64,000 nucleotides of DNA from Mustelus asterias (Eukaryota), in contig NC_135801.1 of NCBI RefSeq assembly GCF_964213995.1, forward strand, positions 111,848,001-111,912,000. The letters run 5' to 3'. Below the pieces are notes generated by a model that worked only from the letters and a program-made list of their open reading frames with translations, was not told the DNA's origin and did not search any database. Numbering within the stretch: the stretch's first letter is position 1; the number at the start of each line of letters is the position of its first letter. The position numbers and the translations under genes were made by a program. Positions 1 to 64,000 of the stretch are shown here, in pieces.

Positions 1-115
1 TTTTCAAAGCAATACAGCTTATTTAAAATCAATTTCTGGCCAACTTTTAAGGTTCTGATGTTTTAAAGTGACAACCAGCAGCAGTTAATTTACTAATAGT
101 TTATTTGTGTTTCAG

Positions 116-303
116 ACTTGGATTCATTGGATCATAATGGCAGGCAGCGCTTTATTTTACTTTGTATTTGCACTGGCCTTTGGAGGAACTTGTCTAAACT
201 GCAACCCACCCTCAAATCCATATTGGATCATGGAGCAACAGATGTCAGATCCACTCTTCTACCTGGTCTGTATCCTCGCCACAGTGGTAGCTTTGCTCCC
301 CAG
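116..303 (+). CDS. ATP10D: ATP10D P4-type phospholipid flippase, penultimate coding exon (last TM helices)
   Basis: ttcag| acceptor at 115 and |gtaatt donor at 304. Translates TWIHWIIMAGSALFYFVFALAFGGTCLNCNPPSNPYWIM...VVALLPR, containing the ATP10-type CNPPSNPYWIM motif. Convergent position next to CORIN favours paralog D. Confidence 0.9.
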
Positions 304-379
304 GTAATTTGCACTTCTGTTCTAAGTGGTAAGATATCCTATTCTAATGTGAAATTTATGTAAAACCTGTTCAAATTAT

Positions 380-662
380 ACGGTCGAGGCCCTATCAAGT
401 GGATGTAAAGGGATCACATGGTGCTATTCTGAAAAGGAGCAGAGGAGTTATCTAACCCAGAGTCCTGGCCTATATTTGTGTCTCTATCAGCATCACAACA
501 ACAGATTATCTGGTTACTATTAAATTGCTTTGGGCGAGCTTGTTGTGTGCAATTTGGCTGCCATATTCCCTAAATTAAAGTGACCACATTTCAAAAATAC
601 ATACTTGGTTGTAAAGCATTTGGAACATCCTGAGGTAATGAATGACACTATATAAATACAAT
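380..662 (+). mobile_element. Old Deu-type SINE relic (SacSINE1/AmnSINE1-like); related copies near 11000-11220, 24600-24865, 32905-33610 and 52960-53160
   Basis: Shared motifs gtggatgtaaagg(a)tc.catg.c.ctatt.tgaa.aggagca..ggagtt, gtcctggcc.atattt and tgtaaagca.tttgg.acatcctgaggt. Family name is from memory. Confidence 0.55.
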
Positions 663-1082
663 TTTTGGTTTTCGTGAATTACAGGTTCCCTTATCAGGTA
701 TGAATTGCTTTAAATAAATCTACATTGGCTTGATTTAGTTAACCATACTCACATCCAATGCACTGGAATTAAATAATTTTATAATCAAAGCCAAAGTTTT
801 CCCAAGCACTTTGCAGCCAAGGAAGTACTTTTTTTAAAGTTTAGCAACAGTTGTCATGCTAGCAGCTAACACCAGAGCAGTAGTCAAATTTGTAGGAACT
901 TTGAATTGAACACATGTTACTCAAAATCATGTGTACATATAATTTGCCACTGTTTATATTCATTCTTTTTCATCGATGATTAGCATTTTTAAATGGAAGT
1001 CCTTTGGAAGTATGGAAGGAAACTTTGAAGGAGGGCCATGTGCATTCTAATGGCAATTGACCTACACAATCAGCAGCAATCA

Positions 1083-1429
1083 GGGCGGCACGGTGGTTAG
1101 CACTGCTGCCTCACAGCGCCAGGAATCTGGGTTCAATTCCGGCCTTGGGTCACTGTCTGTGTGGAGTTTGCACATTTTCCTGTGTCTGTGTGGATTTCCT
1201 CCGAGTGCTCCAGTTTCCTCCCACAGTCCAAAGATGTGCGGGTTAGGTTGATTGCCTCTTAGTGTCCCAAGATGTGTAGTTTAGGGGGATTAGGGTATTT
1301 TTAATAATTTAGGATAAATTTAGTATTTAGAGTAAATATATATGGTTACGGGGATAGGGGCTGGGTGGGATTGTTGTCGGTGCAGGCTCGATGGGCCGAA
1401 TGACCTCCTTCCACACTGTAGAGATTCTG
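1083..1429 (+). mobile_element. HE1/V-SINE (tRNA-derived), CR1-type tail
   Basis: Box A-like ggtggttagc, box B-like gggttcaattcc, V-domain gtgtggagtttgcac..., tail gggccgaatgacctccttccacactgtag. Confidence 0.85.
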
Positions 1430-2079
1430 TAAGTAATGTGCAATCCAGAAAACGAGAGAGGAAAGTTGTGGGACTAACACCGCTGCAAGAACAGCAACAA
1501 GAATAGCCTGTCTGTTCCTGCTGCCTCTGTAATGTCATTTTCAAATGACATAGGAACGAACTTTGGAATCAGTATTTGCTGTGACTGAAGGGAAATTTAA
1601 AAGAATGGAATCACAGAGTGGGATAGCAGTACTCACGAGGGGCATCAAGAGTCGGTGATGGGGGTGGGGTGGTAAATGGCAGAGATGCTTTCACAGGATA
1701 GCTTCTTGGGCCTGGAAGAAGCACACTTTCCTCTCTTGGCTCATAAATAGTGCTGTATGGACAATCATGTGACAGATTCAACTAATCTCATTTATTTTTG
1801 TCAAGGTTCAGGAAACCCAGCCAATGTGGGTTAAAATAGAAACTAGCAACCTCCTTAAAAAGTTTCAGTGACCGACCTGGCTGCTGAGAGAAGATTAGTC
1901 TCCTATTTCTCATACCATCTCTATTAAAAACAGATGTGGGGTTGCTTTGGGCTTGACACAGGTTGGGTCCCTGTTTTAGATTTTTAAGATTTTAATTTTT
2001 ACACCTGACCCAAATGACCAATCCTCAATTTAATAAACAACAATGCTGAATAACACTCAGATATTGACTTCATTTTCAG

Positions 2080-2629
2080 GTATGTCTACCGCATTTTCCA
2101 GGGAACAGTATTCCCAACTCAACTGCTAAAGGCTCGCCAGCTGGATAAACGGAGCGCTGAGGAACGTAAGAAGACAATCCAGGAGTGGAACAGCACTCAG
2201 CCAAACTGTGAAGTACCTACTGTGGATGTCAACACCACCACCTCTGTAGGTAACATAATTATTTCAAGAAAAAGCTGTTCGGAGCAGGCCGCGTTTTTAT
2301 TTGAGGACACAAGTGCATCATCTTTAGCAACTACACCAGCAAAAGGAGAAGCTGCCATTACTGTGATTTCACTGAATGAAATGCCATCAGAAAATGGCAG
2401 TACCTTTGTCCAGACAAACGCTGTTTTATTTAAACCAGGAATGGTTGAGAACTCTGACTTGCTGGGAGAGTCACATACAACAAAAGCTGCCTCTGACAGT
2501 TTTCATTCCCTTTTGCATGCAAAAGAGGACAATCGAGGAGCTGCTTCACAATCTAAGAACAAAAATACCTCCTCTTCTATCTGGGGTGAGACTGATAAGT
2601 TACCGGAATTCCCTCCAGCAGAGTGCTAG
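2080..2629 (+). CDS. ATP10D: ATP10D last coding exon (cytosolic C-terminal tail)
   Basis: cattttcag| acceptor, phase-compatible with the previous exon. Reads (R)YVYRIFQGTVFPTQLLKARQLDKRSAEERKK..., similar to mammalian ATP10D RFVYRVLQGSLFPSP. Continues in the frame of ORF 2222-2629 to TAG. Confidence 0.88.
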
Positions 2630-3950
2630 CACTGCTCCCATCAGTAAGGATGCCTTGAGCTACTTGCTAGATAGGGATGAAAACTATTTTTTAACATAAC
2701 CGTCTAGGGATGAAGACGTAATTTCTTTTGATCAGTATTGCTGTTCAACTTTTTGTTGCAGATCACAATCTGAACTACTGCCTTGCTGAAGAGCTGTTTT
2801 CTCTAATTCAGAAATAGGCTATGACATGGAATACTGACTTATAAGGTGATGTCCTTCATTCCATGTGGAATGAGCTCTGATGACAATCGTACCTTTGTGT
2901 GCAGTTGCCACATGGAGTATGCCATTTCCCCCACAGGACAAATCACATTTCCTTGTTAGCCTTTCCTGGAGAATAAGGCAAAGAAGGAATATAGCACTGA
3001 ATTCCTGTTTGCTCCACAGTCAGGCAGCAATTCAGGAGGAAAAATGAAGTTAGGCAAGTCATAAATGGCTTCCTGTGTTGAATTATCGTGCTGCTTTTAC
3101 CTGTTCATTTACTTTGGAACCAGATAGTGTTCATGTACCACGTCCTGATCTATTATAAAAGCATTTTTTAAAGCTGAACTAGGACTGTTTAATGAATCCA
3201 ATGGAATACAAATGATGGCCCTTTTTAAGGTGGGCATGTGCCAAAACTTTGTGATTTTCAGGTGTAAAAGACTAGACCTAAACTGAAATATCAGCTTAGG
3301 ATACAAATAGTCACTTTGGCTTGGAATTGCCAGAAAATATGTGCCATATATATTATGCCATTTCTGCAAAAGCTCTGTCACTCATTAAAACATTTTTGTC
3401 ACCATATAATGATTTATGCCAATTCTGAACCGATCTGAAATTTATCCCAAAGCAGAGGTGCAAAATGACCGAAAATTAAAATTATACTTTGTTTTTATAT
3501 AGAATCAAAGAACTTTTTCCAATTATTTGTTAGTTTTTAAAAAGTTTCTCCTTATTAAGTCCTACAATGCATTTTTGTACCTTGACTATGTCACTTATAA
3601 ATTATTTGCATTACCAATTTAAAAAATTTCCATGGGATTGTATAAATAATTGTTTGATGGCTTCAAACTTCAGTTTACATGCATTAAGAGGGGCTTGAGG
3701 AAGGAATCTGATATAACTTTAGTGCTTTCCTCAGGTTCCAATTGCTTATGCTGATGTGCACTTGTTTTACGTTGTTTTTTACTTTGTAGGATATGCTAAT
3801 GGATTCTCAAGAAAAATCGATGTAAATTTCACTGGTTAGACCTTTTCAGGAAATTCTGGGCCAACTTTCATTTCTATCATTCAATGGTAAAACCATTGTT
3901 ATAACTCCACCTACCGCATTATTCAAAATTTCTGGCAATATTATACCAAC

Positions 3951-4195
3951 ATAAAACCAGAAAATGCTGGGGAAACTCAACGGTTCTGGCAGCATCTGTG
4001 GAGTGAGAGTCAGAGTTAACATTTTGAGTCCAATATGATTCTTCTATAGAACTTTGGGAATTTCCAAAGAAGGATCATAGTGAACTCGAAACATTAATTC
4101 TGTCTCTCTCCAAAGATGCTGCCAGAACTGCTGAGTTTTTCCAGCATGTTCTGTTTTTATTTCAGATTTCCAGCATCCACAGTATTTTGCTTTTA
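3951..4195 (+). mobile_element. Penelope-like family B palindromic end (degenerate hammerhead)
   Basis: Inverted arms at about 3951-4045 and 4068-4160, then the tail ttcagatttccagcatccacagtattttgc. Related copies at 44376 and 46921. Confidence 0.7.
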
Positions 4196-6480
4196 TAACA
4201 TTTATACAGAAGTCTCTCAATGCAACATTGATTATGTCACAACTATTGGTTATCTCAGATCACTCATTGATATAAAGAATTTGTTCTAAAACTTAGATTT
4301 TTCAAATGCCCACAAGGACACGGGATTTGGGAAATGCCTGTATGTCAGTTGGACTACCTAATAGTGTTGATAGTATATGATATATTGATGCTTACAAACT
4401 GTTCCTTGTTTTAATAATTGACACACAATGTATAATGCCAAACTATTCAACGTTGATGTATGCGGCTTTGCAAATGCTTGATTTTTTTCCCTACTAAATT
4501 CTGCATTGTTTGTATTTATCTTCATGGAAACCAAAGACACTGTTCACAAAGACGATGGGAAAATGATCACGCCTGATTCCACTACCCTACAGTACTACAA
4601 AACAAATAATTTTGATAGACAAACCATGTAAAATATGTATTGTGCCACTTGTCCTAACATCTATTTTTGTAGGATCCCCAACACGAACTGCAGAACGAAC
4701 CCCTCTGGTGGCTTCTATACTGCCCTTCATAACATGTGCTTCTGTTTCTTATGGAAACAGAAAAGAGGAGTAGGCCATTTGGCCCTACAAGCCTGCTCTG
4801 CCATTAAGCGCGATTGTGCCTGATCATCCATCTAAACACCATACTGCCCCACTCGCCCCATATCCCTTGACACCTTTAGAGTCTAGAAATCTATTTCCTC
4901 CTTAAGTATATTCAGTGACTTGGTCTCCACAGCCTTCTGTGCTCGAGAATAATCCTGTTCCACAAAACCAAAACGTTATTTTGAGTCAGATTTCATTGCA
5001 AATATATGTCTAAAACTGATCAAATAGAAGCAATTCAATCCAATTACACTCTATCCTTGATCCTATTCGTACTGACATAGGTGTTAATTGTTTTCAAGTT
5101 GCATCTAAGCATTTTCTTTACGCATTGAGCCTGCATATAATCAAAGTGCTGTGTTTTTGTTTTTAATAGCATTATAGCAATGACCTTGACAACACTCAGT
5201 TGCGTTCTAAATATGAGTAACCATCTGTGATAGGTATGCATTGTATTTTGACCAAGGATTTTCTTTCTATGCTGATTGAAAACAATGCTGAGAGCATGAT
5301 ATTATACCGTGGTTTACTCAGGGTCGAAATGTGATATGATTCTGTATTACATTGTAATAATTAAGCTGCACTGATTTGATTACAAGTTCCCCATATTAAT
5401 TATCACTTAGGCTTTCTGTGGCACAGAAAAGAGGTAATCATCAACTTCTCCTTATGCTGAGTCAACTTGTTGAGATATTCTTCTCTTTCTGCCTCTTTTC
5501 ACTGAATGGTGGTCTTTGTATTCCATAAAGAGCAATGCATTCCTCCGTTACATCTGAGCCCTCAGGTAACCGTGTGCAAAGATGTTTCATTTGATCGATA
5601 CAGTGAACTTTTACCATTAAAATTCACAAATCATTCATTAGTGATGATTTGCTTATCACTTTGAACAGGGTGTTTTATCAGATCAAATTATACTGTTTTT
5701 GTAAAATGTCAATGTTGTCCAAAGCTTTGTCAGTTCCAGTATTCATGTTGCTGTTAGAATGGATATTATTTTCACAAGTCAATTATTGACGTGTGGAAAT
5801 GACCTTACTGGATTAAAGCAATATTTTAAAAAACAAACACAGCTTTCTGAATGATGCAATAATTAACTCATGTTGGAAGGTATCAATAGGGTATATTTTC
5901 CCATTATTATTTCAATGCAGGCATTACCGTGCTTTTAGCAGGCTACTGTTGGGCAATTAGACCCATGTTATTTGTGTTTGATGTTGAGGTTAAAAGTATG
6001 AAACAGTTTTTCTGATTTCTTCCCTCCAAAAAAAATAGGTTTCCCATTTTTTCATGAAAACATTGCCTCTTTATAAGAAATAGATGGTTAACCTCGCGGC
6101 AGCATCAGTTAATCTTATTGTACTGAAGTTTTACCTCAGCGGGATAACTAAACTATTGTATACATAGCTCGTACAATATTTGCAGTTCAATGTCTTCTCA
6201 GATATTTTAGTGATACCTGAATATTTCTGTGTTAACAGTATTTTAAACATTATATGTAATCTGGTGAGTCACTTTTTTACTTTTATTATACACTGTGATA
6301 TTTGGATTCTCAGGTTTTTGTATTTTAAAATGTTGCTTTCATATTGGTAATGTGGGCTTGGAAGTATTTACCAGTGCACTTAGAAAATCATAAGACTAAA
6401 GTCAAAATGCCTTTACAAAAAAGAAATAGTGTTTGACAAATTTATTAGAGTTTGTATTTAGATAAGGGGGCCTCAGCTAT

Positions 6481-6672
6481 CATAGAATCCTACAGTGCAG
6501 AAGGAAGCCATTCGGCCCATCAAGTCTGCACCGACCACAATCCCACCCGGCCCTATCCCATAAACCCCATGCATTTACCCCTGCTAGTCCCCCTGACACT
6601 AAGGGGCAATTTAGCATAGCCAATCCACCCAACCCGTACATCTTTGGATTGTGGGAGGAAAGCAGAGCACCT
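6481..6672 (-). mobile_element. HE1/V-SINE 3' half
   Basis: Reverse complement of the family body and tail. Confidence 0.8.
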
Positions 6673-6684
6673 GATCTGTATCTG

Positions 6685-7112
6685 TAATCTGTATTAATAA
6701 CTTAGCCAAAGAAACCAAGAGTAATGTAACCAAGTTTTCTGATAACACAAAGTTAGACGGGAATGCAAGCTCTGAGGACACAAAGAAGCTGCAAAGAAAT
6801 GTAGACTACAAGATGACAAATGGAATACAATGTGGGGAAGTGTTATTCACTTTGGTAGTAAGTATAGAAAAATGGTATATTTTTACAAGGCATGAATCTT
6901 TTAAATGTTGATGTTCAGAGATCTTGGGTGTATTCATACAAAGAACACACATAATTAGCAGGTAAGTACTGCAAACAATTAAGAAAGCAAATGGCATTTT
7001 GACCTTTATTGCAAGCGGATTGGAATAACAGAATAAATAAGACTGCTACAATTTTAGAGCAATTGGTAAGACCACATCTGGAATACTGTGTACAGTTTTT
7101 TGGTCTCCATAT
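6685..7112 (+). mobile_element. Old CR1 fragment
   Basis: aagttttctgataacacaaag (KF.D.TK) and ggtaagaccacatctggaatactgtgtacagttttt (VRPHLEYCVQF). Confidence 0.75.
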
Positions 7113-7914
7113 TCTCCAGACAGAATTGTGGTCCCTTCCAGTCCATAATCAGGATGCTTATGTGTAATGTGTATGTATTTCTTCACCCTCAGTGACTTTT
7201 TCTAATTTAAAAATAGATTCCAGCAGCAGGCTTTTAGATGATTTATAAAATAAAGGAAGCTATTGATTATCTCACACTTGCTCGCAATGTTTTAAATGCA
7301 ACGTCTCAGTCATTCATCTCACTCACACAATCACACACAAAAGAATAGATGCAGATGAAGTTACAGCCATAATGATTAAGATATCATTTGCAATTCTGTC
7401 TGTGTTGATGAGGGCCTGATGTCTTATTAGTTCAGTTGATCCTTTAATTGCAGTGAAGGTCTTTTAGAACAAAGGATTCTCATGAAGCTGTGAAGCATTT
7501 TGTAGGTGAATAGCCATGACATTGGTTCTCATGTGGACTTGGAAACTGGAATAAGTGCAGTACTTTACCTGCATTAGAAGATTTTCAGCCATGAAGGTTC
7601 AGATGTTTCTTGTGTTCCTCAGCAGGATTTGCTTTGTTCAGGATATTTTAAACTGCAGTCCTTGAAAGCTGTTTTCAATCACATGACTGCAGGATTAATT
7701 GGATTCAGAGCACCATGATATAATAGCAGTTGACAATGGTCATCCACTTTTCCCTCTGCCCCAACTTGAGCTCAAATATTCTCCTTTGTTCAGTTTGAAG
7801 GGACCAACTGTCTAAAGATTCCATATTGCTCAACACTGGTTCATCCTTAAATAATGGGATGTTTAAACTTAACAGGTGGCTGCAAAATATCCATATTCAG
7901 GTCTCTGTTTTACA

Positions 7915-8223
7915 GGGTAACATGGTGGCACAGTGGTCAGCACTGCTGCCTCACAGCCCCCAATTCAATTCGCGCCTCGGGTAACTGTGGACTTTTCATG
8001 TTCTCCCTGTATCTGCGTATATTTCCTCTGGGTGCTCCAGTGTCCTTCCACACTCTAAAAATGTGCAGGTTAGGTTGATTGGCCATGCAAAATTGCCCCT
8101 TAGTGTCAGGGAAACTAGCTGGGTAAATATATGGGGTTACGGTGATCAGGTCTGAATTGGATTGTTGTCAGTGGAGGCTCAATGGGCTGAATGGCCTCCT
8201 TCTGCGCTATATGGATACTATGA
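7915..8223 (+). mobile_element. HE1/V-SINE
   Basis: ggtggcacagtggtcagcactgctgcctcacag ... aatggcctccttctgc. Confidence 0.8.
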
Positions 8224-8404
8224 TAAATATTGGCAACATAATTAAATATTGTCCACAGTTTAAATGCCCATAGTGATAAGTTAAGTTGCAACCACATTGA
8301 CAGATTTTACTTGCCTTGGAAGTGGAACAATAAAGGTTCAGTCTATTGGTTCCTGGGATGACAATGTTGGCCTGGAAGAGCGGCTGGGTAAATTGGAACA
8401 GAGG

Positions 8405-9050
8405 AAATAGAAGCAGGAATCGGCCATAAGACATTCAGCCTGTCAAGTCCACTCCGTCAAACAGATCATGGTTGATCAGCTACCGCTCATGCCATTTTCC
8501 CACGATCCCCATATCATATGATGTGATTGGTCTCCAGAATTCTATGCATTTCTGTCTTGAACATGCTCAATGACTGAGCTTCAATAGCCCTCTGGATTTA
8601 AAATTCCAAAGATTCACCTTCTGAGTGAAGAAATTCTTCTTCACAGTCTTAAAAGACCTGAGCTTTATTCTGAGACTGTGTCTCCTGATTCTAAATTTAC
8701 TAGCTAAGAGAAACATCATGTCTGTTATGGCCTGTAAGAATTTTGTAAGTTTCAATGATATCACCTTTACTCCTGCCTCAAATCCCCTTGCGATGAAGAG
8801 CAACATTCCATTTGCCTTCCTTATTGCTTACTGCACCTTCATGTGAGCTTTTAGTGACTCGTGAAGAAGGACACCTAGGTTCCCTTGGACATCAACACTT
8901 TCCAATCTCTCACCATTAAAGAAATACTCTGCCTCTTTTTTCTGTTAAAGTGATTAACTTTACACTTATTCACATATTCCATCTGTCATGTTCTTGCCCA
9001 TTCATTTAGCCTGTTAAAATCCTCTTGAAACCTCCTTGTATACTCCTCAC
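8405..9050 (-). mobile_element. Old CR1 3' fragment
   Basis: Minus strand gives KNFFTQKVNLWN, aaggcaaatggaatgttg and a CR1-type 3' end. Confidence 0.7.
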
Positions 9051-9480
9051 AACTCTCATCCACAGTTATTTATGTCCCTCAAGAATCTATCCTTGGCACC
9101 TTCCTATTTCTTATCTATATGCTGCCCCTCTGTGACATCATCCAAAAACATATTAGTTTTCCCGAATGCCTCTAATTTGTTAAACTGTCAGACATTCAGT
9201 ACTGAATAAGCAGCAATTTCTTCCAATTAAACATTTGAAAGACCAAAACCATTGGCTGGAATTCTCCCATCCCACCCATCACTGGAATTCTAGCGGGTGG
9301 GGGACGGACCATGTAAAGGTCCATTGAAGTCGGGCGGGAATCCCTGGTTTTCAGGCGAGCGCGGCCATAAAATCCTGCCCATCGTCCTTTTTCCCCCAGA
9401 ACAAAAACTGTTCTCCAGACATGGTGATAAACATCTTCCAGGCAACTGTCTCAGGTTGGACCAGACTGTTCACACACTAT

Positions 9481-10588
9481 GGGCCTGATTTTACCATTTT
9501 CATTCTAAGTGCTGAATCTGGGCGCAATTCAGATCCGACTTGGAAATCTGTTCTCAGGCGCTCTCATACACACTCAGCCCTAAAAAAAATCGCGAGTCCC
9601 ATTCACGCTGTGGGCGGGGCTTATCGTGCCTGAAACGCTCGGAGCTCTGAACTGCGCATGCGCAGTTAGAAAAAAAATTGAAAAAGCGCACCCCTGTCAG
9701 ATCACTCCTGGGCTGCGAAAAGCGGAGAAAGCGGCTGGGGAGCGATGGCCTCCACAGACATCACTGTCCCCCTTATGCACCCCCTGCCCACCCCCCCTCC
9801 CCTCCGGTCCCCCCCACATTCATCTGCCGCCCCCCCCACCAGTGAGCAATTGGGCCTCCCCCCCCCCCCCCCATCAGAGAATGATCTAGCTTCACTTCCA
9901 CCCCCCCCCCCCCGCCCCCCGCCCCAAGAAAGACTGATCCAGCCTCACCCCCCCACCCCTCCCCGGAGAATGATCTGGCCTCGCGCCTCCCCCCCCCCCC
10001 CCGGAGAACGATCTGGCCTCACTCCCCTCCCCCTCCCCACTCCCCAGAGGTACATCTGACCCGCCTCCTCCTCCCGCCCCACCCCCTCACCAGAGAATGA
10101 TCTGGCCCGCTTCCCTCTCCCTCCCCCCCCCCCCCCCCACCCCACCAGACAACGATCTGCCTTTCCGACCCCCCGACCCCCTCCCACCAGACAATGATTG
10201 GGCCTCCCTCTTCCCCCCCCCCCCCACAGTCCCCAATGAGAGAACTAACGGGCCTCCCTCCTCACTCCCCTTCCCCCCCCCTCCCCAATCATTGATCTGA
10301 GTCAGAGAGCCGTTGGAAGTGCTGAACTCGCCTCTTCAGCAGCTAGAGCGCCCGAAACAGACTTTTATTCAGCATGTCCATTTCGGCACGATTCCGGATT
10401 GGCGATAAAGTTGGGCGGGCAGTTCATTAATTCAATTGAAATGCATTTAAATCGCCATTGTGCCCATTTTGGGCGCGAATTGGATCGCAGCCATTCCCAG
10501 GTCTCGATAAAGTGGCCATCTGCGCAGGCGCGGATCGCGTTAATGGCCTCTTACCACATTTTTGCACCTGAATGTTAAAATCGGGCCC
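9481..10588. mobile_element. Non-autonomous TIR DNA transposon (about 1.1 kb, possibly PIF/Harbinger-like) with internal C-rich tandem array
   Basis: TIRs gggcctgattttaccatt / aatgttaaaatcgggccc, with tat on both flanks. CpG-rich, and interrupts an L2 relic. Confidence 0.7.
9840..10300. repeat. Degenerate minisatellite: AGAGAAYGATCTGGCCYC motif plus poly-C, about 10 units
   Basis: The motif recurs every 30-55 bp, separated by C-runs. This explains the poly-Pro and poly-Gly ORFs. Confidence 0.85.
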
Positions 10589-12582
10589 TATATTGCACGT
10601 GCTCCCAAGTTGAGCTTCCCACCACATATCCACTCATCACTAAGATTGCCTATTTCTATCTGCAACATTGCCCATGTCTGCTCCTGTCTCAGATCATCTG
10701 CTGCTGAAATCCTCATCCATGCTTTTGTTACCTGAAAATTGACTTCCAAAGAAATCCTGTCCAGCCCTCATTTTCCATTCTTCCTAAAATTAAACTCTTC
10801 CAAGACTCTGCTGTCAAAATCCTAACTCTCATCAAATTTTGTTCACCGTACTCCTACATCGGCTCTCAGTTGAACAAAGCCTCCATTATTTTTAAAAGCT
10901 TATCCTCATTTTTAAATTTTTTCATGACCTCACCCTTTCCCATCTCTGTAACTTCTACCAACCCTACAATACTATCAGATAGACATAGATGTCCCATCGC
11001 ACTATTTTATAGAACATTAGTTCTCTTTGTATTTTGGCCAATATTTAAATCTCAAACAATATCATAAAAACAAATCATCTAATCTCTATCACATTTTTAT
11101 TTTTAGGTGTCTGCTGTGTGCAAATTGGCCAACTGTGGGTACACTTCTTTATAAGTACTTATTGGCAGCGGTGTGCTTTAGGGGGTCCTGAAAGATGTTA
11201 TATAAATGCAAGCTTTTCTTTGTAATATTTAAGGATGTAGGTTGGTTAATTTTGCTGTGATATTAGGAAGATGCCTTGTTTTCAGCAAATCCATACCATT
11301 TGCCTATATACACCATCTGGAAAGGATAAATAAATTATTGGAGCAGTCTTTAATTTAGAATGCTTTTGTTCCTCAAATGTGTCTGGTAATTTATTGTTTC
11401 AGAATGCTAAAGTAAACAGGAGTGAATCATTATTAAGGTACTTTTATTAGTTTTTACATGTTAAGAGTACAATGAGGCCACTACTTCAAATAATAGGGAA
11501 ACTTCAATTGCCAGAAATCTTAAAATAATAAAATACTGAGTCTAGATCATAAACTCACCAATATTCAGGAAAAGAAAAGTATCCAGTGCTGACAGTTAAG
11601 TTCTACATCCTAAGCTTTAACCACAATTGTGGTGAACATAGCATGTACTTCCATCATTTAGGCATTCACAGCTTTTTCTCGCAAAATGACTTCTTAGGTT
11701 TGTCACCTTGATTCAAACTTTACAACAGGTCTAGTTAACTGTGGCATAAAAGTAACTAACCCGGACTGAGAACTAGTTGCCGTGAATTTGACACAATACC
11801 GGTGGGATTGTCTGATCTCGTTTGTCCCATCCCCTCTGCCAGCAGGAATGGAGAATTTGGCACTCAGCCAAAGCTCCATTCACTACAGCAGCACCGGAGA
11901 ATCCTAGCTGCGGATGAGACCAGAGGTTTCCAGTGAATGTTTTTTGAGAACGGTAATTAATGAATTAATGATTAATTTTTTAAAAGTGATTTGTGAATAG
12001 GAAATTGTAGTTCTGCATCATTTCTTGGCAAGGGGGAAAAGGGGACAGATCGCTTGCTGTTCCAAATGCCTGTTAGGAGATGTACAGCAGAGGCTCAGCA
12101 ATGCTGATTTTCCATTTTTGCAGATAAATGTTCATTCTTCTCAGAAAACAAATCTGTGAGATGGGCATTTGGAGTCAAAGTGACCGTATGTTCGGTAAGT
12201 TGCCAACTATCTACAAAACACCGAGCTTGGCTGTATTTGGAGACTACTGTTGGAATCACTGATTTGTATTCCACCAATGCAGTGGTCCGTTCCTTGTCGG
12301 CGAGAAGGAAACAATTAGGACAAACAATATTGGTTACTCTTAAGGGTGGCATCAGCAGGGATGAGATCTAGAGGACTTGGGTTGACGGAATGGGCAGACG
12401 AAATTTAAGGCCGAGAAATGTGATAGGAAGAATGATGAGAGGCAATGTGAAATGATAAGATAACATTCTAAAGGAGGTGAAAAAACGGTCTGGGGTACAT
12501 TTGCACAAATATTTGAAGTCAAAATTACAAGTTGAAAAAACTATTAATAAGACCTGTGGTATCCTGGGCTTTTTAAATAGAG

Positions 12583-12735
12583 TAAGAAGTTTAACAACAG
12601 GTTAAAGTCCAACAGGTTTATTTGGTAGCAAATGGTGGCATTTGCTACCAAATAAACCTGTTGGACTTTAACCTGGTGTTGTTAAACTTCTTACTGTGTT
12701 TACCCCAGTCCAATGCCGGCATCTCCACATCATGA
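12583..12735 (+). mobile_element. Penelope-like family A palindromic end inserted in a CR1 relic
   Basis: Inverted arms (taagaagtttaacaac...tttggtagcaaatg / catttgctaccaaa...gttaaacttctta) plus tail. Flanked by ctttttaaatagag (12569-12582) and ctttataaatagag (12736-12749). Confidence 0.8.
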
Positions 12736-14145
12736 CTTTATAAATAGAGGCATAGAAATCAAAAACAAGGAGGGTTATGGTGAACCTTTATAAAGAAAAT
12801 TGGTTGCACTGCTAATGTTCAAATCCTCATCATGGTCATTTGTCCAACATTATCTTCTAGCCATGTAACCAAAGTTTATGATTTAGGGCTTTCCACCTAA
12901 AAGTTTAATTGTGTCTCAGTCGGGGCTATGAGCATGTGAGACAAGAAACTAAAAATGTGGCATAGTTGCGCAAAATATTACATGACATTGTTTCCTGCAG
13001 GTTTCTAACCCTGGTCAATGAAGTAGGTAGTGAAATAGTGAACAAACGGCATTATGAATGGCTAGATAAATCACAGAAACTCAGAACACACAAGCTAGCA
13101 AAGGATTAGGGAATGGCAGACTGAATATTCTGATCTTGATCCACCAATGCCAGGAGAACAAGTGTTGCTAGATAATGTTTTGACTGAATGAGGCCAAAAT
13201 ATGTGTTTTTATTTGAACTAACAGTAGAACAAACTTAACCCAAAGTATCCAATTTACAACACTGGCCACTAGCAGTTTGCTTTTGATTGTCATTTACATC
13301 ACAAAAGTGTAAACACCCAATCTGCTTCAACAACAGCATAAAGTTCAAATGTGCACACATAGAAAAAACAATATAAAAATATTTTATAAAATTACAACCA
13401 TCATATCTTTACATGGAATGTTACATTGCAGACATTTCTCAAATACCTTTGTTTAGAAATCATACAGGAGCAAAGTATATAGCATTATATTGTTGAAAAG
13501 TGCCATCACAGTGAAATATTTATTCCCACAGACTCAAACAGCAAGCTGCCACACAAAATTCCAAAGTGAATAAAAAGTGAGCTGAAACAAAACTTTGGCA
13601 TAAAAGAATAATTTTAGTTTGTTTGTTTAAAAAGTAGCAGGATGAGTAATACAGTAGCATAGAAAAAGTAAAACTGGAAAACTCACTTCACATTTGATGA
13701 GTACTGACACCACAGAAATAGAGCTCTTAAACAACTACAAATGAGCAGAGCGGGGAAAAGCCCGCAATTTAATTATTGTTGCCAAAAAAAATTATCAGGC
13801 TGTGAACTGATTTCCAAGTATGACCAGTCCTCTGAAGGAAAATCAACATTATACATTGGAAATCTTTAACAATGAAAATGATGAGACTCTCAACCCAATG
13901 GACAGTGAGGGTTCAAATGGCTGATGTCATAGAAAGTCCACATTTAAATCTAGTACACTGATCTCTATACAGTATGTTTTAATTTGATTTTTAATTCAAA
14001 CTTCATGAGGAAACAAGACTGTTCTTCTCTTGCTCAATCATAGAATCAAGTGCACTTCATTAATTTCTTTGTATGGTTGCATCCTACTTTAAAACTGAAC
14101 GAAACTGCAACATATACTCCATTGCAATGTATCATAACTGCAATC

Positions 14146-14568
14146 CATAGAAACCATAGAAAATTACAGCTCAGAAACAAGCCTTTTGGCCGTTCTTGTC
14201 TGTGCCAAACCATTTTTTGCCTAGTCCCACTGACCTGCACTTGGACCATATCCCTCCACACCCCTCTCATCCATGAACCCGTCCAAGTTTTTCTTAAATG
14301 TTAAAAGTGACCCCGCATTTACCACTTTATCCGGCAGCTCATTCCACACTCCCACCACTCTCTGCGTGAAGAAGCCCCCCCCCTAATATTCCCTTTAAAC
14401 TTTTCTCCTTTCACCCTTAACCCATGCCCTCTGGTTTTTTTCTCCCCTAGCCTCAGCGGAAAAAGCCTGCTTGCATTCAGTCTATCTATACCCATCAAAA
14501 TCTTATACACCTCTATCAAATCTCCCCTCAATCTTCTACGCTCCAGGGAGTAAAGTCCCAACCTATCA
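14146..14568 (-). mobile_element. CR1 3' fragment downstream of the CORIN stop codon
   Basis: GLYSLERRRLRGDLIEVYKI...TRGHGLRV; tail (ttctatgg)n at 14146-14162. Confidence 0.9.
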
Positions 14569-15438
14569 ATGTTACAAAATAAATCTCTTTATTTTAAATG
14601 CATTGATCTACAATAACTAAAACATTTTGTTCTCTTTCTCGTACTTCAATAACTTGGTACGTAAATCTTTTAGGGAAGGAGCTGTTCACTGCCAGAAATC
14701 ATTTTTTTAACAAGTCTTCCAGTTAAATAACCATATACAAGATACTAATTGTATTTGATGTCAACATATAGAAAATATTCCACACTGACCAAAGATTAAT
14801 TATAAGAAAAGCTTTAGACTGACTGCTATGTAGAAATTAATCTAGAACTCCAATACTTTTGGCTCTCAGTTACACACTGAAGCAAAATAAACCCACTCTA
14901 TATATAGTTCTGTAATATATGAAAGAATTTCTTCCCCTCATAAGCATCCTCTGTGTGAGACAGTCTCACGAAGAATGCAGAAGCAACTTTTCCAAACAGG
15001 CCAAGTTAGAGGTAGCAAAGATTCCTCTTCACAGACTGTCTGATCTTACTTCCCAGAAGAATTTAATCAGGTCTTACAGTGCGTAGAGCTTTGGAATGGA
15101 TACACTGCAACTCTCACGTGGGAGCACAATTGACTGGTGTATTACATAATGGGATAAATATTTTGTTAAAGATCAATGAACTCCATTATTCTAAGAGTCA
15201 TGATTCCCATAATAACCCAGGTATCAGAGACACCATCACCTTGAAAGCAGTTTGGTGTCGTTATTCTTTATGAATTGCATTATTAGAGACTTTGGTGAAT
15301 GGGGAGAGGGCTGTGATGCAAGGGAAGAGGAATGATCATGTAGATGGTTTTGCAGTCCGTGCCAGCTGCCACATTTCTGCTTCTTGCTATTTAAGGTTTC
15401 ATATCGGATGCTGTTGTGTTGGTCTTTGACTTATTTAT

Positions 15439-15615
15439 TTATAAAAAAGTGTGGATGTAGATCTGCCTCTCAATCCACTCAACAAAATGAGTTACATTGC
15501 TGTAAACACCAGGTCCAAGGAGTTTTGTAAAGCATACCGATCCCCAAGATGTTAGACCAAATAATGTCCATCTCTTGCCAGGCTGTTCACAAACCAGAGG
15601 TCCTCCACTGTCACC
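15439..15615 (-). CDS. CORIN: CORIN last coding exon (catalytic Ser, GDSGGP...QIYIHTFL*)
   Basis: ttggtcag| acceptor; 59 codons including [27 protein letters not shown] and GPGVYSNV match the corin C-terminus. Confidence 0.97.
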
Positions 15616-16317
15616 CTGACCAACAGAAAGACAATGATGTTCAGGCAATTGAAATAGATACTATTAGCACACCTACAAAAACACTTCCACTTTACCTAGT
15701 TTAAAACTCATTTGGTCTAACCAGTTCCTTAATGAATGGTCACATGTCCTGATCCTGCTGCTATTTGAGATTGTAACAGCTAAAAGGTACTGCTGGTATG
15801 TGGGTGCAAGATATTCTACTTATTTTATATGTTGTGTATAATTGGATTTGTTTTATTATTGTCACATGTATTAGCATACAGTGAAAAGTATTGTTTCTTG
15901 CACACTATACAGACAAAGCATACCGTTCATAGAGAAGGAAATGAGAGAGTGCGGAATGTAGTGTTACAGTCATAGCTAGGATGTAGAGAAAGATCAACTT
16001 AATGCAAGGTAGGTCCATTCAAAAGTCTGATGGCAGCAGGGAAGAAGCTGTTCTTGAATCGGTTGGTACATGATCTCAGACTTTTGTATCTTTTTCCCGA
16101 CGGAAGAAGGTGGAAGAGAGAATGTCTGGGGTGCATGGGATCCTTAATTATGCTGGCTGCTTTGCCGAGGCAGCAGGAAGTGTAGACAGAGACAATAGAT
16201 GGGAGGCTGGTTTGCATGATGGATTGGGCTACATTCACGACCTTTTGTAGTTCCTTGCGGTCTTGGGTAGAGCAGGAGCCATACCAAGCTGCGATACAAC
16301 CAGAAAGAATGCTTCCT

Positions 16318-16440
16318 TTACATTGCTGTAAACACCAGTTCCAAGGAGTTTTGTAAAGCATACCGATCCCCAAGATGTTAAACCAAATAATGTCCATCTC
16401 TTGCCAGGCTGTTCACAAACCAGAGGTCCTCCACTGTCAC
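16318..16440 (-). pseudogene. Duplicated 123-bp fragment of the CORIN last exon inside a Rex1 LINE
   Basis: Direct copy of 15492-15614 (offset 826) with 2 mismatches by eye. Lacks the authentic acceptor and the 3' end of the exon. Confidence 0.92.
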
Positions 16441-16617
16441 TTGGTAAAGAATCGTAGCTGACATGCCAAATTTCCTTAGTCTTCTGAGAAGGTAGAGGCG
16501 TTAGTGGGCTTTCGTGACTATAGTATCATCAACATAGGGGACCAGGACAGGTTGTCGGTGATCTGGACATCTAAAAACTTGAATCTCTCAACCCTTTCTA
16601 CTTCGTCCCCGTTGATG

Positions 16618-16746
16618 CACTCACCTGATGAGGGAGCGGTGCTCCGAAAGCTCGGGCTACCAAATAAACCTGTTGGACTTTAACCTGGTGTTGTGAGACT
16701 TCTTACTGTGCCCATCCTAGTCCAACACTGGCAACTCCACATCATG
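16618..16746 (+). mobile_element. Penelope-like family A 3' end with hammerhead core, inserted in a Rex1 LINE
   Basis: tcac-ctgatga-gggagcggtgctcc-gaaa-gctc plus the family body and tail. Interrupts the Rex1 sequence gttgatg|tagat. Confidence 0.8.
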
Positions 16747-18516
16747 ATGTAGATAAGGGCATGTTCTCCTCTAAGCTACCTGAAGTCGATGACAATCTCC
16801 TTCATTTTGTTGACATTGAGGGAGAGATTATTGTCGCTGCACCAGTTCACCAGATTCTCTCATTCCTGTACTCTGTCTCATCATTGTTTGAGATCTGTCC
16901 CACTACAGTGGTGTCGTCAGCAAACGTGAAAATCGAATTGGAGGGGAATTTGGCCACACAGTCATAGGTGTATAAGGAGTATAGTAGGGGGTTGAGAACA
17001 CAGCCTTGTGGGGCACCGGTGTTAAGGATGATCGTGGAGGAGGTGTTGTTGCCTATCCTTCCTGATTGTGGTCTGTGAGTTAGGAAGTTCAGGATCCAGT
17101 CGCAGAGGGAGGAGCCGAGGCCCAGGCCACGGAGTTTGGAGATGCGTTTCTTGGGAATAATGGTGTTGAAGGTTGAGCTGTAGTCAATAAATAGGATTCT
17201 GACATAGGTGTCTTTGTTATCTAGGTATTCCAGGATTGCGTGCAGGGCCAGGGAGACGGCATCTGCTGCAGACCTGTTGCGACGATAGGCAAACTGTAGT
17301 CCAGGTAGTCCGGAGGCTGGAATTGATTGGTGCCATGACTAGCCTTTCAAAGAACTTCATAATGATGGATGCCAGAGCCATCGGATGATAGTCATTGAGG
17401 CACGCTGCTTGTTTTTTCTTTTAGGTACCAGGATGATGGTCACCAATTTGTCGTTGTACAAGATGCTGCATGTGAGTATTCTCTATGCAACGATTATGGT
17501 ACAACCATAACATATGTTGAAACACCTGCACCCTAGAGAAAACATTATTTCATTGACAGCTTAGATTTTGATCTCTGCTGTCAATTTCACAATGTTTGCT
17601 TGCTATGTGGTTTCAAGGGTTTGTGGGTTTTGTTATTGACAGTCTAAAGGGTCGGGATGATTGTGACCCAACAAAGGAACTAGACGTGTCAATGACCTGA
17701 AAAGAAATCCAACACTATGTGAAGGCGTTAAAATCATTCAATGCAGTAGCTTTCCCCTGTGAATTGAGTACAGCACAGTCCCTGGGAAGCTGCTGTGAAG
17801 ATGTTTCAGTACATTTCGCACACTTGCAGATGGGCAGCACAAACAAGCTGACCAAGGAACGGCAGGTGAGAAATCTGATAACCACAAGTGGATTTCTGAA
17901 TGGTGCAACCATGCAGGCACACCTAGTTAGCAATGAATTGTTATAATTAAACAAGCATATAGAGGCTATAACTAGTTAACTACATTCACCTGATGTAAAT
18001 GAAGTAACCAGATAATAAATAACAACTAACTATTAGTTGTAGTTGGACATCAATGATTTCAGAACAAATATATACTTGTGATTGGTATATGCAAATTACT
18101 TCTAAGATAAGCAAAGATATAATTGTGCATGCGATATATCACTCAAAGAATATACGCCACCTTGTGGAAGGCAGACTCCCTTGCTATAGCATGAATAAAC
18201 GCCGATTTAAAACTCTGAAAGCTTTTCTGGTCTGTCAAGGGTGTGAGGTACAAGTTTGTGGGCTGGCGGTGAAATTCTGTATCACTGCATCAGGACTTTT
18301 TGGTTTTGCAGAAAGTCCATTTCAAACATAGCAAAAATAATAAAGACTGATGCAAGTCACAGGATTGGCCCTTCTGGAAACTACCACCAGCAATTGCAAG
18401 AACCAAAGAATTCCTCTCAGCCTGTGGAATCTCACACCTCATTGTATAGACCCTTTTTATAATTACAAAACCAAGGGATTCTCAGATCAAAACTTATTAT
18501 GCCTACAGAACAAGTG

Positions 18517-20281
18517 TTGAACTTACTTAACGGCATCTATTCCTGACCCTGTGTCTGTGACGCTTCTGGCTGGCAGACTGCAACAAACTGACTGCCTCAA
18601 GGAGAGCTGTTCACTGACCTTTGAGCTGATCCAGTGGGCCCTCAAAACACTCCCAGAGAGTCCCAATTTTGTTACTCGGCAGGAACCAATGTTGCAAGCA
18701 TTGAAACATCTTGGGAGGAATCTTACAAGAATTTATCAAAGTGTCAGTTGAGAAACCTGGCATGGAATTCTCCTGCTTCACCAGCCAGTTTTCTTTCCAG
18801 ATTTTGTCACTTAACTAGCAAAATAAGAGTGGGCGTGGTTTGTGCTGCCACTCAGGCGAGGAGGGGACTCTCCAAGCTGGGAACCAGCTCCAATGGGATC
18901 AGGGCACTGGAGGAAAAAAATGAAATTCTCCCCCACGGAGGCTTCTGTGGCCTTCGGCCTCCTTATCCCAGATCATCGCTTGCATGTCTGCTCTCCCTAG
19001 CACCACATATAAATGAGTACCCGCACATGAGGTTCTGCCTAGGGCCTACCCCTAGCCTGGCCTGTGGGCACAGGTTGGCACTGCCAGGTTAGGAATATGG
19101 CAGTGCCAACCTGTGCCAAGGAGCCGTGCTGACGAAGGGGCAGCACTCCGAAAGCTTATGGTATTTGCTACCAAATAAACCTGTTGGACTTTAACCTGGT
19201 GTTGTGAGACTTCTTACTGTGCTTACCCCAGTCCAACGCCGGCATCTCCACATACAGAACTGTTAACAGACTCATTTCACACCTAGAACTGTTCAGGTCC
19301 ATTTCAACAATGGACTATTCAAGGAAAAATGGATGATGTTTGCATCTGGTTAGCTACTGCTCCAGCAGAGTTAGAGGGTCTGTCTAGTTAAGGGGTTCTG
19401 TGGAAGGTTGCCAGGGATTCCACACCCAGGCCAGACAGATTGATATAATTTGAACTCCATGATGGGCGTGAGCCTGATTTTAATACATTTCAATAAACTT
19501 AAATATATTTATACACTCCGCTTGCCAAATTATCCCTCCTCATTAGATTTTCATACCTCTCTGACCCCAAATGTGAACCTGTCGTGGGGATCTTCCCAGG
19601 AGCGCAAAGGTCACTTTCGCCCCCAGGGGAGAGAGACATGACCAGGCAGTGCCCTGACATTGCCCCCAGCACGGCTCCTTGGCACAGGTTGGCACTGCCA
19701 TATTCCTAACCTGGCAGTGCCAACCTGTGCCCACAGGCAAGGCTAGGGGTAGGCCCTAGGCAGAACCTCATGTGCGGGTACTCATTTATATGTGGTGCTA
19801 GGGAGAGCAGACATGCAAGCGATGATCTGGGATAAGGAGGCCGAAGGCCACAGAAGCCTCCGTGGGGGAGAATTTCATTTTTTTTCCCCAGTGCCCTGAT
19901 CCCATTGGAGCTGGTTCCCAGCTTGGAGAGTCCCCTCCTCGCCTGAGTGGCAGCACAAACCACGCCCACTCTTATTTTGCTAGTGAAGTGACAAAATCTG
20001 GAAAGAAAACTGGCTGGTGAAGCAGGAGAATTCCATGCCAGGTTTCTCAACTGACACTTTGATAAATTCTTGTAAGATTCCTCCCAAGATGTTTCAATGC
20101 TTGCAACATTGGTTCCTGCCGAGTAACAAAATTGGGACTCTCTGGGAGTGTTTTGAGAGCCCACTGGATCAGCTCAAAGGTCAGTGAACAGCTCTCCTTG
20201 AGGCAGTCAGTTTGTTGCAGTCTGCCAGCCAGAAGCGTCACAGACACAGGGTCAGGAATAGATGCCGTTAAGTAAGTTCAA
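18517..20281. repeat. Large inverted duplication: arms 18517-19131 and 19667-20281, 535-bp spacer
   Basis: Mirror ORF pairs in the track share the coordinate sum 38798. Boundaries were read base by base; about 5 mismatches seen. Confidence 0.95.
19129..19253 (+). mobile_element. Penelope-like element 3' end (family A) with hammerhead core
   Basis: ctgacga-aggggcagcactcc-gaaa-gctt followed by ccaaataaacctgttggactttaacctggtgttgtgagacttcttactgtg and the tail cccagtccaacgccggcatctccacat, shared with other copies in the window. Confidence 0.8.
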
Positions 20282-20562
20282 AGAAGTGGGCAGAGAAATA
20301 GGCTCCAAATTAAAGAAGAGCTGCAGTTAGCAGACTGACTCTACTGTGTGTGTGGCTGGGGCAAAAGTACACTTTTGGAGCAGTGGTGTTCTGATTAGCA
20401 AGGATATAGATATGAAAGTGTGCTTATAAGCAAAAGTTGAATGTACTTGGGAATCCAGAAAGAAGGAATGATTAACATTGGGAATTTCAACACGTGTGAC
20501 TGATAGGACAGAAGAGGCCTTCCACAGCTAAAGTGGAAAAGGAGATTCAGTTTTGGAGAAAA

Positions 20563-20878
20563 GGGGTGGCACAGTGGTTAGCACCGCTGCCTCACAGCTC
20601 CAGGGACCCAGGTTCAATTCCAGCCTCGGCTCACTGTCTGTGTGGAGTTTGCACATTCTCCCTGTGTCTGCGTGGGTTTCCTCCAAGTGCCCCAGTTTCC
20701 TCCCACAATCCAAAGATGTGCAGGTTAGGATGATTGACCTTGGTAAATTGCTCCTTAGTATTAGGGGAACTAGCAGGGTAAATATGTAGGGTTACAGAGA
20801 TAGGGTCTGGGTGGAATTGTGGTCAGTGCAGACTCGATGAGCCCGGTGGCCTCCTTCTGCACTGTAGGGATTCTATGA
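20563..20878 (+). mobile_element. HE1/V-SINE
   Basis: Full head, V-domain and ggattctatg tail. Confidence 0.85.
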
Positions 20879-21635
20879 ATCTTGGAAGTGAAGATTGAAA
20901 CCCTGTGAGATGGACCTCTTAAAGTCATCCACGCGGGAGCAACTTTCAGAGAAAATTCCAAGGAGAGATCTTCAAAGGTGAAGCTGGGAATCTCTCTTGA
21001 GACAGAGAGTTTCAACGGGATTGTCTAATGTGGTATTTGATGATGTGTGAATGGATTCCTGTGAAATCTAAGGACTCTGTCTTGGTTGCATCTGTCCTTT
21101 ACTCTGTAGTATGGTGTCTTCAACCACTGTTCATCTGTTAATTCACCTTTACCTCAAATTTACCCTGAATGTTAAAGTATAAGATGCATATTGTAAACTG
21201 TTTTATCTTTCTGAACTTGCATGGTAAAGTTTATTTTTGTTTATTCAAAACCTGCGGGATCTTGTGGCTTTATTCCAAAAGCAGGTGACTTGAATCTCAA
21301 CCTCTATCTGCTTTAAACAAAACATTATTGGTCCCAAACCAGATCTTCCTCACGTCTAAGGGTCTGGCCAAGAATCATAAGGTCAAGTCAACAGAATCCC
21401 ATACACTCATTTTTATTGACAAAAGTACGAGTTATGGGCAGCACTTCAACTAAAGCCCTGAAATTTAAAGACTCCGTTACGCCTACCGCTGCCAATGAGA
21501 TTAAATAATTTTCACAAAGCTCAGTGCTTAAGTGTTTCTGAGTGCATGTTGGAATGATTTTGTTTCTAACCTGAACCTCGATGAACAAGTTAACAAAGTG
21601 ATTCATACAGAATTGGTCTTTATTAACCCGCTTAC

Positions 21636-21769
21636 CATGCAAGAGTCCACTGTTCCAGGTTCGTAGCCTGCACATAACATTCGAGAAGTGATTGTTTTAG
21701 TATCAAAGTATGACTGGCAACGATCAAGTGAGAGAATGCGGACCTCTCCTTCCTGGAGTTTGAATGGAA
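21636..21769 (-). CDS. CORIN: CORIN penultimate exon (protease domain, S1-pocket Asp)
   Basis: ttttattgcag| ... |gtaag. Translates (V)PFKLQEGEVRILSLDRCQSYFDTKTITSRMLCAGYEPGTVDSCM. This reading frame is not in the supplied ORF track. Confidence 0.96.
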
Positions 21770-22424
21770 CTGCAATAAAAGTTGAGAGAACGTTAAGATT
21801 GGTAACCTGTTACTGTACCTCAAATTTAGAATATATTGTAGCTTTCCATTTCATGATGTACATTTTACTCTGTGTAAACTCTGGCCATAAGCATTTGAAG
21901 TGTGAGGGGTTAATTTGTCCAGTGCCCACAGTTGAAGTACAATATACAGGGAATAATGTCGAGCCATTGCTATTCTGACATATTCGGGCAGCCTGGTGGC
22001 ACAGTGGTTAACACTGCTGCCTCAGGGCACCAGGGAAGGGAGGAATGGCAATGCAGTCGATGTAATTTGCCTGGGTTTCCTCTGGTAGGAAAGAACATAA
22101 CTAGAGGTCATCTATATTTGATAGTCACCAAGAAATCCAATAGGGAATTGAGAAGAAACTTCTTTACCCAACAAGTGGTAAGAAAGTGGCTCCCAAAGGG
22201 AATGGTTGAAGCAAATATTACAATTCATTTAAGAGAAAATTACATAAGCAGATGAGGGAGAAGGGATTGGATTGTTACAAAGAGGAAATATTTAAATGAG
22301 GAAGGGTGGAAGGAGGTTTGAATGGAGGATAAACATCAGCATGAACTGGTTGTGGCAAATGGCCTGTTTTTATACCATATATCCAATGTTATCCTATGCG
22401 TCCACATTGTGGTCTAGAGTTTGC

Positions 22425-24040
22425 ATCAGTATTCATAAAGGAGAAGGACATGGTGGATGGTGAGTCTAGAGGGGTATGTTGATATTGTAAGACATGTTTT
22501 GCAAAGCATTAAGATAGACAAGTCCCCAGATCCTGATGGGAGTTATCCCAGAATGCAGAGAGAGGCGAGGGAGGAAATTGCTGGGGCCTTGTACAAAACC
22601 TTCGTATCCTCTTTAGTCACAAGGGAGTTCCCAGAGGACTGGAGAACAGCCCATGTTGTTCCTTTGTTTAAGAAGGGCAAGAGAGATAATCCGGGAAATT
22701 ACAGGCCAATGTGCCTTATGTCAGTGGTAGGGAAATTATTGGAGAAGATTCTTAGGGACAGGATTTACTCACATTTGGAAAAATATGGACTTATTAGTGA
22801 TAGGCAGGGTGGCTTTGTGCAGAGGAGGTTGTGTCTCACAAACTTGATTGATATTTTTGAGGAAGTGACAAATGAGGGCAGGGCGGTGGATGTTGTCTTT
22901 GGACTTGAGCAAGGCCTTTGACAAGGTCCCTCATGGCAGGCTGATACAGAAGGTAAAGTCAAATGGGATCAACGGTGAGCTGGTAAGATGGATACTGGCT
23001 TGGTCATAGAAGACAGAGAGTAGTGGTGGAAGGGTGTTTTTCTGACTGGAGATCTGTGACCAGTGGTGTTCCGCAGGGATCAATACTGGGACCCCTGTTG
23101 TTTGTAATATATATAAATGATTTGGAGGAGAATGTAGGTGGTCTGATTAGTAAGTTTGCAGACAACACAAAATGTAGGGGAGCTGCAGATAGTGAGGAGG
23201 ATTGCCAGAGAATACAGCGGGATATAGATAGGCTGGGGATTTGGACGGAGAAGTAGCAGATGGAATTTAATCCGGACAAATGCCAAGTGACGCATTTTGG
23301 AAGGTCAAATGCAGGAGGGAAGTATACAGTAAATGGCAGAACCCTTAGCAGCATTAACAAACAGAGGGGTCTAGGCATACAGGTCCACAGTTCCCTGAAA
23401 GTGGCAACACAAGTGGATAAGGTGGTCAAGAAGGCGTTTGGCATGTTTGCCTTCATCGGTCAGGGCATAGAGTATAAAAATTGGCAAGTTATGTTGCAAC
23501 TGTATAGAACTTTAGTTAGGCCGAATTTGGAATATTGTGTACAGTTCTGGTCGCCACACTATCAGAAGGATGTGGAGGCTTTAGAGAGGTACAGAAGCTT
23601 TACCAGGATGTTGCCTGGTTTGGAAGGTATTAACAATGCGGAGAGATTGGACAAACCTATTTGTTTTCATTTGAACCTCGGAGGCCGAGGGGGTGACCTG
23701 ATAGTTTACAAAATTATGAGAGGCATGGATAGAATGGATAGTCAGAGTCTTTTTCCCAGGATAGAAATGTCAATTAGTAGGGGATATAGGTTTAAGGTAA
23801 AAGAGGGAAAGTTTAAAGAAGATGTGAGAGGCAAGTTTTTACAGAGTTTGGTAAGTGCCTGGAATGCGCTGCCAGAAACGTTGGTAGAAACAGATACAGT
23901 AGCAACGTTTAAGAGGCGTCTCGACAGATACACGAATAGGAAGGATAGAGGGATATGGACCGCGTACAGGCAAAAGGTCCTTAGTTTCAGCACAGGCTTG
24001 GTGGGCCAAAGGGCCTCTTCCAGTGCTATACTGTTCTTTC
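22425..24040 (+). mobile_element. CR1 LINE (RT region, 5'-truncated, disrupted)
   Basis: ORF fragments PGNYRP..L.SVVGKLLE, SGVPQGSILGPLLF, KFADNTK and LEYCVQFWSPHY. Confidence 0.92.
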
Positions 24041-24062
24041 TTTCTGCAGGTTTATCAGCGCA

Positions 24063-24262
24063 ATCATAGAAATCATAGAAACCCTACAGTACAGAAAGAG
24101 GCCATTCGGCCCATCGAGTCTGCACCGACTACAATCCCACCCAGGCCCTACCCCCATATCCCTACATATTTTACCCACTAATCCCTCTAATCTACGCATC
24201 CCTGGACACTAAGGGGCAATTTTAACATGGCCAATCAACCTAACCCGCACATCTTTGGACTG
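24063..24262 (-). mobile_element. HE1/V-SINE 3' half
   Basis: Reverse-complement tail (atcatagaa)n and body. Confidence 0.8.
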
Positions 24263-25805
24263 CAATGCACTAAACTAACGCACAAGATTGTGTAATTTTT
24301 GACACAGGTTATGATCCTAAATCAAGTTTCCATAATGTTTAACACTGGTTTTGAAAGCTGCTCTGGAAAACCACCCATACTGGCCACACGTTAGCTTGAA
24401 ATAATGAGCATGCAAAGTTTCCGTCAATTGCTTCCGTTTTCTAGCATTTCAAGGAGTTTCTTTAAATTGAGCTTTGTTGGGGGACAAGAATTGGCATGTT
24501 TTAAAAATTCATACATATTTAAAAGTATTAAATTCACCAAGAAACTTATATGTACCAATAAAACTATTACATAGCAATGTTATTTAAGTCATTTTGTGTT
24601 AGGTGCTAGCATTCTTGACTCTGAGCCAGAAGATTGCGCTTCCAAGTCCGACGTCAGGGCTTGTGCACAAAACCAAGGTTGACATCCCACTGCAGTACTG
24701 AGTGTGTGCTGCACTGTCAGAGATGCTGTATTTCAGATGTGATATCAAACTGAGGACCTGTCTGCCCTCTCGGGTAAAACATCCTATAGAACTATTCGGA
24801 AGAAGTGCAGCAATTATCCCTGCTGTCCTGGCCAATATCCTTCAAGCAGCATCACAAAAACAGAGTAAGATGCTTAACATTTTTTTTGATTTTTCAAGGG
24901 ATCTGGACATCAGTGGCTAAGCCAGAAATTTATTGCCCTTGAAAAGGTGGTGGTGAGCTGCCTTCATTGAACTGCTACAGTTCATGTGGTGCAGGTAGTA
25001 CACCCACAGTGCTGTTAGGGAGGGAGTTCCAAGATTTTGACCCAGCAACATTGCCGAAACTGTGAAGAAATGCTAATCTTTCTTTCAATTTTTGTGACTT
25101 AAAATCAGGTTACCCACAGGCGATTGACGAGACACCCTGATGAAAAATGCTCATTTTTTGTACTAAACCTATATAAGATATTTTAAATAACATTGCACCC
25201 AGATATGACTCTTAATTATGTCCATGAATATGTTTTAATGGAAAGAAAAATGAATTACATCCATTTGCTGTCTGATTGCAGTGGCTCGTGGAAGATTTGA
25301 TGTTTTTGATTATACAAATGAGTTGGGGGAGCAACTTGAAGCTTAATTTCAGTTTGGAAAAACAACACAAATGCAGTTTGTGCCTAGTTTTTCAATTGTT
25401 CCCAAAGTGAACATTCTACCTCAGTGTTTCCATGTCTCTGAAAAACATGTCAAAGCAGCATACATCACACATAACATGTTGCTTTGAAATGTAGACCGTT
25501 ATCCTTTTTGCCATTTTGTGTGCATCAAGATTTCTCAAAGATCAATGTCCAGTTAATCTGTTTTCAATAGTGTTGGTTAATTGAGGCCCTGGAACACCTT
25601 AAACCTCAGCCACTGGAACGGTAAGACAGATCATGCTTTATCTGAAATATTGCACCTCCAAATATGTAGCTTCTCAGTACTGCCCTGTTAGCCTGGAACA
25701 TTGGCCTCAATTCTTTGCTTCAGTCATGGGCATGGGCTCATCCAACACCCTGCTGAGTCATTTAGCAGTGTGATCAAAGGGTTGGTTTTCTTTGACCTTT
25801 CTTAC

Positions 25806-26077
25806 CTCTACTGCCTGTGTGGCCCCACCCTGTGATGAAGCAGTAGGTATCGGATTCTGCCACCTGGTCTTTGCTGGGGAGACAGACAGGTCGGACATAG
25901 CTAGTCTCAATCACTTCTTCACGTAGCTCCACCACACTGATATCGTAATCCACAAATGCTCTGTTATAGCGTGGGTGTAAGATAATCCGGTTTACCGCTC
26001 GGGTCTGCATGGATTCGGATGGATGATCCAGATTGTTGATACCAAACACAACATTCCAGACCGCTGCATTTTCACGG
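25806..26077 (-). CDS. CORIN: CORIN protease exon (catalytic Asp, DYDI)
   Basis: ttcttgtag| ... |gtaag. RENAAVWNVVFGINNLDHP...VDYDISVVEL...CFITGWGHTGSR. Confidence 0.96.
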
Positions 26078-27477
26078 CTACAAGAAAACAGTCAAAATAA
26101 AACAATTGTACAGTTCCACCATGCTGGCTAACTCTCCTAGTCTTTTGTTTTTGCTGCAGCTGACTAATGTTCCGAGTGTAAAGACTATTATCATTAAACA
26201 ATTTATGTATGTGTATGCCTTTGACTAATTCCCTGTTATCAAGACTTTTTTAGTAATACTACATTTTTAATTGAAACTACCAATCTAAACACATACTTTA
26301 TAATTTTCAATGTAAATAATTATCTGTGACAGTCCAGATTCAGGCCTTCAGCCATTAGCTGGTGAGGTTCTACCTCCTCACTACCATTTGCCCACCTAAT
26401 CTGCCTCATGTTTTTCCTGATTTAGCCGTACAATGGGTCCACTGCCATTTCCTGAGTGCCCGGCGGACACCCCGACTCCCGGTGTTCCCTTTCCCAATCT
26501 TCTGCTTTGTCCACAATGTCTGATTCCAGTGATGTCATGTCCTGAGATCTGCTAGTGCTCCTGCACATTCCCTATCTTCCCCGTGACCACCCTCCACTAC
26601 TGCCCAGTCCTGTATCTTGCTCTGACAGCTAGCTTTTCTTTCTGTAACACTAATACTGCTCTTTATTGACCAGACCAAAATCTATCTCTCATTGGGTACT
26701 CTTCTCGCCATTTTTTTGTACAACATGCCAGGTTCAGCTTGCCTCCTACTGTGGTCCTTCAAATGCATTTGAGCGCCTCTCTCTAGATTTAGCCTTCTCT
26801 CTGACATCAGACTGCTCTCCAGTGGGCTTGCCCCCACTCAGCTGCTCACAAGTCCACCACACAGACAAGAAATCAGAATGACACACATAGCTGAGGACAG
26901 AAAAAACAACCACGAGTAGCAAAACAACACTACAATCGCCAAGATTTGCTTGAAAACCTTTCTTGTTTTGCAAAGAGAGAGACAGGAGAAACACAGCCTG
27001 GGCACAGAAACAGATGCGTTCAGATGGAATAAACAAATATGAGCCAAAGACAACAAAGGTACGACTATGGGAGAAGAAAAAAATGAGCTCTTAAAATCCA
27101 TGGACTGTGATCTGGAATTTCTCTCTCAAGTGCCCTAATGCACTGGCCCCAGCAGAGTATGTAGGGTCATTGAGTACACAGCCATTGTGGTGCTCTTATG
27201 ACTCATGGAGCTCACAAATCCAGTGTTGCGCTTCTTTTAGTGGGGCTACTTGCCTAAGCACTAACATCAGCCCTTTAGAACCTCTTTCAATCCTCTTGTA
27301 TGCAAGAAAAAAAATCATGATTTACTTTTTAAACAATTTTGAACAGCCTGATTTATGACAACTTTAAACCTGCTTCATTCCTATGGATGAATTTTTTGTT
27401 GAAGAGCCAGCTGAAGTAAAATTTCAGGAATGAGGAACAAGGCTAATATAATAATTAGGGAATAATTTCCAGAATTT

Positions 27478-28050
27478 CACAGAATCACTGAATTGTTACG
27501 GTGCAGAAGGCCTTTCACCTCATCCTCATTGCACCGGCTCTCCGAATGAGCATCAGAACTTGGTGCCATTCTCCTACGTTTTGGCAGTAACCCTGCACAT
27601 TGTTCCTATTCAAATAATCATCTAATGTCCTCTTGAATGCCTCGATTGAACCTGCCTCCGCCACACACCAGGCAGAGCATTCCAGACCCGACCACTCACT
27701 GTGTGAAAAAAGCTTTTTCTCTCATATCACATTTGCTTCTTTTGCAAATCACCTTAAACCTGTACTCTCTCGTTCTTTCTTCTTTTATGACTGGGAATAG
27801 TTTCTCCCTATCTACACTTTGCAGCCCCTCATGATTTTGAGCACCTCTAGCAAATCTCCACTATCCTTCTCCTCTCTAAGGAGAACAGTTCCAACTTCTC
27901 TCATATACCTCCATAGCTAAAGTTTCTCATTCCTGGACCATTCTTGTAACCTCTTCTGCACTCTCTCCAATGTGTTAACATCCTTCTTATAGTGTGGTAT
28001 TCAGAACTGCACAAAATATTCCAGTTGAGGTCTTACTAATGTCCCATAGA
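27478..28050 (-). mobile_element. Old CR1 3' fragment
   Basis: Reverse complement of aagacctcaactggaatattttgtgcagttctg and ttttttcacacagtgagtggtc. Confidence 0.7.
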
Positions 28051-28155
28051 AATACATATATCAAGTACCCAATATCTTGTACACCATTTCATTTCTTAAT
28101 ATTTCATTCATTCATTGTCTTTATTTTAGTTTTTGGCTTCAATATCAGGACTTAC

Positions 28156-28330
28156 CCTTCAAAGCAATGTGCCACTGTCAAAACCCATTTTCGTCCAATC
28201 AGTACACAGCCACAAATATGCCCACTTGGTTCACTCTGCAACGAGCACTGCCAGGGCCAGCGGCCTGGGCGACTAGTTCTGCCTCCGAGAATTCTTTTAT
28301 TCAATCGAATTGCTGGCCGCTGACCACAGC
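28156..28330 (-). CDS. CORIN: CORIN exon with activation site (KR|ILGG) and catalytic His
   Basis: ttttctag| ... |gtaag. [57 protein letters not shown]. Confidence 0.97.
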
Positions 28331-30018
28331 CTAGAAAATGTAGATTTTGTTTATAGATAGATTCATTTCTCACAACCTACAACTCACCTTGAGCAAGGGT
28401 TCTTACTCGTTTTGTATTTTTTGAATGTTTCAGTTCAGTCATTTTCTTTCCACCTCAACTCTATCTTGCTCCAACCTTCCCCAAAGTATGAGCATTCACC
28501 AGCCCCCTGGTCATGTGGTAAAGTAGTTTAGACCTTCATTCAATTACTTTTATCTCTCCTATCAGTCAGGTTTTCTCTATTTAAGGCGTATTAAAGGAGT
28601 AGGATTAGGATGAGTACATTGGGTACAAACACTTCCCTTTCCTATTGTGCATTTTTTAAAAATGGGAAAACAGCCTTTTACAGCAAGAAACATGGCGGCT
28701 GGGTCTGCTTAATCATGGGAGAAGCTGCACTGGCCTGGCGGTGGGAAAACCTCCTGCAATTAAGTTGCAGGAAGGAATGGGTCTGTAGGAGATGTTCACT
28801 CGCTCAGGGCAGGTTGTCAATTAGGCTCATTATTGAGCTCATTGACACCAATTAACTCTGAGCCCACTGGAATGTAGTGTCTCAGGGATTACATGCCAGT
28901 GACATGGCATTCCAGTGCCTCAGGCCACCAGGAAAACGCTGCTGGATGTGCCTTAGCCCTCTGGAGGAGCCCCTCTGTCAAATGCACAATGCACAATTGA
29001 TGGACAGGCCACTGAGCAGTGAGGTAGCTGTTAAAAGCCACCCTCTACCTTTGCTTCTGAATCCCCCCAATATCACCATCCCTCCCGGTGACTCACTCTG
29101 CGACCCATATCCCACCCTCACTGACTTGTGTCTGTCAATGATTTCGGACAGCTCCCGGGTGCATTACCCACAGCGACAACCTCTCCTGGTGGCGCTGCAT
29201 ATAATGGAAAGCTGCTGGGCTCTGGTTGGCTGACAGCTCTCGACAGGCTGGATTTTCATCCGGGCTCCTGAATCCTGGAGAAGGCGCAATGCTGGCTCGT
29301 TGGGTACTCAACAATCTCCTCCTCACCAGCAACATGGGTTCAATTACATTAAATTCTGTCTCTAACTTTTTTTTTGCATTAACCGTTCAAATCTCATTGC
29401 ATTAGCAATAGTTTAAATTATATTATATTGATTGCTATTCTGGTCAGTGAAGAGGATCCATTATGCTGCAGCTGGAAAAGTCAACATCAATTAAACACAT
29501 GACAGAGTCCAACTAACACTGCTGCCCACAGCCTGAGAATCCTTTCACCCCACACCTAGGTCAGTCTGACATGTTGCAAGCCCCTTCGCGTTCAACTCTT
29601 TATTCAGTATTAAGTAGCAGAGTTCGATCCTCATCACCTGGGCAGTAATCCAGTGCAGTGAATCACCCACCCTTTATAGAATCTACCTGATTTCAACGGA
29701 TTGAAAATTGGGCAAGTTTAATTTCAACATTCCATTTCTTAATATTTGTCCCTCTGCCTCAGTGAAAATCTACCTTTTCTTTTATAGCTGGCATATGTGT
29801 TTTCAGATTATTTATTTACACTATTTTGACTGTTCGATTTCTTTTTAAATCTAAAAATCTTATATTCCAAACCTGGATTAAACCTTCAAGGCCTTTTGCA
29901 TTCAAGGGGTTTCTCAATTCAGTAGATGATTTAGATATAGATGAGCTTCAGGAGTAGTAACCATATTTGAAAATGGAAGACATAAATATAAAAGGTAAAA
30001 CATTTGTACAGGAACAAG

Positions 30019-30348
30019 AGGACAGCACGATAGTTAGCACTGCTGCCTCACAGCTCCAGGGATCCATGTTCAATTCCAGCCTTGGGTAACTGTCTGTGTG
30101 GAGTTTGCACATTCTCCCCGTGTCTGCATGAATTTCCTCCGGATGCTACAGCTTCCTCCCACAGTCCAAAGATGCAGAGGTTAGGTGGATTGACCAAGCT
30201 AAATTTCCCATTAATGTCCAAAGATGTGCAGGTTGGGGGAATTAGCAGGGTAAATGTGTGGGATTATGGGGATGGGGCCTGGGTAAGATGCTCAGAGTTG
30301 GCACAGACTCAATGGGCCAAATGCCTCCTGCACTGTAGGAATTCTAAG
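30019..30348 (+). mobile_element. HE1/V-SINE
   Basis: Family head, V-domain and tail. Confidence 0.8.
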
Positions 30349-31146
30349 ACAATCCTGCTATTGGAATAGAGAATATTTTGAGATTCTTTGAGACTTTTGA
30401 GATGCTTAACAAATCGTTCATTTCAGTGTTTACCCAAGGGAAGATCAGGGTGAGGAGGGGAAGGTAAACATCGAGTTGGTCCTATAACCAGCAGAGGGCC
30501 CCAATTTGCATATTTAAACATCGTTCTATATGCTTCAGAGCCAGTCACCCGTTTAATGGTCTTCCTGAGGATTGAATCAAGGGAAAATTGGTGTACAAAG
30601 TTCAGAGCAGATTTTTCTCTGCCGGTCATTCGTTTTTTTTAACAACTGAAAGATTCCCCATCTCAAAATGTCAAAATAGGCTCGATAAGGGGAAAAAAAT
30701 AAGAGAACAAGGGCCAGTGGATGGGATTAGGACTATTGCTCATACAGAGAATTGGGGTGAGAGTCACCAAAAGCAAAGCGATCTGAATATATTTCTGTGA
30801 CAAGGATTCATGTAATTATAGCTCTTTTGGGTGTGTAATAAGTGCAAGTGCTTCTGGACCACTTCAAATAGATGGAATTATTAGACTTCAAGGGGGTAGA
30901 AAATGTAGTTTCCCCTTTGTTTACCTTCTTATTATATAGATTGTGGACCAATGTATTTGTTTAAAATCATCAGTGGCCACAGCATTTCAGCATTCAATGC
31001 AGTCAGTGCATGTAATACAGGATGAAGTCCATACTAACAATAGAACATGACCTTTTTCTGGATTATATACAAGTGAAGAGAAGCAAAGGACTATGGCAGT
31101 GCTTTGCAAACTATTTTCCAAGGTGACCCCAATAGGAATGGGTAAA

Positions 31147-31324
31147 AAGTCCAAAGATGTGCTGAATAGGTTGACTGGTTATGCTAAAATTGCCCTTAGT
31201 GTCAGAGGGGTAGCAGGGTAAAAAGGTGGGATCACAGGGATAGGGCCTGGGTGGGATTGTTGTCAGTGTAGGCTCAATGGGCCGAATGGCCTCCTTTTGC
31301 ACTGTAGGATTCTATGATTCTATG
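31147..31324 (+). mobile_element. HE1/V-SINE 3' half
   Basis: agtccaaagatgtgc ... ggattctatgattctatg. Confidence 0.8.
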
Positions 31325-32471
31325 TAACAAAGGCTGGCCTTGCCAGCAATGCCCATGTTCCATGAACAAATTTATATAAAAAACATAACTTTTGAAAACT
31401 CACATGACCCCAGAGGGCAACAAAAACAAACAGCAATAAAGAATTATTGTAACATTTGGTTGGTTATTAAAGTTCACAAAATATATTAACAAACACATAT
31501 TCAGATCTTTCAGTCAGTCTTGGAGGGGGAGCTTCAATGCTGATTCCTATTTAATCTGCCATTTGATGCTCGAGCCATTCCACCTTCTGATGCCAACCCC
31601 AGCAGGAATGCAGAGATGAACACAGTCGCAAAGCAAACTGTCAGACGTAGCTCCAGCTCAGTCATGCCCCCTTTTCTTGTCATGAACTGAAGGTACATGG
31701 CCTTAAGGTTTGTCTTCAGTTCTAGACTTACATTGTTTAAATGGAGCTGTCAACCCCAACACTGCACAGCCTCCCTTCACCTCTGATAATGTTCACCCCC
31801 GATAATGTTCACCCCCACCCCCAACTCTGACAATGCTCCCCCTTCACATCCCACAATTTTCACCCTGAAATTGTTCACCTTTCTCCCTTACACTGCCTCC
31901 CATCACTGCTCACCCCTCTCCCTCACCTCGATAATGTTCGCCCCCTTTCTCACCCCCGAAGTTGTTCACCCTACAAAAACACAAAAATGCTCAAACCGGT
32001 GCCCACCGCCCCACCCTCTCTGACAATGCTGACATCAGGGATTCTAGAAGGTGAGCTGGGAGGGAGTGAGCATTTCCAAAGGATACAATTTTTACTGCAG
32101 AAATCTAGTTCACGGAAGGCATAATGGGAGAGAATTGGCATTTTGGACAACCTTTGCTTTGATTTACTCTGTGTTGCCTGCTCAGTTAGATGTACAGGTC
32201 AGATCTTCCAATTATTTTCCTTTATAATCTAATTCTGATCATAATAACAATATTTATCATCAGGTTTACACCCATAGATCGGTTCCTTGTAAAATCCTAG
32301 TAGAAAAAGCAATTTGTGCCTAGCTTCTATCAAGACTTACGCCTGCACATTATTTTTAGAACTAGACATGGATACAATACATCTCAATTCATAATATACT
32401 AATCCCAGTTTCTTACACAATTTTATACAAAGATTTGGCAGCCAGTATAAAATGAAGAGCCTTTTACTTAC

Positions 32472-32521
32472 TTTCCCTGGTGCATTGGAGGGTCACCCTG
32501 CTTTTACTCCGACACACCTGC
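32472..32521 (-). CDS. CORIN: CORIN 50-nt exon (end of SRCR domain)
   Basis: tatttatag| ... |gtaagt. (G)QVCRSKSRVTLQCTRE(S), equivalent to human GQSCESRSKISLLCTKQ. Phases fit both neighbouring exons. Confidence 0.9.
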
Positions 32522-32606
32522 CTATAAATAAATGGGGAATGAGGAAACATATATTGGTATAATTTGTAACTCAGCAGCTCATTACATTCCTATCTATTAA
32601 AAAATG

Positions 32607-32870
32607 TTTATTTATTAGTCACAAGTAAGACTGACATTAACACCGCAATGAAGTTACTGTGAAATTCACCTAGTCGCCACACTCCGGAACCTGTACAGGT
32701 CAATGCACCTAACCAGCGCATCTTTCAGACTGTGGGAGGAAACCAGAGCACCCGGAGGGAACCCACGCAGACACATGAAGAACATGCAAACTCCATTCAG
32801 ACAGTGACCCAAGCCGGGAATTGAACGTGGATCCCTGGCACTGTGAGGCAGCAGTGCTAACCACTATGCC
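32607..32870 (-). mobile_element. V-SINE, alternative-tail variant
   Basis: Same head and V-domain, but the tail is ttcacagtaacttcattgcggtgttaatgtcagtcttacttgtgactaataaataaa. Confidence 0.8.
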
Positions 32871-33170
32871 AAATATTCTTTCAATTTCTGCCCCACTGCA
32901 GTCTTCCTGGAGTCATAAGATTATCAGGTTTCACTCCAGAGAGTGAACACAAAACCCAGGTTGATACTCCAGTGTTGCACTGAAGGAGTGCTGCACTGTT
33001 AGATGTGTTATTTTTCAGGCAGGGCATTAATATCAGATCCTATCTGCTGCCTCAGGTGGAAGTTATGGATCCCATGACACTATTTTGAAGAGGAGCAAGG
33101 GAGTTATACCCAGTGTCATGACCAATATTTATCTGTAAACCAGTAACTAAAACAGATGATCTGGTCGTTA

Positions 33171-33461
33171 AAGTTATTTATTAGTGGCACAAGTAGGCTG
33201 ACATTAACACTACAATTAAGTTACTGTGAAAATTCCTTAGTTGCTACACTCCGGCGTCTGTTCGGGAGAATTTAGCATAGCCAATGCTCCTAACCAGTAT
33301 GTCTTTCAGATTGTGGGAGGAAACTGGAGCACCCAGAGGGGACCCATGTAGACACGGAGAATGTGTGAACTCCACACAGACAGTGACCCAAGCCGGGAAT
33401 CGAACCCAGTTCCATGGTGCTGTAAGGCAGTAGTGCTAACCACTGTGCCACCATGCTACCC
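33171..33461 (-). mobile_element. V-SINE, alternative-tail variant, nested in an older Deu-type SINE
   Basis: Same tail as 32607-32870. The host repeat continues on both sides (32905-33170, 33462-33610). Confidence 0.75.
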
Positions 33462-34117
33462 AGTTATCACACTGTTGTTTGTGCAAGCTTTAAATGCTCA
33501 ATTTAGCTGCCATGTTTCTTACATTACAACATTACCCTTCAGAAGTACTTCATTGATAATGCACTTTGTGACGTCCTAAGGTTGTAAAAAGACACTATGG
33601 AAATGTATGTTTTTGGAATAAATGATCAATAGTGCCAGTGATGTCTTATAAGCTGCAATAGCAGCTCCAGTATCTGCTATAGTGAATTTTAAATTGATAT
33701 TAGTCAAAGAAACAAGGAATTGAGGTCAAATTGTTGTTAGACAATAAACAACATCCTTCCCATTGACAATAGGTGGCACCATAGCATCCAAAAAGAAGAA
33801 ACCTGAGGTGCTGACTGTGTTATCTGTAGTCAAAGAAATCACACGTTGTTAACATTAGTTGACAGGAGCTTAATTCTGAGCTGACATCTCTCTCTCATTT
33901 AGTTTAATGCCAGTGTTAACCTGTTTGATTTAAAGGGATTAGCATCTTTGCTACAATTGCAGGTAAAGGAATGCGAGACAACAGTAATGAGCATTTGTCT
34001 GCTATTATCACCAAGAGGAATTAGCATTCCTCCCTCTCATGTCAGAAGGTGGAAGATTCAATCCCTGTTCGTGATGGTGTAATTATGGTATTTCAACTTT
34101 TAAGGACAACTATTGAA

Positions 34118-36912
34118 AAGGTAACCATCACTGAATCCCCCACTGTCAACATCCGTGGGGTTACCACTGACCTGAAACTCAACTGGACTCACCACATAAA
34201 CACAGTGACTACAAGAGCAGGTCAGAGGCTAGGAATACTGCGGCGAGTAACTCACCTCCAGACTCCCCAAAGCCTATCCACCATCTACAAGGCACAAGTC
34301 AGGAGTGTGATGGAATACTCCCCACTTGCCTGGATGGGTTCAGCTCCAAAAACACTCAAGAAACTTGACATCATCCAGGACAATGCAGCCCGTTTAATTG
34401 GCACCACATCTACAAACGTCCACTCCCGCCACCATCGACGCTCAGTAGCAGCAGTGTGCACTATCTACAAGATGCACTGCAGCAATTCACCAAGGATCAT
34501 TAGACAGCACCTTCCAAACCCACGACCACTTCCATCTAGAAGGACAAGGGCAACAGATACATGGGAATACCATCACTTGCAAGTTCCCCTCCAAGCCTCT
34601 CACCATCCTGACTTGGAAATATATCATAGAACATAGAAAATAGAACATAGAAAAAATACAGCACAAACAGGCCCTTCGGCCCACAAGTTGCGCCGGTCAT
34701 GTCCCTACCTACCTAGGCTTATATATAGGCTTACCTATAACCCTCAATCCTATTAAGTCTCATGTACTCATCCAGAAGTCTCTTAAAAGACCCTATTGAG
34801 TTTGCCTCCACCACCACTGACGGCAGCCGATTCCACTCACCCACCACCCTCTGAGTGAAAAACTTACCCCTGACATCTCCTCTGTACCTACTCCCCAGCA
34901 CCTTAAACCTGTGTCCTCTCGTAGCAGCCATTTCAGCCCGAGGAAAAAGCCTCCGAGAATCCACCCAATCTATACCTCTCAACATCTTGTACACCTCTAT
35001 CAGGTCACCTCTCATCCTTCGTCTCTCCAAGGAGAAAAGACCGAGCTCCCTCAGCCTATCCTCATAAGGCATGCCAACCAATCCAGGCAACATCCTTGTA
35101 AATCTTCTCTGCACCCTTTCAATCATTTCCACATCCCTCCTGTAATGAGGCGACCAGAACTGAGCACAGTACTCCAAGTGGGGTCTGACGAGGGTCTTAT
35201 AAAGCTGCATCATTATCTCCCGACTCCTAAACTCAATCCCTCGATTGATGAAGGCCAGCACACCACACGCCTTCTTAACCACCTCCTCTACCCGCGAGGC
35301 CAATTTAAGAGTCCTATGGACCCGGACCCCAAGGTTCTTCTGATCCTCTACACTGCTAAGAGTCTCACCCTTGATATTATACTCCTTCATCCCATTTGGC
35401 CTGCCAAAATGGACCACTACACATTTATCCGGGTTGAAGTCCATCTGCCACTTCTCGCCCAGTCTTGCATCCTATCTATGTCACGCTGCAGCTTCTGACA
35501 TCCCTCCAACCTATCCACAACACCACCAAACTTCGTGTCGTCGGCAAACTTACCAACCCTTCCCCCACTTCCTCATCCAGGTCATTTATGAAAATGACAA
35601 ACAGCAAGGGTCCCAGAACAGATCCCTGTGGCACTCCACTGGTGACCGACCTCCATTCAGAAAAAGACCCGTCTACAACCACTCTCTGCCTTCTGCAGGC
35701 AAGCCAGTTCTGAATCCACAAGGCAACAGCCCCTTGGATTCCATGCCCTCTCACTTTCTCGAGAAGTCTTGCATGGAGGACCTTATCGAACGCCTTGCTG
35801 AAGTCCATGTAAACCACATCTACCGCTTTTCCTTCGTCAATGTGTTTAGTCACATTTTCAAAGAACTCCACCAGGCTCGTAAGGCACGATTTGCCTTTGA
35901 CAAAGAGGTGCTGACTACTTTTGAGCATACTAAATTTCTCTAAATGTTCATAAATCCTGTCCCTCAGGATCTTTTCCATCAACTTACCAACCACTGAGGT
36001 TAGACTCACCGGTCGGTAATTTCCTGGGCTATCCCTATTCCCTTTCTTGAATATAGGAACCACATCCGCAATCCTCCAATCCTCCGGAACCTTTCCCGTC
36101 TCCATCGACGACGCAAAGATCATCGCCAGAGGCTCTGCAATCTCTTCCCTCGCCTCCCACAGTAACCTGGGGTACATCCCATCCGGTCCCAGCGACTTAT
36201 CTATCTTGATGCTATTCAAAATTTCCAACACATCCTCTTTCTTAACGTCCACATACTCAATCTTTTCAGTCCGCCTCAATCCTGTAGTACAACCATCCAA
36301 GTCTTTTTCCACCGTGAATACCGAGGTAAAATATTCATTAAGCACCTCTGCTATTTCTTCCGGTTCTGTACAGACTTTCTCACCTTCACATTTTATAGGT
36401 CCTATTCCTTCACATCTCATCCTTTTACTCTTCACATATTTATAGAACGCCTTAGGGTTCTCCTTAATCTTACCTACCAAGGTCTTCTCGTGACCCCTTC
36501 TGGCTCTCCTAATTTCTTTCTTAAGTCCCTTTCTACAAGCCGTATACTCATCTAGATCCCTATCATCGCCTAGCTCTCTGAACCTTTTGCACGCTTTCCC
36601 TTTCTTTCTCACTAGGTTCAGCGCAGCTTTCATGCAGCACGGTTCCCGTAACCTACCAACACCTCCCTGTCTCATCGGAACGTCGTCATGCAGAACTCCA
36701 GACAAACATTCCTTGAAAATCTGCCATGTTCCTTCGCAGTCGCTGTGTCAAAATCCTGGAATTCCCTCCCTAACGGCATTGTGGGTCAACCCAGAACATG
36801 GACTGCAGCGATTCAAGAAGGCAGCTCACCACCACCTTCTCGAGGGCAACTAGGGATGGGCAATAAATGCTGGCCAGCCAGCGACGTCCATGTCCCATGA
36901 ATGAATAAAAAA
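34118..36912 (+). mobile_element. Host LINE 3' part (CR1/L2 group), split into 34118-34625 and about 36725-36912 by the CR1 insertion
   Basis: ORF LNWTHHIN...IYKAQVRSVMEYSPLAW. Resumes after the CR1 and ends in gggatgggcaataaatgctggcc...atgaatgaataaaaaaa. Confidence 0.8.
34626..36722 (-). mobile_element. Young CR1 LINE, about 2.1 kb, 5'-truncated
   Basis: 409-aa and 237-aa RT ORF pieces separated by frameshifts near KFADD; (ttctatg)n-type tail at 34626-34655. Confidence 0.95.
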
Positions 36913-38009
36913 AGAATTCTGACTTCAAACCTTTGAATTGGGTTTCAAAGCCCTTTCCAAAATGGGAACCTGGCTTGTTCTGTGTTGTTCAAAACGTGTC
37001 AGACTCGTATCTTGAGAGTTAGCTACAAAGTTAATAATATCAAAAGATTCCTCCAGGGATGTCCTTTGCATCCTCTAGGAGGTGTGAAACTCATTGGATT
37101 CTGAGAAGGGGAGACAGAAAGGCACTTCAATGGACCTCAACATCATTAACTTCTTTGCCTGGTGGAATAATGATTCATCAGAATTAACATGGCACTCATT
37201 TTGTTCTTGGTCATGATAATGACAGCTGTGAAGAATCCCCAGAAAGAGCTCTGAGAGACATCATCAGAAAGATTTTCCATCTGCCACCAGGAGTCAAAGA
37301 GGAAAGTACTAAGGTATTAAAAATCAACTGTTGTTCTGCCAACAATCTGTCAAAACAATAGAACTAATGAGGAACGAGAAACCTTCTCACTGCCCCATGC
37401 TTGACCTGCTGAGTCCACCTGAAAAAGGCAAACACCGTCCAGTCGACTTCAGAAGCCATCATGGCTGCTAAATTGAATTTCAATACTTTCACTTTGGAAA
37501 GAAGCAATTCAAGCAATAGGCCTGAAACAATGCCTCAGAGACTGATTTAAAACCTCATCTTTTAAGTACATTTCTTCCTTTGTCTGCAATTTAATCTTTG
37601 TAACTATATTTTAGTTAGCTTTATCACTTTCGCTTAAGTAACTTTCAGCAGTAATTTTGTGATAAACTGACCTTTATCTGGTTTAAGACAAAAGCTTGTC
37701 TGCTGGATTTTTTTTAAACCATTCATAAACTGAAAGAGAGTGACAGACACAAACACATGAATTCTTAGCTCACGGACTACTTTGAGATAACCCTTTGATG
37801 TGGCCGTGGCCAGATAGTCTCCGGCTCTGAATTCTGCATTGAAATCTAGTGGGATACTTGTACATGGTGGGTGTGATTGAGCCCATGGAACATGGGAGCC
37901 CATTAACTCCTCCTGCCGAGTAAGACAAACCATGTTATCAGTTAAGAGTGTTGTGGCCATGGGGGAAGCATTCACGGAGGATAAATAAAATGTGTGACTC
38001 TCCCTACCA

Positions 38010-38202
38010 AGTAAGAAGTCTCACAACACCAGGTTAAAGTCCAACAGGTTTATTTGGAATCACGAGCTTTCGGAGTGCTGCTCCTTCATCAAGTGAGCTC
38101 CGAAAGCTTGTGATTCCAAATAAACCTGTTGGACTTTAACCTGGTGTTGTGAGACTTCTTACTGCGCCCACCCCAGTCCAATGCCAGAATCTCCACCTCA
38201 TG
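38010..38202 (+). mobile_element. Penelope-like family A palindromic end
   Basis: About 75-bp near-perfect inverted arms around a truncated hammerhead, followed by the tail. Confidence 0.8.
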
Positions 38203-38897
38203 TCTTCCGACCAAAGAAGTTTAAATTATTCCCGGAACTTTCTAACGATAGGTCCAATTTGGAGACCAATACTGGATAGTATTTAATTGAAGGGTCATGT
38301 ATATGTTTGCAAAGAACTCAAGTGTCTTGTAGTATTCTAGATTATCAAAGTGTGACTTTATTGAATCATTTTCTTGAATATTACCTTCTTAGGGATGGGC
38401 AATAAATGCTGGTTTAGCCAGCACCTCCCACATCCCATGAAGGAATGAATAAATAAAAAATCATCTGAAGGGTATTTAGCAGGAATGTAAAGTCCTCAAG
38501 CTGCATTTATCGAGGGAATTTTCACAGTAACTTAATTGCAGTGTTAATGTAAGTCTACTTGTGACACAAATAAATAAATGAAAAAGATACCTTATCAGTT
38601 AGGACATATTCAATTCATTTTGATGGATAGAAGCTCAGGAGGCATTCACAGATACTGATTGGAATAAATAAATGAGGCAGCAGTTGTTGAATTCAGGGAG
38701 TACTGACAGTTCACAAACAATAGCATTGCCAGGTCACACACCTCAGAAAGCCAGGGCATGCATCCATTTTGAATTCTCTATTAGCCCAGCCATGTCTTTT
38801 CATTTGATTTAGTTTTCTTACATCAGTATCATTGAAGAGCTTTATAATGCTTTCTGAGTTTTCCACTCAAATCCATCACGTATTTTCTGGCTCTTAC

Positions 38898-39020
38898 CCC
38901 TTTTGTAATAGGGCCTGTAGATTGGAAGCATTCCTATTTCGCCAATCAGAATGAAGGCACAGCCACTTTCTGCGCTGTGTTTGGTTGTATTCTGACAATA
39001 TTTGAGTGACTGGTGGGCCT
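38898..39020 (-). CDS. CORIN: CORIN SRCR middle exon
   Basis: ttattgacag| ... |gtaag. GPPVTQILSEYNQTQRRKWLCLHSDWRNRNASNLQALLQK, equivalent to human RWLTLHSNW...LHELL. Phases fit. Confidence 0.9.
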
Positions 39021-39320
39021 CTGTCAATAAAACATACCAGAGTTGTTAAAACACGGGAGAATAAAAAACAAACTGACAACTTTACTATTTTGTTTAATGA
39101 TCATTTGACCTGGCCTTGCTTTTCTAATCATACACAGTGTGAACAAAAAAACTTGAAAATCTTTTATATAACGGTTACTCTGAATGAGTCTTTCCATTTG
39201 TCCAATTTTCTATAAAGTAGAAACTCCCTGACCAGCAACAACTCACTTTGATCAAAACAAATAATTATTGGGTGGTGAATAGGAGGCTTAACAAGGCTCC
39301 ATGGCCCTGACCTGCTTCTT

Positions 39321-39668
39321 TCATAGAATTCCTCCAGTGCAGAGGAAGGCCATTCAGCCCATCATGTCTGCACCGACTCTCTGACAGAGCATCTTACTCA
39401 GGTCCACCCTCTGCCCTATTCCAGTAACACCACATATTTACCCCGCTAAACCCCCTTTCCTTCACATCTTGAGACAGTAAGGGGCAATTTAGCACGGCCA
39501 ATCCACCTAACGTGCACTTCTTTGGACTGTGGGAGGAAACCAAAGCACTCAAAGGAAACTCATGCAGGCACAGGGAGAATGTGCAAACTTCACACAGTCA
39601 CCCAAGGCCGGAATCAAACCTGAGTCTCTGGCACTGGGAGACAGCAGTGCTAACCACCATGGCACCCC
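39321..39668 (-). mobile_element. HE1/V-SINE
   Basis: Reverse-complement full-length copy with CR1-type tail. Confidence 0.8.
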
Positions 39669-39752
39669 TTGGGCTGAATAATATGCTCACTCCCCTGGAA
39701 GTAGTGTCGGTATGGAGCTGACCTGTTCAATGCCAGCCCGCCCTGCAGCTAT

Positions 39753-40057
39753 GGGGCGGCACGGTGGCACAGTGGTTAGCACTGCTGCCTCACAGTGCCA
39801 GGAACCTGGGTTCGATTTCCGGCTTCGGTCACTGTCTGTGTGGAGTCTGCACGTTCTCCCCGTGTCTGCGTGGAGTTCCTCCAGGTGCTCTGGTTTCCTT
39901 CCACAGTCCGAAAGATATGCAGGTTAGGTGCATTGGCCATGCTAAATTCTCCCCCGGTGTACCCGAATAGGCACCGGAGTGTGGCAACTAGGGGATTTTC
40001 ACAATAGCTTTGTTGCAGTGTTAATGTAAGCCTACTTGTGACTAATAAATAAACTTT
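39753..40057 (+). mobile_element. V-SINE, alternative-tail variant
   Basis: ggggcggcacggtggcacagtggttagc head; tail gcagtgttaatgtaagcctacttgtgactaataaataaacttt. Confidence 0.85.
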
Positions 40058-43039
40058 ATTTTAATGTGCTGTGAGTGGGTCAATGTCTCTGACCAGCAGC
40101 TCCATCAGTCCCGGCAGCACAAAGAGTGCATCAGAGGCTGCTTCCAGGATTGCAACAAGAGGAAGAATGCCCATGGATCCCCGAACGGATCTTGGGCAGT
40201 GATGGTTTTGGCAGATCAAGGAGAGAGAGTTCTGTTTAAGTCTGCATGGGTTAGTAAGTGAAAGGCTTCATCATAGGTATGGGGTGAAAGTGGGAATATG
40301 GCATTGAAATAGAGGATCAGCCATGATCATATTGGTGGAGCAGGCTCAAAGGGCAGAATGGCCTACTCCTGTTCCTAGTTAATATGTTTCTATGATGCGC
40401 AAAGGCAGCCCTGATGCGCGAACCCTTCCCTTTCCTTCCCACCCTTTGATGAATGTAGTTTAAAAGAATCAGGCTGCCCACTCCCACCTGACTGCCTACC
40501 CTAAGCATTTTATGGCATTGGCAGTGTATTATCAGGGTCAACTGGCTTGGTAACAAGCCTGATTCACTCTTAGTTACCTATTTAAATATGGTAGGCAGAC
40601 TGCTGATTTATTATGGGGGTGAGTTTGGGGGTGGGTGCATAGGTAGTGGGGTGGGCACTCACCGGATTTTACATGCACCTTCACCCTGCCACCCACTCCC
40701 CACCCGCCCCCCCACCCCGCCCCCGCACCCCCTGCCAGAAACACTCAAAACAAGGAAATGTGAAATGCAGCCCCCTCCTCTTTTCCTAGAGTGTCATTTT
40801 TCCCAAGCAGTCCCAGTAAACAATTATCACACTCTAATCTGTCATAAAAGGTGGAATGATGTGCTCTTGTTAAGAGGTACTTGGCTAATTAGCAAGATTG
40901 CAGAATCACTGCATTTTCATTAACAGGAAAGTGGTGAGGCATATAATATCCAGTTGAAATGATTATTTTTGCATTTCTTTTAGTACAACTTTTTTTTTTT
41001 AAATGTCATCAATTTATTGTGCTTCCAATGAAGCCATTACAAGGGACATTCCAACAGGAAGAAAGACCACCAGCATCTTCAAGAGAGGGAAGATTGGTCC
41101 TCATTTCACAATCACCAGAATCCCCTCGGCTTTCCTTGAATAATTTTCTTTCCCATGTTACACTAATAGTATGAGAGGTCACACGACACCAGGTTATAAT
41201 CCAACAGGTTTATCTAAAATCACAAATCACTAATAGTAAATGTTGGTGTTGCATCAGCAAAAACAACTTCCAAGAATTACCAAAGGCCTTTCAATCATTT
41301 AAAGAGTTAAGAAGCATTTTTTAAATCTTCTTTTGATTGTGGAAACATTGGATCCTTTTCATTTAGGACATATCTAAGAAAAAAATATCGACTTTGCATT
41401 TCTTTTTTAGATGCCAAGTCAGGTTTTGGGCTGTGAGAAAACACTTCCACTTTGATATTGGTTGAGATGCTAACTTGTTAAACCTGGTAACTGTACAAAT
41501 TCTGAGCTTTCCCAGACAAGTTTCACTGGCACCAAGGAGCATTTAGGCATGATATTAGCTGCATCATGTATAGTATCAATAGCATAAATTGACAACTCTG
41601 CCATAGACTTACATTAATGGATGATGGTAAACTAAAACAAGCATACCTCCCTTTCCCAGGTCTGGATAATAAAGACTGCATAGACAAATCCAAAGTGAAA
41701 TTGCAACATTAGCTGCAAAGTGTTCTGTAAATGTCAGGATGCAACCTGTGAGCCGGGTAGGGAGTAGCGATTTATTAATCAGTAAAAGGGTGGCCTGCAA
41801 ATGACTGTATTTCAGAAAAATATACAGGCTTCCTTCATGGTTTCCAGATACAGGAGAAGGAGAAGGTTATCCATGACACAAATTGATAACAACATTTGAA
41901 ATGGACTGCAAAATACTCATTGAATTTTAAAATACTTTTGAAGAGTGATGACAAACAGTCCTTCTCCCAGGGTAAGGTTAGGATAGCTTAGCTATCTTCT
42001 ATTGGGCAAGCTCTGATTTAGAGGGTTGTCTTTTTAAGTAGTAGTACACTAATGTTAGGGCAACAACGTGGCCAACCTTAAATAGCGTGTTCCCTATTAC
42101 TGATAAGATTGTGTTGAAACAATATTTGTCGGCAGTACAGCAGGTCCTCTCCTTGTACAGAAAGAGAAATACCGGTCTTCTTAACAATGATTAAAATGAT
42201 CTTGATACAGAAATAGGGAATAACATTTGTTTCAGGATTAGTTGACAGATATTCACATAAGAAAAATTACCAATTACACAAGGTACTAAAAACCGGGTTG
42301 TACTACCAGACTCCAACAAACTTCAGCTCTTTCGAAACAGGAGAGAACAAAAAGAGAATGGGAGCTGGAGGGTAGGAGGTGGGGAGCCAGATGTACACAA
42401 CTAAATGTAGCAGACTGTGGAGACAATGTCCTGTGCTTGCTCATTCAGTACAGGTTCTAGAAACATTCTTCAAAGCTGCATTGCCCTCACTATCTATCAG
42501 TGTTAAAACATTCCTCCAAAACTTGGGTGCTTGCCCATCACTCCTTCAGAATGTTTTTATTGTTTGACAAATCCATCATAAATTGCAAGGTAATCTGTTT
42601 ACAGCTAGATAACACCCTCAACAAGCTCATGCTGCAACACATGATGTTTGAAAGTCAAAGTGAAGTCCTGGCACACGTCAGTCAGAGCTCAATAAGTACT
42701 TTCACCCAGTGCTCCTTCAAAGGCTTCTCATTTCTGCTTTCCCTACAGGGATTGATATTTGCTATTCTCACGTTGGACCCAGTGAGGGAATATTAATTTC
42801 AATTTCTGTATGGCTCCACAACTCAACTTTTCAGCATATTGTCAAAGTGGCCATTTTTTTTTAACCGCAAAGCAACTTTCAGTGAGTTCAAAAGATCCAT
42901 CATAAAGGAGCACTTATTATGTCAATCAACATATCTGGGTTAAACAGGTCAGATTACTGAGGATGAATTGCAAATGTATTTGAGTGCTGAAAGTGCCCCT
43001 TAGTCAAGAATCTCCAGTACTACAAGCTACTGACCTTAC

Positions 43040-43169
43040 CCTAAACCAATCTGCTTGCAGGCCAGCTGGCTGAGCTCTTCCTGCCAATCATCAGCACATA
43101 CATGATAGTCAGCGGTCGACCTGTGCACAACTAGGTGAGACAAGGAAGCTGCACCGTCCGACAGTGACA
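43040..43169 (-). CDS. CORIN: CORIN SRCR first exon
   Basis: tttgtttccag| ... |gtaag. (V)SLSDGAASLSHLVVHRSTADYHVCADDWQEELSQLACKQIGL(G). Confidence 0.94.
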
Positions 43170-44375
43170 CTGGAAACAAAGCAGAGACAACCATTTTGTT
43201 ATCATAGAATCATACAGTACTGAAGGAGGCCATTCAGCCCATAATGCATGTTCTGGCTCTTTGAAAGTACCAATACATAATCCTTCTTCTCAATAGCCCT
43301 GAAAAATATTTTCCCATCAAATATTTATCCAATTTCTTTTTTGAAAGTTACGATTGAATCTGTTTTCACTTTAGGTAGTTAATTCCAGATCATAACCACT
43401 TATTTTATAAACATTAATCTCATCTCCCCATTGATTATTTTGCCAATAATCTAAATCTGTGTCCTATGGTCACTGACCTAACTGCCCATGGAAACCATTT
43501 TCCTTCACATGCTCTTATCAAAATCCTTCATATTCTCGAATGCCACCATTGAACCTTCCTTTAGCTTTCTCCACCCGGAGAGCAATCCCAACTTCTCGAG
43601 TTTATTGTACTTAACGGTACATTCATAACTAACAATGAAGTTCCCTTGAACTTTTATTAAATTAATAAAACCACGTGTCGAATTTTATGCTGGCGATGGT
43701 GGGCTGGGAGGCGGGTGAGTAGAATTTCTCATAATGCCATGGGTGCCATTCCTGCATCTACCCGTTCGACCCTGACCCCAGCCTGCTGAAACGTGCCACG
43801 GGCAAGGCGTTGGTTGGCCCATATGTTGTTGAGCCAATTGATGTCCTTAAGTGGCCAATTAATAGATGCTTAAGGGCCTCATCCCGCCCCACCACAATTT
43901 TTGCCGTGGCAAGCGAAGGCTGGGGCCAGGTTTGCTGGGTTGAGAGAGCTACTGACGTTTTGACTGGTCGGCAAATCTCGAGGGCAGGACTTCCTCCCGA
44001 CATTTTCACTGAGTTGGTGGTGGGAACCCCGGCGAAATGTAAAGTCCTGCTTCAAAAGTTATATTCCTTTTCTCTTGAAAGGCAGTATCTTCAGGGGATT
44101 TAATTATAGCGACATCACACCCACGTCAAGCTCAGGGCCGACAAGCACTTTCTGCGGAGGGAGTTCCTGAACTGTCATCAGATGTGTAAGTTTTGGCTGA
44201 TCTTTTCTTCTTCATAAGACAGGATCATGTGATCAACAGCACCCAACAATGTCACATTGGCTGAAGTCAGCAAACAAAGCACAAAGTGGACTCTGAACTA
44301 AAGGCCTTCTTATTCTGTGTGGCCTAAATTCACACCAGGCAGAGAAGTTAACAAGGTATGCTTTACCATATGGAT

Positions 44376-44596
44376 AAAAACAAATTACTGCGGATGCTGG
44401 AATCTGAAATGAAAAGAGAAAATGCTGGAAAATCTCAGCAGGTCTGGCAGCGTCTGCAAGGAGAGAAAGGAGCTGACATTTCGAGTCCAGGTGACTTGAC
44501 TTGACAAAGGGTCATCTGGACTCAAAACATCAGCTCTTTTTTCTCCACCGATGCTGCCAGACCCGCTGAGATTTTTCAGCATTTTCCCATTTGGTT
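44376..44596 (-). mobile_element. Penelope-like family B palindromic end
   Basis: Inverted arms gaaaatgctggaaaatctcagcaggtctggcagc / gctgccagacccgctgagatttttcagcattttc, with the tail on the left. Confidence 0.7.
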
Positions 44597-45024
44597 TAAT
44601 GCTTTATCATATGTAGGTCTACCTGACAAGATCAGCTTCAAATACCTAACATTGGAATCTCGAATTCTGCACTGACATTTCTAATCTTAAGGGGCTGGAA
44701 ATATACAGAGAACAAGAATATTGCTTACTATTGTGGATTTAAGTGATTCCTAACCACCTAAAATTTTCTTCTTGCATTAAATAATGGAGAAAATATAATG
44801 TTGAACTAATTATTGGCAATTATTTCCCAGAAATTCAGAGTTACCCAATTTCAGTAGTTACAGTGCACCAGGTTAAGAAAGAGCAGTATCAATAATTAAA
44901 AGATCGTATAAAACACTGATAGCAGAGTCTTAATCCAAAATCTAGCAATCACTAATACTTGAAGCCTAGCCAATGAGCTAAGGTTCCTGTCCCAATCAAC
45001 CAGAGATTACTATGCAACACTCAC

Positions 45025-45135
45025 CACAGTTCCATTCATCTGAGCCATCAGGGCAATCTCTCCTCCCATCACACCAAACATGTTGGGACACACAAGCATG
45101 GTTGTTGCACACTATCTCATTATCTTTACAGGATG
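45025..45135 (-). CDS. CORIN: CORIN LDLR class A repeat 8 exon
   Basis: ctttccag| ... |gtgagt. [36 protein letters not shown]; six Cys and the SDE motif. Confidence 0.95.
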
Positions 45136-46303
45136 CTGGAAAGAGGAAAAGACAAGGAATCAGGAATAATTTTGTTGGCAGGCATAAAATACTCAGTCCT
45201 ATTTCTTGGCAGAGCAGAACAAATAAAAATTTAGAACAAAATAAGCCTAACTCACGAGAAAATCCATACTAGACTAGTGCTTCATTCAAAAATTCCTCCG
45301 GTATGACTGACTTGAAAAGAAAAGAAATAATTCCAAGTGTAAAAACAGATTTTAAATTTAAAAATATCCTGAGTTTTGTTTAATCAATTTGGTTCCCTTT
45401 TGAATTTTACAAATTTCAGATTTTTAATTCAAAACAAACTTTCTACGATGTCCACTTAAAAAAAAAATGTTCAAAGACATGGTGTCACACTGCTGTGAAG
45501 TATTCTGAACATTCCTCATAAGGTGCTGGTGTGTCCTCAGCGAGTGAGCTGGGTGAAAGATCAACAATCAGTCTTGCACTCCTGTCAGATATCTAAGAGT
45601 AGCGGCTCCTTTGAAAGTAAGTGGGTATGTACCTCTCACAGTGCGCAAGTGCTGGACTGTTGTCTCCATTGAGAAAATAACCTGAAGTTCTGAAAATTAT
45701 GTTCTAAGTCATTTTATTGTTTTTGGATGGATAGTTGATCACTATGAAAATGTGACATTAAAATAAATCACAACAGGACATGCCATTCAGCAACAAACTT
45801 CAATAGAACGAATGTAGATTTTCAAAATCCCAATAGTGTAAATGCAGTAAGCAGATGCTACACATTGAGAGGTGAATTATTGAAGGTAATTCATTCCTGA
45901 AAAAGAGTTCAGTCACACTTCTGTTTGTCACTAATGATTTATGGGCTCACTGCACAGTTCAAACAGCCCAGTAATTCACAGTTACCAGGGTAGCCTCTAT
46001 ATTCATATAATGGAAACTTTTGATTTTGTGTTGTGCACATGCTCCCAAATCCCTGGGTGATACGGTGTTGTTGTGGAGGAAGCACATTGCCAGAAAGCAT
46101 GATGCTAAGTAGTCTCAATGCATTGAGTAGCTGCAGAGATATAGTAATATTTACCAGCCAAGATATGTAGCTGCAACAAGTCTGGATCAGAAGGAAGGTT
46201 TTGAAAGCAGAGCATCACTAAACACTTTAGAAAAAAGACATGCGCTGAAGCAAAACAACTCAATTTGGCAACAGGAAAATAGAGAATGCCAGTAATGAAT
46301 TAC

Positions 46304-46417
46304 AGCAATTCTTTTCATCTGCTTTGTCAGTACAGTCCTGGAAACCATCACAGATCATTGTATGCTTGATACACGTCTTGTCAATCGGGCATTCCCAGAG
46401 GCCTCTCTCACTACAAC
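46304..46417 (-). CDS. CORIN: CORIN LDLR class A repeat 7 exon
   Basis: ttcttctcag| ... |gtaatt. [37 protein letters not shown]. Confidence 0.95.
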
Positions 46418-46920
46418 CTGAGAAGAAAAAGAAAAGAAGTCAAGAGCTTTAAAGAGGAAAAAGTAAATTGATTATCAATTGTTGTGGAAAATTAACAAAG
46501 AAAAGTAACAAATAAATCTGTTTGCATTATTATGCTTTACAAAGAATGTATACTGAATAATCATATTGTTATCTTCTCAGAAATGCGTCTTAAGATTTCC
46601 ATGCTCAAGATATTCCGAGGTCAAAATTAGTGTCCTGGCTAAGAGCTAGTGGTGTAATCTGATTGCAATGTGTCTATCAGATCACAGGATCTCTTCATAT
46701 CCTTCTATTGTTCTTAACTTTTGCTCACTACTCTTCCCCAGTTAGAGAATGACAGCAGAGATACCTGTCCTAATTTATCCCAGTACAGGAATATTCAAAT
46801 TCCTCAACATAACAAAACGTATTCAGTTCCACCTAAAGTCAAGGTGTGCAAACAACACAACTAACCCAAATCCTAATACAGTCCATAGTTTTGTTTATTG
46901 AAACCCACTGCTATTCTGAC

Positions 46921-47098
46921 AAATAGAAAGAGAATAGTAGAAGCATCTACCAGGTCAGACAGCATCTGTGGAGAGATAAACAAGTTCCTTTTTAGCTCAA
47001 TTATTTTTTCATTCCGTTTCCCTACCTCCAGCTGCTGCTTGACCTGCTGAGGCATTTTCTCTTTTTGTTGTGGCTTCCAGTATCCATAGTATTTTGCT
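46921..47098 (+). mobile_element. Degraded Penelope-like family B palindrome
   Basis: caggtcagacagcatctgtggagag ... gctgcttgacctgctga ... ttccagtatccatagtattttgc. Confidence 0.55.
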
Positions 47099-47382
47099 GC
47101 TGAATTTCTATTCTAAGGAATCCTTCCAGTCACATAAACTGGCTGTTTGACAGATAGTAAATCTTCCTGTAATGTTCTAAATATGAGGTTTGCAAATTAT
47201 GGTGTTTTAGGATTGTATCTTTTGGTTTTTAAGTTTGGGACTATAGCTTTAACTGTAGGATCATGTGACCTGCAGTGGAGCCTGCCTGACATTAAGTCTG
47301 GGTGGTTTAGTTGTTAGAGACCGGAAGAAGACTCACGTTGTGTAATGATTGGGATGTGCATGGTAATAAGGCTGAGAGACAA

Positions 47383-47594
47383 TGGGGAAGGTTTTACTGA
47401 GCCCCCTGCCGTGTGCTTCCCGGCAGTGGAAGAGACTCTCCATTGGCTGCCAGTGGGATTGGGATCTTCTGGTCCCGTTGATGTCGCCACCATTTTGCAT
47501 TGCTCGCCCATTCCACCACTAAGAAACCCATTGTGGGATCACCTTTTGCAGGACTGAAAGATCCCGCCAGTGGGAAGGGCTGGAAAATCCTGTC
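47383..47594. mobile_element. Short GC-rich MITE-like relic; related copies near 11800-11933, 48746-48957 and 49870-50043
   Basis: Shared internal motif ggatcttctggtcc / gg(a)c..gaagatccc and degenerate inverted termini. Confidence 0.5.
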
Positions 47595-50147
47595 GAATAT
47601 CAGCACTTTCTAAGTTTTCCGTGAGAAAACCTTGAGTGTTTCAAAGTTCCAGAACAGTGCTATAAGTATCAAGTTGTAAACAGTTGTGCTGTGAACTTCC
47701 CTTTTTATCTCTAAGATGGAAAGGAGTTGAGATAGAATCATAGAGATATACGGCATGGAAACAGGCCCTTTGGCCCAACTCGTCCATGCCAACTAGGTTT
47801 CCTAAACTGAACTAGTCCCATTTGCGTGCATTTGGCCCATATCCCTCTAAACCTTTTCTATCCATGTACCTGTCCAAATGTCTTTTAAATGTTATAATTG
47901 TACCCACCCCTACCACCTCCTCTGGCGGCTCATTCCATACACACACCACCCTCTGTGTGAAAAGGTTGCCCTCAGGTCCATTTCCAGGAAGCCATTATTG
48001 TCTCGCCAATTAAACTTTGATTGTGCCGTATCACTAATGTACCTTCATACACCACCACAGCCACAGCAATGCAGTATCTTATTCTTGCCATGTGTATTTC
48101 ACTGGGGCCAGGGGTTTTGTAGCCGAGGCCAATGGAGCAGAAACTGGGAAGTGTTGTGGGTGTTACAGGACGCACAATGTCAGCAAGTTAGAAATTACTG
48201 GTGCAAGTACAGTGTCAGGGTTAGCAACACAAACAACTGATTATTTTTATTGCAGATAACTGATTAGCATTTCTGCTTAAATACAAAGCTAATGTGATTC
48301 CTGTTGACATGGGGAAGAGGGTAGAGGGATCTATTTTTGAGATTAGGTTACAGGCTTCCCGAAAATCCATGAATATCACAGGGCTTTTTGCAGTTTTGCT
48401 TTGTGTGTTCTACTGCCATCTGAGATGCAAGATAGAAATACCAGGCTTGTACCCTCAGTAGAGAAAATGTCATCTCTATCATTCACTATGTAGAGCGTAG
48501 GTTGGAGCATAGAATTCAGATTGAAGATTGATGATCATTCAAAGGGAAATGTAAGATTTACCTAGCTTAGAGCCACAGGGATTTAAGCATGGTCCTCACA
48601 ATGAAAGACAATTCCAGAATTAGACGTTACTCTGCTGTGAAAGCAAAAAAGCAAGCCATTGGAGCTGTGTATGATGTTAGACTGGTTCTTTGAGGATGAA
48701 GCACCCATTTAAGGGACAATATAACATATAACTTAATGGGAGACTTTGGGTGAGATTCTGTGGCCTACCCTCAGTGTTTTTCTCAGAAGCAGGAGGTGGC
48801 AAGCCATTTGCAGGTGGCAGGATCTTCTGGTCCTACTACTGTCAATAAGAATTCCCATTGAAGCCACCTCACGACACCGGGAAACTCATGGCAGGGGGTG
48901 CGCCACCGGTGGGACTGAAGAATCCCGCCAGCGTGAGCAGCCAGAGAATTCTGGCCTTTAATTCATGCAATAGATTAATTGGGGATCTTTATTCTGTATT
49001 TTAAAGTATAAATGGCCTACAAAAAGAGAATAGTTTTTAGTCAGTAGTGTTCTTTTTCAGTTGGTATAGTAAAAGTTTAAAAATGTCAAACCTTGATGTG
49101 TCATTCTTCTTGTTAGTAGCTTTGAAAGAGAAATTCAAACTTCGAGTTAATAGTTTCTACAGGGACCAGAACAAGTGTCCTGTGGTAAAGTTAGCAGTGG
49201 TGGTCACAATTCTCATTCAAAACAGATATTTCTAAAATGTCGTTTAGCACGCAGCAATTTTATCAGGTAAAATTTCAAAACAATTTCTGTTTACATCATA
49301 GACAGCCATAATGATCAATTGTGGAGCCATCACTGCACAATGCAGCACTGAAACCAGTGAATGAGTAAACTGAGTCAAGAACAGAAATTCACCAAATATA
49401 AAATGTTTAGTCTGATGTTTAATAAAAGCACCTTTCTTTCCATACAGAGTAAAACATATCTCCTTGTGGTCATTGGTTTGAGTCTTTACAATAGATACCC
49501 AGAAATTAGAAGAGGTTTTCATTCTTCTCTTTCTGAGTAACTATTGGTATAACACTGCCAGAACCATCTGAAGTTTAAATTGCATTTTCAAATGGTTCTC
49601 ACGCAGGGCTTTTGCCCAGAGGAAATTGGCACTTCTAGGCAATTGCGGTGCAAAATCCTTACAATTGAAGTTCCGAAACGCGTTCCCCAGAGCATCTTTG
49701 GGGAAGCCTCCCTCAATCTGACGCTGGGGAGCTCGGAAGTTACGGCCCAATGTCTCCCCTCAGATCTTGAGGAAAGTTTCCTTTCATAACTGCACTTTCT
49801 GCATTAGAATTTAACACAGAAAGCTTTCAAAGTAACTTATCTTTCAATCTGTACTCATGTAAGAAACAATGGCCGGAACTTTCCGGTCCCTCACACCGGC
49901 AGCACAGCCCTGCCACGGGTTTCCTGGTGACAAGGGGTGCGTTCAACCCAGTTGACAACGGCAGGACCAGAAGATCCTGCCACCAGCCAGTGGCAGGCTG
50001 TCTCCGTGGAACACGTGGCGGCGGATTGAGTGGTAAATCCCGTCTAATGCCACCGTGCCACCAGAGAAGCACACACACTATATGCTGGCCAGACACCATG
50101 AAGTTACACTCTCTAAATTTTTGTGCCTTCACCCCCCCTCTTCCTTT

Positions 50148-50477
50148 ATAGAATCATAGAACCCCTACACTGCAGGAGGAGGCTATTTGGCCTCTCAAGC
50201 CTGCACCGACAACAAGCCCACCCAGGCCCTATCTCCATAACCCCATGTATATACCCCGTTAATCTCCCTGACACTAAGGGGCAATTTAGCATGGCCAATC
50301 GACCTAACCCGCACATCTTTGGACTGTGGGAGGAAACTGGAGCACCCAAAGGAAACCCATGCAGACATGGGGAGAATGTGCAAACTCCACACAGACAGTG
50401 ACCCAAGGCCGGAATTGAACCCAGGTTCCTGACGCTGTGAGGCAGCGGTGCTAACCACTATGCCACCGTGCTGCCCT
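50148..50477 (-). mobile_element. HE1/V-SINE
   Basis: Reverse-complement full-length copy. Confidence 0.85.
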
Positions 50478-53407
50478 TCTGTTCTGGTGTGAAAACTCAT
50501 CTCTTTGACCAAGCTTTTAATTATCCTTCCTCATGTCTAATTCTTTGGCTCAGCATTCATTGTGTCTGATTATGTTACTGTGAAGCAGCTTGGGATGTTT
50601 TACTATGTTAAAGATACTGTACAAGTGTGAATTGTTGTTTCGTTCAGAAAATGCAACTAACAAGCTTAAAATGGGTCCAAGATGAACAGGCACTTAATGC
50701 ATTTTTAAAATGTTATTTGAAGTCGCTATCTGCAAAGATACCTTTTATCCAAGGTTAAACTTTGGTAAGCATTGCATGAATCTATGGAAGGAAACATCAT
50801 TTTGAATTGATACTTCAATCTGTTCTAGTGAGGTCAAATGGACTATTGAGTGGGACAATCTGTTGTAACCATGTTAGATTGCTGTTCTATACAAAGGTCA
50901 GTTGCCATGAGAATACCAGATTACACTAATGGTTTTAGAAACTCGCTTCTTGCATATTTTCAGAACAAAATTTGATAAAAAGTGGCATTCCTACATACAT
51001 AAACTTAATTACTATCAGACAAACTAGAAGTGGGATGTCAGTGAAATTCAGAAAAAATGAAGAACAAAAGCTATCACAGTAAGTCTACGTGACCGAAGGT
51101 TCAGTATAGTCCGAGGAAGTTGTGCAAATTTCTGCTGATCTATTAGAAGACACTAAAATTCATGCATGTACAATGCTAAGATAGACAATTCAGTGCATGA
51201 TTTGTACATTTTTAAAATAACACACTTTTTGAATAATACGGTTTTGGGGTGGGACAGATTTTTCACTTCCTGCAAAATCAGGTGTCAAAATAGCCCTGAA
51301 TCCAAGCTACCTGTCTGCAAGCAGAATCAGAAAGCTGGGACCATTTTCAATCATGGTTTAGTTTCAATGCAGCCAGGAAGCTGCAGGCATTAAGAAGGTG
51401 CTCCATTACAAGTGTGGTTGTGGATGGGCAGGAGATTGGTCAACCCTGATTTTGACCAGTGGGAAAAAAAATGTTAGTTGTTTGACAGTATATACTCCAA
51501 TCCGCCAAAATGTTAGCTATGCAATGCACATGGGCGATCTGGGTGTATCTAGATAGAAGCGTAAACCAATCTCCACAATAACTTTCAGATAATCAATTTA
51601 ATATAAATGATTTATGGAACTAGCCAGCACAAAGATTGCCTGATAATGAATAGCCTTCTTGTTCAAAAATATTAATATGTTAAATCAGACATATCATCAC
51701 CCATCATAATTATCAATTGTATCAGATATGTTGATGCAGCCAAATTTTGTATTTTTCATCCAAACTTGGGATGAAGTAAGCACTCCTTGCAATCTTGTCA
51801 GTACTGTGAGAGACTGGTTAATAGACTATTAGAGGGAGGATTTAACGTTAAAGTAGATATTGTCATTAATTCTCAGAATCTGTAACTCCCGGATGGATAA
51901 TGACCTGAATCTTGGTTCTTCCAAAAGGTTGTCCTCTTCTTTCTTGACAGTTGCATAGCAAGTTGGGGTTTGGCCAGCATAGAGCCTGATTTTGATGTTC
52001 CAATGCAGGGCAAACACACAACACGCTGGGGGTGGGATTAAAAAGCAGACAGGACCGGATTTCAGGATCCCCCCCACCCCCCCCCCCCCCCCCCCACTAC
52101 CGCCATATATCTCACGTGGTATTTCTAAGGACATGCGAGAAGGGTGCAAGTTTACACAGATAAATTTAAATGATGTTGCTAAGATTTTACGGTTGAGGGA
52201 TTATTTTAAAGGGATTAGATAGTACAGGAGTTACTCATCTGTCTCAATTAAGGAAATTAGGGGGCACCAGTGCCACAATTTCAAGTTGAATAAGGCCAAA
52301 TCCAGGTTATATGTCAGGAGGTGGTACTTTGTGCAGAGAATGATGGATCTCTGGACAGACAACCAACACATGAGCAGACATCAAATTGTTAAATGAGAGC
52401 TTTACCACCTGTTTCTAGCTGGGCAAAAATCACTTCATATAACAGGTAAGTACAGCACAGAATTACCTGAGTGATCTCTTGAACTAGTTTTAGGAGGTTA
52501 AAGAAAAAATTGCTATATTATTTTTCCCAAGCAGGCCTTTATTTTACTCTCCCAGAATATCACCTGATTTTGGTTGGGATAGGAGTGTATATGTTGAGAT
52601 AAACAAAGTTTCACACTGGTGTGGGACAGGCTGGATGGACCAACAGGTCTTTTCCTGTCAGTACACAATCTTGTTAAAAACATAAATCATAATTTTTGTT
52701 TGAAAATGCTGGACTGTGGAGAAGGACAAAGCGAAAAACCATGGAGTCAAATTGACTCAACTAATTTCTAAAACTGACTGCTTCGTGCGTCAGACCCCTA
52801 ATATATTACTGCCTGCCGTGGATCGCAGACAACCTTGTGTACTGATTGTTACTAGGAGCTACTTGTTTGTTGATTGTTCTAGTGCTCACATCATCAACAG
52901 CAACCTGACAAGTTATCAGTTTAATGATACCAGTCTAACACAGATTAAGAATTTAAAATCTGCTGCCGCAGGGACATCTACAATAAACTTTTCAAAGTGC
53001 TCTTAAAGGTCAAGTGGAGAATAGATTTAAGAAGTTGGTGCTCAACAGGGACTCTGGAATAGAACTCCTGCCATTTCATGAACCCAAGCACTCCCCAAGT
53101 CAGGTATAACACAAGCAGATGCAAAATAAAGCTCTTTCCACTCTGTCCCAACAATATACTCAAACTTCAACCTCATAGGAGCAGGCCCAATTACAGCACT
53201 GTGAAATTTCCATTTCCCACACTGGTGGAGGGGTGATTTAATGGGAGTCATGCCGGTAGGCAGGAGAGCCAGCGAGAGCCCCGCATTGCTTCGGTTCAGG
53301 AACGCCCCATTCAGACACACAACGGGCAGCAGTGGGCCTTCCTGGCAATCATGCACCTCAGAGTGGCCAAGAGCTGCCAACCTGAGACCAGCAGCTTTTA
53401 ACAGTAG

Positions 53408-53638
53408 ATAAAGGTAAAGTTGCCATAGTCCCAGATGATCATAAGCTGTTCTTCCCTTTGAAGGGAAGAGCTGACTGGTGGTGATTTGACCTGAAGATCA
53501 CCACACCTCAGGCGAGGGGCAAGGTTGAGAAGGTGGGCCTTCATGAGTAACCTCAGCTGGTATGGGAATTGAACCCACACTGTTGGCATTGCTTTGCATC
53601 ACTAACCAGCCGTCCAGCCAACTGAGCTAACCGACCCT
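53408..53638 (-). mobile_element. tRNA-derived SINE (distinct family)
   Basis: Minus strand: ggttagctcagttggc (box A) ... gggttcaattccc (box B) ... ends in ggcaactttaccttta. Confidence 0.7.
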
Positions 53639-54405
53639 GGGGAGGCAGTGGCTGGTGCCTGTACATCATATACCCATAAATATCATTGCTGGATCCCAGG
53701 CTACAGATGAGTGATGGTGGGAGTGGGTCACAGGGAAGGGGGAAGTGAGTGGGTTCACCAGCAAGGGCAGAGGGTGGATCTCCCTTCCTGATGCTAGGTC
53801 CCTTTATCATGCACTTGGTGCCTTTGAACGAGCGGCCCTGGGAGCTCAAAACCAACTGGAACAGGGTTTTCTTGACATGCTTCCTGCATGGCAAGTTCCC
53901 TGCCCGCCGCTGGGTTACCACAAGCAGCAGCAGGATGAAGCTCATAGTGAGCCTCAATTGGCAGAAAGGTGGGAAGGCCGTCTGCAGGCCTTTCCACCAA
54001 GGACATAATCAAGGTGGAAGTGGGAAGGTGGCAGAGTCCACACACGCCATCCTCCTGCCTGATTAAATGCCACCAAACTCACCATGGGGGAGAGCGTTAA
54101 ATTTCACCCTGGTTAACCTGTAACCTCTCGAGTGAAATTGCCAATTATTACCAAATGAGGGACAGTTTTGTGCGATAAGTCCAAATCCACTAGGGACCAG
54201 ATGAACACTGCCCAAACTCAAATCACTGCCAGCATATAGAGGAGACGGTAATCATATCAGTTAGGACTGGATTTCACCTTGGGTTGTGGAGATGAACGCC
54301 TAGTGCCTGCACCCCAACAAAACCTATTTTATGCAAAAATGTTACTGTCGCTTTCTGTAAAATGTGACAAAGGGCCTTCACAGAAGGAATTTAAGCAATA
54401 CCTAC

Positions 54406-54513
54406 CACATTCTTCCTCATCACTAAAATCATCACAGTCTGGTCGTCGATCACACCTTTTTGATGCCAAGACACATCTCCCTGAGTTGCATTTGAAATGG
54501 CTTGGGGAGCACT
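54406..54513 (-). CDS. CORIN: CORIN LDLR class A repeat 6 exon
   Basis: ttcacag| ... |gtaggt. [35 protein letters not shown]. Confidence 0.95.
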
Positions 54514-55835
54514 CTGTGAACAAAATATTGAATCATTCTGTAAATTCACTTTCACATGGACAATTTTAGATGCAGACAGGCTAATTTTTCAACCCATTCT
54601 TTCACTGCTTCATTACCATTAAATTATTGAGAATTTACTCTTGTGAATTTATAGTTAAAGGGGAAAATATAAACGGTGAAAAGTTATTTATATAAAATCA
54701 ATAATATTGAATAAGACCTACATCTTCCCCAGGTTTATTTGAGGCTACAAGGTATGAGGCTGACTTAATGAATAATTTACAACAGAATTTGGCTTTAAAA
54801 CATTTAAAAGGCTACTGGCTGTTCGCCTACTTCTACGATCATCCCACTGTGCCTTAGCCCATTGATTGCTGAAACTCATGCTTTTGTCAGCTCAGGACTG
54901 AGTGATTGCAATACTGTCCTGTTCAGCCTGAAGTCCTCCACCCTCTATGAACTTCAGCTTATCCATATTCCTCATCCCAAATCCTAACTCACAGCAAGAC
55001 TATTAATCCAGCACCCTGTGCTTGCTAACCTACATGGACTTCCAAATCCCCACAATTTGGAATTCTCACCCTTCTTTTCAAACCCCTTCATGATCATGAC
55101 CTCCAGCCTCGCAACTCTGCCAGAACTCTGTGTTCCTCCAACCTTGCCTCTTCGGCATTTCCTACTCCATTCACCCCACAGCTGCTCTATGTGCCATTAG
55201 CCATATAGAACAAAAGCTCTGGAATTATCCCACTAACCCTCTCCACGGCGCTCGCTTTCCCTTCCAGACCTTTCTTTAAACCTACATTTTTGATGAAGCT
55301 TCAGGTTACTCCTCCTAATGTGTTGTTCTATGGCTCTGATTACTGTGCAGTGCTTTGGATGTTTTAGTTTGTTATACAAATGCAAGTTGTTTGTTCAAAA
55401 GATGCAACCGCCAAGCTGAAGACAAGAGTCTAAGATGAACAATAATTGCGAGTTATTCTTGTTGCTGCAGTAAATATGATGTGAAGTGTCACAAGCTTCA
55501 TTTACAATTGATTGATCCCAGCAAGAGCAAGTATGATTGTATTAGTCAGAGGAAAATCAACAAGGTTTCAAACTTTCAATCCCATACCATGAGGTCCACC
55601 GGAAAGGATAGATGCCACTCAATTATCATCATCTTTATTTGGGCTATAATCTGGCAGTTTGCCTTCCTGCTATGAAACCTGTGTAACTTTCATTCCAATT
55701 TAAATCAATCTGAATTTCCAAAAGGCATTTTATAAGGTGTCATAAAAGTTAACTGTGTGCTGGTGATATAGTAACATGGATATAGGACTGGATAACTCAT
55801 AGGAAACAGGATAAGTCTGTAATTTTCAGGTCTGG

Positions 55836-56057
55836 CACAGTAAGTAGTCTCACAGCACCAGGTTAAAGTCCAACAGGTTTATTTGGTAGCACGAGCTTTC
55901 GGAGCGTTGCCCCTTCATCACCTGCTCCCCTTCATCAAGGGGTGGCGCTCCGAAAGCTTGTGGCTTGTGCTACCAAATAAGCCTGTTGGACTTTAACCTG
56001 GTGTTGTGAGACTTCTTACTGTGCTTACCCCAGTCCAACGCCGGCATCTCCACATCA
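55836..56057 (+). mobile_element. Penelope-like family A palindromic end
   Basis: Inverted arms with two disrupted hammerhead halves in the centre, followed by the tail cttaccccagtccaacgccggcatctccacatca. Confidence 0.8.
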
Positions 56058-56058
56058 C

Positions 56059-56370
56059 AGCATTTATTGCCCATCCCTAGTTGCCTGAGGGTAGTTGAGA
56101 GTCAACCATATTGCTGTGGCTCTGGAGTCACATTTAGGCCAGACCAGGTAAGGACAGCAGATTTCCTTCCCTAAAGGACATTAGTGAGCCAGGTGGGTTT
56201 TTTCGACAAACGACAATGGTTTCATGGTCATCGGTAGATTCTTAATTCCAGAGTTTTTTAAAAATTCGAATTCCACCATCTGCCATGGCAGGATTCGAAC
56301 CCAGGTCCCCAGAACATTAGCTGAGTTTCTGGATTAATAGTCTAAAGATAATACCACTCGGCCATCGTCT
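56059..56370 (-). mobile_element. tRNA-derived SINE with a LINE-derived tail
   Basis: Minus strand: tggccgagtggt (box A), gggttcgaatcc (box B); 3' end ggcaactagggatgggcaataaatgctg matches the LINE end at about 36846-36873. Confidence 0.75.
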
Positions 56371-56374
56371 CCAA

Positions 56375-57375
56375 GAACTAGGGGTCATAGTTTGAGGATA
56401 AGGGGTAAATCTTTTAGAACTGAGGTGAGGAGAAATTTCTTCAGAGGGTGGTGTATGTGTGGAATTCACTACCGCAGAATGTAGTTGAGGCCAAAATGTT
56501 GTCTGATTTCAAGAAGAAATTAGATACAGCTTTAGGGGATAAGGGATCAAGGGATGGGGGGGGGGGGGGAAGGGGGGATCAGGATATTAAATTCGATGAT
56601 CAGCCATGATCAAAATGAATGGCGAAGCAGCTTCAAAAGGCCGAATGGTCAACACCTGATTCTGGTTTCTATGTTTCTTTGTTTCTATATTATTCACATT
56701 GAGAAAGACTGCAGAATGCTGTAGTACAAAGATCTGATTGTCCTGAATCACAGAAAGTGTGCGGGCACAGCAAGTAATGGAAAGCAAAGGGAATGTTGAC
56801 CTTTATTGCAAAGGGGATGGAGTTTAAAATTATGGAAGTCTTGCGACAACTGTACAGGGCAATGGTGAGACTGCACCTGGAATATCATGTACAGCTTTTG
56901 TCTCCTTACTGAAGGAAGGATATAATTGCATTGGAAACAGTTCAAAGAAGGTACACTAGGTTGATCCTTGGGATGAAAGAGTTGGCTTACTGGGAAACCC
57001 TTTGTGCAGATTAAGTCTATACACGTTAGAGTTTAGAAGAATGAGAATTGATCTTATTGAAACATACAAGATTCTGAGTTGGCTTGACAAGGTAAGAAAA
57101 TGTTTGCTCTCAGACAGGAATCTAAAACTAGCAGCACAGTTTAAAAATAAGGGGGCTCCCATTTAAGACAGAAATAAAGAGAAATTCTCTACCTCCGAGG
57201 GTCATTCACCTTTGTAATTCTCTTCTACCGAGAGCTGGGTCATTGAATATATTCAAGGCTGCTTAAGGCAGAGTTAATTGAAAAGAAGGGACAAGCGGGG
57301 GAGTAAATTTACGGCCACAGTTAGATCAGTCATGATCTTATTGAATGTGGGAGCAGGCTCGATGGGCCAGATTAC
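56375..57375 (+). mobile_element. Two adjacent CR1 3' fragments
   Basis: agaactaggggtcatagtttgaggataaggggt...aatttcttc, then ggtgagactgcacctggaatatcatgtacagcttttgtctcc. Confidence 0.7.
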
Positions 57376-57643
57376 TGGGACGAAGACAAAAAATTGCCTC
57401 TCACCATTTAAACTTTCAGATATAGAATGGTCATTTAGGCAAGGCACTGAAGTCAGCTGACACCCAAAGAACGCTATTCTACTTAGAACCAGCTTCTTCA
57501 GGAGAGAAAATGGGCAGAATCATCCCAAAATGGCAGAGTGTTGGATCAGGTGAGAAAAGTGGTGTAAACCTCAGTGGCTTCACAGCTGGTTTTTCTCACC
57601 TGATTTAACAGCACTCAGTAACTGACTTCATTAGTAAGTGTGT

Positions 57644-59524
57644 AGAAGACACACTGTGTACCAAAGAAGCAAATCTGTGTGTTTCCCAGCTGGAAACCAT
57701 GGATGAACAGGGATATCCATTGCTTGCTGAAGTCCAGGTCTGAGGCGTTCAAATCAGGCAACCCTGACCTATACATGAAATCCAGATACGATTGACGGAG
57801 ATCCAGCAGAGATACCAAAAGACAGCACCGGACCAAACTAGAGTCCCAGGCTAGCCGCACAAACACCTATCGACTATGCCAAGGTCTGTAAGACATAATA
57901 ACTACAAGATGAAGGCATGTAAAATCGCCAGCTCCAACGCACCCCTCCCCGATGAGCTCACTGAATTCTATGCTCGTCTTGAGCCAGAGGTCAGCAAGAG
58001 CACACCTTCCGACCCAGAAGCCTCGGCAAACCCATATCCAAGGTCACCATCACAGACGTCAGATCAGCCTTCTTGAAAGTCAACCCACGGAAAGCGACTG
58101 GCCCAGATGCGGTACCCAGATGAGCACTCAGATCCTGCACAGACCAGCTGGTGGAGGTTTTCGCAGACATCGTTAACCGCTCTTTACACCAGTCTGAGGT
58201 CCCTATCTGCTTCAAGAAGATGACCATCATGCCTGTACCAAAGAAAAGCCAGGCAGCATGCCTTAATGACTATCGTCCGGTAGCTCTGACATTCATCATT
58301 AATGAAGTGCTTCAAAAGGTTAGTCATGGCACAAATCAATTCCGGTCTCCCAGATTACCTCCACTACAGTTTACCGATCACCACAACAGGGCTACAGCAG
58401 ACACCATCTCCCTGGCCCTACACTCAACTCTGGGACACCTGGATAACAAAGACTCCTATTTATTGATTACAACTCAACCTTCAACATCATTATTCCTGCA
58501 AAACTCATCTCCAAACTCCACGGCCTGTGGCTCAGCACCTCCCTCGGCAACTGGATCCTAGAATTCCTAACAGACCGCAATCAGTAAGGATAGGCAACAG
58601 CACCTCCTCCACGATCATCCTCAACACCAGTGCCCCACAAGGCTGTTTCCTCAGTCCCCTACTATACTCCTTATGCACCTATGACTGCACGGTAAAATTC
58701 CCCTCCAACTCAATTTTCAAGTTTGCTGACAATACCACGTAGTGGGTCAGATCTCAAACAATGACAAGACAGAGTACAGGAAAGAGATAGAGAATCTGGT
58801 GAACTATTGCGACATCCTTAATCTCTCCCTCAATGTCAGCAAAATGAAGGAGATAGTCATCGATTTCAGGAAGCGTAGTGGGGGACATGCCCCTATCTAT
58901 GCCAATAGGGATGAAGCGGAAATGGTCAAGAGCTTCAAGTTTCTAGGTGTCCAGATCACCAACAACCTGTCCTGGTCCCCCCATGCCAACACTATAGTGA
59001 AGAAAGCCCCCCAACTCCTCTACTTTCTCAGGAGGCTAAGGAAATTTGGCATATCTGCTACAACTCTCAACAACTTTTACAGATGCACCATAGAAAGCAT
59101 TCTTTCTGGTTGTATCAGTTTGGTCTGGCTCCTGCTCTATCCAAGACTGCAAGAAACTACAAAGGGTCTTGAACACGCAAAACACTTCCCACAGCCTCAG
59201 AAAAGCAGCCAGCATAATCAAGGACCCCATGCACCCCGGACATACTCTCCTCTATCTTCTTCTGTCGGGAAAAAGATGCAAAGGTCTGAGGACGCGTGCC
59301 AACCGACTCAAGAACAGCTTCTTCCCTGCTGCCATCAGATATTTGAGTGAATCTACCTCATATTAAGTTGATTTTTCTCTACACCCCAGCTATGACAGTA
59401 ACACTATATTCTGCACCCTCTCTTTTTCTTCTCTATGTACAGTATCTTTGTCTGTATAGTGCACAAGAAACAATACTTTTCACTGCATATTAACACATGT
59501 GACAATAATAGATCAAATCAAATC
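57644..59524 (+). mobile_element. Rex1/Babar-type LINE, 5'-truncated and frameshifted
   Basis: ORF fragments CLNDYRPVALT, APQGCFLSPLLYSL.T.DC, KFADNTT, FLGVQITNNLSW and LKNSFFPAAIR; ends in (atcaa)n. Confidence 0.85.
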
Positions 59525-59936
59525 TGTGCAATGTCAAAATGCTGATGAGGATCACACAGCCAGCTGGAGGGGCGGAGTCTAAACACACCAGCTACAGACA
59601 CCTTTGCACCTTCGCTTTTGAAAACCAGTAGTGATTCATACCGGTGTGACGTTACGCCGTCAGGGAGTAGAATATATCATGAGTGGCCATTATGGTGTCA
59701 AGTCCAGTAATTATAAATTAATATATTAAAATGTATGGAAATCAGGTTCACACCCTATGATCATATCACTGGCAGAGGGTGGGGAAGATCTCATCGGTGT
59801 AATTCCCATTTTTGGGGGCTTGTGAGATTTAGCAGCTATTACAGGATTTGCGTCTGTGGCTCTATCGCGGCCAAGATCTTTCATTTTTGACTGACACTAA
59901 AAGTAGAATTGCAGGTTAATATTATTCAACATTCAC

Positions 59937-60082
59937 CTTCCACATTCTCATCAGGCATCAGACATGTCTTATTGTCAGTGATTTCCCTCGGGAACTGTCT
60001 GCAGTCTGTGTCCTCCGGCCACTGCAATCCAACCATGCTCAGTACCGTCTCACAGTGTTCTTTGGAGTCTTCACATAGGGAT
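59937..60082 (-). CDS. CORIN: CORIN exon encoding the end of Frizzled-like domain 2 (gene continues beyond the window)
   Basis: ttctaataag| ... |gtgaat. SLCEDSKEHCETVLSMVGLQWPEDTDCRQFPREITDNKTCLMPDENVE, equivalent to human GLQWPEDTDCSQFPEE...TCLMPDE. Confidence 0.94.
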
Positions 60083-60547
60083 CTTATTAGAATAATAAAA
60101 CATAAATATTAAAGATTAAGTTAAATGTTATAAAAAGGAAGTATAGTTAATTGCATACAAAATAAGAATGATTTTCTCATGAAAAATAATGGAGGTGATA
60201 TTTAATTAATACCAAATGGGACAATGCATTTTTTTCTTTTGTGATGAGTTGGATATTTTGTTTCAGTTAAAGATTGACCTAGATACTATTTTGATGGACA
60301 ATCATTTAGTTAACCAAGTTTGTTCTGCAACTGTGCAAGTGATGACAGCCCTTCCTTTACTCCATGTCCTTTAGCACTTTTGCTTTTCAACTGAGTATCT
60401 CTATGCCTCAATTGATGGCGAAGAAAATTAAAGGTATATAGAAAAGTATTATAATGGGATCTTCTGGCTTTCAAGCAAATTAATTTTGCTGATACAATAA
60501 CATTAAGTAACTCGAGCCTGCTGCACCATTCAGTAGTTCAAGGTTTG

Positions 60548-60878
60548 GTGGCACGGTGGAACAATGGTTAGCACTGCTGCCTCACTGCGCTAGGGACTCG
60601 GGTTTAATTCCGGCTTCAGGTCACTGTCTGTGTGGAGTTTGCATGTTCTCCCCATATCTGCGTGGGCTTCCTCCGAGTGTGCCGGTTTCCTCCCACACTC
60701 CAAAGATATGCAGGTTAGTTTGATTGGACTTGCTAAAAATTGCCCCTCAGTGTCAGGGGGATTAGCAGGGTAAATATGTGGGGTTACGGGGATAGGGCCT
60801 GAGTGGGATTGTTGTCAGTGCAGGCTTGATGGGCCAAATGGCCTCCTTCTGCACTGTAAAAATTCTATGATTCTATGA
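60548..60878 (+). mobile_element. HE1/V-SINE
   Basis: Full head, V-domain and attctatgattctatg tail. Confidence 0.85.
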
Positions 60879-60956
60879 TGTGATCCAATTATGGCCTCAA
60901 CACTATGCTCTAACCTAACCCCAATAGTCTTTGACACCCTTGTTAGTCAAGAATCT

Positions 60957-60998
60957 GGTGTAGCTAGTGTTAACCTGGTGTTGTTAAACTTCTTACTG
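60957..60998 (+). mobile_element. 42-bp Penelope family A micro-insertion with 12-bp direct repeat
   Basis: ttaacctggtgttgttaaacttcttactg flanked by agtcaagaatct at 60945-60956 and 60999-61010. Confidence 0.75.
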
Positions 60999-63203
60999 AG
61001 TCAAGAATCTATCCAGCTGCCTTAAAATCACTTAATAATCCTCTCAAGGGAAGAGAGAAAACATTTCTCCTCATCTCTATGTTAAATGGGAGATCCCTTA
61101 TTCTTGAACAGTGTCCCTTCATTCCAATTTCTCCCACATGGAAAAAATCCTTTCAGCGTTCACTCTGTGAAGCCACTGCAGAATCTTAAATGTTTCAAAA
61201 GATCACCTTTTAATTTTCTAAACTCCAATGAATAGAGGCCCAAAGCATCCAATCTTCCTCTTAGGATAATCCCTTCATCTCAGGGATCAGTGGAGTGAAC
61301 CTTCTCTGAACTGCTTCTATTGTAATTATGTCACTTCTTTAATAAAGAGACCAAAATTGTACACAATGCACAGTGGTCTCACCAATGCCCTGTACAACTG
61401 TCGTAAGCCATCCCCACTTTTATATTCCATTAAACAATAAATAACAACATTCCATTTGCTTTCCTAATCACTTGCTGCACCTACATACTAACTTCTTCAT
61501 TGATGATTCATGTACCAGGACACCCAGATCTCTCTGTACCTCAGTGTTCCGCAATCTCTCTCCATTTAGATCATACGCTGCTTTTTAATTCTTCCTGCCA
61601 AAGGGGACAAGTTCACTTTCTCCCACATTATATTCGATCTTCCAAATTTTTGCACACTTAACCTATCTATGTCCCTTTGCAGATCCATTATGTCCTCTTT
61701 ACTACTTACTTTCCTACCTTTGTGTCATCTGCAAATTTAGCAACTGTACATTTGGTCCCTTCATCCACATCATTGATACAGATTGTAAATAGTTCAAGTC
61801 CCAGCACTGATCCCTGTGGCACTCCACTCACTACATCTTGCTAACCTGAAAATGATCCATTTATGACTACTCTCTATATCCTGTTAGCTAATGAATCTTC
61901 TATCCATGCTCATATTTATCCTCTACACAGTGAGTTCTTATCTTGTGCAGTTACCTTTGATTTAGCACCTTATCAAATGTCTTCTGGAAATCAAAGTACA
62001 CCACATTCACAGATTTTCCTGTATCTACGCCATTTCCTCAAAGAATTCTAATAAATTAGTCAAGCATGACTTCCCTTTCACAAAACCCTGTAGACTTTGC
62101 ATGATTACATTGGCATTTTCTAAGTACCCAGCTACAGTCTCCTTATTAATAGATTCTGACATTTTCCTTATGACAGATTTTATGCTAACTGACCTGGAGT
62201 CTCCTGCTTTTTGTCTCCCTTCTTTCTGGAATAATGGAGTTACATTCACTATTTTCCAAGCTGGTGTGACACTTCCAGAATCTGGGGAATTTCGGAAAAT
62301 CAAAACAAATGCATCTACTATGTCAACAGCCACTTCTTTTGAGACCCTAGAATGAAGTCCATCATGCCCTGGGGACTTGTCAGCTTTTAATTCGAATAAT
62401 TTTCTCAGTACCTTTTCCCTGATGATTGTAATTATTTTAAGTTTCTCCCTCTCCTTAACTTCTTGATATTTGTGAGATGTTATTTGTACCCTGTAGAATG
62501 AAGATAGATGCAAAATATCTGTTCAATTCATCTGTCATTTCCTTATTTTCCATTATTAATTACCCTGACTCATTTTCTAGAGAACGTTCACTTTACTTAG
62601 TTTTCCATTTTAAATACCTGTAGAAACTCCGACTATATTTTTTATTTCTACCTATCTTTCTCGTGTATGCTAATTTCTTCTGCCATATTATCCGCTGTTG
62701 TTACCAATCTTCTGTTCTGATCCTACTCTTCGCAGAATTGTATGTGTTTCTTGCAATTTGATACTATTTTTAACTTCCTTAGTTAACCAAGGCTGTGCCT
62801 CTTTCTCCAAAGGCCTTTCTTTTTCACTGGAATATATATTTGCTGAGTATTAGGAAACATCTCCTTAAATGTCTGCCACCACATTTCTATTGGCCTATTT
62901 CTTAACCTAATTTCCCAATCTTCAAAATCTCATAATTGACCCTATTTAACTTTAAAAAACTATCTTCGACCCATTCTTCTCTCCCTCAAATTGAAAATGA
63001 AATATCATGTTATGATCACTGCCACCTAGAGGCTATACCGTGAATTAATTAATTAATTCTGTTAGTCTCATTGTACCAGATCCAGAATAACCTGTTCTCT
63101 AGTTGGCTGTAGAATGCGTTGGTCTGAGAAGCCATCCCAAATGCACTTCGTAAACTCACCTTCCAGGCTACCCTTTCCAATCTGATTCATTCAATCTATA
63201 TCA

Positions 63204-63523
63204 TTGAGTCTGCACCGCCTCTCTGACAGAGTACCTTACCCAGGCTCACAGCCCCGCTCCCCCACCCTATCCCCATAATCCTGCATATTTACCCCACTAA
63301 TCCCCCTAACCTGCACACCTTGGGACACTAAGGGGCAATTTAGCATGGCCAATCCACCTAACCTGCATATCTTTGGGCTGTGGGAGGAAACCGGAGCACC
63401 TGGAGGAAACCCACGCAGATACGGGGAGAATGTGCAAATTCCACACAGACAATCATCCAAGGCCAGAATCAAACCCGGGTCCCTGGCGCTGAGAGACAGC
63501 AGTGCTAACCACTATGCCACTGT
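63204..63523 (-). mobile_element. HE1/V-SINE nested in a CR1 relic
   Basis: Reverse-complement head and body. Confidence 0.8.
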
Positions 63524-64000
63524 ATATTAAAATCACATATGATTATCGCCAAACCTTGTCACAAGTCCACATTATTCCTTTCTGTAGACCTCATCCTACA
63601 GTGTGGTTATTGTTAGGGGTTTATAAGCCAGTCCAAAATGTGAGTACTGTTTCTCATCTCTACCCAAAACTGATTCCGTATTTGATATTTAGAACTAAGG
63701 TCACCCCCAGTGTACCAATGGCATTCTTAATTAACAGAGACCTCAACCTTTTCCTATCTTTCTGTCCTTCAGAAATGTCATGTACCCTTGAATATTCAGA
63801 TCCCAACCACTGTCATCATGAAGCCATGTCTCTATAATGACTATCAGATCATACATATTTATTTCTATTTGCACTCTCAATTCATCCATTTTATTATCAA
63901 TGCCATATGCACTTAGTTACAGAGCTGTTAATCATGTCCTTTTACCATTTGTGCAATTTCTAGCCTTATGTGCTGGCCCACTCTTAAGTTTGTATGTTCT

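Follow-up and report, generated by a model that had tools for sequence, protein, structure and literature searches.

L1 insertions with local inverted duplications have been published, and in the text accessible from this literature they are mostly somatic and affect the upstream side. Two reports (bioRxiv 10.1101/2024.12.14.628481; PMC11702581) describe, in their accessible portions, somatic human L1 events in which the retroelement is joined to inverted target-site DNA, the target-site duplication is kept, and short microhomology is found at the fold-back; the two inverted duplications described there are on the reciprocal end and have small hairpins. For L1, the same portions also propose that resected ends anneal to themselves, among them a cDNA end following 6271 bp of resection. 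Nam et al. (PMC10191854), as far as the accessible text extends, describe a somatic L1 "foldback inversion" with inverted duplication of the flank as an optional last step (three events plus one combined, 0.3% and 0.1%), in which 52 to 220 bp upstream of the target site are duplicated. Chimeras of L1 with RNAs are treated in the available part of PMC13174262, and general background is given in that of PMC6155905.

Among Penelope-like elements, canonical Penelope/Poseidon insertions are described in the accessible parts of three reports (PMC8557442, PMC3846280, and PMC11167929) as having a minimal hammerhead, 5' truncation, duplications of 8 to 12 bp, and a tail, and as forming head-to-head inverted copies in which the inverted partner is element sequence. 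In rotifers, Penelope insertions with captured host DNA, a short duplication, and an empty allele are known, but in those cases pseudo-LTRs enclose the host sequence, which was carried to a new locus, and the available portion of the report describes no inverted copy of the target's own flank (PMC3846280). The completion of Penelope-like insertions and the building of their inverted structures are described as unresolved in the accessible text of PMC8557442 and PMC11167929. We found no Penelope insertion with an inverted flank duplication in the literature searched, which covered mainly the main text of open-access papers.

Within a 64-kb stretch of shark DNA, referred to here as the window, we analyzed an insertion of 749 bp that consists of a 5-nt filler, a 615-bp inverted copy of DNA situated 0.4 to 1.0 kb downstream, and a 124-nt Penelope-like 3' end, flanked by copies of TACAGAAC. 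By analogy, the locus would work like the L1-associated fold-back duplications, from which it differs in element class, side, and length: here it is the end bearing the cDNA that carries the duplication, the loop measures 0.5 kb, the duplicated 615 bp come from downstream, and the insertion, of a Penelope-like element, was inherited. It shares with canonical Penelope/Poseidon insertions the hammerhead, the truncation, the short duplication, and the tail, and head-to-head inverted copies are also present at other loci in the window; in contrast to these, however, the inverted partner here was copied from host DNA at the insertion site.

The two arms (Table 1) are reverse complements with 5 mismatches in 615 nt (at 18640, 18813, 18911, 18913, and 19059), no indels, and a spacing of 535 nt, and no third copy of the arm was found within the 64-kb window. 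The 8-mer TACAGAAC occurs on the plus strand of the window only at the two sides of the unit, and the chance of finding it no more than 11 positions from a given point is about 2e-4. CTG is common to the left arm and the element; upstream of it, the family continues with letters other than those of the arm, its loose-end consensus ending in CCACTCCAT, and the exact microhomology is therefore 3 nt. The inverted arms, the flanking 8-mers, the filler, and the shared CTG had been claimed in the initial annotation, as had a perfect 20-bp hairpin in the arms, and all of them were confirmed, the hairpin in both arms. The T at 19253 is included in both the family end and the duplication. At the outer end of the arm, GAAC recurs 2 nt inside, which may constitute a 4-nt annealing site. 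A further AAGTG at 20284-20288, 3 nt past the end of the donor, was rejected as the source of the filler because its strand is unfit for simple read-through, and two 155-amino-acid open frames in the arms were taken as chance.

Positions 17500-19660 were compared, at 88% likeness, with the assembled contigs of four of 15 sequence runs, X1 and X3 from organism A and X4 and X5 from organism B. X3 is a second sample of the study that gave X1, X5 comes from a study other than that of X4, and sample S1, the source of run X1, may be the assembly's own source. A 2162-nt contig of organism B (X4 record 17; depth, 2.5) carried the arm at letters 299-908, positions 19660-19253 at letters 915-1312, and positions 18503-17793 at letters 1313-2024. 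Window position 19253 runs into 18503 with no letters between, and the contig has one TACAGAAC and one arm, at the position of the right arm, which is the empty allele that had been predicted. This reading was made from the positions of the contig pieces, and the joint of 18503 with 19253 is not among the joints listed. Run X5 has many substitutions and a 10-bp gap in common with this contig; its arm depth was 9.1, versus 9.05 to 9.9 for the longer flank pieces, and its record 28, which begins with 87 letters of unlisted position before 19253, is compatible with the empty site and was left out of the count. No orthologue with both arms but without the Penelope end was seen in these runs.

Table 1. 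Positions in the window of the insertion, its donor, and the host intron
Feature	Position	Strand	Remark
Last intron of CORIN-like protease gene, containing both arms	15616..21635	-	
Left copy of 8-bp target-site duplication TACAGAAC	18504..18511	+	Organism B has a single copy
Outer-junction filler AAGTG, 5 nt	18512..18516	.	Bridged by X1 record 4 and X3 record 11
New arm, inverted copy of 19667-20281	18517..19131	-	Missing in organism B
CTG microhomology	19129..19131	+	Common to arm and element
5'-truncated Penelope-like 3' end with tail, antisense to host gene	19129..19253	+	
Right copy of target-site duplication	19253..19260	+	
Original host DNA from target site to donor, 406 nt	19261..19666	.	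Contiguous with 18503 and arm in organism B
Original arm, donor of the copy	19667..20281	+	Single-copy there in organism B
Pre-existing 20-bp hairpin, copied to 19067-19117	19681..19731	.	Part of dispersed repeat

In organism A, the left junction was bridged by a 128-nt contig of X1 (18419-18546; depth, 14.7) that reaches 30 letters into the arm and 35 letters past the duplication, and by X3 record 11, which covers 18415-18602; neither contains any other letters. The arm contigs of X1 had depths of 28 to 31.6, versus 11.7 to 14.7 for the flank contigs, and the insertion appears to be homozygous in sample S1. Collapsed contigs of X1 mix letters of the left and right arms and were not used as evidence, because assemblers merge such bubbles. 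Among the matches listed, no contig of organism A crosses the arm-to-element junction or the element's 3' junction, for both of which the window assembly is the only source. The bin 19325-19397 had no cover in X1 and X3, a contig hole that proves nothing. Short parts of the arm match other repeats elsewhere, and parts match other genomic pieces at 88% or more, with depths of up to 458; in X1, the bin 18960-19032 had a depth of 28.1, which equals the locus alone.

The arms differ from one another by 0.8% (5/615; 95% interval, 0.3 to 1.9%), compared to 3.1% between the window and organism B (19/615; interval, 1.9 to 4.8%; Fisher p = 0.006), which suggests that the copy is young. At 18640 and 19059, the two arm differences for which a letter is listed, organism B has the letter of the right arm. 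Together, these comparisons indicate that the left arm is the copy and that it is younger than the split of the two organisms, unless conversion between the arms hid older differences.

The 20-bp hairpin is older than the insertion event. The bin 19033-19105, which holds the hairpin region, had a depth of 1182 in X1, versus 28 in the neighboring bin, and the hairpin region thus belongs to a dispersed repeat. Both the hairpin and the donor's inner breakpoint fall within an older dispersed repeat (19617-19749 and 19033-19117) in which GGCACTGCC-type palindromes are frequent, and the region 19660-19740 folds as DNA with -30.3 kcal/mol. A mir-1420 precursor was considered and rejected in favor of a repeat-derived hairpin (Rfam score of 37.9 bits versus a gathering cut-off of 70). 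The hairpin was likewise rejected as a terminator of synthesis because it sits at the start of the copied piece.

The element copy contains a minimal type I hammerhead core at 19129-19157 that lacks the 5' strand of helix I. The pattern (CUGANGA, one extra base, a G10.1-C11.1 helix II, GAAA, and a palindromic remnant of helix III) is also present in three of five other family copies tried, two of them with an altered first core base, and the accessible text of PMC4209133 describes this minimal form for Penelope-like elements. Rfam hammerhead models gave no match at E values of up to 1. The missing strand was removed by the junction of arm and element: the family's upstream letters end in CCAT, which would pair with the ATGG that follows the cleavage site. 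The 3' end lies 117 to 118 nt from helix II, compared to 111 to 118 nt in the anole element. Loose ends of the family concentrate at 19218-19221 and 19251-19253 in the four runs, among the matches listed, and inverted copies in the window end near 19218-19222; the two ends would match the optional 30- to 40-bp tail that is traced to two internal reverse transcription start sites in the available part of PMC11167929. Since the family could not be connected with a reverse transcriptase or endonuclease frame, the element is filed as Penelope-like by its RNA motif and anatomy and is placed in no clade.

We propose that the locus arose in one retrotransposition event in which the end of the cDNA folded back onto its own downstream strand, and we assign this reading a probability of about 0.6; single-event routes, taken together, are highly probable. 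That one retro-insertion copied flanking DNA in inverted orientation had been put forward in the initial annotation, and it is supported by the empty site and by the presence of both parts inside one duplication. The element has plus-strand sense; its cDNA is thus bottom strand, primed by the downstream flank's bottom strand and continuous with it. Past the 3' end of the cDNA, the insert reads as the top strand of the donor, and the template therefore corresponds to bottom-strand sequence 406 to 1021 nt downstream of the nick. By this geometry, the donor is on the strand covalently attached to the cDNA, in the orientation that fold-back gives.

In the proposed course of events, staggered nicks 8 nt apart would have opened the target site, as the duplication implies. 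The bottom-strand 3' end of the downstream flank would then have primed reverse transcription at the tail-bearing start site, as in published Penelope biochemistry, and about 124 nt of cDNA would have been made before a stop at the hammerhead core. If the break stayed open and resection removed more than 1 kb of the top strand downstream, the 3' end of the cDNA could have folded back onto the bottom strand to which it was attached, by then single stranded, at a point 406 nt away, with 19261-19666 as the loop; pairing there via CAG and further short matches would have allowed a DNA-dependent polymerase to extend it by 615 nt. The new end would have joined the upstream 3' overhang via the 4-nt GAAC match and a few filler bases, and top-strand synthesis would have opened the loop and closed the gap, with the duplication preserved.

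Beyond CAG, the cDNA end can pair imperfectly with 19661-19666 and 19647-19651, through TGCCCC and 5 nt more. Ranked by intermolecular pairing among the 38 CAG sites in 19300-20500, the priming site was the best one with a primer length of 14, 16, 20, or 25 nt; at 30 nt it placed second and at 12 nt eighth. When intramolecular folding was permitted, it ranked 7, 1, 2, and 2 of 38. Over 3 kb, its ranks were 11, 1, 3, 1, 1, and 2 of 70. The match was seen by eye before testing, so the rank is only suggestive of a real priming site. Several points count against fold-back: the stable hairpin 12 nt after the priming site would need to be opened, the depth of the empty-site contig is only 2.5, L1 inverted duplications are described in the accessible literature on the upstream (reciprocal) end and not on this side, and there is one locus only.

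From the sequence, a DNA template and a pre-mRNA template of the same strand would be expected to give an identical product at this locus. The host pre-mRNA is the same strand as the bottom-strand template, so that a reverse transcriptase that departed from its own RNA at the hammerhead core, switched to the host pre-mRNA as this was being transcribed, and copied 615 nt of intron would yield what is observed. Such a jump, which we regard as possible but unlikely, needs no resection, and the CTG microhomology would serve it equally. The pre-mRNA of the minus-strand gene is the exact template strand, which under the DNA model is a 1-in-2 coincidence. One L1 insertion with co-inserted nearby pre-mRNA is reported in the accessible text of PMC10191854, and the anole Penelope enzyme, according to the available part of PMC11167929, starts internally on RNA without homology. 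However, a jump of this kind requires that the gene be transcribed in germ-line or early embryonic cells when the insertion occurs, the published L1 case is a single event, and the copied piece starts just 406 nt beyond the nick, as would be expected of a DNA strand tethered there.

Two further histories are less likely than either fold-back or a jump onto pre-mRNA. One, to which we give little credence, is that an ordinary insertion was followed by a later break on its 5' side that was repaired from local DNA, the first insertion having possibly carried the family's head-to-head inverted copy, a fragile palindrome. A self-inverted copy is present at three of the seven family loci in the window, and the same intron holds a locally templated insertion with no element at its ends (16318-16440), from which it follows that repair synthesis alone makes such copies here. 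Nevertheless, the arm fills the space from the left duplication to the element to within 5 nt, the duplication is intact, no recognizable remnant of a self-inverted copy is left, organism B lacks both the arm copy and the element, and no intermediate allele was found in the four runs, among the matches listed.

The other, which we consider more doubtful still, is that at 20277-20280 the top-strand 3' end of the upstream flank invaded the duplex downstream, or an antisense RNA, that 615 nt were copied leftwards, and that the product then annealed to the cDNA, as the host-DNA counterpart of the second priming from which the family's own inverted copies probably arise. The GAAC at the primer end matches just inside the outer end of the arm, the anole enzyme cleaves and extends both strands in vitro (accessible part of PMC11167929), and family ends without the last 32 to 35 nt are abundant (loose ends at 19218-19221, among the matches listed). 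Priming from upstream would, however, need the downstream top strand to be single stranded, and this is the strand that 5' resection removes; moreover, the outer match is 4 nt plus filler, whereas the inner junction has the better annealing rank.

Although tandem and inverted Penelope structures trouble assemblies (accessible text of PMC8557442), S1 may be the source of the assembly, and parts of the arm recur in the genome at high depth, it is very improbable that the left arm is a misassembly or that the arms are terminal inverted repeats of a dispersed multicopy element, since two samples have contigs across the left junction and the depth of the arm is double that of the flanks, and the five arm differences, the locus-level depth of bin 18960-19032, and the absence of a further arm copy in the window likewise speak against both. 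A DNA transposon or MITE with long terminal inverted repeats was rejected on the same bin depth and because one arm predates the other.

Because the empty site is verified and the sequence at the 5' junction is unique, the primer, the template position, and the junction letters can be read directly at this locus, which is impossible where the inverted partner is element sequence. The allele suggests that Penelope insertions go through a stage with an open break that can be resected, as has been argued for L1, and that the outcome can be inherited, and it offers one way for a 600-bp inverted repeat to arise in a gene; as this is a single locus, its weight is modest. The product is most likely a neutral by-product. 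A broader conjecture, which we consider improbable, is that the Penelope enzyme, a relative of telomerase, often extends its cDNA on any nucleic acid by the nick, making long intronic inverted repeats routine. If so, the nucleic acid adjacent to the nick would be nascent host pre-mRNA or resected DNA, the family being very abundant in the shark, and host-derived arms would allow one to read how the 5' ends of Penelope copies are resolved.

The window contains seven family loci; at the six other than the focal one, no matching local copy was found at the ends. Shared flanking words of 9, 8, 11, and 12 nt occur at four of the seven loci and one of 7 nt at another, with none at two. At the loci with head-to-head inverted pairs (12574-12740, 38010-38206, and 55834-56060), the inverted copy lacks the tail, that is, the last 32 to 35 nt. 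Two single short copies, at 41174-41225 and 60970-61001, have flanking repeats of 11 and 12 nt, and another copy, at 16620-16747, is inside a LINE-like fragment. Opposite-strand family ends were joined at 19221/19253 in at least 29 contigs of X1 and at least 28 of X5, and family ends were also joined in tandem via a 30-nt linker (19253-19129), which suggests that the family forms a short tandem unit (about 155 nt) and inserts into copies of itself. A 31-nt family pattern did not match any of the metagenome or viral contigs searched.

The host gene is on the minus strand and has LDLa-like motifs at 54454, 46352, and 45073, and all four exons tested matched Pfam Trypsin, in order, on that strand. 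Searches of PDB and Atlas with the protease peptides gave generic trypsin-family matches only and no gene name; from its peptide sequences, we provisionally take the gene to be CORIN. No exon was found between the two arms. In the pre-mRNA, the arms could base-pair into a long intronic stem and serve as an editing substrate; the calculated energy of the duplex is -1318 kcal/mol, and its longest perfect run is 172 bp.

The copy at 16318-16440 is a second locally templated insertion in the last intron. It is a direct copy (123 bp; 98% identical) of the start of the last coding exon (source, 15492-15614), begins 1 nt inside the exon, and is situated 0.83 kb from its source within an old LINE-like fragment, with a short match to the LINE at one end; a LINE homologue at 58221-59523 does not contain the 123 bp. 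The copy is preceded by AG on the strand of the gene, and splicing to it would be expected to put a stop codon directly after the previous exon. Beyond the 3' end of the protease gene, a 191-amino-acid open frame on the plus strand (2054-2629) may be an exon of a neighboring gene. Other palindromic elements in the window are two related hairpin-like repeats of about 200 bp (3951-4160 and 44412-44592) and two SINE-like copies in inverted orientation (39321-39948).
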